From positions 1,054,001 to 1,118,000 of the forward strand of contig CDPCPM010000370.1 of NCBI GenBank assembly GCA_976551045.1: a stretch of 64,000 nucleotides of DNA. The letters run 5' to 3'. The notes below the pieces were generated by a model. That model had not been told where the DNA came from. It searched no databases and saw only the letters and a list, made by a program, of their open reading frames with translations. The position numbers and the translations under genes were made by a program. How positions within the stretch are numbered: the first letter of the stretch is position 1; each line of letters opens with the position of its first letter. This document shows positions 1-64,000 of the stretch, piece by piece. The stretch is from Glaucostegus cemiculus. Lineage: Eukaryota.

Positions 1-267
1 GAGGAGTAGGATTTGGAATTCATATTATCTTCAATAATGCTTCTCGTCAGAGTAAACTCCAGCTGTGTGCCCAGGGACTGGAAATTCCGTTTTAAATTTC
101 AGAACATTAAGCGCTCGCATTTTGACGCAAATCCTCAGTTTACCTGAGTGATTTCAAATTGAATCGTCTCCTTCGTCGTACCTTGGGAATTCGATTTTCT
201 TTCCGGTTTCTGAAAAACTCCGAATCATTTGTGCACCAAATGGAAGACAATAGTCTCTTCAGACGTT

Positions 268-282
268 CCACCAGAGGGCAGC
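268..282 (+). promoter_or_regulatory. CTCF-like motif upstream of tRNA-Glu pseudogene 1
   Basis: CCACCAGAGGGCAGC closely matches the CTCF core CCASYAGRKGGCR. It recurs at 5457 and 16226 in the same context. Confidence 0.55.
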
Positions 283-377
283 AAAAACCCACAAACCACC
301 CAACCTCCAAATCCATCAGGTCGATGATTTGGTTCGACCATTTTGACCAGACAATCTCGTCAATTCCTTCACCAGTC

Positions 378-449
378 TCCCTGATGGTCAAGTGGTCAGG
401 ATTCGGCGTTTTGTCCGCTGCGACCCGGGTTCGATTTCCTGTCAGGCAA
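378..449 (+). pseudogene. tRNA-Glu-derived pseudogene
   Basis: TCCCTGATGGTCAAGTGGTCAGGATTCGGCG...CCCGGGTTCGATTTCCTGTCAGGCAA aligns with vertebrate tRNA-Glu (TCCCTGGTGGTCTAGTGGTTAGGATTCGGCG...GGTTCGATTCCCGGTCAGGGAA). A and B boxes are present, but the stems are mismatched and the anticodon loop is altered. Confidence 0.75.
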
Positions 450-1399
450 AACAGGTTAAATGTTTTGCAGAACCGAAGTCAGTTTCCGGACAACCCCGCT
501 GTAATTTCGCCACAGTGGAAACCAGTGCCGGCACTATGATCTTTAAACTGGGGCTGCAATGCAGACTCGGGTAGCATGCGAAACCCGACGACCCGTATGC
601 GGGATGGGAAATTGAATGGTTAAGGGGCTGGTGATTCATAGAATAGTTTGTGACAGCGCCTAGTGTAAAAGAGGTTATCACATTGTGAACAAAAGTTGAG
701 ATGAGTGCAGTCAGTGATCGTTTTCGCGCAAACAAAGTACGTGCTGAGTGTGTGTGTGATATGAAGAGTGTATTGATTCAAATATATATGGGTATGAGTC
801 GGGGGAAGCGAACCAGCGTGACCTGCTATGGGCATTGACGAAATTTATAGACAAGTTTCACACAATGTTAGAGAGGGATGGCGGAATTTGAAAAAAAAAA
901 TTATGTTGCGTTAGAGAGCCATCAGCAGGAAGAGTAATCATTTTATCATAACGACTTGAGTCAAGTGAACATCGAGTGTAAAGTGGATGAGTGTACTCTG
1001 GTTGATCTTTCTACTATCAGTGCAGTCTTACAGCTCGAACGACTTCATATGATACGAGTCTCAATACCTGTTTGTACTACATGATGCCCACTTGCTTCAT
1101 CTGTGTATGTTACTTATAATGAGTCTTGGACATTATTATTGGTCCTAGTCACTGTTATTGTTACTCAAAACTCCGAAGCAGTGAGAGCACAAAATACGTT
1201 CTCCCTGTTCGACAGTATTTAGAACGCTGCATCTGATTTTATTATACCAGATTTGGACCATGTTACTAGCCATACGTAACTTCTCCAACTACCCAATCTG
1301 CCTGCATCCGGCGTGCTCTACAAAACCTCCCGCCTCCCCAGACACAGTCTGTGATGGCATTCCCTTTGGCAAGAATAGAAATAGAATATTAGATAGAAT

Positions 1400-1800
1400 T
1401 GAAAAAAACACAGCACAATGCAGTCCATTCGGCCCACAAAGCTGTGCAGAAACTTAGTTGGTGATTCCAAACCCTGGTCTCATCCTTGGTTGTCCTGCCG
1501 CTTATTCTGAGACGGCACCCCTTAGCTCCACGGTCCTCAGCCAGGAAAAGCAAGCTGCTGCATTCACACTGTTGAGCCCTTCAATAATTTGCAAGTATCA
1601 GTGAGATCTCCTCTCCTGCCTTTAAAGTGAAACCTAGGTCCATTGATGTTTCCTTTCATCAGCAAGGTCACAACCACATGAACCAAACAAGCGAAACTCA
1701 AGTGATACTCTTTCGTTGGTCTAGCAAGACTTTTCTTCTGAAATCCAATGCTCCTGTAATAAATGCCAGCATGACATTTTCCTTCATACTCCCTACTTTT
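1400..1800 (-). mobile_element. degenerate CR1-like LINE 3' fragment
   Basis: Resembles the reverse complement of the CR1 3' ends elsewhere in the window (ccattcggccc, tctcctctc). Boundaries are approximate. Confidence 0.4.
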
Positions 1801-2379
1801 GTGCCTGTATTTTGGCCGTTAGCCATTTCGTTCCGAGAAACGTCCATGTTTCGTCTTCATGAGCCACAAAGCACAACAAGCCTCAGAAATTTGAATTAAT
1901 CCGGAAACAAAGAAGATGAGATCTGATTTGACAAGCCAACAGCTATTGAGCTGACACTTTTTTTGGAAGAGATGGAGGTCCTGAGAGCTGTGCTGAAACG
2001 TGACGATTTTCTCTGCCAGCAGTGTGGTCGGATATTTGCGGCATCTTCTCTGCCTTTTACAAAACCAGTTACGATGTCCGCTACCCATTTCCCTCAAACT
2101 ACCGACCTTTTATTTTGCACAATTTTGGAGATTCTTCTTTGGTCTCTGAACCAATGTTTCGAGTGAGTCAGACAGACCTCAGAATAAGTTTTATTGTCAC
2201 TACTATATACACATAAAGAATGCATGGAAGCTAAATACCGTACTCCGCAGCTCAAGGTGCTCGTCACATTAAAAAAAAGAAGCAAACACTGAGGGACACA
2301 AAGTCACAGAGATACTAAAAACATTAGAACCACAAAATTAAATAGCACATCTTAAATAAATAATATTAAAGTGAGTGTC

Positions 2380-2720
2380 CTGGCAGCGGACATTAGAGTG
2401 TCGGTGCGTTTCTGTACGCTAAGCATCCTTTAGTGTTGGTGGGACTGATGGCGGGATGAGCGAGTTCACAGTCCTGATAGTTTGTGGGAAGAAGCTATTG
2501 CACAGTCTGGTAGTCCTTGCCCAGATGCACTGAAGCCTTCTACCAGATGGTAAGAGTGTAAAGAGATGGTAGGAGAGGTGCGAAGGGCCCAACATTATAT
2601 TTGTGACTTTTCTAACACATCAATCCTTGTATATATCTGCAATAGAGGGTAGAGAGACACCTATGATTTTCTCTGCCGCTCTCACTATTCTCTGGAGGGA
2701 CATCCGCCCAGCAGCTGAGC
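2380..2720 (-). mobile_element. Rex1/Babar-like LINE 3' fragment
   Basis: gggaagaagctattg...ccttctaccagatgg is the reverse complement of the PLPSGRR...SFFP-type RT C-terminus also seen at about 22 kb. Confidence 0.45.
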
Positions 2721-4269
2721 AGCTGAGACCTGCAGTTGACACCATCTTATCTATTTCTAGTAATTTCGCCCGTTCTGCACCATCATACTGATGTTACCAG
2801 ATGCAAGCAAACGACGATGAAACACCATTTTATATCTTCTGCAATGCTTTACGTGTTAGTAAAGACAGACGCGGCCATTTAGGAGCTCTTACAACAAGAT
2901 TGCCTGTGCAAAGCTCAGTCCGCACGAATTGATCGCCAGGACGATTACCCTGACGAAAGGATTGTGGTGTTTGGAAGAGGGTAAAACTCCAATATTCCTT
3001 ACTTCCCTCCTCTCATTCCAAGATAATATTTGATCAACACGTACGTGGAAACACGCATTACCGCTTCTGGCAGTACTTGATTGAAATGCGGAGAATTTTA
3101 CATTCGGCGACTTCTCGGCGTGGAGACTCACTTTGTGTCGAGTTACTTGTCCGGTGCACTGTTTCTGCCAGACCACAGTTGAAGCAAGAATTCTTGCTTC
3201 CAACATTTATGTTAAGGTAGCATTAATTCCGTTTTTCACTATAGTATCAAGGAGAATCTATTCACAGAGAAAAAAATGCAGCGGAATGCATGATGACCAT
3301 TTAGTTACAATGAATAGTCCGGGATAGCATTGAATTAATATTTTAAAGGAAATGTTAAAAAACTTTTCTGCGACTGGAGAATTTATCTATGTGGAGAGAC
3401 GGTTTGGCTGAAATTGCGTTCTTTTTTGATGAAGTCAAAATTTAAAGATAGCTGATCTGAGGTTCAGGCAATTATAGCGGAAAAAATAGGGAGGGTGAAT
3501 AAGTGCGGCATGCATTTATTAACAAATACTGAATTCATGAGACGACATACATTCATATCAAAGGTTGCAAGCAACGGGAGAGGAGGATATTTTTCATCAA
3601 CAGACTGACGAGCATATGGCAAGGCTGATGAATTTCACGTAGATCTGATGGATTTTGGCAAGCGTTTTGACATCCTACCCATCCAGCTTGTCAAAATACG
3701 GAGTGAATAGAGAGGATGAATTGTAATCGAGGTCGTCTCAGTGGATGGGACAAATATGTAAGGGTTAGTGTGTATTATTCAGAATGGAAGCATTGACTAG
3801 TGGACTCCGTAGGGATGAGTACATTTGTTGCATCAATCCTACAGTACTAATCACCAAGAAAATATCCAATCAGTCCATGGCTTCAACTTTTACGTCAGTT
3901 AATATGCGTGCGGCATGAGAAATATATTTAACGTTTTAGGTGGACGATCCGACTTGCGAAACAGCTGGACAGTCGAATGAATTAATGTGTCCCTCATTTC
4001 AGATGGTTCAAATGTTTGAAACGAATCGGGTCTCAAACGTGACCCGTGAGCTCCCTCTTGCGTTGCTTGGCGGCTGGAAGTCGAACGACAGAGACCCACA
4101 CAAAGTGAACACAAACACGGACACTCATATTCTGGCCTCATGGAAACACATAAAACAACGAGTTAGAGAGAACTACATAAACATATGCAAAAAAGACAGG
4201 TGCTATTAAGCACAGACAGACAATTAAGTGGATACAGGCATAAATATTGATTAGAACGCAGACAGAGAA

Positions 4270-4625
4270 AGGACATAAATTATTGTGGAGTTCCAGGACC
4301 AGAGGGCAGAACCTTAGGACTAGAGGGTGCAGGATTAAAACACAGATGAGGAGGAATTTCTTTAGCCAGAGGGTGGTGAATTTGTGGAATTTCTTGCCAT
4401 AGAAAGCAGTGGAGGCCAGATCATTGTAGATATTCAAGAAGAACATAGATAGATATCTAATTGGTCGAGGTATCAATGGATATGGAGATAAGGCTGCAAT
4501 TCGGAGATAGAATAAGTATTTTTTATCTTCTTCCCCCTTTTTTCACCAAACTCCCTTCCCTTTGGAGCAGACTCGACGGGCCGATTGGCCTACTTCTGCT
4601 CCCTTGTCTTGTGATCTCTTGTGAA
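4270..4625 (+). mobile_element. CR1 LINE 3' end, paralogous to 15130-15485
   Basis: Similar to the CR1 terminus at 15.1-15.5 kb (gagggtggtgaa..., tggcctacttctgctcc, tcttgtga tail), with shared downstream flank. Confidence 0.75.
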
Positions 4626-5456
4626 CAATTTCTAATGGAGAATTCTGAAGCATTTGTCATTGGCGATAAGAAGCCCCAATAAATTCCATGCCCATCACCA
4701 AGCATTTAGTCTTCCGTCCTCTTATCCAGTGGTACACCGCGGCGTCAAGGACGTCGATAGCACTTAGCCGGAAAGTCCCAAAATACAGTACAGTGGGACT
4801 AAAAGCTGATCTCGGAACTATATATAATCCTTGTCTTCGGTCGCTTTATTAATATGCACCGTTCTGTTCACTTCTTTGCACGGAGATAAGACTAGGACTG
4901 TAGGGGTTTCAAGGGAACATTCACAGGTTTGTTGTCCATCCTGCAATAAATCAAGAGGAACGCAGGACTGGACAGTCATGTGTTCTTTTTTTTAATTTGA
5001 CGCAGAGGAGGCGGAGCAGAACATCAACGAAGTTGGTTAATTTAAAGGGGCTCAGATGAAGTTAGTGGGAAGGAAATATTTCCATGACGTCTGGAGTTGA
5101 AGTAATCAAAATGAAAGTTATTAAAGAAGACAGGGAAAGTTCTTTATGTCCCTGTTGCATTTCTCTCCGGATCCCCGACCTTGTCACCCTTCAGTCAGGA
5201 TGGTGGGAAACTGCACATAATCCTGATTACATCCGATGTCAGCTGGGCGAAAAAGGTCCACTCGGCGGCCGGAGTTTAGAGGCAACCATTTGACTGGTTT
5301 ACATCACAATGTGTCTCAGGTCTCGGAAGTGATGTGCTGATCATTTGAGCTCCAGCCGGAGATGCTGAAACAGGGAAATTTATCTAAGTTGCTTTGTGTT
5401 GAAGAAAAGCGTGTTTGGGCAAGAATTGGAAGAGAGGAAGAACTTTTTTAGATCTT

Positions 5457-5471
5457 CCGCCAGGGGGCAGC
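5457..5471 (+). promoter_or_regulatory. CTCF-like motif upstream of tRNA-Glu pseudogene 2
   Basis: CCGCCAGGGGGCAGC is a near-consensus CTCF core. Confidence 0.55.
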
Positions 5472-5603
5472 GAAAATCATTACAACCGGACCACCACCCC
5501 ACCCGCCGGGCTTCCCCGTCTAGAATGTTCAGCGAGAGTTTGGTTCGGGGGAATTGGGCTGCACACTTTACATTAAACAGTCTGGCCAATTCCTTCATGG
5601 GTG

Positions 5604-5675
5604 TCCCTAATGGTCCAGTGGTCAGGATTCAGAGCTTTCATCGCTGCGGGCCCGTTTCGATTCCCGTTCAGGGAC
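5604..5675 (+). pseudogene. tRNA-Glu(TTC)-derived pseudogene
   Basis: TCCCTAATGGTCCAGTGGTCAGGATTCAGAGCTTTCATCGCTGCGGGCCCGTTTCGATTCCCGTTCAGGGAC has anticodon loop CTTTCAT (TTC) but mismatched stems. Confidence 0.7.
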
Positions 5676-6269
5676 CACAGGACCTTATGATTTTTTTAAG
5701 AACAGGACAGATCCCCGTACACCTGCTGAAATTTCAGTACCACCCCCACTTCATGAACAGCCACCAGCCCATCAGTCATTCGGATGACAAACTCGTGATA
5801 TTAAAAGCAATTGAAAGTTTCGACAATGATTAATTCTCTGTCCCTTCCGATAGACGCTACTTAAGTTGCTGATTGGTTCCGACACCTTATGCTTTTAGTT
5901 TAGATTTCCTTCATCTGAATATTTGTTTTACCTTTCAAAGATTCTGCTTTGTCTATTTATGTCAATGTACTGGTACCCCATTAAGAGCACGCATGACAGT
6001 GCTTTCACACACGTTAAAAACTGAAAAGAAGAAATAAAGCTTGTGAAGAAATAAAGTAAGGCCTAACTCAGGATAAAAATTAGAGTAACTCGAAAAAGCA
6101 GCCTGTCGTTTCTTGAAAGAACAAGAAAAAAACGTTAAGTGTGAATGACTTTTGTGACTTTCTCATACAGATGGACGGTACAACAGTTCGAATTAAAACC
6201 AGTGTATTTTGGCTAAACAAAGCGGTCTGCAACGGGATGACGGAGAAGGTCTTGAACGTATACTGGGAA

Positions 6270-7275
6270 CACAGGCGACATGGTGGAATAGTTGAGGACA
6301 GCGGAAAAAGTTCAAAGAGATTTGTCACCGTGCTCAACAAAATATGTTCCAGGATTATCAGGGTGGGTCGAGCCAGCCTTGGATAACTGAGGAATTAAAG
6401 AAAGGCATCAATCTGAAAGCTCTGCCATAAGTAGTTGCTAAGAGTTGTGGGAAACTGGAAGATTTAAGCCACTTTGAAAGGCAACAAAGAACGACTTAGC
6501 AAGCACGAAGGAAAGGGAAGATAGATTATGAAAATAAAAAACAGACAGTGAAAGTTTATTATGATTATATATATCGGAAAAGAGTGGCTAAACTGAAAGA
6601 AACCTGATACGGGGAATGAATATTGGATAATTTGGAAATTGCCGAGGAATTAACCGATTATTTGGTTTCTGCCCTCACGGTGGATGGCACGTCCAACATG
6701 CCAAAGAAAGTGTTATGGATGCGATGGGATGTAGGAACTCAATACAGTCCTTATCACTGAAGAGGTAATGTTGAGGAATCCAGTGGTCCAAAATGCAGAC
6801 ATGTTCCCTGCTCATGAAGTGCATCCCAGTGTACTGAAGTAAATGTCGTAAGTCACTGAGCAGTTGTTTTTGATAATTTACCAACATTTTTACTAATCTG
6901 AGCAGGGCCAGGCGGATTGAAAGACAACAAATATCACTCCGACGAGTAAAAAAAAAGGATTTAGACAAAACGAAGGTAACTTTCGGCCAGTTAGTTTAAC
7001 GTCTGCAGTCGGGGAAATTCTTGAATCTATCATTAAGGAGGAAATACCGAGATATCTGGTTTGACGTGGTTCCGACAGGAAGCCACAGCATGGAAGCAGG
7101 AAGGGAAGGTTTTGTTCGACAAACTTGTTTGTGGATAGAACAAGCACCGTGGACAGAGGGAACAGGTGCATGTTGTTACCTTCGATTTCCAGAAGGCGCT
7201 CAATGTGTTCCTCGTAAAATTCTTATCCATGAGGTAAGGATGCTTGGAGTTTATAACGTATTGGCATGGAATTAG
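6270..7275 (+). mobile_element. degraded CR1 LINE ORF2 fragment
   Basis: Remnants such as GNFRPVSLTSAVGEILESIIKEEI and a decayed YLDFQKA-like stretch, with many stops and frameshifts. Confidence 0.7.
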
Positions 7276-10200
7276 TAAGCCCGAAACCCACTCGATATCA
7301 CGAGATCCGTGAACGCCATGACCACGAGTCTGCTGGTTACATAATTCAGGATCACAATGCTCATTACATTCCTTGTTAAAGAGAAGGAGAGATCAGATCA
7401 CTCATGACGAGGTTGGCCATTGTACTGAACGTTTATCTGGAGGCTGAAATTAAATTAGTAACTTGAGTAGATGTTCAAGCGCTGTTCAGGTCAGATTAGT
7501 TTATATTATTAACATTATGCAGATGAGTTCTCATGTTTTACAGCAGGGTAGGTCAAACAGTTAAAACAGCAAAAGGAAAAGAAGGCAACATCCGTGAGGA
7601 AAGTTTTAAATGAGAACATAACATTCAGAACTTTAATCACAACATCACCGCAATAAGAAGTGCAAAGGAACATCCGCGAAAATAAAATTAACTGTCTGAC
7701 AGATAAGCGCATAAACTGTCCCTAAAAACAAAGGATAAATAAATTTCAATAATTTGGAAGATATTCCTGACAGTTCAATCAATGGGGTTCAGTTGCTTGA
7801 ATGTGATGCATACCGGAACAGAGGGATCAGCAGGACTCAGCGAGGTGTCCATCTTCAAGCGAGGACTGTCACTGTTCAATTTATTTGACCCTGGTAAATG
7901 AGCCTTGCAGTTACTCCTAAAATTCCACGATCCCTCGGACACCAGGCCACACACAGTGTTACAACCTAAAGTGTTGCCCAGTCACTCTGCTTATTGGACT
8001 TGTCTATCTAACTCCAAGCTGATTCATTGTTCACTTTACACTGGTCACTGATTTTACCATGCTCAACGGTTGAAGTAATGGCATTCCTATGAGACAAGGC
8101 CTAAATATGTATTTGGGGCGCATTACATAATGTACAGACACTGTTCAGACACCAACGTTTCCCACATCTCCAGGTGCGATATGGTATACATTATTAACGT
8201 CGTAATTGCATAAGCTGAAACCCAGTTGACCCTGGTAAATGAGATGTTACAGTAATTATCACTTAATTATTAATTAATAATAATTACACTCAGATATCAA
8301 CATTCTTTATATGACACTGATCACTGCACATTGAACTTTCTCCCGCCGTCAAGAAGAGTATTCATTTCTCGATCGGCGATTGTATTGCCGTCTCAGTGCC
8401 TTAACCGCTGAGACAAACATCCTGCAACAGGCAACAGCTGTGCTCCATAAACCGGCTGCAATCTTTGTACAAAGAATTCACCCATCATTATGACTGTGAT
8501 ACTGCGCACAGAAATTCAACTTAACATCAGGCAGTCGCGGCGCCGAATGGACAATCGATATTCTCTCTCTGCCGCCTGCTTTACAGAAGCAAACCGGGCT
8601 TTTGCGAAATCAGCCGGATGTTCACCAGCGGCCTCTATGCTTGTGCCGTCCACCTGGGTTTTGGCGATGCCAGTAAACATAACAAGCAGCGCTGGTTAAG
8701 GTGCAGTACAAAAAGATGTATTCACCCTCTCTCAAGGGTGAGCACGGATTCCGTTGAGTCACAAAATCGGCATGGTGGTGAGGGGTGGGGATGAAAGCGG
8801 GAAATTAATCTGAACGTTCAATTTGAGTATCGTGGGCGGGACGGCGCGCAAAGACCTTTGGATTTATGGTAATAAATTTCGCAGAACAGGATTACATCTG
8901 TGTGTTCCCGAGACAACCTTCTGATACCGATGTTTACCTCACATTATGTACTCGTCTCAAATTCTCTTCTCTCTCACCGATCATATTTTTCAAAACGAAA
9001 TCTTGGTTATTCATCTCCACTCTTCCACCTGTCACCGAGTTGCACATTCTCATCATCCTCACGATTAAAGAGTTTCTTCTGAATGTTTCACGGAATTTAT
9101 CGGCGACCACCGAAATCATGCTTCTGCCCATCTGATCTGAATATCACACAGGTTCAAGCGTTCTCCAATTGTCCATTCTATCAAAATGTGAGAGGCAGAT
9201 TGTGTTTTTTTCTATTGTGGGAAACATTCTTCATTTCAATGGATCGTATCTGATTGTTACAAACTCGCTGATTTCTTATGTTTTCAGAGTTGCTTTGTAT
9301 TCATCTCTTTGAGACATTATGAATGAGAATCTGTTATGTCAATTGTTCCCCCAGCAATTTAGTGGTCATTTTGAAACGCTCGCCTTCTTGCCGCTGGATC
9401 ACACCAGACAGAGCGCTAAGAGAGTGATTTTAATTGCTCTCAAAAGATATATCTTTTTTTGGCCTCAGGGAACTGTAGGTCATAAATCAGTGGAAGGAGA
9501 CAGGACTGCCTGCAATGGATCAACGTCACTTCTGGCAGAACACAACTAGGAAAGTGGGCGTAGTTCCGGCTGCGGTTGTTGTGTTCCTCCTTGCGACTCC
9601 AGAGTTCGGTGTGTGGTTATTTCAGACAGTTCAGACAAGAACCAAAAGGGGACGGGATGAAAGGAAGGAAAAAATGTGTTCAATCCGCAGAGCCCTGAGA
9701 GGCAGCTTGATCTCCGAACAGAGAGTTCCATGTGATTACATACACGTTGGGCCCAGGGACGTTTGGCCAGGGAGAAGCACTTGATCTCTAGCTAACCCGA
9801 CTGTCGACTTGATTAACAGGTGACCTATGGAAGATAAAATACAGAAATGCTGCGAACACTCAAAATGTCAGGCGCCATCTGAGGAAAAATGGTAAATTAG
9901 TTTGTTTTCGTTACCTGCACTGAGTGATAGTGAAAAACAATGTGTTGTATGCCATCCATGCATTTTATTTCATCATATGAAAACATCGAGAGAAAAGCAA
10001 TAATAACTGCCGTATATGGTGTTGTAATTAAATAGAAAGCGCAGCGCAGGCGCTCAATGAACTGAAAGGCCATAACGGGGCAGTTGATGAGATCAAGGGT
10101 CATAATAGTGTAACCAGGTACTAATTTACAACAGGAAAGTCTCATTGGTTGATGAGGAAGGACGCCGTGGTCTAGGTTTCAGCCAGCAGACGCTGCCCAA

Positions 10201-10421
10201 TGAACATACGCACTAAGCGACATTTGTTTGCTGCACTTCCCCGTGCCTTCACTTCGAACCCATTCGCTTTCACAATGAACGGGAGCAGCTTGCCCACAAT
10301 AAAACACTCCACCATGTTTCATACTTTGCCACTCCCGGATCACCGTGCAAAGCTGTCAAGCTGAACGACGTAAATCAACTCCCTAACTTCCCACTGTGTC
10401 AGACATCTCTGAAGCGCTGAG

Positions 10422-10460
10422 AGTTTTTGTACAGGTTCCACCCCGCTCTGTGTGTCTGTG
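10422..10460 (-). other. 23-bp RSS of the TCR V alpha/delta segment
   Basis: On the minus strand: CACAGAC heptamer (10460-10454), 23-bp spacer, ACAAAAACT nonamer (10430-10422). Confidence 0.85.
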
Positions 10461-10978
10461 GGTCTCAGGGCGCAGTAATACACCGCCGAGTCTGCCAGCT
10501 TGGCGCCAGAAACAGTCAGCGGGACGGTTCCCTTCGATTCGTCGAGAGCGGCTGAGAATCGCGTCCCTTCTTTGCTCCCCTTCTTCTCGCTGTATCTGCT
10601 TTTATGGACTAGGAACTCCAAGGCACCGTTGTGATATTGACGGTACCAGAACAGGTCTGGATCGGTAGTGCTTGTAGCTGTAAAATTACAGTGCAACTGT
10701 ACATCATCTTCCTCGCTCGCTGTGGCTGCCGACGGCGTCTGTGAAACAGAGTCTCCCCGAGAGTGTCCTGCAAAAGCCAGAACGAGAAGATAAAAGCAAT
10801 CTAATGTCACAATGTCTAAATCCCACAATCGGCTCCTCACCCATTGTTCTTCCAATACTCGGTGAGCTATCAGCTAAAATATGACGCCTGATATGATTGC
10901 GAACCAGAGTGTTTTGCAACTGGTGGACTCACCGATTAAGAAAGTTACTGCTGTGAGAAATAAATAAACAATGAACAT
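10461..10978 (-). CDS. T-cell receptor alpha/delta variable segment (leader exon 10978-10933, V exon 10767-10461)
   Basis: Leader MFIVYLFLTAVTFLIG with GT donor, then TTTTGCAG acceptor. The V exon reads HSRGDSVSQ...LHCNF...WYRQY...LADSAVYYCALRP with canonical Cys/Trp/Cys, and is followed by a 23-RSS. Confidence 0.92.
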
Positions 10979-11919
10979 GTTTGCACAAACTGAATGGAGT
11001 GTTTTAACAGAACTCTCCCGGATCGAAATCGATTTCATTCTGATACTGAATGACGGGCAGACTCTCTGCTGTTTGTTCCCGAGGAACTGAGCAGCTGGCG
11101 TCTAATCAGCTGATTGCCACGTTCTTCTCAATTCGTCCAATCAGATCTCATATCCTTTTTCCTGTTGGTTTCAGTTATCTCGCACCACAGTCAATCAAGA
11201 TTAACCTTGTTTTTTCAATGAAGCATGGCATGGTAATGGGGGCGGGACCTCCGATGATCTCTTTGAATAAGAAAAAAAGGAGACGAATTAAACCCGAAAG
11301 CGAAACGCTATCGATGCCAGACCTCTGAAAACGGATCAGACAATGATACAAGTCCACGACTTGAAAATCAAACTAAACTTTTTCATGTCGATATAGGATG
11401 TTGATACTGTGCGAACAATAAGAACCGTGAATTTAGGTTTTATCTCGATATTCCGGCATGCAGGAAAAAGGTTACGATCTCTAGCATCCGGAACCACCAG
11501 CAACCGACAAAGGGGAGGGGAATTCATGCGATGGCAGGATTAGTCAATGGGGACGAAGTCAGGAGTCGAACGATGTGTTGTTTTATGAGACGAAAATTTG
11601 AGAATTCATGTTGACAGGTCCAGTTGTACAGAGAATTAATGGCATCACTTCAGGGTCATAACGTGTATGTCTGATCTCCCTTTCTCATGAAGAGTACGCT
11701 TGGGGTAGAGAAGAAACAAGTATCATCAAGTCAATTCCTGGATGTCTATTTTGTCATTTGAGGAATGACACCGCGAATGAACTCATACTCATTGCGAAAA
11801 TGCGATATTATGTCACAGCAACGTTAGGAATCTGCAGGGCCTTGTCTGGCAGAGGTCGATTTGATATAATCCCACCCCGCAACAGTGGTGCCTCGGCCCA
11901 AGAGTGAAAGAATTGTAAT

Positions 11920-12550
11920 ATCGTTGAGTGAGCTAGGGCTTTTATCTTTGAAAAGAAGGAGGATGGCAGCTGACTTGATAGATGTGTACAAAATGATAAA
12001 TGAAAAAGACTGACTGGACAGTCAGGGAAGTTTTCCCAGGGCGACGCTGGCTAACGTGAGGGGAGATAGTTTTAAGGTGATTGGAGGAAGAGAGACAGGT
12101 GATATCAAGGATATGTACTTTACACAGAGTGGTGGGTGCGTGGAATACACTGCTCGCAATGGTTGTGGGGCAGATACATTAGGGACATTTAAGAGACTCC
12201 AGGACATGCGAATGATGGAGAAATGGGGGCTATGTGGGAAGGAAGAGTTCGATAGACCTTAGAGTAGATAAAATATCAGCACGACATTGTGGGCCGAAGG
12301 CACTGTACTCTACTGTTCTGTTCTATGTTCCATGGGATCGGCTGTTCCAGACGAAAATGAGGAGGAAGTATTTCAGCGAGAGGGCGGTGAATGTTTGCAA
12401 TTCACAGCCCAAAAAGGCCGTGGAGGCTGTCTTTGGGGATATTCAAGATGTCATCAATGGATGTAAAAAATAACTCAGGATATGGGGTTAATGCCATAAA
12501 GTGGAGCTGAACTAAATGATCATCACATGTTCTTACATTCTTATGTGTTT
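11920..12550 (+). mobile_element. CR1-like LINE 3' fragments (two adjacent)
   Basis: Contains RGDSFKVIGGR...YFTQ and LFQTKMRRKYFSERAVNV, which are typical CR1 ORF2 C-terminal peptides, plus a 3' UTR with gggccgaagg. Confidence 0.65.
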
Positions 12551-13646
12551 GCACTTCAACGCAACGTTTGTCATCCTCCTTCCGTGTTTGATTCGCTCTC
12601 TCTCTAATGAGATCACAAACTCGGCCTCAGATCCGATCCAGTGAATGACTGCACACCTGGCACCGTGTGCGGCTCGGCCCGCAGTGATACACGGCAGATG
12701 CATAGACGTGGGTCCCGGAAACTGTCAAAGGAACCGCTTACATATCCAAATCCAAATCGACAAAGAAGTGGGGAAGGAAGTCCGGAGACTGCTCCTTTCC
12801 ATCTTGCCGAATCTCTTGAGTAAATATCTAGGAGCTGTTTTTCGATGTTGGATGTGCAGGAAAAGGGTGGGAAATTTGCTTTATGTGGAGTAAGTGCAGT
12901 TCAGTAACAGTACCTTTTCCTTTCAGAAACTTTCCTTCACGTGGATACTTGGAAACCTTGTTTTCAGCACTTGCTCCAGCAACAAAACTTTGAGAGTTCA
13001 AACAGTGGAAGAATGAATACGATATAAGGAACACCCATTGACCTTTTAAACATAGACACACCGGGCAGCAGCGCCATTGAAATCAGCAGTGAACAAGAGG
13101 AATCCATGGCTTCAGGTGGAGAGTCGAACTGGAATTAGAATGTTTTCAGTATGTTCATCGCACGGAGTGAAATATGAAAGAGGAAAATCAGATCAGGACG
13201 GGCTTTACTGACTGTAGGAACCGAGGGTGGGTCAAGCGCAGGTTTGGCTTTCAAATGCAACCAACTGCGAACCAATCGGCGGAAGCCAGTTTGAATTTGC
13301 TGCCGACTCCCTTCAAATTGCGCGCTGATTCTTCTGTGCACAGCGGATTCGTGAAGAATGTTGTCGGACCCTCTGACAAATGTTCTCGGGTGAACTGAGG
13401 CAGCAAAGCGCAGTACTATGGAAACACATGGAAACAGAGCCACAGTGAAATGAAGCGAAAGCAGCATAAATCTAAAAATTGCGGACAAAATAACTCAACA
13501 GCTCAGGAAGCATTCCGGGAATGACTAACATAGAGACGGATTTAGAGCGAAGATCCTTTGTCAGAAACAATTGGACAGACGCAACATTATTATGCACCTA
13601 CATCTCAAACGATTCAAACACATTGGGACTCAAACGTGTCCCTGGA

Positions 13647-13660
13647 GCGCCCTCTTGCGG
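13647..13660 (-). promoter_or_regulatory. CTCF-like motif
   Basis: The reverse complement CCGCAAGAGGGCGC matches the CTCF core. A decayed paralog lies at about 4050. Confidence 0.5.
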
Positions 13661-13879
13661 TACTTGGTGTCTGGTTGCAGAACTGCAGAGAACCACACTG
13701 ACAGAACACAAACATGGACACTCAAACATATGCCTCACAGAAACAAATAGACACAATGCGAGTTACAGAAAAATGTGCAAACACAACCAGGAAAGACGAG
13801 CGCCGTTAAACACAGACGAAGATTTCAGCAGATACATACATAGGGATTCTCAGGTCACAGAGAGACTGACGTTAAAAAT

Positions 13880-15485
13880 ATTTGGAGTCAACAGCCGGGT
13901 AGTGAAGGAAGTACTTTAGAAATAGAGGAGGCATCAGTGATACATTTTCAGGAATCGATAGACGCTGGCGTGGTTCCAGAGGAATAGAGGGTCGCGAATG
14001 TAGTTCCGTTGTATAGGAAAGGCGGAAGACCGCATAAAGGAAATTACAGACCTATCAGTCTTACGTCTGTGGTGGGGAAGATTCTATAATCGATCCTCAA
14101 GGACGAGGTGATGGAATACAAGGAGGTGCAAGGCAAGATAGCTCCTAGCCAACATGGGTTCATGAAGGGAATATCCTGCCTGACCAACTTATTGGAATTT
14201 TTTTGAAGAAATCTCAGGCAGGGTGGACAAGGGAAAGGCTGTAGATGTAGTGTATTTAGACTTTCAGAAGGCATTCGACAAGGTGCCGCACAAAAGACTA
14301 ATTAGTAAGATGAGAGATCAGGGAATAACAAGCAGGATAACAAAATGTGTGGAGCGTTGGCTGGATGGCAGGAAGCAGAGGGTGGGAATAAAAGGTTCCT
14401 GTTCTGGTTGGCTGCTGGTTACTAGTGGTGTTCCGCAGGAGTCGGTGTTGGGGCCCCTTCTTTTTCCATTGTATATTAATGATTTAGACGAAGGAGTTAA
14501 TGGGTTTGTGGCTAAGTTTGCGGATGACACTAAGATTTGGGGAGGAGTGGAGAGCAGTGAAGAGACAAGAAAGTTATAGAGAGACTTGGATAGTCTCGGA
14601 GAATGGGCGAGGGAATGGCAGATGAGATTCAACGTGGAAACATGTGCAGTTGTACACTTCGGAAGTAGAAATAAACGTGCAGACTATTATCTAGAAGGAG
14701 ATAAATTGGAAGTACAGAAGCACAAAGAGACTTAGGGGTGCTCTTACAGGATAACCTAAAGGTTATCCACCAGGTTGGATCGACGATAAGGAAAGCGAAT
14801 GCTATGTTGGCATTTATTTCGAGGGGTATAGTATAGAAAAGCAAGGACGTGATGATGAGGCTATACGGGGCACTGGTGAGGCCTCATTTAGAGCACTGTG
14901 TACAGTTTTGTGTCCCATACCTTAGGAAGGATGTGTTGATGTTGGAGAGAGTTCAGAGGAGATTTACCAGGATGATTCCTGGGTTGAAAAGGCTTACATA
15001 TGATGACCGACTGTAGGCACTTGGACTGTACTCGTTGGAGTACAGTGGAATGAGAGGGGACCTAATGGAAACATACAAGATGTTGAAAGGAATGGACAAA
15101 GTGAATGTGGTCAAGCTGTTTCCCTTAGTGGCGGAGTCCAGGACGAGAGGGCACTACCTTAGAATTAGAGGAAGCAGGTTCAAAACAGAGATAAGGAGGA
15201 ATTTCCTCAGCCATAGGGTGGTGAACCTGTGGAACTCCTTACCACAGAAAGCATTGGACGCCAGATCATTGGGGATATTCAAGAAGGAAATAGATAGATA
15301 TCTGACTGGTCGAGGTATCAAGGGATATGGGGATAAGGCGGGAATTTGGAGTTACAATAGTTTTTCTTTTCCTCATTCTTGTTCATCCTCTTTTTCCCCT
15401 TTTTTCTCCACCCTCCCTTCCCTTTGGAGCAGACTCGATGTGCCGAGTGGCCTGCTTCTGCTCCATTATCTTGTGATCTTGTGAG
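13880..15485 (+). mobile_element. CR1 LINE, 5'-truncated, reverse transcriptase region with stops and frameshifts
   Basis: Contains GNYRPISLTSVVGKIL, VDVVYLDFQKAFDKVPH, SGVPQESVLGPLLF, FADDTK and RTRGHYLRIRG...RVVNLWNSLP, followed by a short tcttgtga repeat tail. Confidence 0.92.
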
Positions 15486-16225
15486 CTGCTGATGGTGAGT
15501 CCAGAGGGACATATTTTCAGCGACCGGAAGATCCAATGAACAACATTTTCATCGCCAAGCGTTTCTACGTCCTCCTGTGATGCACGTGGGTGCCAACAGT
15601 CGTTGATAACACTCCAGCCAAAGTCCGCGGAATATGGAATGGAAGAACGTCATGCACAAGAGAAGGAATCATACACAACGCAAGTATTGTGTATCGTTCC
15701 GCTCACTCCGTTACCTGCCGTTCAGATTGGAAGGCAGGAGGTGCAGAAGAAATCCACCGGGATGTTGATCAATAGGGAACATTCATGAGGAATGAAAGAC
15801 TGGAAAGGTATGCTGATAAGAAAGTTATCGGTAACGGTGCCCGATCCGACGGCCTCGGATAAAGTAAATAAGAAAGATCCATTTCCATAATCTCTGGGAT
15901 TAAATTAATCCAGGAGAAGATAAGAGAAAGGATCGGGGAGACGTTCATGACACATTACCCCTCTTTCTGGATCACCGCCTCTGTAACCATTCGGGGGAAC
16001 ATCTGGCGTCAGAGCAGGCAGCGGAGATCAACATGGCGGCCATAGTTTTCCAGACGAATGGTTCATCGGATTCATCAAGATGAGTCTCGGGGCACAGAAC
16101 TGAGTTACAGAGCCGCTCAGCTACAGCCAAAGACAGGAAAACCGTGAATTTATGTCAGCACTTATGTCAGTGCTGAGTGGGAAAATATTGAAATAGACTG
16201 AAGACAAAACTCTCGCGCAGAGATT

Positions 16226-16240
16226 CCACGAGAGGGCAGC
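16226..16240 (+). promoter_or_regulatory. CTCF-like motif upstream of tRNA-Glu pseudogene 3
   Basis: CCACGAGAGGGCAGC, in the same context as the motifs at 268 and 5457. Confidence 0.5.
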
Positions 16241-16347
16241 AATTGATCAGGATCTGTCCGGTTTTCCCGCTCCGGGATGTCCACAGCTCATGGGAAATTT
16301 CGTTGGACAGATTTCACCAGACAGGCAAGTCAGCTCTTTTAGCTGTA

Positions 16348-16418
16348 TCCCTGAAGGGCTAGTGTTTATGATTCGGCGCTTGCACGGCTGCGGCTCGGTA
16401 TCGCTTCCCACTCAGGGA
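16348..16418 (+). pseudogene. highly decayed tRNA-Glu pseudogene
   Basis: TCCCTGAAGGGCTAGTGTTTATGATTCGGCGCTTGCACGGCTGCGGCTCGGTATCGCTTCCCACTCAGGGAA keeps tRNA-Glu ends and GATTCGGCGCT, but the B box is decayed. Confidence 0.6.
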
Positions 16419-17455
16419 AATTGAGAATGCATTCCTTTTTTGGAACCAAAACTCGGGTACCGGACTGAGGCGCGCCCACCCGTTGCAACATCAGCTTGCC
16501 GCCCAGCGTGAACCGGCACCAATCGATCAATTCTTAAACTGGCGTCAATATACAAACTCGTCGAAATAAAAACAGTGCACATTGACGATAGCGGCTAGTT
16601 CTGTTTCCCTTTCCACTGATGCTGCCTCACCTGTTGAGAGTCTTCGGCATTTTCTGCTTTTTATTCGTATTTCCTTCATCTGCAGTTTTGGTTTGCTTGC
16701 CATGTGTTCTCTTTAGGATATTTTAGACCATATACTGGCATTAGACCATTTTTAGGGCACATTTCCCTGTTCTTTCATACATATTACAAAAAATGAAATG
16801 GAAAGAAGAATCCAATTCAATGAGGGACGAAGCCTTAAAAACAAAATGGATAAAGAATGCAGCCGGACATCTCTTTAAATACCGTGACAGCCACTTAAGT
16901 CTTCCCAGCCCGAGAGCAAGAAAGCAACTTTGTTCCACATAGCAAGGAATGGTTCACCGAAAAGAACATGGAGATTGCCGTTTACAAATGTTATCTCGAT
17001 TAATGGACTGCATGTATGATAAATTAATGAACAGCGACAATAATTATGAATGAAAACCTGGGTATGTTTCCAGATCGCATTCACAATAGTCAATCCAGAG
17101 GTCTTATTCACTGATCCCAAAATACAATTTGTTTTCTTTTTTCTCCACCCAGATGATTTTTACATTGCCATTGACCCATTGCTCACTACGACCCAGCGGC
17201 ACCCTAAACTCCACGGCTTTGAGTCCGCACATACTGAACTGAATGCTTCACTGAATGCCTCTCCCCTTTGACCCACAGAATGCATCTAATGTCAGAGCAA
17301 AATGTTAGCAGCAGCTAAGAAGTTCTCAAACTGGAGGTCAGATAATCGTTGCCTCTTGGTGACGCAGCAGTGCGTGCTGTAGAATTGGTTTCCGCTGGGT
17401 CCACGTGTCAACGCTGTTAAATAGGGTAGGCAGAAACCCTGAGCTGAACAAAGAG

Positions 17456-17623
17456 NNNNNNNNNNNNNNNNNNNNNNNNNNNNNNNNNNNNNNNNNNNNN
17501 NNNNNNNNNNNNNNNNNNNNNNNNNNNNNNNNNNNNNNNNNNNNNNNNNNNNNNNNNNNNNNNNNNNNNNNNNNNNNNNNNNNNNNNNNNNNNNNNNNNN
17601 NNNNNNNNNNNNNNNNNNNNNNN
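17456..17623. other. assembly gap (168 N)
   Basis: Run of N characters. Confidence 1.
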
Positions 17624-18269
17624 GGTTAATAATCCTGCGGGCATATTTCCGTCATGATAAAATAATGGGATGATTTCATTCCTGCTTTTGTCTTTGGATT
17701 GTACTTTCCACTCACACATAACACTGATACAATGTGACATAAATCCGGAATATCAGTGGAGTTGCTCTGGGCTAGTAAGCGGTGGAAACGTCGCCTTCCA
17801 CCCAAGAACAATGCGCCAGGAAATACTCCCAATATCCACACGTTCGTCAATGTCATCAATCAATAAAGAAGCATGACAGTGCAGCAGCAACTCATACTGG
17901 GTGCAGTGGAGATCTTCATGAGTCCATTCCTGGTGATCTACCATCTAAAGCATGTACTATGGCAGGGACTACGCAGAGGGAGCGCAGAGTGATATCAACA
18001 GGGACAGGGAGGAGTGTAAATCGACTGAGAATGGGCTGCTGCAGAGTGAGATGAGACTAACATTCAGTTAGGAGTAACAATGGCTGGTGATACTACAGCC
18101 AGACAGGTACCGATATGCATGTACAAACTAATACGGAATGGCGATGGGAAGAAATGCACGAATAGAAAGTCAAGCAAGGCAGAAACCAAAGCCAAACCTA
18201 GAAAAGAGATGTAAGAGTGGAGTACCAAAAGGTCAAATGAAAACAAGACAAAGATTACAAGATTCTAAA

Positions 18270-19740
18270 ACCATAATGCGTGTAAGGCCGTAGTATTCGA
18301 AACAAGTTCAATGAACCTTTGACATAAAGCAATATAAATCGGTCAGATTTAGTGGCCATTGCAGAAATGTGGTTGCAAAGTGGAGAGAATTGAGAATGAC
18401 ATTTCCAAAGGTACCAGGTAACACAGAAGGCTGCGCAAGAAGGTAAGGAAAGTCGGGTAGCGCTCCTAATTCAGGATGAGATCACAGTGAAAATGAGAGA
18501 TGATATAGGATTTAAGGAGCAGAATGTTGAGTCCATCTGGATCGGTATTCGGAACAGTAAAATGAAAAATCCGCTGGTGCGAGTAGTGCGTAGGCCATGA
18601 ATGATAACATTACAGTGGCACAGGCAACAAACCAAGGCATACATGATGCATGTAAGAACGGAACGGCAGTTTTCAATTGGGACTTCAACTTCGACATTTG
18701 TCGAAACAAGTTGGTTGAGGTAGTCTTGAGGACGACGTTGTAGAATACAACCATTATAGTTTGCTCGACCAACATGTTCCTGAACCTACAAGGGAAAATG
18801 CTATCTTTGAACTGGTCCTGTGCAATGAGGCAGATACAATTAACGATCATGCAATTAGAGATCCTCTTGGAAAGTAGTATCATGATATGAATGTATTTCT
18901 CATCCAAATAGTTCGATTTAAAGCCATTGCATTTGGCGTAAAGAAGGGAGACATCAAATGGTTGAGGGAGAATTTGGCTAGAAGCGGACTGGGAACACAG
19001 GCTATGTGGTCGGACAGTAAAGGAACAGTAGAACATTTTCAAAGATTTTTCAGTAAATAACTAAAGTCCATTTCATTTAAAAGAAAGGACAGCAAGGTTA
19101 GGGCTAACCAGCTTTGGATATCTGAGGCAAGGAAATGAGACATCAAGCTAAAAGCTCATGCACACGAAGTCCCTGAGTTTAGTGCAAAACTGGAACATTA
19201 GGAAAATTACTGAAAGCAGCAAAGAATCACTGAGCAAGCAATGGGGCCAGCGAAGATCAAACATGAAAGTAAATTACCACAAAATATTTAAAAAGATGGT
19301 ATTTTTAAAATTTATATTAAGCGCAGCAGGGTAGCTGAAGTGAACTTGGGACCCTTAGAATATGAGATAAGGGAATTAATATCGGGTAATTGTAGAAATA
19401 GCTGAGAGCTTCAACGTCGGTTTTCATGGTGGATGATACGTGACAGTCTTCACGGTGAAGGATACGTCTTGCCTGCCAAAGAGATGTCATGGATGAGATA
19501 TCATGATTGAGGACCTCTGTACAATCGCTGTCACTAAAGATGTAGTGATGAGCAAACTCGTGGGCCTAAAGGTCCACAAGTCCCCTGATCCTAATGGGAG
19601 GCATGCCAGTGTACCAAAAGAAATGGCGGAAGTTATAGCAGTTGCATTTTAGATAATTTAACAAAATTCACTGGACAGTTCCACTGTGTACAAAGGCCAG
19701 CAACTACAGGCCAGTTAGCTTGACGTATGTATGGAATATG
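18270..19740 (+). mobile_element. degraded CR1 LINE ORF2 (endonuclease to RT linker)
   Basis: Remnants include DLVAIAEMWLQ, EQNVESIW, GDFN-like, KSPDPNGRH and NYRPVSLT. Similar to 6.3-7.3 kb. Confidence 0.7.
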
Positions 19741-21929
19741 CTTGTAGCTATCATTTTACATGCGATAAGCGTGACTTCGTTTGTTTGTCTGCCTCAATTA
19801 TCATTGGATGGCAGAGGGTGTCAGGACTCCATTTCCACATTGACATCATATTTTCTTCATCGATGATGATCATTCATCTTCCTGCTTCGTTTGAAAGAGA
19901 CGTGAAAGAAGTGCGTTTATTCACGTTTAAATCTGTAAGTTTGGTATTTTTCCTTCAACTAGATGACATCTGCATTGTTAATAGAATCGATAGTTATTGA
20001 AACAATGCGGCCGCCCAAGCGGCTTCCAACGGAGCGTTGGAAAGCTGCCTCTGCAGATCAGGGTGGCTGAGTGATAAAGAGGTTGGTCTTAAGATACAAT
20101 GAAGGAATGTTCGTGGCGGTCCGAGCCACACTGATTGTGTTGCAGAAGAGGTTGTGAGTGCTTCATTTCTTTATTCTGTCAAACTCACGTGACTATTTTC
20201 TTCCTTCTGACCTTGGTATTCTTTACCAGAGCAGAGATCACTGACGGCATGTGAGGTAGTGTTGCATGTTGTGCTGATAAAGATAATGACGTGAATTGAA
20301 GACACACTACAGGAACACAATGAGGTATCCTCTAATTCAGAAAGTCCAACAAATTTGTTGGAGCTGAATCACCTTAAATTAATTTTTAGATTTCTAATAA
20401 CTGGTTTAATCACTACGATGTTACATGCAATCGCGTCTTTAAATTTTTGGAGTCCATTCTTCATCTCCACTCTGCTACTTTCTGGAATTTCCTTCCGGAC
20501 AGCAGTTTGGGAGGACATTCACCATCAGAACCGCAGGTGATGAAGAAGGCGGTAAACCCGCCATCTTCTCAAGGGCAAGGAGGAATGGATGTTCTCGCAG
20601 ATTGTGGGGGAGATAAGCAATTATAAATAATTTCTGAGAAACTGCAACGAATTACAAGCGATCATCAGCAAACTGGGAAAATACGAAACAAAGGGCACAT
20701 CAGCTTGAGGTTGGACAACACTTCTTGAGCATTCACGAAGTAGAATAGTTAGTTGGACAGTGACTTCACGGTGCGGCGGTGTGTTGGCCAGACGCAAAAA
20801 AAAGTGTCATGACCACAAATGCAACTTTATTTGAAAGGAGCGGGACAGGTCTCCACAGTGAGCTGGGGAAGAAAGTCTCGCGCTGCAGTGAATGCACAGA
20901 ACAATCATTCTTTCAGATTAACTCATATGTGCAAATTCACTGCAGCCAAGGTCTGTCTCCAGTCCTCCTGGACATATTGTTTGGGACAAGACCTCGCTCT
21001 GTGAAATCCACATGCAAGCTGACGTGGGGCAATAGGCTCGTGTAATGTGAAACCACGAAAGTAAGCCTTCCCATCCCGAGGAGTGAAAGCATTTTATTTA
21101 TTGAACCCAAGAAACCACTTGAGAAGGAACTGGTAAACAAAATATTTATTTCCTGGCATTGCGGAGAACAATGAGGAATCCCTTGCTGAACAAAAGAACA
21201 AGCCATGTTGCAAATGTTGGCGGGTAATTGGAACCTCAAGCGTATTTATAATAAAATGACCAGTAAATTATTTGGCTTCCAGATTTTTCTTACAATCATG
21301 AATTATGTCGGTCTGTTCACACAGTATAACAGTCCCTGATAGATGTCCTCAAAAGTATTATGATTCGTGATGGTTAAGAAAAAAACTTCGCTGGGCTTTC
21401 CCCTAAGATACTGTATGATTTCGGCCAAAATTGAGAGGATTAGAGGAGACGTGAGACGGAGGTTTATCTCACGAAGACGATGGTTGGAATCTGGAAGGTG
21501 CAGCCTGAGCGCTGCTGGAAGCAGATATTTCGAAATTTCAAAGGGAAATCGTCAAAGACAATGAGGCTGCGGACCATGTACTGGTAAATGGATAAACGTC
21601 GATGGATGCTTTATGGTCAGCAAATACACGGTGGACTGTAGGTCCTGTTCCTGAGCAATAGGACTCAATAAAACAAAACTAGGTTGGAACTTTTACTTCC
21701 CTCGTACGAGCTATGAAGTTTCAATGGACTCCATGTTTCGCAGGAACCTGCGGCCTCCCACTGGGATTGAACTTCAGCTGCCGCAGCAAAGCTCTCTGCA
21801 GAAGAGTCAACACCCGCCGCTTTGCGTTGAATGAATAAACTGGACGACGTTGTAACATCCCGAACGGTTTGATAAGTCAGATGCAGGCGAATACCTCATG
21901 GCGAATGTTATAACTGGATTTGGGAGAGG

Positions 21930-22380
21930 GCATAGTCCTCTCGGCCGATAGGACAGCCTCTCTGTCCTGTTACCGCCTGATTGAACTGCAAAGCAGCCAG
22001 GATAATCAAAGAACAGGCTTACCCTGGACATTCTCTCTTCTTCCCCTCCCATTGGGTAGAATTATACAAAAGCCTGAAATCACGTACAACCAGGTTCAAG
22101 AACAACTTCTGTCCCGCTTTAATCAGAAAATTGAATGGCTTCATTGTACGATGAGCTGGACTCCTGACCGAACAATCTGCTTCCTTGTGACCTTGCAAAA
22201 TACTGTCAAACTGCACTGTACATTCTTTGCACTGAAACACTTCATTCTGCACTTTGTTATTGTTTCAACCTTTGTACTAATTCAGTGCATAGTTGTTATG
22301 AATGAATCTGTATGGGCAACATAAAATATAAATTTTCACTGTACTTCGGTAAATGTGACAATCATAAACCAACCGATTTA
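21930..22380 (+). mobile_element. Rex1/Babar-like LINE 3' fragment
   Basis: ccctggacattctctcttc...PLPLGR...aaccaggttcaagaacaacttc resembles the HPGHSLF-PLPSGRR-TRFKNSFFP terminus, followed by an AT-rich 3' UTR. Confidence 0.55.
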
Positions 22381-22994
22381 CCAATTAAACAAGTTCTCCT
22401 CAAACGCTACGCTGAAGCGTGCGTCAGCGCCTTTTGAGAAGGAACTTGTGAAATAATGAAATATCAACAAATATTAAACGGGTGAAGAAACACCTACTCA
22501 TTCTATCCAGAGACAGAAATGCAGGGAAATTACCCTTTATCTCTTCGGATTTATTTTTCTCTTATATATATGAACGCCACATCTGTGATACAATTCCAAA
22601 TTACCACGCACCTGTTCAGGGACTTTCGGCAGCTTGAACATCGACTTTCACCCACAAGTGATTGCATAACCGATAATAAATACAGATAAATTTCCACACC
22701 TCTGTCAACTGTTTATCAATCTACATGAGAGATAGTAAATGCAACAGTCATTTATTTCTGGTCTAGTGGAGTTATCCCTGAGATCCGTCCGGTGTAAAGC
22801 CATATAAGGTATGGACGAAGGCAATGTTTATTAAGGAATACTCTGTTGGAAAATGCACTTGAAAAGTTCTTCTGCTACACATACAAAGGCATTGACTGCT
22901 GCTGTGTTAGTGGCAGTTTCCTGGTCAAGTTTAGCGTAACAGACATTGTCTGCTGAAACCACAACACGTAAAGGCCGTGATTAAAGCATTTGAG

Positions 22995-23170
22995 TGCTGT
23001 CGTGGTGCAGCCTAACACTCCAGGAACCCTTATGTATCTTACCTAAGCTCCTGTCCGTGTGGTCTTCGCATGTTCTCTCCTAATGGCATGTGTTCCACTC
23101 AGTAATCTGAGTTCATCTCAATACCCAGATATTTGTCGGGCGTTTGTTTACTGTAAACCCCCTTCTTACT
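22995..23170 (+). mobile_element. decayed V-SINE/HE1-like element
   Basis: gtgtggtcttcgcatgttctctcc resembles the V-SINE core gtgtggagtttgcacgttctcccc. Confidence 0.35.
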
Positions 23171-24150
23171 GAAATGAAGTACTAACCAATCATTGGGGAG
23201 GAGATGGGCATGTGAACGAAGGAAGGACTGTAAGGCCCTCTAGCAAATAAGGAGATCGAGAATGGGTCTGATGTAATTTATCTGCTTGCAGTGGGGCAGG
23301 GACATAATAGGCTGAAATGCCGGCAGTGAGCAATTTAAACAACGACTTATTTTGAAGTGGAACTGGAGGGGGCAAGGCTTACCGTCAAGTGAAGTGTGGA
23401 ACGTTCCTGATTGAAAGCGTAGAAAATGCACTTCCATTCGGCTGAGCCAACTGTGAATAGGAGCAGTGTTATTTAAACAGGGACCAATCCCAGTGTCACG
23501 CAGCAGAGCGACTGCATTGATATGGCATTGTCAGAGGCAGAGACTAATGCTAAATCTAATGAGAGAGAACCGCGCGTCCATTAATCATGGATAGAGCCAA
23601 ACTGCAAAGGATAAATAAGGTGGCTTATGCCAGAGCGGCTTCGGAGTAGCGTAAACTGACGCAAGGTTTGGTTGGATGGGCTGGAAATGATGGATGGTTA
23701 CAAAAACAGTCTGAAACCATTCAGCTACAAATAATGACATCAGTATTTCTGAAACTAACAGAGAAGACTAAAGAAACGTCAGAGCAAGGAGGAAGTGGCC
23801 GATACTAAGAGAAGGAGAGGTTGCCTGTATTAGTTGATATATATAATCATTGGATCGGCTGAAGGATCAACAAGGATAGTCTGGGTGTTGTGTAGTAGGG
23901 ATGGGATCAGGAATTGCAGTAGGGTCAAGCGTTTTTCAAACGGATGTAAAAGATGATGATTGGGCTCGGGCTTGACTTGGCTTGACATGCCTAAATGAGA
24001 TTCGATGAACGCATGTGTTCGGCGCTCTTTTAATTGTCGTTTGATAGCACCAGGATTCTCACTCGATTTAAGACCAATTAACGGTGGACAACACATGATT
24101 TCATGACAAGTGACACTTATTACACGGGAAAGGTGTAAAGTTGATATAAT

Positions 24151-24156
24151 TTTATT
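24151..24156 (-). terminator. candidate polyadenylation signal of the GPCR
   Basis: AATAAA on the minus strand, about 200 bp downstream of the stop codon. Confidence 0.4.
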
Positions 24157-24353
24157 CAGTAATTTTCAGTGATATCATAACTCTTGTTTTTCAAGCCAAT
24201 ACTGTAACCATGTCTCCACAGTACCCACCTTCACAACAAGTTCACCTTTACGATATAGTTGGCAGTAAACTAGAAACAGAACATAGTTCCAATAGAAATT
24301 CACTTCATTAGCTTTCAAAGTATTTGAAGCGAGGAGGAAAATTTCATGCATGC

Positions 24354-27057
24354 TCATTGTTTGAACCTATGTCTTATTAGTTCTATAGGGTATTTAACCA
24401 CATTCTTCAACTGTTCCCTGAATTTAGTCTGTGTCCCCGCATATATAACCGTGTTGGTGCAAGAGCTGAGAAGCTCCATCATGTATCCACCTTCTTGCAA
24501 AATAAACCTCGGGTCAGTGGAATTGGAATTGCCGGCATAATTGTAGCTTGAAAATTGCACAAGTACAAAATTCACAACCGTCGCCAAACGCAAGAGCAGG
24601 AAACTGCCAGAGATGGCGAATAATATAACGATGGACTTCCTCCGGCTCTCCATTTCTGGGTCACTCTGTTTGTCTCCATTGCTCTGGGCCCGGAGCCTCC
24701 TGCGTGCAGCACTGGCAGCAAGAATGTTTCTGACAGTCAGAACGTTCAGCAGCAAAATCAACACGAAGGGGACACATGGGTTTACCATATAGATTAGCCA
24801 GTCAAAGATTATCCATGCAATTGAAGTGTAATAGACGTCCTTTATGCTGCAATACCATGGTACATTATCTACGACATACAAAGGTTCATATGTAAACATG
24901 AATGGTATATTTTTAGTGCAACATAGGACACAAACTATTCCAATAACAACAGCCGCTGATTTCGCTGTGCAGTATCTGAGTTTCAACTGTTGGCAGCAAA
25001 TGGCGATGAACCGATCGAATGTGAAAGCGACCGTTAACCAGGCGGAAGTGTCTTTGGAAAGGCCGCTGGATGCAATGACGAGACTGCAGCCGGGAGTGGT
25101 GGACAAGTAGCTGACGGGGAAATAAATAGCACGAAGCCGGCTTAATATCACAGCAGTGATAATGACCATGAAATCCATCAGCGCCATGGACACCAGGTAG
25201 CGAGTGATACATTTGGAGAGGCCGCACCTTCCCCGGGACAGAATAACAATCGTCACAATGTTCGCTGCAGCAGAAAGCGAGACACACGGTGATTAGTGAT
25301 CAGGCAACCTGCTACCTCAGTATTTATTGTGTGGTCTGGATAAATTTTGTTTCTGTGTCAGGTGATTCAGCGATCGAAACTGCCGATTTTGCCAGTGGAT
25401 ACTTGTTTACCGATAAGACCGTCATCTGGCATACACATCAGTAACTCAATGCAAAATAAAATATGTTTTGCTTTGCATCGGTCACTTTACCATTCACAAC
25501 AAAACAATTGAGGATATCAAATAGATAAAACCATTACTGAGTGGAGCAAGAAATATGTGAAGAAATAACGACGAACTTAAATTAGATAAGCCAAATAATA
25601 ACAAAGTAGAAAGAGCGACGACTCTAATGGAATTAACTTTGAAGAAACTGGACAGTTGAGATTGAAAAGGAAAGGTGGAGCACATGGCATCGATACAGTG
25701 TATTATCCCAGCAGCAGAAGCAGGTGAAAAGGGATCAGAAACATCACTGCCGTGATTCCTGGAGAGGAGACATGGGCAGGAGTGGAGGGTATTGTGGATG
25801 TTAATGACAGGGATATCTCGCAAATCGAAAATAACATTGAAAAAATCACAGATTCGTTTGCAGATGTTTCAGGGAGGGGTGGTAGGTCTGATACGAGGGA
25901 TGCTACCACAGAACATGTAATAAATGCGTGGGATCCTTAACAAGTTGTAACATTAACCATCCTTAACATCTCACTGGAAAAAGTCGGATCAGACATAATC
26001 ACACCAAGATCAGACGCTCAAAACTGTGTCAGTAAAATGAACAGAATAGTCACTTCATTTTCCTGAAAAAGAGATCGAACACATGACTACCTGAAACGAA
26101 GCGGAGATTTGCAAATTGGTTTCACGAAAGAAACGAACAAAAAAAAAAATGTACAGAAAGACAATGACGTTCCACTACCGAGAATCGCAGAAAACCTGAA
26201 ATAATAGATGCTTGATTTTTTTTTTGGCAACGGCTTCAACCTTAACAGTAGAATATGTGAGATACAGGTTTACACCGGCTTTATGGGCTTTCATTGACGA
26301 AAACATCTCAATTCATCTAATTTATGACAGATAAATGATGCAGTAAACACAATATAAACCAATCTAAAAATATTTGTGTCCGATACACAATTAATTTTGA
26401 AATTACGGCCTGGAGAGCTCCCCAAATAAAACAAAAAAAAACAATATGGACACAAAACACTAACAGAGAAAATAAGGAAACGCAAGTACATTCACACCTG
26501 CTCGCACAGAGCTCGTTGAAGCGATAGTAGTTACTGCTGTTCTATTATTCTAAACAATACATTTTGTGATATTAGCCTGTAACTGGATCAACAGGCATTG
26601 AACGAGCAAAAACACAGTAAGGTAAATAGTTAAAGCACGATGATGGTCCTGGGATTCCTATGGAGTTGACATTTCGAAAATGCATCTGTATTCACAAAAA
26701 CGATGAGAGATGAATCATTTTGGACGCTGTTTGAAACAAAAGAGTTGCAGCTGAAAAAACAAAGCTTGAGAAAGGGTACGATATTATGTGTAACTTCTGT
26801 GTTGTGAAACACGGATAGATTCGTTTTCATTAAATGATCACAACGAACAAACGGCGAGGAATTAAGGTGATCCGTCCAGTGTAACGTACGGCGGCTGAAA
26901 AGGAAGATCCATACTTAGAACATGCAGCTAAATACAGAACTACAGTAGTAAGCATTGTCCACTTATTCACTCACTATGATGCGTTACCTGGAACACCGAA
27001 AACCGAAAGCATTGTATAATAAACGGCAAATACCGGCCCCTTTCCAGGTGCATGCAT
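24354..27057 (-). CDS. two-exon class A GPCR, GPR139/GPR142-like family (exon 1 27057-26988, exon 2 25264-24354, 326 aa)
   Basis: Exon 1 encodes MHAPGKGPVFAVYYTMLSVFGVP with a G|GT donor. The phase-1 join gives GVPANIVTIVILSRGRCGLS. It contains FTFDRFIAICC (DRY-like), CVPF and SSCTNTVIY motifs and seven hydrophobic segments in an open frame. Confidence 0.9.
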
Positions 27058-27140
27058 TTTTCGTGGTGCAGAATGTTGTCACGTGATGTCAACTGTGTCC
27101 ACACGGTGTTACGATGCAGCCTTTGAAATACGCGCTGTCA

Positions 27141-27256
27141 TTTATATTAGATGTCAACCTCTGGAGCCGCAATTAGCTTACATCATACTGGTTGTTAATT
27201 AATTTGTTTCTGAAAAACAAATCAAGGCACGCACTTTCATGCCTAATTGATTAATC
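27141..27256 (-). promoter_or_regulatory. candidate GPCR promoter (TATA box plus TAAT clusters)
   Basis: TATAAA on the minus strand at 27146-27141, about 85 bp upstream of the ATG. Several TAAT/ATTA motifs lie further upstream. Confidence 0.45.
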
Positions 27257-27474
27257 TGAGCGAATGCAGTCAAAATGATTGCGATCTGGTTTCAGATCGA
27301 ATAGAAGTCACTCACAGTCTAAAATGGAACGAATGAAATTTATATATCAAAACAACAATGGGGAAGTGAATGAAATGGTTGCTGAGAATAGGGTCGTGCC
27401 AATTAACTATCAAAAAGATTTTAATTAAACTCAAGCACTTGAAATAAACGTGAAGCAAGAGTACGAGGAGTGGG

Positions 27475-29280
27475 AACATAGAACAGTACAGTACAGAAAT
27501 AGGCCGTTGAACCTGCGATTTCTGTGCTGACCACAATGATTATTTACCCTTATCCTATCTTTCTGCGCATGAGATACGTCTCTCCATGCACTGTCTGTTA
27601 AATGTGTCTTTCTATATTCCTTTTACTGTTTGCTGTGGTTTGTGCTTGTTCCATCTCTGCGGCAGCGGGTTTCAGGATCCTACCTCTCTCAGTGTAAAAT
27701 CTTGCCTCGCCAATCTCTTTTTAGTATTCCCCACTCATCTTCACTGTATGCCTTCTGGTGTTTCTAATTTCCACCAAAGGAGAGGACACTCTGAATAGCA
27801 ACCTTTCCAAGTCTCTGATCATTTTATATATTTGTATCAGATCGCTCTTCAGACTCCGACGCTCTGAAGAAAACAATCCGACTTTTTTCAGCCATTCCTT
27901 GCAGATAATGCTCTCTATCCAGCCAAAATCCTTCTCAATATTGTCTGCTCCACCCCACATCCGTCCATTGACGCAGCGACCTTAACTGCACACAATTTTG
28001 CATAAATAGACAATCAAGAGTTTTTACAGATACAACATGACTTCCTGACTCCGACACCCAATTTCCCGACCGATTAATTCAAACATGACGGACCCCTTTT
28101 TAACCGCGCTCTTTAACTCTTTTGACACATTCAGGTAGCTATAGACTTCCACCCCCAATCCCTCTTTGTATGAACTTTCGTCGGCCCTGACCTTTGCTCT
28201 ATATTTTCCTCCAACTTTCTGCTGTGTACCGACATAAAATCTGTCGGTACCAAACTCTCTCTGACATTTTACGGTCCATATTTCCAACAGAAATCTAATC
28301 CGCTGCATTCTTCAACAACTTCACTGTGTTCAAATCGGCCGATGCTTATATCAATAGACAATAGACAATAGGAGCAGGAGTAGTCCATTCGGCCCTTCGA
28401 GTCTGCTCCGTCATTTTGAGATCATGGCTGATCGTCAACACTCAATATCTCGTTCCTGCCTTGTCCCCATATCCCTTGATTCCCCTATCTATAAGAAACC
28501 TATCTAGCTCCTTCTTGAAAGTGCCCAGAGAATTGGCCTCCACTGCCCTCTGAGGCAGTGCGTTTCACAAACTCACAACCCTCTGGGAGAAGAAGTTTTT
28601 CCTCACCTCTGTCCTAAATGGCCTACCCCTTATTCTTAAATCATGCCCTCTGGTCCTGGACTTCCCCAACATCTGGAACATATTTCTGTCTCTATCTTGT
28701 CCATTCCCTTAACAATCATGTATGTTTCAATCAGATCCCCTCTCAATCTTCTCAATTCCAGCGTGTACAATCCCAGTCTATCCAACCTCTCTGCATAAGA
28801 CAGTCCCGACATCCCCTGTATTTATGTCATATGCAAACTCATAATCAGCACACCCTTGGAATGCAATCGAATTATTCAACGTGGATACCATGTGCCTTCA
28901 TTTTTTTTGGATCAGCCTGCCATGAAAAGCATTGTGGAATGCTTTACCAATCTGTACAATATCTGTTGCCCTGCACTCATCAATCCTCTTCGTTACCTCT
29001 TCAGAACTCCGAGAAAGTGTGTCAGACACGTTCTCCCTTGCGGACTATCCATCGTAAGTCAAGTACTTTCAAAACGCTGGTAGATAGAATACGTAAAAGT
29101 AATCTTTAATAATTTCCTACCCCTGTTGTAGGGGTCTACAATTTCATGGTTGTTGTTTTCGTCCTTCTGAAATAAAGGGAAAACATAGCGACACTACAGT
29201 CCTCTGGGACCTCGGCACAAGCTAAAAAGTGCACAAGGATCTCTGTCAAGTTCTTCAAGAGATGCGACGTCTCCTCTTTC
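27475..29280 (-). mobile_element. degraded CR1 LINE with a nested younger CR1 3' fragment (about 28350-28820)
   Basis: Minus-strand LKKVGLFSSERRSLKSDLIQIYKMIRDLER. The nested piece ends in a (CTATTGT) tail, seen as caatagacaatagacaata. Confidence 0.7.
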
Positions 29281-29327
29281 TGAATGTCATCATTCCCTTG
29301 AATATGAACTACCCGTGAATACCAGTG

Positions 29328-29329
<2 letters not shown>

Positions 29330-29403
<74 letters not shown>

Positions 29404-29464
29404 ACAGAGAAAGAGAGGGGGAGAGAGAGAGGGACGGAGGGAGAGAGAGAGGGACGGAGGGAGA
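29330..29464. repeat. (GA)n-rich microsatellite
   Basis: Long GA dinucleotide run with GGAC/GGAG interruptions. Confidence 0.95.
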
Positions 29465-32400
29465 ATGCAAATTCTGAAATTTACACTGCATTTGGCTAAT
29501 CCTGGATATCCATTGAACTGCAAGGAGAGACGTAACAGAGTTCGATGAAGTACTGACAGTCTGATAGAATGGGGAGACGGGTGGCAGATGGGAAATAAAG
29601 CTGAGAAATGGTGTGTCTTGTGTTCTGCTGTATTGATGGAGGTGAACCAATATGAACTGCTGATGACGAATTTTAGATGAATGCAATAAATAGAGAGAGG
29701 TTTATGTCTGAAGTTCTTTGCATTGGGAAGGACAATTAAAACCTTGTTTAAAAGATGCAAAGTTGTGGCATTTATAGACGGTGACACGGAGTGTAAGAAT
29801 AGGGAAGTCAAGACACCGTTTCTTCTACAACTGAATGTTATCTCATTTTTGTACGAAAACAGGCAGCACAAACGGTGCAAAAATCATCAGTTCGAAAATA
29901 GATGTGTGGAATATATCACTGAGAGACTCTTTGATTTCTATTTGCTATCCAGTCACCTGAAGTCTTAGTAAACTGCGGTTTAATTCGGGAAAACTGATTT
30001 CAGCACCCAGCAATTTTCCCTTTACTGTTAATAAACGTGCACACCCACATGATGACATGACCTGGAAATATGCAAACGCTGTAATTCACATCTCTTTGTA
30101 AATTGATGTCGTAATACAAGACAGAGGGACACACTGCGCTTTTAGCATCTGAAGGGTAACCGAATATGACGACGATTAATCAACCGTTTCCATAATTTAA
30201 TGACAAAATGCATCTTTTGAAATCATGACGGAATATTGGAAAATTCACAATCAGCCTACATCTATCCTTCAAATTCTGTCGTAGAGTCTAATACTTCACT
30301 CTTAACTCACAGTGTAACTGAAAGGAAACACCTGTGCATTCTATGCACATAAATTAATGACTGGTTTCCAGCCCACTGCTCAGACAGAGAAAGTTATCGT
30401 TGGTGAATAAGAACAAACAAGATTCAAATCTGCCCAGCAACATATCTCTCATACTGCCACCAGACGTTCTGATTGGTGTCATGGTGCATTATTGCAATTG
30501 AATTGTAAATTTTAGTAATTGTGATCGAATGGGCACTGAGCCGTTGGCACTGATTGGGATACTGTCCAGGCGACAATGGGTATCACAGATCCAGATGCTC
30601 TACTGAATCCGAGTTTGGACATGATTTGACAAAAAACGAGAATGGAGCTCAGATTCTGGGAAGGATTGGGAGTCAGACACCACATAGTCAGTGTCTCATC
30701 CAGATAAAGAAGTCTGAAAATATCTACTTTCAGTCGCCACCCGTATATTGACCATCAGTGAAGAGAACTCGAAGAGTGAAGGTCATTGGCTGAATGAAAG
30801 TCGTGAAATGCGAAAATATGAAAAGTGGCTGGAATGAACAGCTTGGTCTGGAGTGCATGTTCTTCAGCCAGACAACACAGATATTTTATTATCCTTGCAA
30901 TGGAGCTTGAGAGTGCCCCCAGTGTGACCTCCTGAATCATACATCAGTCAACCATTGCTGACTATGGACATTGACAGGAATGCTCCCTTCGTCCACATTC
31001 TGCCTTGAGCGTGTGCGTCGCACCGATCAATGCAAAAGATTCAATCCCATCTCACAAATATAAATCATGTTGTATGCTTAGTTTCCGTTGGTCGCTTGTC
31101 TGGTATACTTAATGGTATTTGTTTATTTTTATCACCTCTTCCGAAGGACAATCAAACACTTGTCATGCATGCCGTTCGTAGACATCAATATATTAAACAA
31201 TGAATTGAGTCAGTGGAGTGTCGAAGCAATAACAGAATACAGAGTAATGCATTACAGCGACAGAGAAGTGCATTGAACGCAGACAATAAAGTGCAAGATC
31301 AACACGAGGTAGATTGTGAGGTCAAGGGTCCACCTCGTCATATGAGGGAACCGTTCGATAGTCCTATCACAGATTCTATGACATTGTGAAATAAAATCAC
31401 TTTGATTGCTGCCAACAAAATTTCTTGGAAACATAATGAGCGTATGATCCAAACTAAGCTTTCTCATCATTTCCACTCCAATCACTCCGAGAGCATTGAC
31501 AGCCCTAGTGAGACGCACACTGTGTTCCTTCAAATAAGGAAACATTGATTACAGACAGAGCAAACGTCCTATCACTGACTTCCATTAACCTCTTTTAGGG
31601 AAGCGTAAGATTTCTTCGGATGCACCGTAATCCATTGATGTTGTACCATTAAATGGGCACCAGTAGCGCCTGTTCCATTAACAGTCCCCATCAAATACTC
31701 CAACGTCGGGGCAAACACATTCTGTTCAGAATGAGGATCCTACACGTGTCCTATACCATATCCACAAAATATGATATGGGGTTAATACTTCCAAGTGTGT
31801 CTTTCACAATATTTCCTCAAACATTCACGTGAATGGCATGCAGGAATAAAAAGCTACTTTTTCTATGCCCCGAGACAACATCCTGCCCCGGAGGAGAAGG
31901 GGTGCATAAAAAAGGGAGTAAACCTCAGTCTATACCGTCTCAACAAAAAAGCCAAGGGCAAATCGAACATGAGCCATTCAGAATATTGTTTTCGCTTGAT
32001 CATTGAATACATCCTTTATGAATTTATGCAAAACGTTTGCAGTATTCACCTATAAACTCTGCACAAGGCCTGAGATTCTTGCAGATAAATAGTTTCCTCA
32101 GTTATTAGCATCTGGCATTTGGGCAAAGACATTGCTGAGGCTCCTGACTGGTTGACCGATAAATAGGGGATACAGAAAGAACGGGGCAAACAAGACATCT
32201 CCAAGTACGTCCGTTCAGTGTGTTCGCATTACCCGTGAATATTGGTAATTTTGTCCAATATGAGATCGATATAATCCCCAGTATTTTTCCTAAGTTAACA
32301 GAAGAATTTTTGAAACACTGAGTTTTGGTGCCGGATGGGTTGAACATTTGTATCTTACTCTCTCTGATTCTGTTCTGCGTTGGTGGGCACAATTTTAGCC

Positions 32401-35400
32401 ATTTTCTGTCTTTTTGTGTTCTAACCTGCGGTTTCGATTTCCGAGATTATTCACATCATCGCCTCCGTGGCATACAGCTGTGCCCATGGCAGAGGTAAAC
32501 ACATCAATGAAATTCCTTCTGATCACCTCAATTGTCCAGAGGAGTTGTTTTAAAATTATTACCTGCTGTTGCAAAATGGGCTGAGCTTCCTTGGACGAAC
32601 AACAGATTTCGTTTTGTGCAAAAGGACAAGCTGTGATTTACCTCCATTGGGACAACGGGGGATATTGATAGGTCTGTTCTGCGAATTTCAAAATCAGTCC
32701 GACGGTTATCAATAGGATGCTGTCTACTGGATGCCCATTCACAGAAACCGTTGCACATTTGAATTCGGGAATTTCAATCCTCGCCCGAGGAGAATCGTCC
32801 AGACTGATGAAGCCTCGCATTTTAGTCATCGAAGATTTTATTACAAAGTGTTAACATTTGGAAAGCAACCCCCGAGTCGACAAACGGCCGATATCCTGAA
32901 GCATCATGCTGCCACTGAGGTGCCTTTTGAAACATGTCCATAACCAGAATGTCGTAACAAACTAGGCAGTTTGTTCAAGCTTCCATGAGCAATTTCATAT
33001 TTGCAACGAGGACAACTGTCGTCTAAATATTACCCATGACAAGGAACGACTGACAGAAGTGTGCATGTGAAAACGACGATTGTTCAGTGTAAACAACGGA
33101 GCAGACTAATCCAGGGCTCTGTCTCAGTATTACCTCCCACGGTTTAATTTAAAATAGGCTAAAGTTAATACAGCATGGCAACAGCACAGAATGAGTGCCT
33201 TTGACTGAACGTATCCCTGCCGATGTGACTGTAGGAGATCTTGTCATTGACTACATGAAATCTGCCCTTCGCTGAGTTATCACTTAAATTAGTATCTGTG
33301 ATGATTTTCATCACACTTCATGTTGTCAGTGTCATTACGTTAGTTGCCAAACCTGTTTCTGATAAATAGAGTTGTGGAACGAAACAAGACCCTGCAACTG
33401 TTGAAATTAAACCACACCTCAAGAGAGTTATCACTGCATTAACCACAATTTACAAATATCGTTTTATTCCTCTAGTTGCTGCCCCTATTTAGATTGCGTT
33501 TGCAAAATTGTCTCTGCATTAACCTGTATTAAACAAGGTGCAATTTATTTAAGTTACAAAGATCCTCTGTTTGTTAAACCTCACTGGACAATAGCCTTTG
33601 ATAATATTGTATTGTCTCCAGTTCTCTTTACATTAATATTACGAATTAATCATCTCTTTTATTATGTGATAGGTTTTCAAACGGATAGTGCAATTTCAGC
33701 AGGGAATGTGTCCAGTGTAACTTAAATTGAAATATTCTGGCATAAATAGCGTCATAATGAGCATTTAAAACCTTCAAACTGATTTTTATCCTTCCATCAC
33801 ATAAATATATGTCTATGAACTGTTGAATTCCGCAACATACCCTTTCTTTACTTCAGTTTTAATGAGCTGTTCATTCAACAATGTGTGATCTGCATCCGGC
33901 GAAATGTGGTATTGATTCAAGCCACCCAATTAATTGTCGATACTTCTTTTTTTTTTCTTTTAACAGTTGACTGGCCCGGTGTTCGCAGGACCAGAACTGA
34001 AGGGCGGATGACCGTGTTGTCTCACTGTTACACTTGACTTTTAACTCGACCTGCCATCAGTGTAAATAATGAAAGTGGTTATTTGTCAAACATCAGAAGG
34101 AAATAATGCCAATTGTTTACATACAGTGTGGCATCTGAACTGCAATCTCGTGCCTTTTTTTTATTCATGAAATTCCAGCAACGCACCAAATGATTCGAAG
34201 TGGAAACAACATGAAAATTCAGATTTTCCTTCTCCATGTGTTCAATTGTCAACTGAGGCACCACTGTTGATGTCATCTGATGTCGTGAACTGAATCGATT
34301 TACTTCAAACTTCTGTTGAAGAAATCATAACCTGTAATTTTAAAGCTAAATAGAAATAATACAATGTGTGTTGCAAGATTTTTCCAAATGTACTTCTTCA
34401 ACTGGTGAAGCACGTTTTCTATTCCATCGGTTCCAGAGCCCCTGTCATCTACAGAGGGCGATCCCCTTGGAAGATATGTTTACAGATTAGCAATTCGTCC
34501 ACCTTTATACATCATGCGCAGTTCAGTTAAAACTGGTCACAAACATGATTTCACCGTGTATTTCGAACCCCGTAACTGCCTTACTGTTCTGTCGATTTCA
34601 GGGAAAATATATCACCTCAAGTAACCTCAAATTGTTGATTCTATCTCATTCTCTGTCTCTCCAAACTGAAGGAGAAATTTAAGGAAATTGCTTGACAGAA
34701 AGCACAGAAGATAAGCGATATTCCAGCTCTCAAGGGAAGACCACCGAATTTTCTGTAATTCGTATCAAATGATTGACTTTAAGATTGATGCTATTTAATA
34801 GGGTAACTGATTTATTTCACATTGAAGACTAGCCTTACTCCAAAATCAAAGAAAAAAGTAACGATCTACGTGTTTTCCTTATTGTTGTTTTTCAAGGGTG
34901 GAATGTTTACTCAGATGTCATTGCGAATATATTTTTTAGTCGTTTCTATTCTCTGTGTCGCTTGAGCCATAAATATAGCTATGGACTGGAAGAGAACTCT
35001 CCCGGTCATTTTCATTTCCCGCGTGGAAACCATAACAAAAGAAAGGGCAGGTGGTTCCACGTTACTCAAAATTATCTGTTACTTCCCAGATGCAACAAGA
35101 CAAAAACTGTGCAGACCGCTCCATGCGAGATGTCCAAGGGCCCTTGGGGAATATCAGAAAGGCATAATTACTCCTGTTTTCGAATCCCCTCAAAATAAAG
35201 CCATCATTGTATTTCGCGTCAGAATAGTTCAGGCACATGCACATTGGATATGAAAGACTGAATGTCGTTTTCCTTTCAACGTGAAAAAAAAAATACAAAT
35301 CGTGCAATTTAAATAAATGTTCTGCTTTGTTATTTTGCACTGCTGCGCACATCTTCAAATTTCCAATATTATATTTCATGTGCCTCGGTCTTGTGCACTT

Positions 35401-35959
35401 TCTCAACAACTCTTTGTTTCCCTATGGCCTCCCTGTTCCCTTTTCCCACCTGACAGTCCATCTTTCATCTTTAACAGTGAACCACTTGCAGTATAGATAT
35501 TTAATTGCCCCAGCCACACGATTATGATTGTGAATACCGATGGAAAATACGGATCCCAATTGTCAACCCATTATTCACAGCCGGACAACCTGAACGTGTC
35601 TTCGCACTCTTTGCTCTGGGTACCTCCCTGCATTCTGTGGAAGAAATATGCCGTGATTAAGTGGTTCAGACAAAGGCTGAAAATCCCGACACCCACCTTT
35701 CGGATGAGGGAGAGCTTATAATATCCTCTCGAGTACCTGCCTGCACGGTCATGGGAGGGTCAGGTTTCTTTTGCCTCTAGACAAGGAACTAAGGGAACCT
35801 CCGGAAAAAATCGAACCACGTCCCAACATCGACAAACAACGAAGTATAGTATATATTAGATATGTATTTATTAGTCACATGTACAGCGAAAGACACAAGG
35901 AAATGCGTCTTTTTGCGTTACTTAGAATGTTATGGGGCCAAGATACCATGCCAACAGCT

Positions 35960-36115
35960 GCTAACCTGTACATCTCTGGAATGTGGGAGGTAACCAGAGC
36001 ACCGCGAGGAATCCCATGCAGACACACGGGGAGAACGTACAAGCTCCTTGTAGAGAGCGGCGGGAATTGACACGGGGTAGCTGGCGCTTTAATAGCGTGA
36101 CACGACAGCTCAGGA
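35960..36115 (-). mobile_element. V-SINE/HE1-like SINE upstream of NAR-TCR V1 (paralogs at about 44750-44905, 53820-53975, 62490-62650)
   Basis: tgtgggagg(a/t)aacc..gagcacc..gaggaa...ggggagaacgtacaa...gcggcgggaattga is the reverse complement of the elasmobranch V-SINE core and its tRNA-derived head. Confidence 0.75.
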
Positions 36116-36171
36116 AAGGTCTTTGTGCTTATTGCTGTAAAGGATCGCGGCAGCTTCCGCTGACAGCTCAA

Positions 36172-36365
36172 CTCCGCCCACACAGTCCACGTCAGAAGAA
36201 AGTGGGAGGGTCTTTCACATCGGACTCAAAGACCCGACACAGAAGCAGAACCATCAACTTCCCTCCTCAAGCCTGTCTGAAGTGACCCAGCCCAACTCTG
36301 AAGGAAAATCTGCGGAGCGGTCTCGACTCTGGGTTCGATCTTCCCCTAATGCAAACTATTTGCAC
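36172..36365 (+). promoter_or_regulatory. putative NAR-TCR V promoter (GC box, CRE-like CCACGTCA, inverted octamer-like pair)
   Basis: TCCGCCCA and CCACGTCAG are conserved in all four cassettes about 190-210 bp upstream of the ATG. ATGCAAAC/ATTTGCAY lies just upstream of the ATG. Confidence 0.5.
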
Positions 36366-36379
36366 CGGGAGAAAAAGAG

Positions 36380-36861
36380 ATGAAAATCTTTATGTTTTTC
36401 ACCATATGTATCTGTATACGGCGTGAGTACCGTCCATACACTCCCACACTACGCGAGTTTAATTGACATCTCCTTGAACCATATCAAATTTCAAACACTG
36501 ACCGGGATTCAGCAGCGTTGCGTGGTTAAGCTCTGACGCCTAATCACCTCTTTTTGTGTTTAATTTGCAGGCTCCTTCAGTCAGTCGGTGACCCAGAGTC
36601 CGCCAGCTATTAACGGGATGGAGTGTCAGTCTGTCACCATCACCTGCCGTTTCCATCCTGGTAGCAGTGGTACATACCGTTTTCAAACTGGACGGTTCCT
36701 CAGGCAGACCCAGCCCGGGTCAGAGCGGCAGCAGATCACCAGCGGAGGACGGTTTATTGCAAGGATCAGAAAAAATGAGATGACTTTCTCGTTAGAAATT
36801 CGGGATCTGAGAGTTGAAGACAGCGCCACCTATTACTGTCAAGCTGAGTATAGGTGGAAAT
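36380..36861 (+). CDS. NAR-TCR V segment 1 (leader 36380-36422, V exon 36571-36861)
   Basis: Leader MKIFMFFTICICIR with GT-AG phase-1 intron. QSVTQSP...ECQSVTITC...ITSGGRFI...FSLEIRDLRVEDSATYYCQA resembles IgNAR V, with a short C'-C'' region (no CDR2) and an extra FR1 Cys. Confidence 0.88.
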
Positions 36862-36899
36862 CACAGTGATGGACCTGGGCTTTCTGCGGTACAAAAACT
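36862..36899 (+). other. RSS of NAR-TCR V1 (22-bp spacer)
   Basis: CACAGTG, 22 bp, ACAAAAACT. Confidence 0.92.
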
Positions 36900-37254
36900 A
36901 TCACTGCAGATTATCCCACCAACAGATGAAGGAGCGAAGTGAATCTTCCGGGAAAAGCCCACGATCCCGCCTCATCTCGCCAGCCTCACAGTCTAGATTA
37001 TGAAATGATTGGATTTGTGGAGTACACACATTGTGTTTTCTCACTGCAGAGAGCGCGCCGAAGGCGCAGCGTTTCCTACCACTCATGTTAATGAACGGTG
37101 ACAGGGAATGAATAAACCCCTTTTCTTATTCTCAATTCCAGATGAAATCATGTTTCAAAAGATCTACTAGGAAACCGCAGTCGCTGAGAGACTTGCTCCT
37201 GCCGTCCCATCTCACCCAGTCTGCAGGGATTTGAAACTGACATGCCACACTGTG

Positions 37255-37269
37255 GACGATTGGAATGCA
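37255..37269 (+). other. NAR-TCR D segment 1 (15 bp, 12/12-type RSS)
   Basis: 5' CACTGTG (37248-54) with a weak GGGATTTGA nonamer 12-13 bp upstream. 3' CACAGTG, 12 bp, ACAAAATAA (37270-37297). Confidence 0.85.
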
Positions 37270-37673
37270 CACAGTGAAAGAGATCTGAACAAAATAATCC
37301 ATATTGTTAAAATATATCTACTCCCGGCCCAGACCGGGAATTAAATGTTTGCCGATATTCCCTGTCTCGTCTGATTACTTTCATTGTAATTCCCCGCTTT
37401 CAGTTTTTTTTTTAATTTGGCAAAACGTGTGATTCTTAATCTGTTTCTGTTTTTCTCTGCGCAATCGGGCGCCAGCATGCGCTCCAGCACCTGTATACAA
37501 AGAGTTTCTTTTCTCACAGGAACAGGTGGATTCACCGGGAATTGTAGAGCACTGTATCTTCTGTGTTATATTGAAGCCCTTGGAACCATTGGAAAGAGTT
37601 TGTTTATGTTTGCTGGAGAGCTTCGGGCGAGGGTGGTTCTTGTACCTCGGGGACTGAGAGCAGGAACAGTGTG

Positions 37674-37733
37674 ACTATGAATGGACTGCTCATAATAAGG
37701 ACGGAGAAGGAACGACTGTGACCGTCAAGGCCG
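37674..37733 (+). CDS. NAR-TCR J segment 1
   Basis: RSS GGTTCTTGT, 23 bp, CAGTGTG (37635-37673). Encodes YEWTAHNKDGEGTTVTVKA (IgNAR-like xGxGT motif) with a G|GTAAG phase-1 donor. Confidence 0.9.
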
Positions 37734-39116
37734 GTAAGTATCCACAAACATCGCCTTATCTCCTGCTGCTTCCTGGATTTCCAGTTCTATTTACTATGTG
37801 AAGCGATTGACAAAAATTTCCGTCAAAGTGAAACAGGCCCGATTTCGAAATGAGTTTCTGTAAAGTGGCCCATGGGAGACATAAGCAAAGGAAGCCACGT
37901 CTGTGAGTGTGCCGGGACAGAGTAGGTATGCAACACGCCGGGATATTGGGGCTGCTCATGAGCTATAAATTCTGGTGTTCCATCGATGACCACATCCATT
38001 AAAATTAAATATGAAAATACGAACAGGAGTACCCGATCGGTTTCAGACTGAGACGAGTCACGGTTCAATTCACAGGAAAGTGGAGGTGGATTTCAAGTAC
38101 CCTCGTAGTTGGTGTTGGGTGGAAAGGCAGAAGTACCGATATCAGGGTTGTTCACAGTGCAGCCAGATTGACTGGAGGTGTGGGGTGTACAGTGGGGTCA
38201 ATTATTTTATTTCTGCGGAATGCTCAAAATTTTCTGGATATTCCAACTCTGAGAGGGTAATTCTTTATTGTTTAAATGCTGCACAACGAGATCGACGTGG
38301 GTGATGCTCAGCTGTGAGTGAGTCTGATGACCCCTTTGAAAACTGCATATACTGACCCAACTGACAAGTAACAGGCTGCAGGAAAAGTTCGCTCCAAAAC
38401 AAAGTATGAACAGCAGACATGAGCAATCCATCGAAGATATTCGGAAGGTTAATCATACCAACTCATCTAATTGAAACGGAATTAAAATCACGTCCCTCTG
38501 ATGATCACTTTTAAGTGCAAAGAGCAGAGGTTTTCTAACGGGTGTGATAAATTGCTTTTAACGGTCAAACGCTGCAGCACGGGTCTTCATTGTTCGCTTT
38601 GCTCAATCGCCTCTGTTCAATCACATTGTTTTGTTCTGGAACTTACCATGCACTAAGCTACTACATTAAAAAAAAATGTTTCTGGAAAGATCGTCCATCA
38701 CTGAGAAGAAAACACTTTATTAACAATCTTTCCTCCTTTGTGTCCTTCGTCAAGAGACAGAATAACATCCGCTGAAAAATACTTTTCAGAAATTTACAGA
38801 ACAAAGAAAGTTAATTCAACCCTTGGTCAGGGTGGCGGCACTCTGAATCTCCCGCACGATCTTTCTTTGTTTCTTTCCATAGATTCGAAGCTTCTTCCAC
38901 ATTGTCGTCAATCATCGCAAATTGTCCCCATTTTCCCAGCGTCAGTGAGTTGCCCCGCAACAACTCGACAGAGTCATTGACAAGAGCGACAAATGTAGTT
39001 TGCAAACGTTTTTAAATTAATCGAACTAGGGTCAATATGGACTCCATTCTTCTGTGTTACGCTTTTCTAAAAATCATCTGTGAATCATCAACTCTCTCCC
39101 ATGTTAAATCCTCCAG

Positions 39117-39419
39117 ATTCCATTTCCCCGGGCAGACAGAGTCCTGCTCTACAATCTTCTGCTGGTGAAACCGTCACATTAATCTGCGAATATTCCGGGT
39201 TCTGTCCATATACGGTCCACTGGTATCGGCAGTTCCCAGGACAAGCACCGATTTTCCTGCTTCAGAGACACACTTCAGGAGAGCAGGATACGGAAAAGGC
39301 AGCGGGAGGACGAATTTCTGCGTCTCTTGATCCTGGCAAGAAAATCAGCCAGTTAACGATCTCCAAGGTGAAACCGAGTGACGCTGCTGTGTATCATTGT
39401 GCACTGACTTCGCGCACAG
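39117..39419 (+). CDS. NAR-TCR supporting TCR-delta V segment 1
   Basis: CTCCAG acceptor is in phase with J1. DSISP...TLICEYSGFCPYTVHWYRQFPG...DAAVYHCALTS has an extra CDR1 Cys. RSS CACACTG, 23 bp, TCAATAACC at 39420-39458. Confidence 0.9.
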
Positions 39420-39480
39420 CACACTGATACCAACCATGGAGAGAGCTATTCAATAACCCCAGTGTGGTTTCCTACAAGCA

Positions 39481-39519
39481 CACAGTGCTACAGTGCAGTG
39501 GGAGAGCTGTACAAAAACT
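39481..39519 (+). other. second 23-RSS behind supporting V1
   Basis: CACAGTG, 23 bp, ACAAAAACT. Confidence 0.85.
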
Positions 39520-41149
39520 CATCTGCTGGATCATAAACATACAGTACTGCAGAAGACGGAGCACACCGTCAAAAATAAACGTCAGTGCGTGGGGTCTTTG
39601 CAATGTAGAAGAGGTAGAGACAACATAAACAAACATTGTCTTAAAGTCACATATTGACACGAAAAGAACGACGACACATATTCCACACTGATTAGATATG
39701 CACAATTGCCTTCATTAATGTCGTGTTTGACTGTAGATCCGCGCTCTGTAAGTCATCTTCCAGCCAGATAAATACAACTGAGTTGCAGAGACCTGTGTCA
39801 CTTGTGAACAGCGCCAGGAAATCGGCGCAGAGCAAGCTCCCAGACATAGTCATGTTAGAATGCCCAGATAATAAGTTTCAATATTGTCAATTGAAAGTCT
39901 CAGAAAATTCGCTGTGTCACGGTGGTATCCGTGTCCTTGTCCGGACCACTATGGGATCAGAGAGAGTCTCAGTGCGACTTGATTCCATAGAGAATGATTA
40001 ATATGAACATCTTCTCGCTCAGCCGTAAGTGATTTAAATCAAAAATTCTAATCATTACTTCTGTGTCTTTCCCTTCCGAGGATCATTGTTCACTAAACCT
40101 TCGCTCTTTTGCTGACATACAACTTGCTGTTATTTGGTATTTTCATTAACTTCGGTATGATAGAACAGGAGTCAATGCTGCTGACTGGGATAGCCGTTGT
40201 GAATGGAACATTGGTTGCTGGATTTTTTCAAGGGCCTATTTTTATTCCAGACGGTATGAATGATAGAAACTGCACTCCCTCACTGCCCTTCTTCGTTCCA
40301 CTGCACAACCGTGAAGGAACTTCTTTGGGCTGGGATCCCCTGAATTCCACTGAAGGAGGATACTTTTACAAGAAATTCCAGACTTTGTTCATTAGACAGT
40401 GAAAGAAGTTTCTTACTTTTTATTATATAAAATTTTCATTTCATTTGTTGGAACGTTAATTTATTTCAGGTATCTGTCCTGTTGAAATAAATGTACCTGT
40501 ACCTCTTAATGACTCAAAACAATTTAAAAACTATATCTTACCACTACGAAAAACGGCATGCATCCATTCGAGAGACACGGCACTTCATCAGACGCATAAC
40601 CGAACTTCAACCACACACTTTTACGTTAAACTATTTTATTTTCATCCAGATAACCACGAACTCCTCTTTGATTCTTCCACTCACTGACAGACTGAGAGTA
40701 AAATTGCAAAGTCAAAGGTACATTAAGCTGATATTGCGACATTTTGCGAATTCTAATTGTTATATTATTCAGTGCGTTCATTTTAAAATTTAATCTTGAA
40801 TCAATTTCCAACATGCAACTTCCCCTGAATATTGGAGATATTCAGAATATGTTGAAAAAGCTTTCCATATTTGATAGTAGAGGGACTGCTGCCCTAATCA
40901 TTGCCTCCAGTTGAAGGTTCACACTGCTGAGGCTTCGCTCTCCACCATCTGGTGTCTCCCGGTTCCGAACGATTTTGCTGTTGCTCTGATTCCGCCGCCA
41001 ACTAGTGCGGCCAGATGGGACGACTTCAACTCCAGTGATGACGGGCAGAAAGCCAGACAACACACAAACATTGGACAACGTGTCCACGAAGGGCGATTTA
41101 TACACATCCCACAGTATCCAATTTTATTCTGCATATATTCAAATCAACC

Positions 41150-41790
41150 ATTGTTGACTCTCATTAGTCGGGATATTGAGTTTAAGAGCCGGGAAGTGAT
41201 ATTGCAAATCTATTGAACTTTGGTCAGACCACACTTCTGATATTGTGTTCAGTTCTGTTCGTCTCATGATAGAAACGATGTGGAAGCTTTGGAGAGGGTA
41301 CAGAGGAGATTTCACAAGATGTTGCTGTACTTGTGAGCATGTCCCATGAGGAGAGCTTTAGCAAGCTAGGGCTTTTCTCTTTGGGAGAATGGCGATGAGA
41401 GGTGACTTAATGGAGGTGTCCAAGATGATAAGAGGACTAGATCCAGTGGAAAGTCGGAGACTTTTCCAAGGGCGACGATGTCTATCAGAAGGGGACATAA
41501 TTTTAAGGTGATTGGAGGAAGGTTGGAGGGGGATGTCACGAGTAAGTTTGTTACACGGAGAGTATTTGGTGCGTGGAATGCACTGCCGGCAGAGTTTGTG
41601 GGACAGTATATTAGGGACATTGAAGAGACTCTGAGACAGACACATGAGTGATAGGAAAACAGTGTGTGCCAGATAATGTGGGAAAGGTGTGTTAGATCGA
41701 TCTTCGAGCAGAATAAAATTTCGGCACAACATTGTGGGCTGAAGGGCCTGTATGGTGCTGTAGTGCGGTATATTCTACGTTCTGTGTAGC
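41150..41790 (+). mobile_element. CR1 LINE 3' fragment
   Basis: Contains LVRPHF..CVQF, LERVQRRF, RGDLMEV and GHNFKVIGGR peptides with a CR1-type 3' UTR. Absent from the corresponding position in the other spacers. Confidence 0.75.
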
Positions 41791-44700
41791 AACAAATCAT
41801 GGAAGACATTTAAGTATCGAAATATCATTTGAACTGTTATTCCATAGTTCCTTTGTTCCGTAAGCGCTCAGTTCGGTCACGTATATGGAGCGGTCACCCA
41901 TATGAAGTGCTCCTGTTCTTCCACTTTTTGTTCACGGAGGTTAGCACGTGTTTGGAATGACCTGAAAAGGAAACGGTTGCAGGAGATACAATAACAACGG
42001 TTAAAAGACAGTTGGACAGTTGCATGAAAAAGAGAGTTTTTGAAGGATATGGACCACAAGGGAAAATGCGATTATCTTGGATGGACAACCTGGTCGACGT
42101 GGAACAGTTGGGCTGAAGTTCCTGGTCCCGTGCTGTCTCACTGTACTACCCCATGGCTTCCCGTAGGATGGCATAGCGGCCAGAGCGTAACTGAAGATGA
42201 AAGAGAATATGGGAATCATCATCGTCGTTCTTCAAAATGAAGACCATTAGTTGGGATGGAACGACGAACAACATCAGCTTTGACAGAACGAATTTCCAGA
42301 GCGCTTATTGGGCACGGAGAGTGAAGGAGACCACTGCTGGCGATGTGGAAGTTGCTGTGATTCCAACAGACCTGAAGTGCAGAATGTTGCAGAAAAACTC
42401 CAAGGAAAATGTGGCGGATTATTAATTAATTTTGTGCAAACTGATTATATCCTGCCAGTTCACATATCATTGGATCCTTGCAGATTAGTAGCGCAATCTT
42501 TCTTCTTGAAATGTCTGGTCTCATAATTTACTATTACTTATAATGCCTCGACAATATGTTTAAGTTTGTTCTGGCGATACCTGCCTTCTGAAATAAGGTT
42601 TTAGGTTTATGCACTAGAAAGACCCGTCTCTCACGGGTAAACATTATGCTCTGATAGCTGAATTCAGTGGACTAGTTTATCTGTGGTTATGCAACAATAC
42701 CGTTTATTTATTTTAAAATATCCACCAAGTCATACTGAACATGTAAATCCCGCAAACAGAATCGGACTGGCATATCCGCTTGAAGATAACTGATACCCCC
42801 ATAACGTATCGTCAAACGTTTAACACTAACACGAGGCAATTCATTATCCTTCAAATCACATGTCTTTGATGTCAATTGCAGAATCCTGTGCTGAAATTCC
42901 AGCAACGCAACTAACAATTCGATGTGGAAACAAAGTGAACATTCATGTTTTCTTTCTCCATGTGTTCACTTGTCAACTGAGCCATGACTGTTGATGTCTT
43001 CTCTCGTGAACTGAATTGAATTATTTCAAACGTCTGTTGATGAAAAGATAGCATGTAATTTGCAAACTAAATAGAAAAAATAAAAGTCTCCATGTGTGTT
43101 GCAACAATTTTCCAAATGTACTCCTTCAATTGATGAGATATGTTATATGCACCATGGGTTTCAGAGTCCCTGTCATTTCCTGAGGGAAACTAACGCCTTA
43201 GAAGATGTGTTTGCGGAATAGATATTCGTCCATCTATATATATCATGCACAGTCCAGTTAAAACTGGTCACAAACATTATTTCACCGTGTATTTCGAAGC
43301 ACATAACTACCTTACATATTCTTCTTTGCTCTCTATCAATTCCAGGGAAAATTTATCACGTCAATTAACCTCAAATTGATGATTCTATCACATTCTCTGT
43401 GTCTCCAAACTGAATCAGAAATTTCAGGAAATTGCTTGACAGAAATCACAGAAGATAAGTAATATTCCAGCTCTCAACAGAAGACTTCAGAATTTTCTGG
43501 AAGTCCTATAAAATGATTGACTTCAAGATTGATGGTATTTAATAGGGTAACTGATTCGTTTCATACTGAAGATCACATTTCTTCAAAATCAAAGAAAACA
43601 GTTGCGGTCTACGTATTTTCCTTGTTGTTCTTATTCGTGGGTGGAATGTTTACTCAGTTGTCATTGCGAATATATGTATAACTTTTTCCTATTCTCCATG
43701 TTGCTTGAGCCATAAACATAGCTATGGATTGGAGGAGAACTCTCCAAATCCTCTGCATTTTCTGCGTGGAAACCATAACAAAAGAAAGGGAAGTTGGTTA
43801 CACGATACTCAAAACTATCTATGCCATCCCAGATGCAACAAGACAAAATCTCTGCAGTCCGCTCCATGCGATATGTCTAAGGGCCATTGGGGAACGTCAG
43901 AAAGGTATAATCACTCCTGTTATCGAATCCCCTCACAATAAAAACCATCATTTTATTTCCCTTCAGAATAGTTGTGGCACCTGTACGTTGGATATGAAAG
44001 ACTGAATGGTCATTTCCCCTTGAGCACGAACAAAACCCAAATCATGCAATTTCAATAATTGTTCTGCTTTGCTATTTTGTACTGTAGCGCACATCTTCAA
44101 ATTTCCAATATTATGTTGCATTTACCACGGCCTTGCGCACTTTCTCAACATCTCTTTGTTTCCCTGTGGCCTCGCTGTGCTCCATTCCCACCTGACAGTG
44201 AAACCTTCATCTTTCTCAGCGACACACTTGCAGAAAAGATATTTGTTCGCCCCTGCAGCATGATTAAGATTCTGAATAGCGATGGAAAATACGGATCCCG
44301 AGTGATACCCCATTATTCACAGCCCGACAACCAAATGTGTCTTCGCACACTTTGCTCTCTCTCCCTCTCTATTTTCCTTGGACGAAAGGTGCCCGTGATT
44401 AAGTGGGTCAGACAAACGATGAAAATCCAGACACCCACCTCCTCCGATACGGAGAAGCCTGTAATCTCCTATCGAGAACATGCCTAAACGCTTATGGCAG
44501 GGGACTAGTTACTTCCGCTTCTGGACTAAGAAATATGCGAATCCCCGGAAGCAATTGAACCACGTCTCAACATGGAAAAACAACAAAAAACGTCACAGAA
44601 TAGATATTTGGTATGTATTCATTAGTCATATGTACAGCGAAAAACAGAGTGAAATGCATATTTTTTTGAGTTAGTGAGAAGTTTTTGGGCCAGCTGCAAA

Positions 44701-45167
44701 AGTCGCCACCCTTCTGGCGGCAAGAAACGCCAAGATACCACGCCCACAGTTCCTGACCTGTACATCGGGATATGGGAGGACACCAGTATAAGCGGAGGAA
44801 ACCCACGCAGGCATACGGGAAGAACGTACAAGCTCCTTGCAGATTGCGGCGGGAATTGACCCCGGATAGCTGGCGCTGTAATAGCACTACGCTATCGATA
44901 CAGTAAAGTCCTTTAAGCTGATTGATGGAAAGGACAACGGCAGCTTCTACTGACAGGGCAACTCCGCCCACACAGTCCACGTCAGAGGAAAATGGGAGGG
45001 CCTTTCACATCGGTCTCAAAGACTCGACAATGAACCAGAACCATCAACTTCCCTGCTCAATCCTGTCGGTGAAATGATTCAGACTAACTCTGAGGGACTA
45101 CCTACAGAACGGTCTCGACTGTGGGTTCCATCAGTTCTATAAACTATTTGCACCCGGAGACAAAGAG

Positions 45168-45648
45168 ATGGAAATCTTTCTGGTTCTCACCATATGCATC
45201 TGCTTACGGTGTGAGTACCGTTCACACACTCCCACACTGTGCGGGTTTAATAGAAATCTTCACGAATCATATCGAATTCAAACCCCGAGCGGGTTTTAGC
45301 AGCATTGCCTGGTTCTACTCTGAAACCCAATCACCTTTCCCTGTGCTTCATTTGCAGGCTCCTTCAGTCAGACGGTGACCCAGAGCCCGACAGCCATTAA
45401 CGGGAAGGAGTGTCAGCCTGTCACCATCACCTGCCGGTTCCATACTGGTAGCATTAGTACATACCGTTTTCAAACTGGACGGTTCTACAAGGGGACCCAG
45501 CCCAGGGCAGAGTGGCAGGAGATCACCAGCGGAGGACGGTTTATTGTGAGGATTAATAAAAATGAGATGACTTTCTCACTGGAAATTCGTGATCTGGTGG
45601 TTGAAGACAGCGCCACCTATTACTGTCAAGCTGAGTACAAGTGGAAAA
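45168..45648 (+). CDS. NAR-TCR V segment 2 (leader 45168-45210, V exon 45358-45648)
   Basis: Leader MEIFLVLTICICLR. Open V exon with ECQPVTITC and YYCQAEYKWK. RSS CACAGTG, 22 bp, ACAAAAACA at 45649-45686. Confidence 0.88.
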
Positions 45649-46039
45649 CACAGTGATGGACCCTGGCTTCTTGCGGTACAAAAACACTTACTGCAGATTA
45701 TCCGAGCAACAGATGAATGAGTGAAGTGAATCTGCAGAGAAGTCCACGGTCCCGCCTCATCTCGCCAGCCTCATAGTCTGGATTATGAAATGATTGGATT
45801 GGTGGAGTACACACAGTGTGCTTTCTCACTGCAGAGTGTGCGCGGAAGGCGCAGCGTTTCCTGACACTCATGTTAATGCACGGTGACAGGGAATGAATAA
45901 ACCCCTTTTCTTATTCCCAATTCCAGATGAAATCATGTTTCAAAAGACGGAATAGGAAACCGCAATCGTTAAGAGTTTACCTCCTGCCAGCCCGTCTCAT
46001 CCAGGCCCAAGGAATTTGAAACTGACATGTCGCACTGTG

Positions 46040-46054
46040 TTCATTTGGTTTACA
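46040..46054 (+). other. NAR-TCR D segment 2
   Basis: CACTGTG, TTCATTTGGTTTACA, CACAGTG, 12 bp, ACAAATTAA. Confidence 0.8.
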
Positions 46055-46466
46055 CACAGTGGAAGAGATCTGAACAAATTAATCCCACTGTTAAAATATA
46101 TCTGCTCCGGTCCAGAACACGAATTAAATGTTTGGCGATATTCCCTATCTCGTCTGGTTAATTTCACTGTAATTCTACGCTTTCAGTTGTTTTTATTTTT
46201 ATTTGGCAAATAGGATGATTCTTAATCTGTTTCTTTTTTTTCGCAACGCAATCGAGCTCCGATACGTGCTCCAGCGCACGTACACAAAGAGTTTGCTTTC
46301 TCACAAGGATCGGTGCTCTGCAATTCGCCGAGAATTGCAGAGCACTGTATCTGATGTGTTGTATTGAAGCCCCTGGAATCACCGGGAAGAGTTTGGTGAT
46401 GTTTGATGGAGAGATTAATGTGACGGTGGTTCCTGTACCTCGGAGACAGAGAGCAGGATCAGTGTG

Positions 46467-46526
46467 CCTATGAGTGGAGTAGTCATCGTCAGGACGGATA
46501 AGGGACGAGTCTGACCGTTACAGATG
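46467..46526 (+). pseudogene. NAR-TCR J segment 2 with in-frame stop
   Basis: RSS GGTTCCTGT, 23 bp, CAGTGTG. Reads YEWSSHRQDG*GTSLTVTD, with TAA at 46499-46501 where J1 has GAA. Confidence 0.85.
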
Positions 46527-46984
46527 GTAAGTATACATAAACAGCACCTTATCTCCTGCTGACTCCGGGGAGATTCAGTTCCATTTAATATGTGGATCGA
46601 TTGACTACAATTGCCTTCAAAGTGAATCAGGCCCGATTTCGAAATGAGAGTCTGCAAAGTGGTCCAGAAAATAATTAGGCCAATGGAGCCGCCTCTGGGA
46701 GTGTGCCTGGACAGAGGTGGTGTGGACCTGGCCGGGAGACGCAAATTGGGGCTGCTGAAGAGCAATAAATTCCTGTATTTCAGCGATGACCAGATTCATT
46801 AAAATATATAAACATGAAAATGTAAACATGAGTACCTGATGGAATGGTTTCAGACTGATAGGAGACACGGTTCAATTCACAGGAAAGTGTAGGTGGTTTT
46901 CAAGTACTCTCGTAGTTGGTTTCGGGTGGAAAGGCAGAAGTACCGACATCAGGGTCGTTCACAGCGCAGCCTGATTGACTGGAG

Positions 46985-47011
46985 GTGTGTGTGTGTGTGG
47001 GGGGGGGGGGT
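46985..47011. repeat. (GT)n plus poly-G tract
   Basis: gtgtgtgtgtgtgtggggggggggggg, expanded relative to cassettes 1 and 3. Confidence 0.9.
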
Positions 47012-47957
47012 GAGTTGTGTACAGTGGGTTTGAATTAGTTTTATTCAGAGGAATGGGTCAGCATTTTCTGGCTGTTCAAACTATGAGTGCGTATCTTTTT
47101 ATTGTTTTAATGAAGCAGAGTGAGATTCACGTGGGTGTTGCTCAGCTGTGAGGGAGTCTGATGCCGTATTTGGAAACTGCACACACTGAACCCAACTGAC
47201 AAGTCACAGACTGTGGGAAAAGTTCTCCCCAAAGCAAAGTATAAACCGCAGGCATCAACAAGCCAGCAACCAGATTCGGAAAAATAATCATACTAACTGT
47301 ATCTAATTGAAATGAAATTAAAAAGGAGAAAATCATGTTTCCCCTGATGATCATTGTTAAGTGCAGAAAGCAGAGGTTTTCTGACGGGTTGTGATAAAAA
47401 TCTTTTGAAAGTGAAATGTTGCAGCGCAGGTCTTCATTGTCAACTTCGTTCAGTCGGTGCTATTCAATCGCATTGCTTTGTTTAGGATCTTGCATGCCCT
47501 GGGCTACAGAAAAAAAAATGTCTGGAAAGATCTTACATCACTGATAAAAAAACACGTTATCAACAATATTTCTTCCTATGTGTCCTTCGTCAAGAGACAC
47601 AACAACATCCGCTGAAAAATAAATGACAGGAATTTACAGAACAAAGAAAGGTCATTCAGCCCACAGTCAGGATAGCTGTTCTCCGAATCAGCTTCACGAA
47701 TTTTCATTGTTTCCTTCCCATAGATTCAAAACTTCCTCCAAATTCTCTTCTATCATCGCAGCTTGTCCCCATTGTACATGCATCAGTGATTTGCCCAGCT
47801 TAGCAACTCGACAGAGTCATTGACAAGGGCGACAAAAGCAGTTTGCACACTTTTCAAATGAATCAAACTGGCGTAAGAATGACATCCATTCTTCTATTGG
47901 ACGTTTTCCAACAATTAACTGTAAATCATTAAATCTCTTCCCTGTTAGTTTCTGCAG

Positions 47958-48260
47958 ATTCCCTTTCGCCGGGGATTCAGAGTCCTGCTCTACAATCTTC
48001 TGCTGGTGAAACCGTCACTTTAAACTGCGAATATTCCGGGTTATGTCCACACACCGTACTCTGGTATCGGCAGTTCCCAGGGAAAGCACCGATTTTTCTG
48101 CTGCAGAGAAACAGCTCAGGAGAGCAGGATACGGAAATGGCAGCAGGAGGACGAACTTCTGCGTCTCTTGATCCTGCCAAGACGATCAGTCAGTTAACGA
48201 TCTCTAAGGTGAAACCGGGCGACGCAGCTGTGTATCACTCTGCACTGACTTCGGGCACAG
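47958..48260 (+). pseudogene. supporting TCR-delta V segment 2, probably non-functional
   Basis: Open frame, but VYHSAL (TCT) replaces the canonical second Cys. RSS CACACTG, 23 bp, TGCATAACC. The second RSS heptamer is decayed. Confidence 0.8.
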
Positions 48261-51200
48261 CACACTGATACCAACCATGGAGAGACATGTTGCATAACCC
48301 GAGGGTAGTTTCCTACAGGCATATGGTGCTATAGAGCAGGGGGAGAGCTGTACAAAAACTCAAATTGTTGGATTATAAACATACACTACTACGGAGCACG
48401 GAGCAAACTGTCAAAAGAAACCCTCAGAGCCGTGGGGATCTTGGGACAGCGTGAACGCAGATGTAGAGTACAAAATTACACCACACTGGGTCTTAAAGTC
48501 ACATATTGACAAGAATAATAGAAAGGTAATACACATAATCCACACCCATGAATTCCCCTATTCAGAAGTGCGCAATCGCCTTCATTAATTTAGCGTTTTA
48601 CTGTATATCAGCGCGCTGCAATAATCTACCAGCCAGATAGATGCAACTAAATTGCAGATACCTGTGTCTCATGTGAACAGCAGCAGGAAATCTGCGTCCA
48701 GTAAGTTGCCGGACACAGTCTTGTTCGAATGCCAAGAAAATAATTGCCAATTGTGTCAATTGAAAGTTACGTATTCGGCAACACGTCCCAGAAAAGTCGC
48801 CGTGTGATGATCGTATCCGTGTCCTTGTCTGTACCACGATTAGGTTAGAGGGAGTCTCAGTGCAAATAAACACCACAGAGAAGGATTAACCTGAGCTCAG
48901 CCGAAAGTGATTCAGATCAAAATTCCAGACGGACTGTGTCTTTCGCATTCGTGAATCTTTGTTTACTAAACCATCGCTCCTTTGATGACATACAGCCTGC
49001 AATTATTCGGTATTTTGATTAACTGCATGATAGTGCAACAGCCGTCAATCGAGTTGACTGGGATAGCCGCTGCGAAGGGAACTTCAATTGCTCCATTTTT
49101 CTGGGACCTGCTCTTAATCCAACCGGTATGAATGATAGAAACTGCACTCCTTCTCTCTCCTCATCGCTCGACTGTACACCCTTGAAGGATCCTGATTGTG
49201 CTGCGATCTCCTGACATTCGACTGAAGGAGGATTCTTTTCAGGGGAATTCCCGACTCTGTACATCAAACAGTGAAATTAATTGGTCCCGTCTTGTTATAT
49301 TGAAGATTTATTTCATTTCTAGGAGGGTTAATGTATTTCTGGTAATTTGCCTGTTTATGTAAACGTACTTGTAGATCTTAATGCCTCAAAGCAATGTACA
49401 AACTTCCAGGTATATCTTGACACGATGAAAACAGGCATGCATCCATGAGAGAGATACAACACTTAATCAGACACACAATAGACCATCAACCGCATACTTT
49501 TACGGTAAGATATTTTATTTGCCCGAATCTCACAACCTCCCCTTTGATTCTACCCCTCACTTGAATACTGGGAGTTAAATTGCAAAGTCAAAGGCAATTA
49601 AACTCGTATTTCGACACACTGTGAACTATAAGTGTTATATTATTCAGGTCATTAATTCTTAAATAATTTTCTTGAAGCAATTTTCAACAAGTAACTTACC
49701 CTGATTTTGGGATATTAAGAATGTATTTAAAAACTTCCCAAATTTGATAGGAGACGGAGTGCTGCCGGAATCTTTGCCTCTACTTGAAGCTTCTCGGGGC
49801 GCGAGTCTTTAGGCGTCTGCCACTGCTGCGGTTTCGCTCCAAGTCATCTGACGTCTCCCGATTCTGAAAGATTTTGCTGTTTCAATGATTCCGAAGCACA
49901 CCAGTCCGGCCAATGTAACTAATTCAACTCCAGTGGTGATGGCCAGAGTTCCAAACAGCACAAAAATATTCGACAACCGTGTCGGCTATTGGCGATCCAG
50001 ACACATACCATATTATCCAATTTTATTCTAGACATAACCACATCAAACGCGCCATTCCTAGATCTTACCCTTCAATTGCACACAGGGAATAAATAATATA
50101 CAACTAATTTACCAATCCACAAGTCTTTGGCATGCGGAAAAATCCGGAGCACCCGGGAAAAGACGCAAGATCGCGCGAATAACACATCGAATGGTCTAAG
50201 TACATGATATTTTTCTCTGTCGCAGACTCTCACACAAGGCCTCAGATTAATTTGTCGTTGTTTCCCATTTCCTGATATGGTGGATTTTGGACAATTCTTT
50301 CCAGAAAGCATCCATCTGACTTCTAAGCTGCTTGTTTTTATTGACTTGGTTCATCGCAGAACTAAGTAAATGTCGGGAGAAATTTCTTCCTACTGTGAAC
50401 GAACGTGTTGCTCAAAAAAAAAACGCACGCAAGAGAAAATAAAACGGTATTTTTCTTTGCAATGACAACCATGTAAACCATGCAGGTTCGGAATGCAACC
50501 ATGTGAATCAACCAAAGGAAGTCAAATATTATTTCAGTGTATTTCATTTATCCAAATGCAGACATGCAGACATCAAGCAATTACAATCAGATTTTAAGTG
50601 AACAATTTGCCATGTTCTGGCCTTATTTTTCAGTTCTGCTCACTGCAATATGAAATGGAAAATGATTTCCATTCTTCTGTCCTTTCCTAATATCAATTCC
50701 AAAAGTAGCCATTGAGTAGAATAGTATCCTGATAGTTCTCTTTGTTCATTCTTTTTCATTTGTAATGCGTCATATTTTTTTTTGAATAAACCTTTAGTTG
50801 AAATTAAAGTGGAGCCAGATAAAAGTTACAGGTACACATAAGGTTACCAAAGTGGATTTCAAGATGGGGCAAAGTTGAGGTTCAAGTAATTCAGGTGCAT
50901 ATTCTTCATGGTGTTCACTGAATTTCAACAGTCCAAATCATCCAGAGAATAAACAGACGTGAGTCGCAGGAAGAACGTGTCGCCTTCTGCAGCCTTTACG
51001 AGGGAGGGTTTGCAATGCACTTCAATAATATCCTCTCTACCAGAGTTAGATAGAAGAATGATAACAACTCCTAATCTCGTTCTGCTACCCTAAATGGAGA
51101 GAGGAGAATTGTCTTGCCCAATATGATACGCTGTATGGCCCTTTCAGAAGTGAGGATGTAACAACCTGGTCTCCAACTCTGCAATTGGCTTTTCATGCGA

Positions 51201-51484
51201 GGTGAATTTTCAGCTCTTTCCCTGGTATTTTGTAGATGCTTGAGCAACAAAGAAGATTTGAGGGATGGTAGAGAGGAGTGAAGGATTGTTGTGGTGATGC
51301 GCCTCATAAAATATCATTCTGACCCATGGTTATTTTCAAAATCAGTCGTTGTTTACTTTGGAAACCACTCAGCTTTGCGTATCTTTCCTGCAAATATCGC
51401 TGCAGCCAATCCATCTCCATCGGGGTGCCGGTCCCACTTCCCCTGCAGAAGCGCGACGCTTAATTGTACATTAATTGGAAGAAA

Positions 51485-51565
51485 TGTCCGTGTGTAACAT
51501 CACCCATCGACTTGGGTCGATTTGTACATGGAAGCTGATGACACGCAGATCTGCATTTCATTTTT
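51485..51565 (+). mobile_element. tiny ancient L2-like RT fragment
   Basis: YMEADDTQICIS resembles the L2 HMYADDTQLYLS motif. It is mostly deleted in the paralogous spacer at about 60500. Confidence 0.3.
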
Positions 51566-53117
51566 CTTTCTCTGGCGACTGGGGCCTTTGAGTTCCTTGA
51601 GAGGGAGTGGGAGATCATGGCCGGAATGCGCCAGGAATTGGAACAACCCATCCGAGCCTGCCGTGCTGACAACATACCTCAGCTTTTCCTTTATATCTCA
51701 TAGAGGCTCCCTTTCATTTTAAATGAAGCATATCCCTGTCACTAACTCTTGTTAAGTTCATCCGAAGCTGCTAATGTATTTACGATAGACCAAATTGACA
51801 TTAAAGAACAATAACACGTTGTATGGAGGATTTAATGAATGGAGTAATCACAGCAAGGTATTGAACTGCAAAGAAGCGTCCACATTTGCTTTACAGGATG
51901 GCATCAAAATATAAACTTGTCGGTCGGGTTACCAGGATTGCACAAGGCAATTTGTGGAAAATAATGTTTGAAGAAAAGACTCGGGGGACTGGGAGTGAGG
52001 CGAAATGCGGAGCTTTGGCAAGTTCTGGAACTGAGCTCAATGTCTTCCTGCTCTGAATGCGCTGGATGGATAAAAATCCGGAAATTGTTGCAGTCGAGAT
52101 ATAGCACAGCGCATCATTTTGGTCTGTATAGTGGAGACGCATACTGGGCCCACTGTCCCAGTCCTTCTCACGAATGACTCCCCTCAAGTCATGGTTTGCA
52201 TGAAGTTGTGACATGTTTTAAATCCAAAACATCGATTTCAAAATTTTCGCTGTGTTCTGCACGACTGCAGGGCGCCAGGTGTATTATAACTTAGTCGGAG
52301 TTCGCAGTTTTTGGACCTCATCCAATGCACAAGTCGTGGTAATTTCACAGATAACTGTCGTGAATGCAATCGAAAATAAAGTAGATATGTTTTTTTTATC
52401 TCAGAGCGATTGACAACCTCACAGAGTTGATGACAGAGAACGTTTAAAGGAAAGGATAACAGGTTAACCGGATTTTACAGGAAGTGTGGTTGATTTCACA
52501 CGCAGTTCCGCAGTGATCTTCACGAACAGTGGAGCAGGCTTGAGTGGCCGTATGGCCTGATCCTGTTCAGAGTACCTGTGTTCTTGTGTTCACGTGACAT
52601 CATCAGCCGAGCGAGTGAGGCAGATCAGCCTGCCACACTTCCACTGCGGTTACCTCGGTGGAGTATTTGCTTATCATAATCTGAGTGGAAGTGACAACAG
52701 AGCGATCAACTGTCGAAACGACGGTGAACATATCAGAACAGTTTACGGCCGCAGGAGGCAGGCATTGAATGAATCTGTGCAGAGTAGTGCAGAGCTAGAT
52801 AGAGACCAGCCGATAGATATGGGCGCAAACCATGTAATATCACTTCCATTGATGAAAATTTTGACGTCGACTGAAGCTGTTGTTTCTCCAATTTATTTGT
52901 AAGCGTGGAGCAGATCTTCCATGAACCACCTCTGCGTCACGGTGAAACTGGCTGTGTTCGTGCAGGAAAACTGTGAATTTAGCTCACTCAACAACTGCCG
53001 AGAGAGGAATGAAGTAACGCTGCACATCATTTAATGGATCAAGGAAATCAACGAACCGATCCTCACAACACTAAATATTGTGTGGAATAATATAAACGAT
53101 ATCACAAGGTTGTTCTT

Positions 53118-53119
53118 TC

Positions 53120-53160
<41 letters not shown>

Positions 53161-53215
53161 TAGACAGAGATATAGACAAATAGAACGTAAGAGACAGAAT
53201 GAGAAAGAGAGAGCA
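53118..53215. repeat. (GA)n/(GACA)n microsatellite (paralog at about 62018-62088)
   Basis: Visible tandem repeats. Confidence 0.9.
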
Positions 53216-54253
53216 TAAATAACGACTGTAGCATGTTGACGCGTCTACGAATAAAGGGATTATTTATAATTCCGTGGTTTTCCTTTGTGTTGGATCTGTA
53301 GTGTCATGGCTCTTCACAAAATTTGGCAGGACTCTTTGCAGTGGAGAGAAACAAGAGAAATATTGGAGTCTTCATCCATAGATTCCTCAAGGGTGCCGCG
53401 CAGATCAATAGATTTGTTAAGAAGCCGTATAGAGTGTTGACCTTTATTATATGGGGCATTTAGTTCAAAAACTGTGATGTGATGTAGCTCTGTTGAACAC
53501 TGGTCAGACTGAAGTTTTGTGTTCAGTTCTTGTTGCTTCATGATAGAAAACATGTGGAAGATTTAGAGAGGGTGCAGAGGGGATTTAACAGGGGTGGTCT
53601 GGTTGGTGTCGCCTCTGGACTCAGAAATCAGTGATTCTCCGAACCACGTCCCAATATCGACAAAAATCATACAATCTCATATTAGATATGTATTTATGCG
53701 TCACATATATATCGAAACACACAATGAAATATGTATATTTGTTTACTGAGAATGTGCTGGAGCAAGCCGGTAAAGTTTCCACTCTTTCGGTGTTAATAGG
53801 AGTCAACATACCATGCCTGCAGCTCCTGACCTGTGCATCTCTGGAATGTGGGAGGAAACCGGAGCACCCGGAGGAAATCCACACTGACATGCGGGGTGAA
53901 CGTACAACCTCCTTGTAGACTGCGGCGGGAATGAGCCCGGGTCGCTGAAGTTGTAATACCGTTTCGTTAACCAGAACAGGAAAGGCCTTTGGGCTTATTG
54001 CTGTAAATGATAGCGGCAGCTTCGCTGACAGGGCAACTCCGCCCATGCAGTCCACGTCAGAGGAAAGTGGGAGGGTCTGTCACCTGTCACATAGGACTCA
54101 AAGACCAGACACAGAAGCAGAACAGTCAATTCCTCTCCTGAAATTTGTAGGTGAAGTGTCCCAGCCCAACTCCGAGGGAGAATCTGCGGAGCGGTCTCGA
54201 CTGCGTGTTGTATCTTGACCTAATGCAAACAATTTGCATCGGCCGACAAAGCG

Positions 54254-54735
54254 ATGGAAATCTTTCTGGTTTTCACCATATGCATCTGCTTACGGCGTGA
54301 GTATGGTTCACACACTCCCAGATGATGCAGGTTCGATTGACATCTTCACGAACCATATTGAATTTCAAACAGTGACCAGGTATTAGCCGCGTTGCGTGGT
54401 TCGGCTCTTACGACCACTCACCTTTCCCTGTGTTTAATTTGCAGGCTCCTTCTGTCAGTCGGTAACCCAGAGCCCTGCAGCCATTAACGGGATGGAGTGT
54501 CAGTCTGTCGCCATCACCTGCCGTTTCCATCCTGGTAGCACTGGTACATACCGTTTTCAAACTGGACGGTTCTTCAGGCAGACCAAGCCGGGGTCAGAGC
54601 GGCAGCAGATCACCACCGGAGGACGGTTTGTTGCGAGGAGCAACAGAAATGAGATGACTTTCTCGTTGGAAATTCGGGATCTGAGAGTTGACGACAGCGC
54701 CACCTATTACTGTCAAGCTGAGTACAGATGGAAAA
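54254..54735 (+). CDS. NAR-TCR V segment 3 (leader 54254-54296, V exon 54445-54735)
   Basis: Leader MEIFLVFTICICLR and an open V exon. RSS CACAGTG, 22 bp, ACAAAAACT at 54736-54773. Confidence 0.88.
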
Positions 54736-55112
54736 CACAGTGATGTCCCTGAGCTTGCTGCGGTACAAAAACTCTTACGACAGATTATCCCAACAACAGA
54801 TGAAGGAACGAAGTGTATCTTTCGATAAAACCCACCGGCCCGCCTCATCCGGCCAACATTACTGTCTGCATTAGGAGAGGATTGGATTGGGGAATTTCAC
54901 ACGACAGAGTGTGCGCAGAAGGCTCAGCGTTTCCTGAGACTCATGTTAAAGTATTGCAGCAGGGAATGAAATAACCCCTCTTCTTGTTCCCAACTCCAGA
55001 AGAAGTCATGTTTCAACAGACGTAACAGAGTACTGCAACCGTTGAGAGCTTACCTCCTTCCAGCAGGTCTCACCCATTTCCCAGGGATTTGAAACTGACA
55101 TGTCACACTGTG

Positions 55113-55127
55113 CACAGTTTGAATACA
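55113..55127 (+). other. NAR-TCR D segment 3
   Basis: CACTGTG, CACAGTTTGAATACA, CACAGTG, 12 bp, ACAAAATGA. Confidence 0.82.
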
Positions 55128-55529
55128 CACAGTGGAAGAGATCTGAACAAAATGATCCTGCATTTAAAATGTATCTGCTCCCGGTCCAGAACCGGGAAGA
55201 AATATTTGGCAATATTCACTTCGTCGTCTATTAATTTCATTGTAATTTCCAGATTTCAGGTATTTTATAATTTGGCAAAAAAAGTGGTTCTTGATCCGTT
55301 TTCTGTCTGTCTTTACGGAATCAGGATACGGCACGCGCTGTATCGCCATTACACTAAGAGTTTTCTTTATCAAAAGGAACAGGTTGATTAGCCGGGAATT
55401 GTGGCGCACTGTAAATTATGTGTTGTATTGAAGTCCCATGTAATCATTGGGAAGAGCTTGGTTATGTATTCTGGAGAGATTAATGTGGGTGGTTCTTGTA
55501 CCGTGGAGACTGAGAGAAGGATCAGTGTG

Positions 55530-55589
55530 ACTCTAACTGGTTGACTTATAATGAGGAGGGAGCAGGGACGACGGTGACCGTCACAGCTG
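55530..55589 (+). CDS. NAR-TCR J segment 3
   Basis: RSS GGTTCTTGT, 23 bp, CAGTGTG (55491-55529). Encodes SNWLTYNEEGAGTTVTVTA with a G|GTAAG donor. Confidence 0.9.
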
Positions 55590-56925
55590 GTAAGTATCCA
55601 TGAACATCGTATTATGTCCTGCTGCTTCTGGGATTTTAGCAACCATTTAATATTTGGCTCAATTGACAACAATTTCATTTAAGGGGAAACAGACCCAATT
55701 TCGAAACGGGTTTCTGTAGAGTGGTCCTGAGGAGACATAGGCAGAGGAAGCTGCGTCTGGGGGGTGCCTGGACAGAGGAGGTGTGGAACTCACCGGGAGA
55801 AGCATATCGGGGCTGCTCATGAGTAATAAATGCTGGTGTTCCAGCGAAGACCACATCCGTTAAAAGTTATAAATATGAAAATGTAAACAAGTGTATCTGA
55901 TCGACCGGTTGAGTGCAAAGGCAGAAGTATCAATGTCAGTGTTGTTCACAGCGCAGCCCGATTGACTGGATGTGTGTGGGGGGTGTACAGCCAGGTTGAA
56001 TTAGGTTGAATTTGTTGAATGGTTCAATATTTCCTGCGTATTCCAAATCTTAGTGGGTTGGCTTTATTGTTTAAATTATGCAGAGGAAGATTGACGTGGG
56101 TGATGTTCAGCTGAGTGAGTCTGATGCCCCCTTTGCAAACTGCACACACTGAACTCAACGGATAAGTAACAAACTGTGGACAAAGTTCTCTAAAAGGAAA
56201 AACGTAAAGCGCAGACACCAACAAGCAAGCGACGGGATTAGGAAAAATAATGATACTAACTGTATCTAATTGAAAAAAAAAACTAAAATGAGGAAATCGT
56301 TCACCATTGATGATCATTTGTAAGCGCAGAGAACAGAGGTTTTCTGACGGGTGCGATTACATGCATTTGAATGTCGCACGTGGCAGCACATGTGTTCATT
56401 GTCAGCTTGACTCAATCTGCGCTGTTCAATCACCTTGCTTTATTCAGCACCTTGCCATACACTGGGCTACTGCAAAAAATTAAAATTTCTGGAATGATCG
56501 TCCATCACTGATTGGAAAACACGTTATTTACAACATTTCTTCCTGTGTGTCCTTCGTCGAGAGGTACAATAACAACCGCTGAAAAATAAAGGTCAGGAAT
56601 TTGCAGAACAAAGAAAGTTAATTCAAGCCATAGTCAGGATGGCGGCACTCTGAATCTCCCCCACGAATTTTCATTGTTTTTCCCCCATAGATTCAAAACT
56701 TCCTCCACATTCTCGTTAATCATCGCAACTTGTCCCCATTGTCTATGCCTCAGTGCTTTGCCAACTGCAGCATGTCAACAGAGGCATTAACAAGGGCGAC
56801 ATACTCAGTTTGCAAATTTTTCAAATAAATGGAACTGGGGTGAATATGAACTCCAATCTTCTGTGGTACGCTTTTTTAACAATCATCGGTATACGATCAA
56901 ATCTCTCCCCTGTTAAATCCTGCAG

Positions 56926-57228
56926 ATTCCATTTCCCCTGGCATTCAGAGCCCTGCTCTACAAACTTCTGATGGCGAAACCGTCACTTTAAGCTGTGAAT
57001 ATTCCGGTTTCTGTCCATATACAGTACACTGGTATCGGCAGTTCCCAGGGCAAGCACCGATTTTTCTGCTTCAGAGACACACTTCAGGAGAGCAGGATAC
57101 AGAAAAGGCTGCGGGTGGACGAATTTCTGCGTCTCTTGATCCTGGCCAGAAAATCATCCAGTTAACGATCTCCCAAGTGAAACCAAACGACGCGGCTGTG
57201 TATCACTGTGCACTGACTTCACGCACAG
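56926..57228 (+). CDS. NAR-TCR supporting TCR-delta V segment 3
   Basis: CTGCAG acceptor. Open frame DSISPGIQSPALQTSDGETVTLSCEYSGFCPYTVHWYRQ...VYHCALTS. RSS CACATTG, 23 bp, TCAATAACC (57229-57267). Second RSS CACGGTG, 23 bp, ACAAAAACT (57290-57328). Confidence 0.9.
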
Positions 57229-60200
57229 CACATTGATACCAACCATGGAGAGAGCTGTTCAATAACCCCAGTGTGGTTTCCTGCAGACACACGGTGCAAC
57301 AGATCAGGGGGAGAGCTGTACAAAAACTCATATGTTGGATCATAAACATACGCTACTACGGAGCACGGAGCCCACTGTCAAAAATAAACCTCAGTGCGGT
57401 GGGGATCTTTGCAATGTAGAAGAGGTAGAAAGAGAGTACAACATTAAAACACATTGGATCTTAAAGTCATAAATTGACACGAAAAAGGAAAAGGGAAAAA
57501 CAATATTCCACACCAATCAATTCCCCAATCAGAAATGCACAATCGCCTTCATTAATTTCGCGTTTGGTTGTACATCCGTGAGCTGCAAGTCAACTTCCAG
57601 CCAGATACATACAACTGAATTACAGATACCTGTGTCACGTGTGAACAGCGGGAGGAGATGTGCGTGCAGTTGGTTCCCGGACACAGTCATTTTAGAATGC
57701 CCAGATAATAAGTGCCAATCTTGTCAACTGTAAGTTACATATTCAGCAACACGTCCCAGAAAAGTCGCCGTGTGACGGTCGTATCCGTGTCCATGTCTAA
57801 TCTAATCGTTGGAGGGAGTCTCAGAGCGATTTCACACCATAGGGAAGTATTAACCTGAGAATGTTACCGCTCAGCCGAACGTGATTCAGATCAAAAATTC
57901 TCAACGTTATGTGTCTTTTGCAATCATGAATCATTACTCACTAAAGCATCGCTCCTTTGTTGACATGAACTCTACAATTATGTGGTATTTTCATTAACTT
58001 CAGGATAATACAACAGCAGTGAATGGAGTTGACTGGGATAGCCATTGTGAATGGAACATTGATCTTTCCAGGACCTGCTCTTATTCTAGACGGTATGAAT
58101 GACAGAAACTGTACTCCCGCGCTGCCCTCTTTCGCTCGACTGTGCACCCGTGAAGGAAGATGGTTGAGCTGAGATCTCCTGACATCCCGCTGAAGGAGGA
58201 TTCTTTTCAAGGGGAATGCACGACTCTATGCATTAGATGTTGAAAATAATTTGTTACTTTTTATTATATTGAGGGTTTATTTCATTTCTTGGAGCGTGAG
58301 TGTATGTCAGGTAATTTGCCTGTTTAAATAAATTAATTGTACATCTTAGCATCTCAAAACAATTTAAAAAGTCCAGGTATATCTAAACTCGAATGAAAAG
58401 ATGTATGCATCCATAGAAGAGATAGAGCACTTAATCAGAGGGATAATCGACCTTCCACCACATACTTTTACACTAAAATATTTTATTTGCCCCACAAACC
58501 CAGGTTCTCCCCTTGGATTCTACCACTCACTTGCATACTGGGAGTTAAGTTCCAAAGGCAAAGGCCAGCTAGCGTTTTATTTCCACATACTGCGATCTAT
58601 GAGTATTATATTATTCAGTTCATTAATTTTTAAATTCTTTTCTTGAAGCAATTTTAACTTGTAACTTTCCCTGATTATTTGGAATTTAAGAAGACCTTGA
58701 AAAACTTCCCAAATTTGATAGGAGACGGAGTGCTGTCCGAATCCTTGTCTCTCTTGCAGGTTCTCTGGGCATTCGGGGCGAGAGCTTTCAGGGCTCTGCC
58801 ACTGTTGAGACTTCGCTCCACATCATCTGATGTCTCGCGGTTCCGAAAGATTTTGCTGTTTCTCTGATTCCGACACAAACTAATGCGGCCAATGTAACTA
58901 ATTCATCTCCAGTGGTGATGGCCAGAGAGCCAAACAGCACAGAAACATTGGACATCCATGTCCGTGATGGCGATCTACACTCATCCCACATCATCCAATT
59001 TTATTCTCCACATAGACACATCAACTACACCTATCCCAGATTTTGCCATTCACTTGCACGCAGGGAACAATTAACATTTAACTAATTTTCCAATCCACAA
59101 GTCTTTGGCATGTGGAAGAAATGCGGAAAAACCGGGAAAAAGACACTAGATCGCGCGAGGAACATATCGAAGGGTTTGGCTCCATGCTCTTTTTCTCTGT
59201 CGCACAGAGTCTCACACAAGGCCTCAAAGTAATTTGTCGTTGTTTCGCATTTCCTAACATGGTGGATTTTGGACGATTCTTTCCAGAAAACATCCATTTG
59301 ACTTCTCAGCTGGTTTTTATTTCCTTGGTTCATCGCAGAACTATGTAAATGTCTGGAGTAATCTCTTCCTGCTGTGAACGAACGTGTTGTCCAAACAACG
59401 CACGCAAGAGAAAATAAAAAAAAAATGCTATTTCTCTTTGCCGTGATAACCATGTAAACCATGCAGGTTGGGAATGCAACCATGTGAATGAACACAAAGG
59501 AAGTCAAATTTTGTTTCAGTGTATTTCATTCATGCAAATGCAAACATGCAGCCATCAAGCAATTACAATCAGATTTAATGTGAACAATTTACCATGTTCT
59601 GGTGTTGTTTTTTTTCCAGTTCTGCTCACTGCGATCTGAATTGGAATATAATTTCCATTCTTCCGCCCTTTCCCGACTACAATTCCAGAAGTAGCCATTG
59701 AGCTGAATAATCCCCTGATAGTTCTCTTTGATCACTCTTTTTCATTTGTCATTTATAATGCGTCATATTTTTTGAATAAATATTTTGTTCAAATTTAAGT
59801 GGAGCTCGATAAAAGTTACACGTATGCGTGTGTTTCCCAAAGTGGTTTTCAAGATGGGGCAAAGTTGAGGTTCATGTGCAAATTGTTCAGGGTGTTCACG
59901 GAATTTCAATGGTCCAGCTCATCCTGAGAATTAAGACGCGTGAGCCGTAGGAAGAACGTGTCGCCTTGTGCAGCCTGTACGAGGGAGGGTTTACAATACA
60001 CTCAAATCAGGCCCTCTCTCCCAGTGTGAGATAGAAGTTGATAACAACTCCTAATCTCGTTCTGCTGCGTTGAATGGAGAGAGGCGAGTTATCTTGCGCA
60101 ATATGATACCCTGCATTGGCCCTTTCAGAAGTGAGGATGTAACAGCCTGGTCACCAACGCTGCCATCGGCTTTTCATGCGAGGTGAATTGTCAGCTCTTC

Positions 60201-62918
60201 CCCGGGTATTTTTTGGATGCTTGAGCAACAAAGAAGGTTTGAGGGATGGTGGAGTGGAGTGACGGTGTTTTGAGATGATGTGCCTCATTAAATATAACTC
60301 TGACCCATGTTTGTTTCCAAAATCAGTCATTGTTTACTTTGTAAATTACTTGGTTTTGCGCACATTTCCTGCAGGGATAGCTGCAGCGAATCCATCTCCA
60401 TCCGGATGACGGTCCTCCTCGCGCTGTAGAAGCTCCCCGACGTTTAATTGTCTACTAATTGGACGAAATATCCGTGTGTAACATCACCCTTTGACTTGTG
60501 TCCGTTTGGCTAGAATGCGCCAGGATTTGGAACAACACATCCGAGCCTGCCGTGCTGACAACATACCTCACTTATTCCTTTATGTCTCATAGAATCTGCC
60601 CCTTCATTTGAAATGAAGCATATCCCCGTCACTAACTCTTGGTAAGATCATCCGATGCTGTTAATGTATTTACGTTAGACCGAATTTACATTAAAGAACA
60701 ATAACACGTTGTATGTCGGACACAATGAATGGAGTCATCATAGCAAGGTATTGAACTGCAAAGAAGCGTCCACAATTGCTGTACAGGAGAACATCAAAAT
60801 ATAAACTTGGCGGTCGGGTTACACGGATTGCACAAGCCAATTTGTGGAAATTAATGTTTGAAGAAAAGACTCGGGGGACTGGGAGTGAGGCGAAATGCGG
60901 AGCTTTGGCAAGTTCTGGAACTGAGCTCAAGGTCTTCCTGCTCTGAATGCGGCTGGATGGATAAAAATCCGGAAATAGTTGCAGTCGAGATATAGCACAG
61001 CGCATCATTTTGGTCTGTATTGTGGAGACGCATACTCGTCCCACTGTCCCAGTCGTTCGCACGAAATGACTCCACCCAAGTCGGGGTTTGCATGAAGTTG
61101 TGACATGTTTTAAATCCAAAACATCGATTACAAAATTTTCGCTGTGGTCGTTCCGACTTGCAGGGCGCCAGGTGTATTATAACTTAGTCGGAGTTCGCTG
61201 CTTTTAGACCTGATCGAATGCACAATTAGTGGTAATTTTACAGATAACTATCGCGAATTCAATCAAAAATTAAGAAGATATTTTTTTTTATCTCAGAGCG
61301 ATTGACATCCTCACAGAGTTGATGACAGAGAATTTTTAAGAGAAGTGACTAACAGGCTAACCGGGGTTTACAGGAAGTGCGGTGGATTTCACACGCAGTT
61401 CAGCAGTGATCTTCACGAACAGTGGCGCAGGCCTGAGGGGCCGAGTGTTCTGATCCTGCTCCGAGTCCGTGTGTTCATGTGTTTACGTGTCATCATCAGC
61501 CGAGCCACTGAGGCATATCAGCCTGCCACAATTCAACTGCGGTTCTCTCGGTGGAGTATTGTTTATCATATTCTGAGTGGAAATGACAACAAAGCGATCA
61601 AATGTGGAAACGACCGTGAACCAATCAGAACAGTGTACGGCCGCAGGAGGCAGACATTGAATGAATCTGAACACAGTAGTGCAGAGCTAGAAAGACACCG
61701 GCCGCTAGATTTGGGCGCAAACCCACTGATCAGTTCCACCAATGAAGATTTTGACGTTGACTGAAACTGCAAAAATATTGTTTCTCTAATTTATTAGTAA
61801 GCGTGGAGCAGATCTTCCATGAACCACCACTGCGTCACGGTGAAACTGGCCGTGTTGGTGCACGGAAACTTTGAATTTAGCTTGGACAACAGCTGAGGAG
61901 AGAGGGATGAAATAACGCTGCACATCATTCAATGGAACAAAGAAAATCAATGAACCGATCCACATAACACTAAATATTGTATGGAATAATATAAACGAAA
62001 TCACAGGGCTGGTCTTTCAGAGAGGGAGAGAGAGAGAGAGACAGAGAGACAACAGAACGTAAGAGACAGAAAGAGAAAGAGAGAGCATAAATTGCGACTG
62101 CAGCATCTCGACCCGTCTGTGAACAAAAGGAATAATTATAATCTGCGACTTTCTTCTGTGTTGAAGCTGCCCCTAGAGTCATGGCTCTTCTCAAAATGTG
62201 GCCGGACACTTTGTAGTGTGGAGGAACAAGAGAAATATTGGAGTTCACGTCCATAGATTCCTCTAGGTTTCCCCGCATATCGATAGATTTGTTATGAAGT
62301 AGTCGGGGTACTGATTTCAAGAACCGCGAGGTGATATAGCTCTATTATACACTGGTCAGACTGAAGTTTTGTGTTCAGTTCTTGACCCTTCATGATAGAA
62401 AGCGTCTTTTTGCATTACTGAGAATGTGCTGGAGCAAGCCGGAAATGTCTCCGCTCGTTCGGGGCCAATAGGCGCCAGCATATCATGCCTGCAGCTCCTG
62501 ACCTGTGCATCACTGAAATGTGGGAGGAAACCAGAACACCCGGAGGATATCCACAATGACATACAGGGAAAACGTACAACCTCCTTGCAGACTGCGGTGG
62601 AAATGCGCCCTTGTCGCCGACGCTGTAATGGCATCACGTTAACCGCTACAGGAAAGGCCTTTGGGATGATTGCTGTAAATGATAGCGGCAGCTTCGCTGA
62701 CACGGCAAATCCGCCCACACAGTCCACGTCAGAGTGAAGTGGGAGGGTCTTTCACATCGGACTCAAAGACACGACACAGAAGTAGAACCATCAACTTCCC
62801 TCCTCAAGCCTCTTGGTGAAGTGTCCCAGACTAAATCTGAGGGGAAATCTACGGAGCGATCTCGACTGTAGGTTCCATCTTCCCCTAATGTAAACCATTT
62901 GCACTCGGAGACAAAGAG

Positions 62919-63399
62919 ATGGAAATCTTTCTGGTTTTCACCATATGCATCTGTTTACAGCGTGAGTACCGTTCACACACTCCCACGCTGTGCGGGTTCG
63001 ATTGACATCTTCACGAACCATTTGAATATCAAACATTGACCCGATATTAGTAGCGTTGAGTGGTTCGGCTCTGACACCCATTCACCTTTCACTATGTTTA
63101 ATTTGCAGGCTCCTTCAGTCAGTCGGTAACCCAGAGCCCGACAGCCATTAACGGGTTGGAGTGTCAGTCTGTCAGCATCACCTGCCGTTTCCATCTTGGT
63201 AGCACTGGTACATACAATTTTCTAACTGGACCGTTCTTCAGGCAGGCGCATCCCGTGTCCCAGCGGCAGCAGATCACAAGCGGAGGACGGTTTGTTGCGA
63301 GAAGCAAACCTACTGAGATGACTTTCTCGTTGGAAATTCGGAATCTGAGAGTTGAAGACAGCGCCACCTATTACTGTCGAGCTGCGTACAGGTGGAAAA
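62919..63399 (+). CDS. NAR-TCR V segment 4 (leader 62919-62961, V exon 63109-63399)
   Basis: Leader MEIFLVFTICICLQ. Open V exon ending YYCRAAYRWK. Variant RSS CACTGTG, 22 bp, ACAAAGACT at 63400-63437. Confidence 0.85.
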
Positions 63400-63776
63400 C
63401 ACTGTGATGGACCTGGGCTTTCTGCGGTACAAAGACTCCGACTGAAGATCATCCCAACGACAGATGAAGGAGAGAAATTAATCTGCAACTGAAAATTATG
63501 ATCCCGCGTCATCCCGTCAACCTTGCAGTTTAGTGTGTGAGATGATTGGATTGGTGACGTTCACACTGCAGAGTGTGCGCGGATGGCGCAGCGTTTCCTG
63601 AGACTCATGTTAATGTGCTGCGATAGGGAATGAATGAGCCACTTTTCTGCTTCCCAAGTCCAGATGAAATCAGGTTTCAACGGACGTAACAAGAAACCGC
63701 AATCGTTGAGATCTTACCTTCTGTCAGCCCATCTCACCAAGTCTCCAGGGATTAGAAACTGACATGTCACACTGTG

Positions 63777-63791
63777 TACGACTGGAATAAA
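63777..63791 (+). other. NAR-TCR D segment 4
   Basis: CACTGTG, TACGACTGGAATAAA, CACAATG, 12 bp, ACAAAATAG. Confidence 0.8.
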
Positions 63792-63979
63792 CACAATGAA
63801 AGCGAGTTGAACAAAATAGTCCCTGCTGTTAAAATATGTCTGTTCCTAGTCCAAACCAGAAATAAATGTTTGGCGATATTCCCTTTTCCATCTGCTTAAT
63901 TTCATTGGATGTTCCTGCTTTCAGTTGTTCTTTAGTCTGCGAAAATGGTACCGCGGAGCCTGAGAGCGGCATCAATGTG

Positions 63980-64000
63980 CCTCTGATTGGAGGACTTATA
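63980..64000 (+). other. 5' part of NAR-TCR J segment 4 (cut by window end, RSS nonamer lost)
   Basis: Spacer and heptamer CAATGTG (63973-79) align with the J3 RSS. Reads SDWRTY, versus SNWLTY in J3. Confidence 0.75.

Follow-up and report, generated by a model that had tools for sequence, protein, structure and literature searches.

Cassettes in the window and the RSSs behind their supporting V segments

The window, i.e. the whole 64,000-nucleotide stretch of Glaucostegus cemiculus DNA analysed here (G000:C370:1054001-1118000), contains four NAR V-D-J cassettes on the plus strand. The supporting V lies inside the window for three of them; that of the fourth (L005) is located just past the window end and carries two RSSs there too. 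The features needed below are as follows (window positions).

36576..36899, plus strand: NAR V of cassette 1 with a single RSS of 22-bp spacer (36862-36899); no tandem copy of this RSS
37255..37269, plus strand: NAR D of cassette 1, flanked on both sides by a complete RSS
37674..37733, plus strand: NAR J of cassette 1, preceded by a 23-RSS and followed by a splice donor
39117..39419, plus strand: supporting V delta exon of cassette 1; splice acceptor at its start; CDR1 cysteine
39420..39458, plus strand: RSS1 (unit 1, proximal 23-RSS), CACACTG-23-TCAATAACC; weaker nonamer; in-frame TGA at 39425-39427
39459..39480, plus strand: linker of unit 1, 22 bp; CAGTGTG at 39460-39466, RUNX-type hexamer at 39463-68, 14-mer at 39467-39480
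39481..39519, plus strand: RSS2 (unit 2, distal 23-RSS), CACAGTG-23-ACAAAAACT; near consensus
39541..39582 (end approximate), plus strand: unit 3, a decayed RSS copy, used as an internal neutral control
47958..48360, plus strand: supporting V pseudogene of cassette 2; decayed RSS1 (48261) and decayed RSS2 (48322)
56926..57328, plus strand: supporting V of cassette 3; RSS1 at 57229-57267 and RSS2 at 57290-57328, both intact
63400..63437, plus strand: RSS of the NAR V of cassette 4, whose supporting V is L005, outside the window

The hallmarks of a NAR-TCR supporting V are the lack of its own leader and a cysteine in CDR1. The supporting V segments of the window carry this extra CDR1 cysteine, and each is immediately preceded by a NAR V-D-J in the same orientation. 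The exon of cassette 1 starts with a splice acceptor at 39117, and homologous gene models pass from NAR J directly into such a V. Genome-wide, the family has 27 members, and a NAR V was found 1-4 kb upstream of 26 of them; the top named protein matches belong to Pristis pectinata and reach 90% identity. Judged by their sequence, these genes are NAR-TCR supporting V delta segments. In sharks, the NAR-TCR is a NAR V-D-J plus a supporting V delta (Criscitiello et al. 2006, as cited in passages of PMC12227049, PMC3457774 and PMC5931798), and the loci described here resemble it in cassette anatomy, in the apparently leaderless V with a CDR1 cysteine and in their position at the TCR alpha/delta locus.

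The minus strand of the contig bears a constant exon near 198 kb. Two D and five J segments follow on the same strand within 211-230 kb, and the 100-160 kb stretch contains a further 50 J segments. By position, the constant exon is taken to be C delta, the D segments D delta, the five J segments J delta and the other 50 J alpha. This puts 12-RSSs of both D, of the five J delta and of the 50 J alpha segments downstream. Given the orientation of the RSSs and the location of D and J on the minus strand, the cassettes of the window would join by inversion. A conventional V on the minus strand (window 10463-10762), in the orientation opposite to that of the NAR cassettes, carries one RSS. The spacer is 22 bp in all four NAR V RSSs (window 36862, 45649, 54736, 63400), and in each of them it is closed by a RUNX-type hexamer, TGCGGT, abutting the nonamer.

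The double RSS belongs to a tandem array

Cassettes 1 and 3 were found to carry the double 23-RSS with the coordinates and motifs that the sequence-only reading had given. Its description of cassette 2 as pseudogenised, with both extra heptamers decayed, also holds; the second V cysteine of this V is changed to Ser. In cassette 1 the coding end of V is 39419. With its CAC heptamer, 23-bp spacer and A-rich nonamer, RSS2 is by sequence a 23-RSS, and that the distal RSS is nearer to consensus was borne out with a matrix built on 30 conventional RSSs, in which RSS2 outscores RSS1 in the window clade (18-28 versus 9-17). The stop codon expected after distal use is the TGA inside RSS1. A third, decayed unit beginning at 39541 had been overlooked.

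It can be seen from the whole family that the feature is a repeat, the unit of which is about 61 bp long and comprises heptamer, 23-bp spacer, nonamer and 22-bp linker. A second copy of the RSS region follows 23 of the 27 supporting V segments with a period of 59-63 bp; all 23 copies score 42-68, where the 99th percentile of the null is 27, and the RSS2 spacer is exactly 23 bp in 20 of them. A third copy is present in 14 of these 23, and L023 has four units, so that copy number ranges from 1 to 4. The earlier statement that each supporting V is doubled is right for all three in the window; genome-wide, the second unit occurs in 23/27 and is usable as an RSS in 13/27. No second usable RSS was found behind any of 72 distinct conventional V segments (32 + 40, drawn from roughly 120 or more matches); in the window, the RSSs of NAR V and NAR J were checked for a tandem copy and are single. 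A strict double-RSS pattern matched nine places in the 2.85-Gb genome, every one directly behind a supporting V, and the reversed pattern, used as a control, matched none; the double RSS is therefore not due to chance. An earlier, stricter version of the pattern had found just two loci.

In a tree of units, units 1 and 2 form separate groups, with bootstrap values of 88-94 on the dividing branches, and units of the same cassette are no more alike than units of different cassettes (p=0.12). Homogenisation between units is thus unsupported, and the persistence of RSS2 is not explained by copying from RSS1. The separate groups also imply that the duplication is older than the spread of the cassettes. 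The suggestion of a simple RSS duplication was therefore correct as to origin, but the duplication is not local or simple, since it is an old, family-wide array in which RSS2 bears a signature of selection. The tests on 23 genes leave out L016, L020, L025 and L026, in which a full second unit did not align, and the test of unit 3 leaves out nine further supporting V segments without a third unit. In L016 (G000:C370 about 692640) RSS2 has been overwritten by a CA microsatellite; the heptamer lost there is apparently kept in a similar contig end of organism A, a related species represented by one sample, and in Pristis model P0021. L026 (G000:C370:2211958-2212245), a divergent supporting V preceded by a NAR V, has one RSS and no array, possibly the state before duplication.

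The 14-mer between the two RSSs is a repeat linker

The 14-mer had been proposed to be a private D delta-like segment, with the inverted heptamer on its 5' side and a 3' 23-RSS, that would add bases to CDR3. The layout resembles 12-D-23 of TCR delta D segments in that a short stretch is followed by a 23-RSS (here RSS2), and 8 of the 27 paralogs have an inverted CAC heptamer that deviates at no more than one position. However, the complete 5' 12-RSS of a D segment is missing: no nonamer lies at 12 or 23 bp from the inverted heptamer in any of the 27 supporting V segments, whereas the true D delta segments of the locus have full RSSs on both sides. Nor is the 5' heptamer conserved, as it has accumulated 3.86 changes per site versus 3.80 in the rest of the linker (p=0.59), and it is altered at two positions in all contigs of organism A that cover it. 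The same motif recurs after later nonamers of the array, i.e. it belongs to the repeat unit. Three of three cDNA-type junctions, from other species and available at protein level only, contain no read-through of the linker. It is almost certain that the feature is a tandem array of the unit of about 61 bp and that the 14-mer, its linker, is not a D; the D-like reading was rejected, and we give it hardly any credence.

Conservation of the RSS2 signals

Changes per site were counted on the V exon tree. Among the 23 paralogs with unit 2, the RSS2 signal has undergone 2.31 changes per site, versus 3.39 in its own spacer (p=0.03) and 3.60 in spacer plus linker (p=0.005); on the same tree RSS1 has 1.69 and the intron 5.0. 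The 14 three-unit cassettes allow the comparison to be made within the array. There the unit 2 signal has 1.06 changes per site versus 2.12 at non-signal positions (p=0.003), while unit 3 has 2.50 versus 2.09 (p=0.88). The signals of the two units differ (2.50 versus 1.06, p=0.0009) at equal divergence of their non-signal positions (p=0.94). These site-wise tests assume independent columns, five of the 14 three-unit cassettes are pseudogenes and the alignment of unit 3 is gapped. Since the signals of unit 2 have been kept and those of the equally diverged unit 3 have not, RSS2 is probably under selection in part of the supporting V family.

That the decay in the pseudogene of cassette 2 hints at selection is a weak argument taken alone: with intact and broken genes labelled by eye, RSS2 is usable in 12 of 21 intact genes (11 without L014, where it is usable via a shifted heptamer only) versus 1 of 6 broken genes (p=0.16). 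RSS2 is also dispensable, because it is dead or absent in 9 of the 21 intact genes. A trend of strong RSS2 with weak RSS1 (rho -0.53, p=0.014) falls to r -0.23 (p=0.35) after correction for relatedness, so compensation between the two RSSs is not significant. Usable RSS2 showed no link with inversion (7/13 inverted versus 5/8 other genes).

The array in other elasmobranchs

The sequence-only reading had proposed to look for the double RSS in other shark, ray and chimaera genomes. Gene models that read through past the V end translate the unit in a sawfish and in three shark genera; as this evidence is at protein level, the underlying unit DNA is deduced. Model P0082, on a 1-kb contig, has five units in exact 61-nt steps, each above the 99th percentile of shuffled sequences and compatible with consensus heptamer and nonamer; its V is without the CDR1 cysteine. 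In Rhincodon P0073, two units score, with a distance of 61 nt between them. Tails running into a second unit were recognised by eye in Pristis P0019 and P0021, Pristiophorus P0032, Hemiscyllium P0066, P0068 and P0025, and Stegostoma P0035; some of these units are decayed, and they fall below the threshold or are too short to score. Among the 20 tails scanned, five have no unit above threshold. The 61-nt period thus recurs at protein level, but the unit 2 heptamer is incompatible with consensus in several shark models. In organism A, contigs span both RSSs and the CAC of RSS2 is without a listed change; the RSS2 nonamer was excluded from these counts, being too close to the aligned contig ends. 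Scans of metagenomes for shark DNA gave no matches.

A possible two-step join and its alternatives

Of the 12 genes with usable RSS2, 11 have a stop between it and V. With this stop in the retained RSS1, the distal join would be sterile, and RSS2 is normally no route to a chain. Since heptamer, spacer length and nonamer of RSS2 have been kept together, RAG presumably cleaves it. Under the two-step use, RAG would cut RSS2 and join it first to D/J delta. This join, by inversion for the cassettes of the window, would move the apparently leaderless V, together with its NAR cassette, over as much as 2 Mb to D/J delta. The joint would then have RSS1 61 bp on its upstream side, directed at the 12-RSSs that are left, those of D delta 2, other J delta and J alpha segments. 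A short-range recombination between RSS1 and one of these would delete the stop and give the productive join. The earlier two-step idea fits this anatomy and is the best model available, to be held tentatively; that RSS2 joins first and docks the cassette, and that RSS1 then makes the productive join, may be the case, at somewhat less than even chances. It is somewhat less likely still that the sterile join also holds the allele unproductive during NAR V-D-J assembly, as an ordering device older than the shark-ray split.

In homologous cDNA-type proteins the supporting V is joined to D/J delta. All three cDNA-type junctions lie at the V end, i.e. at RSS1. Their CDR3s are of 14, 19 and 23 aa, not shorter than those of five conventional junctions (15-20 aa), which speaks against the loss of D predicted by the two-step join, though the relatives of these genes have a decayed unit 2. 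The frame is open through RSS1 in L013, L014, L017, L018 and L019, where a distal join could lengthen CDR3 by about 20 aa; RSS2 is decayed or mis-spaced in all five, and Pristis P0019 has the same open frame as L014.

An unlikely, though not negligible, explanation is that RSS2 is a neutral relic of an old slippage duplication that spread with the cassettes and is now decaying. Copy number varies from 1 to 4, RSS2 is dead or lost in the intact genes counted above, unit 3 is decayed, some parts of the spacer are conserved as well as the signals, and the unit 2 heptamer is incompatible with consensus in shark models such as P0035, P0036 and P0025. Neutral decay does not readily account for unit 2 signals that outlast unit 3 signals of the same age, with homogenisation unavailable as an explanation, nor for an exact 61-nt period in both sharks and rays. 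We also consider it unlikely that the array is a platform for loading RAG, in which extra RSSs and the RUNX-type hexamer raise local RAG at a promoterless V, RSS1 joins in one step and cuts at RSS2 are rare or wasted. The better conservation of the unit 2 nonamer than of its heptamer (0.67 versus 1.57 changes per site) and the five-unit array of P0082 would suit this platform, and TGYGGT stands 4 bp past the unit nonamer, occurring within 260 bp in 20/27 supporting V segments, 9/32 conventional V segments and 44/216 background windows. In the available part of PMC4144731, RUNX1 at the same hexamer consensus deposits RAG1 on the human D delta 2 23-RSS, likewise a TCR delta 23-RSS; there, however, the hexamer spans heptamer and coding flank, and here the putative site comes after the nonamer. 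Moreover, the hexamer derives from one ancestral unit and is equally common in broken genes (5/6), and the CAC and the 23-bp spacing have been kept too, although neither would be required for loading alone.

If RSS2 simply rivalled RSS1, dead-end joins would cap the yield of NAR-TCR chains per cassette. Such throttling would agree with the higher scores of RSS2 in the window clade and with RSS2 being unusable in four of five intact genes whose frame is open through RSS1 (about two independent events). It is nevertheless improbable, as a distal join need not be terminal when RSS1 survives and partners remain downstream, and a weaker RSS1 would be a simpler throttle. Still less probable is an alternative exon start, in which, after a join at RSS2, NAR J would splice to an acceptor that closes the 14-mer and give a NAR-TCR chain without the supporting V. 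The linker of L001-L005 does end in AG after 11-13 pyrimidines in 17 bases (true acceptors have 11-15), but this is confined to that one clade: AG is missing in L010, L012, L023 and L024, which have a clearly usable RSS2, the pyrimidine tract varies in organism A, and no such protein is among the matches listed in the protein searches.

Relation to known systems

The shark NAR-TCR is described, in the accessible passages of the sources, as undergoing two independent rearrangements, without mention of an extra RSS. VH replacement (PMC3526766, in the part available) is alike in that a signal remaining in the rearranged gene permits a second RAG event. It differs in using a cryptic heptamer embedded in V, where we find a complete 23-RSS outside the V exon and facing downstream; the defining heptamer, which sits in the coding end of V and serves an upstream V, is lacking here, both RSSs being outside the exon. 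Under the proposed two-step use, moreover, the same V would be kept, the D/J side replaced and the first join sterile. TCR mu of marsupials and platypus is likewise a three-domain chain whose supporting V has a special assembly, but the solution there is a germline-joined V or loss of D, and the pertinent passages of PMC3457774 do not mention an RSS array. An extra RSS behind V also goes unmentioned in the available parts of PMC12227049, PMC3457774, PMC5931798, PMC3964593 and PMC10322711. A literature search for tandem RSSs behind V, carried out on titles and abstracts, returned none describing such an arrangement; the primary NAR-TCR papers fell outside its scope and may hold an earlier mention. 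The anatomy of the array is thus apparently undescribed.

A NAR-TCR requires two in-frame rearrangements on one allele, and the RSS array of the supporting V offers a handle on their coordination. If RSS2 is used, this would be a type of V(D)J assembly into which a sterile intermediate is built. Even if it is not, the array matters for annotation, because the top-scoring RSS behind a supporting V is often the wrong one.

The 12/23 rule would also allow the 23-RSS of a supporting V to pair with the NAR D 12-RSS of its own cassette (37270 and 39420), which would lead to a destructive inversion, or with that of the next cassette (39420 and 46039), which would yield a chain with extra V domains. 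In L018 the first canonical V cysteine is replaced by Trp, as it is in the Scyliorhinus supporting V models P0023, P0024 and P0027.
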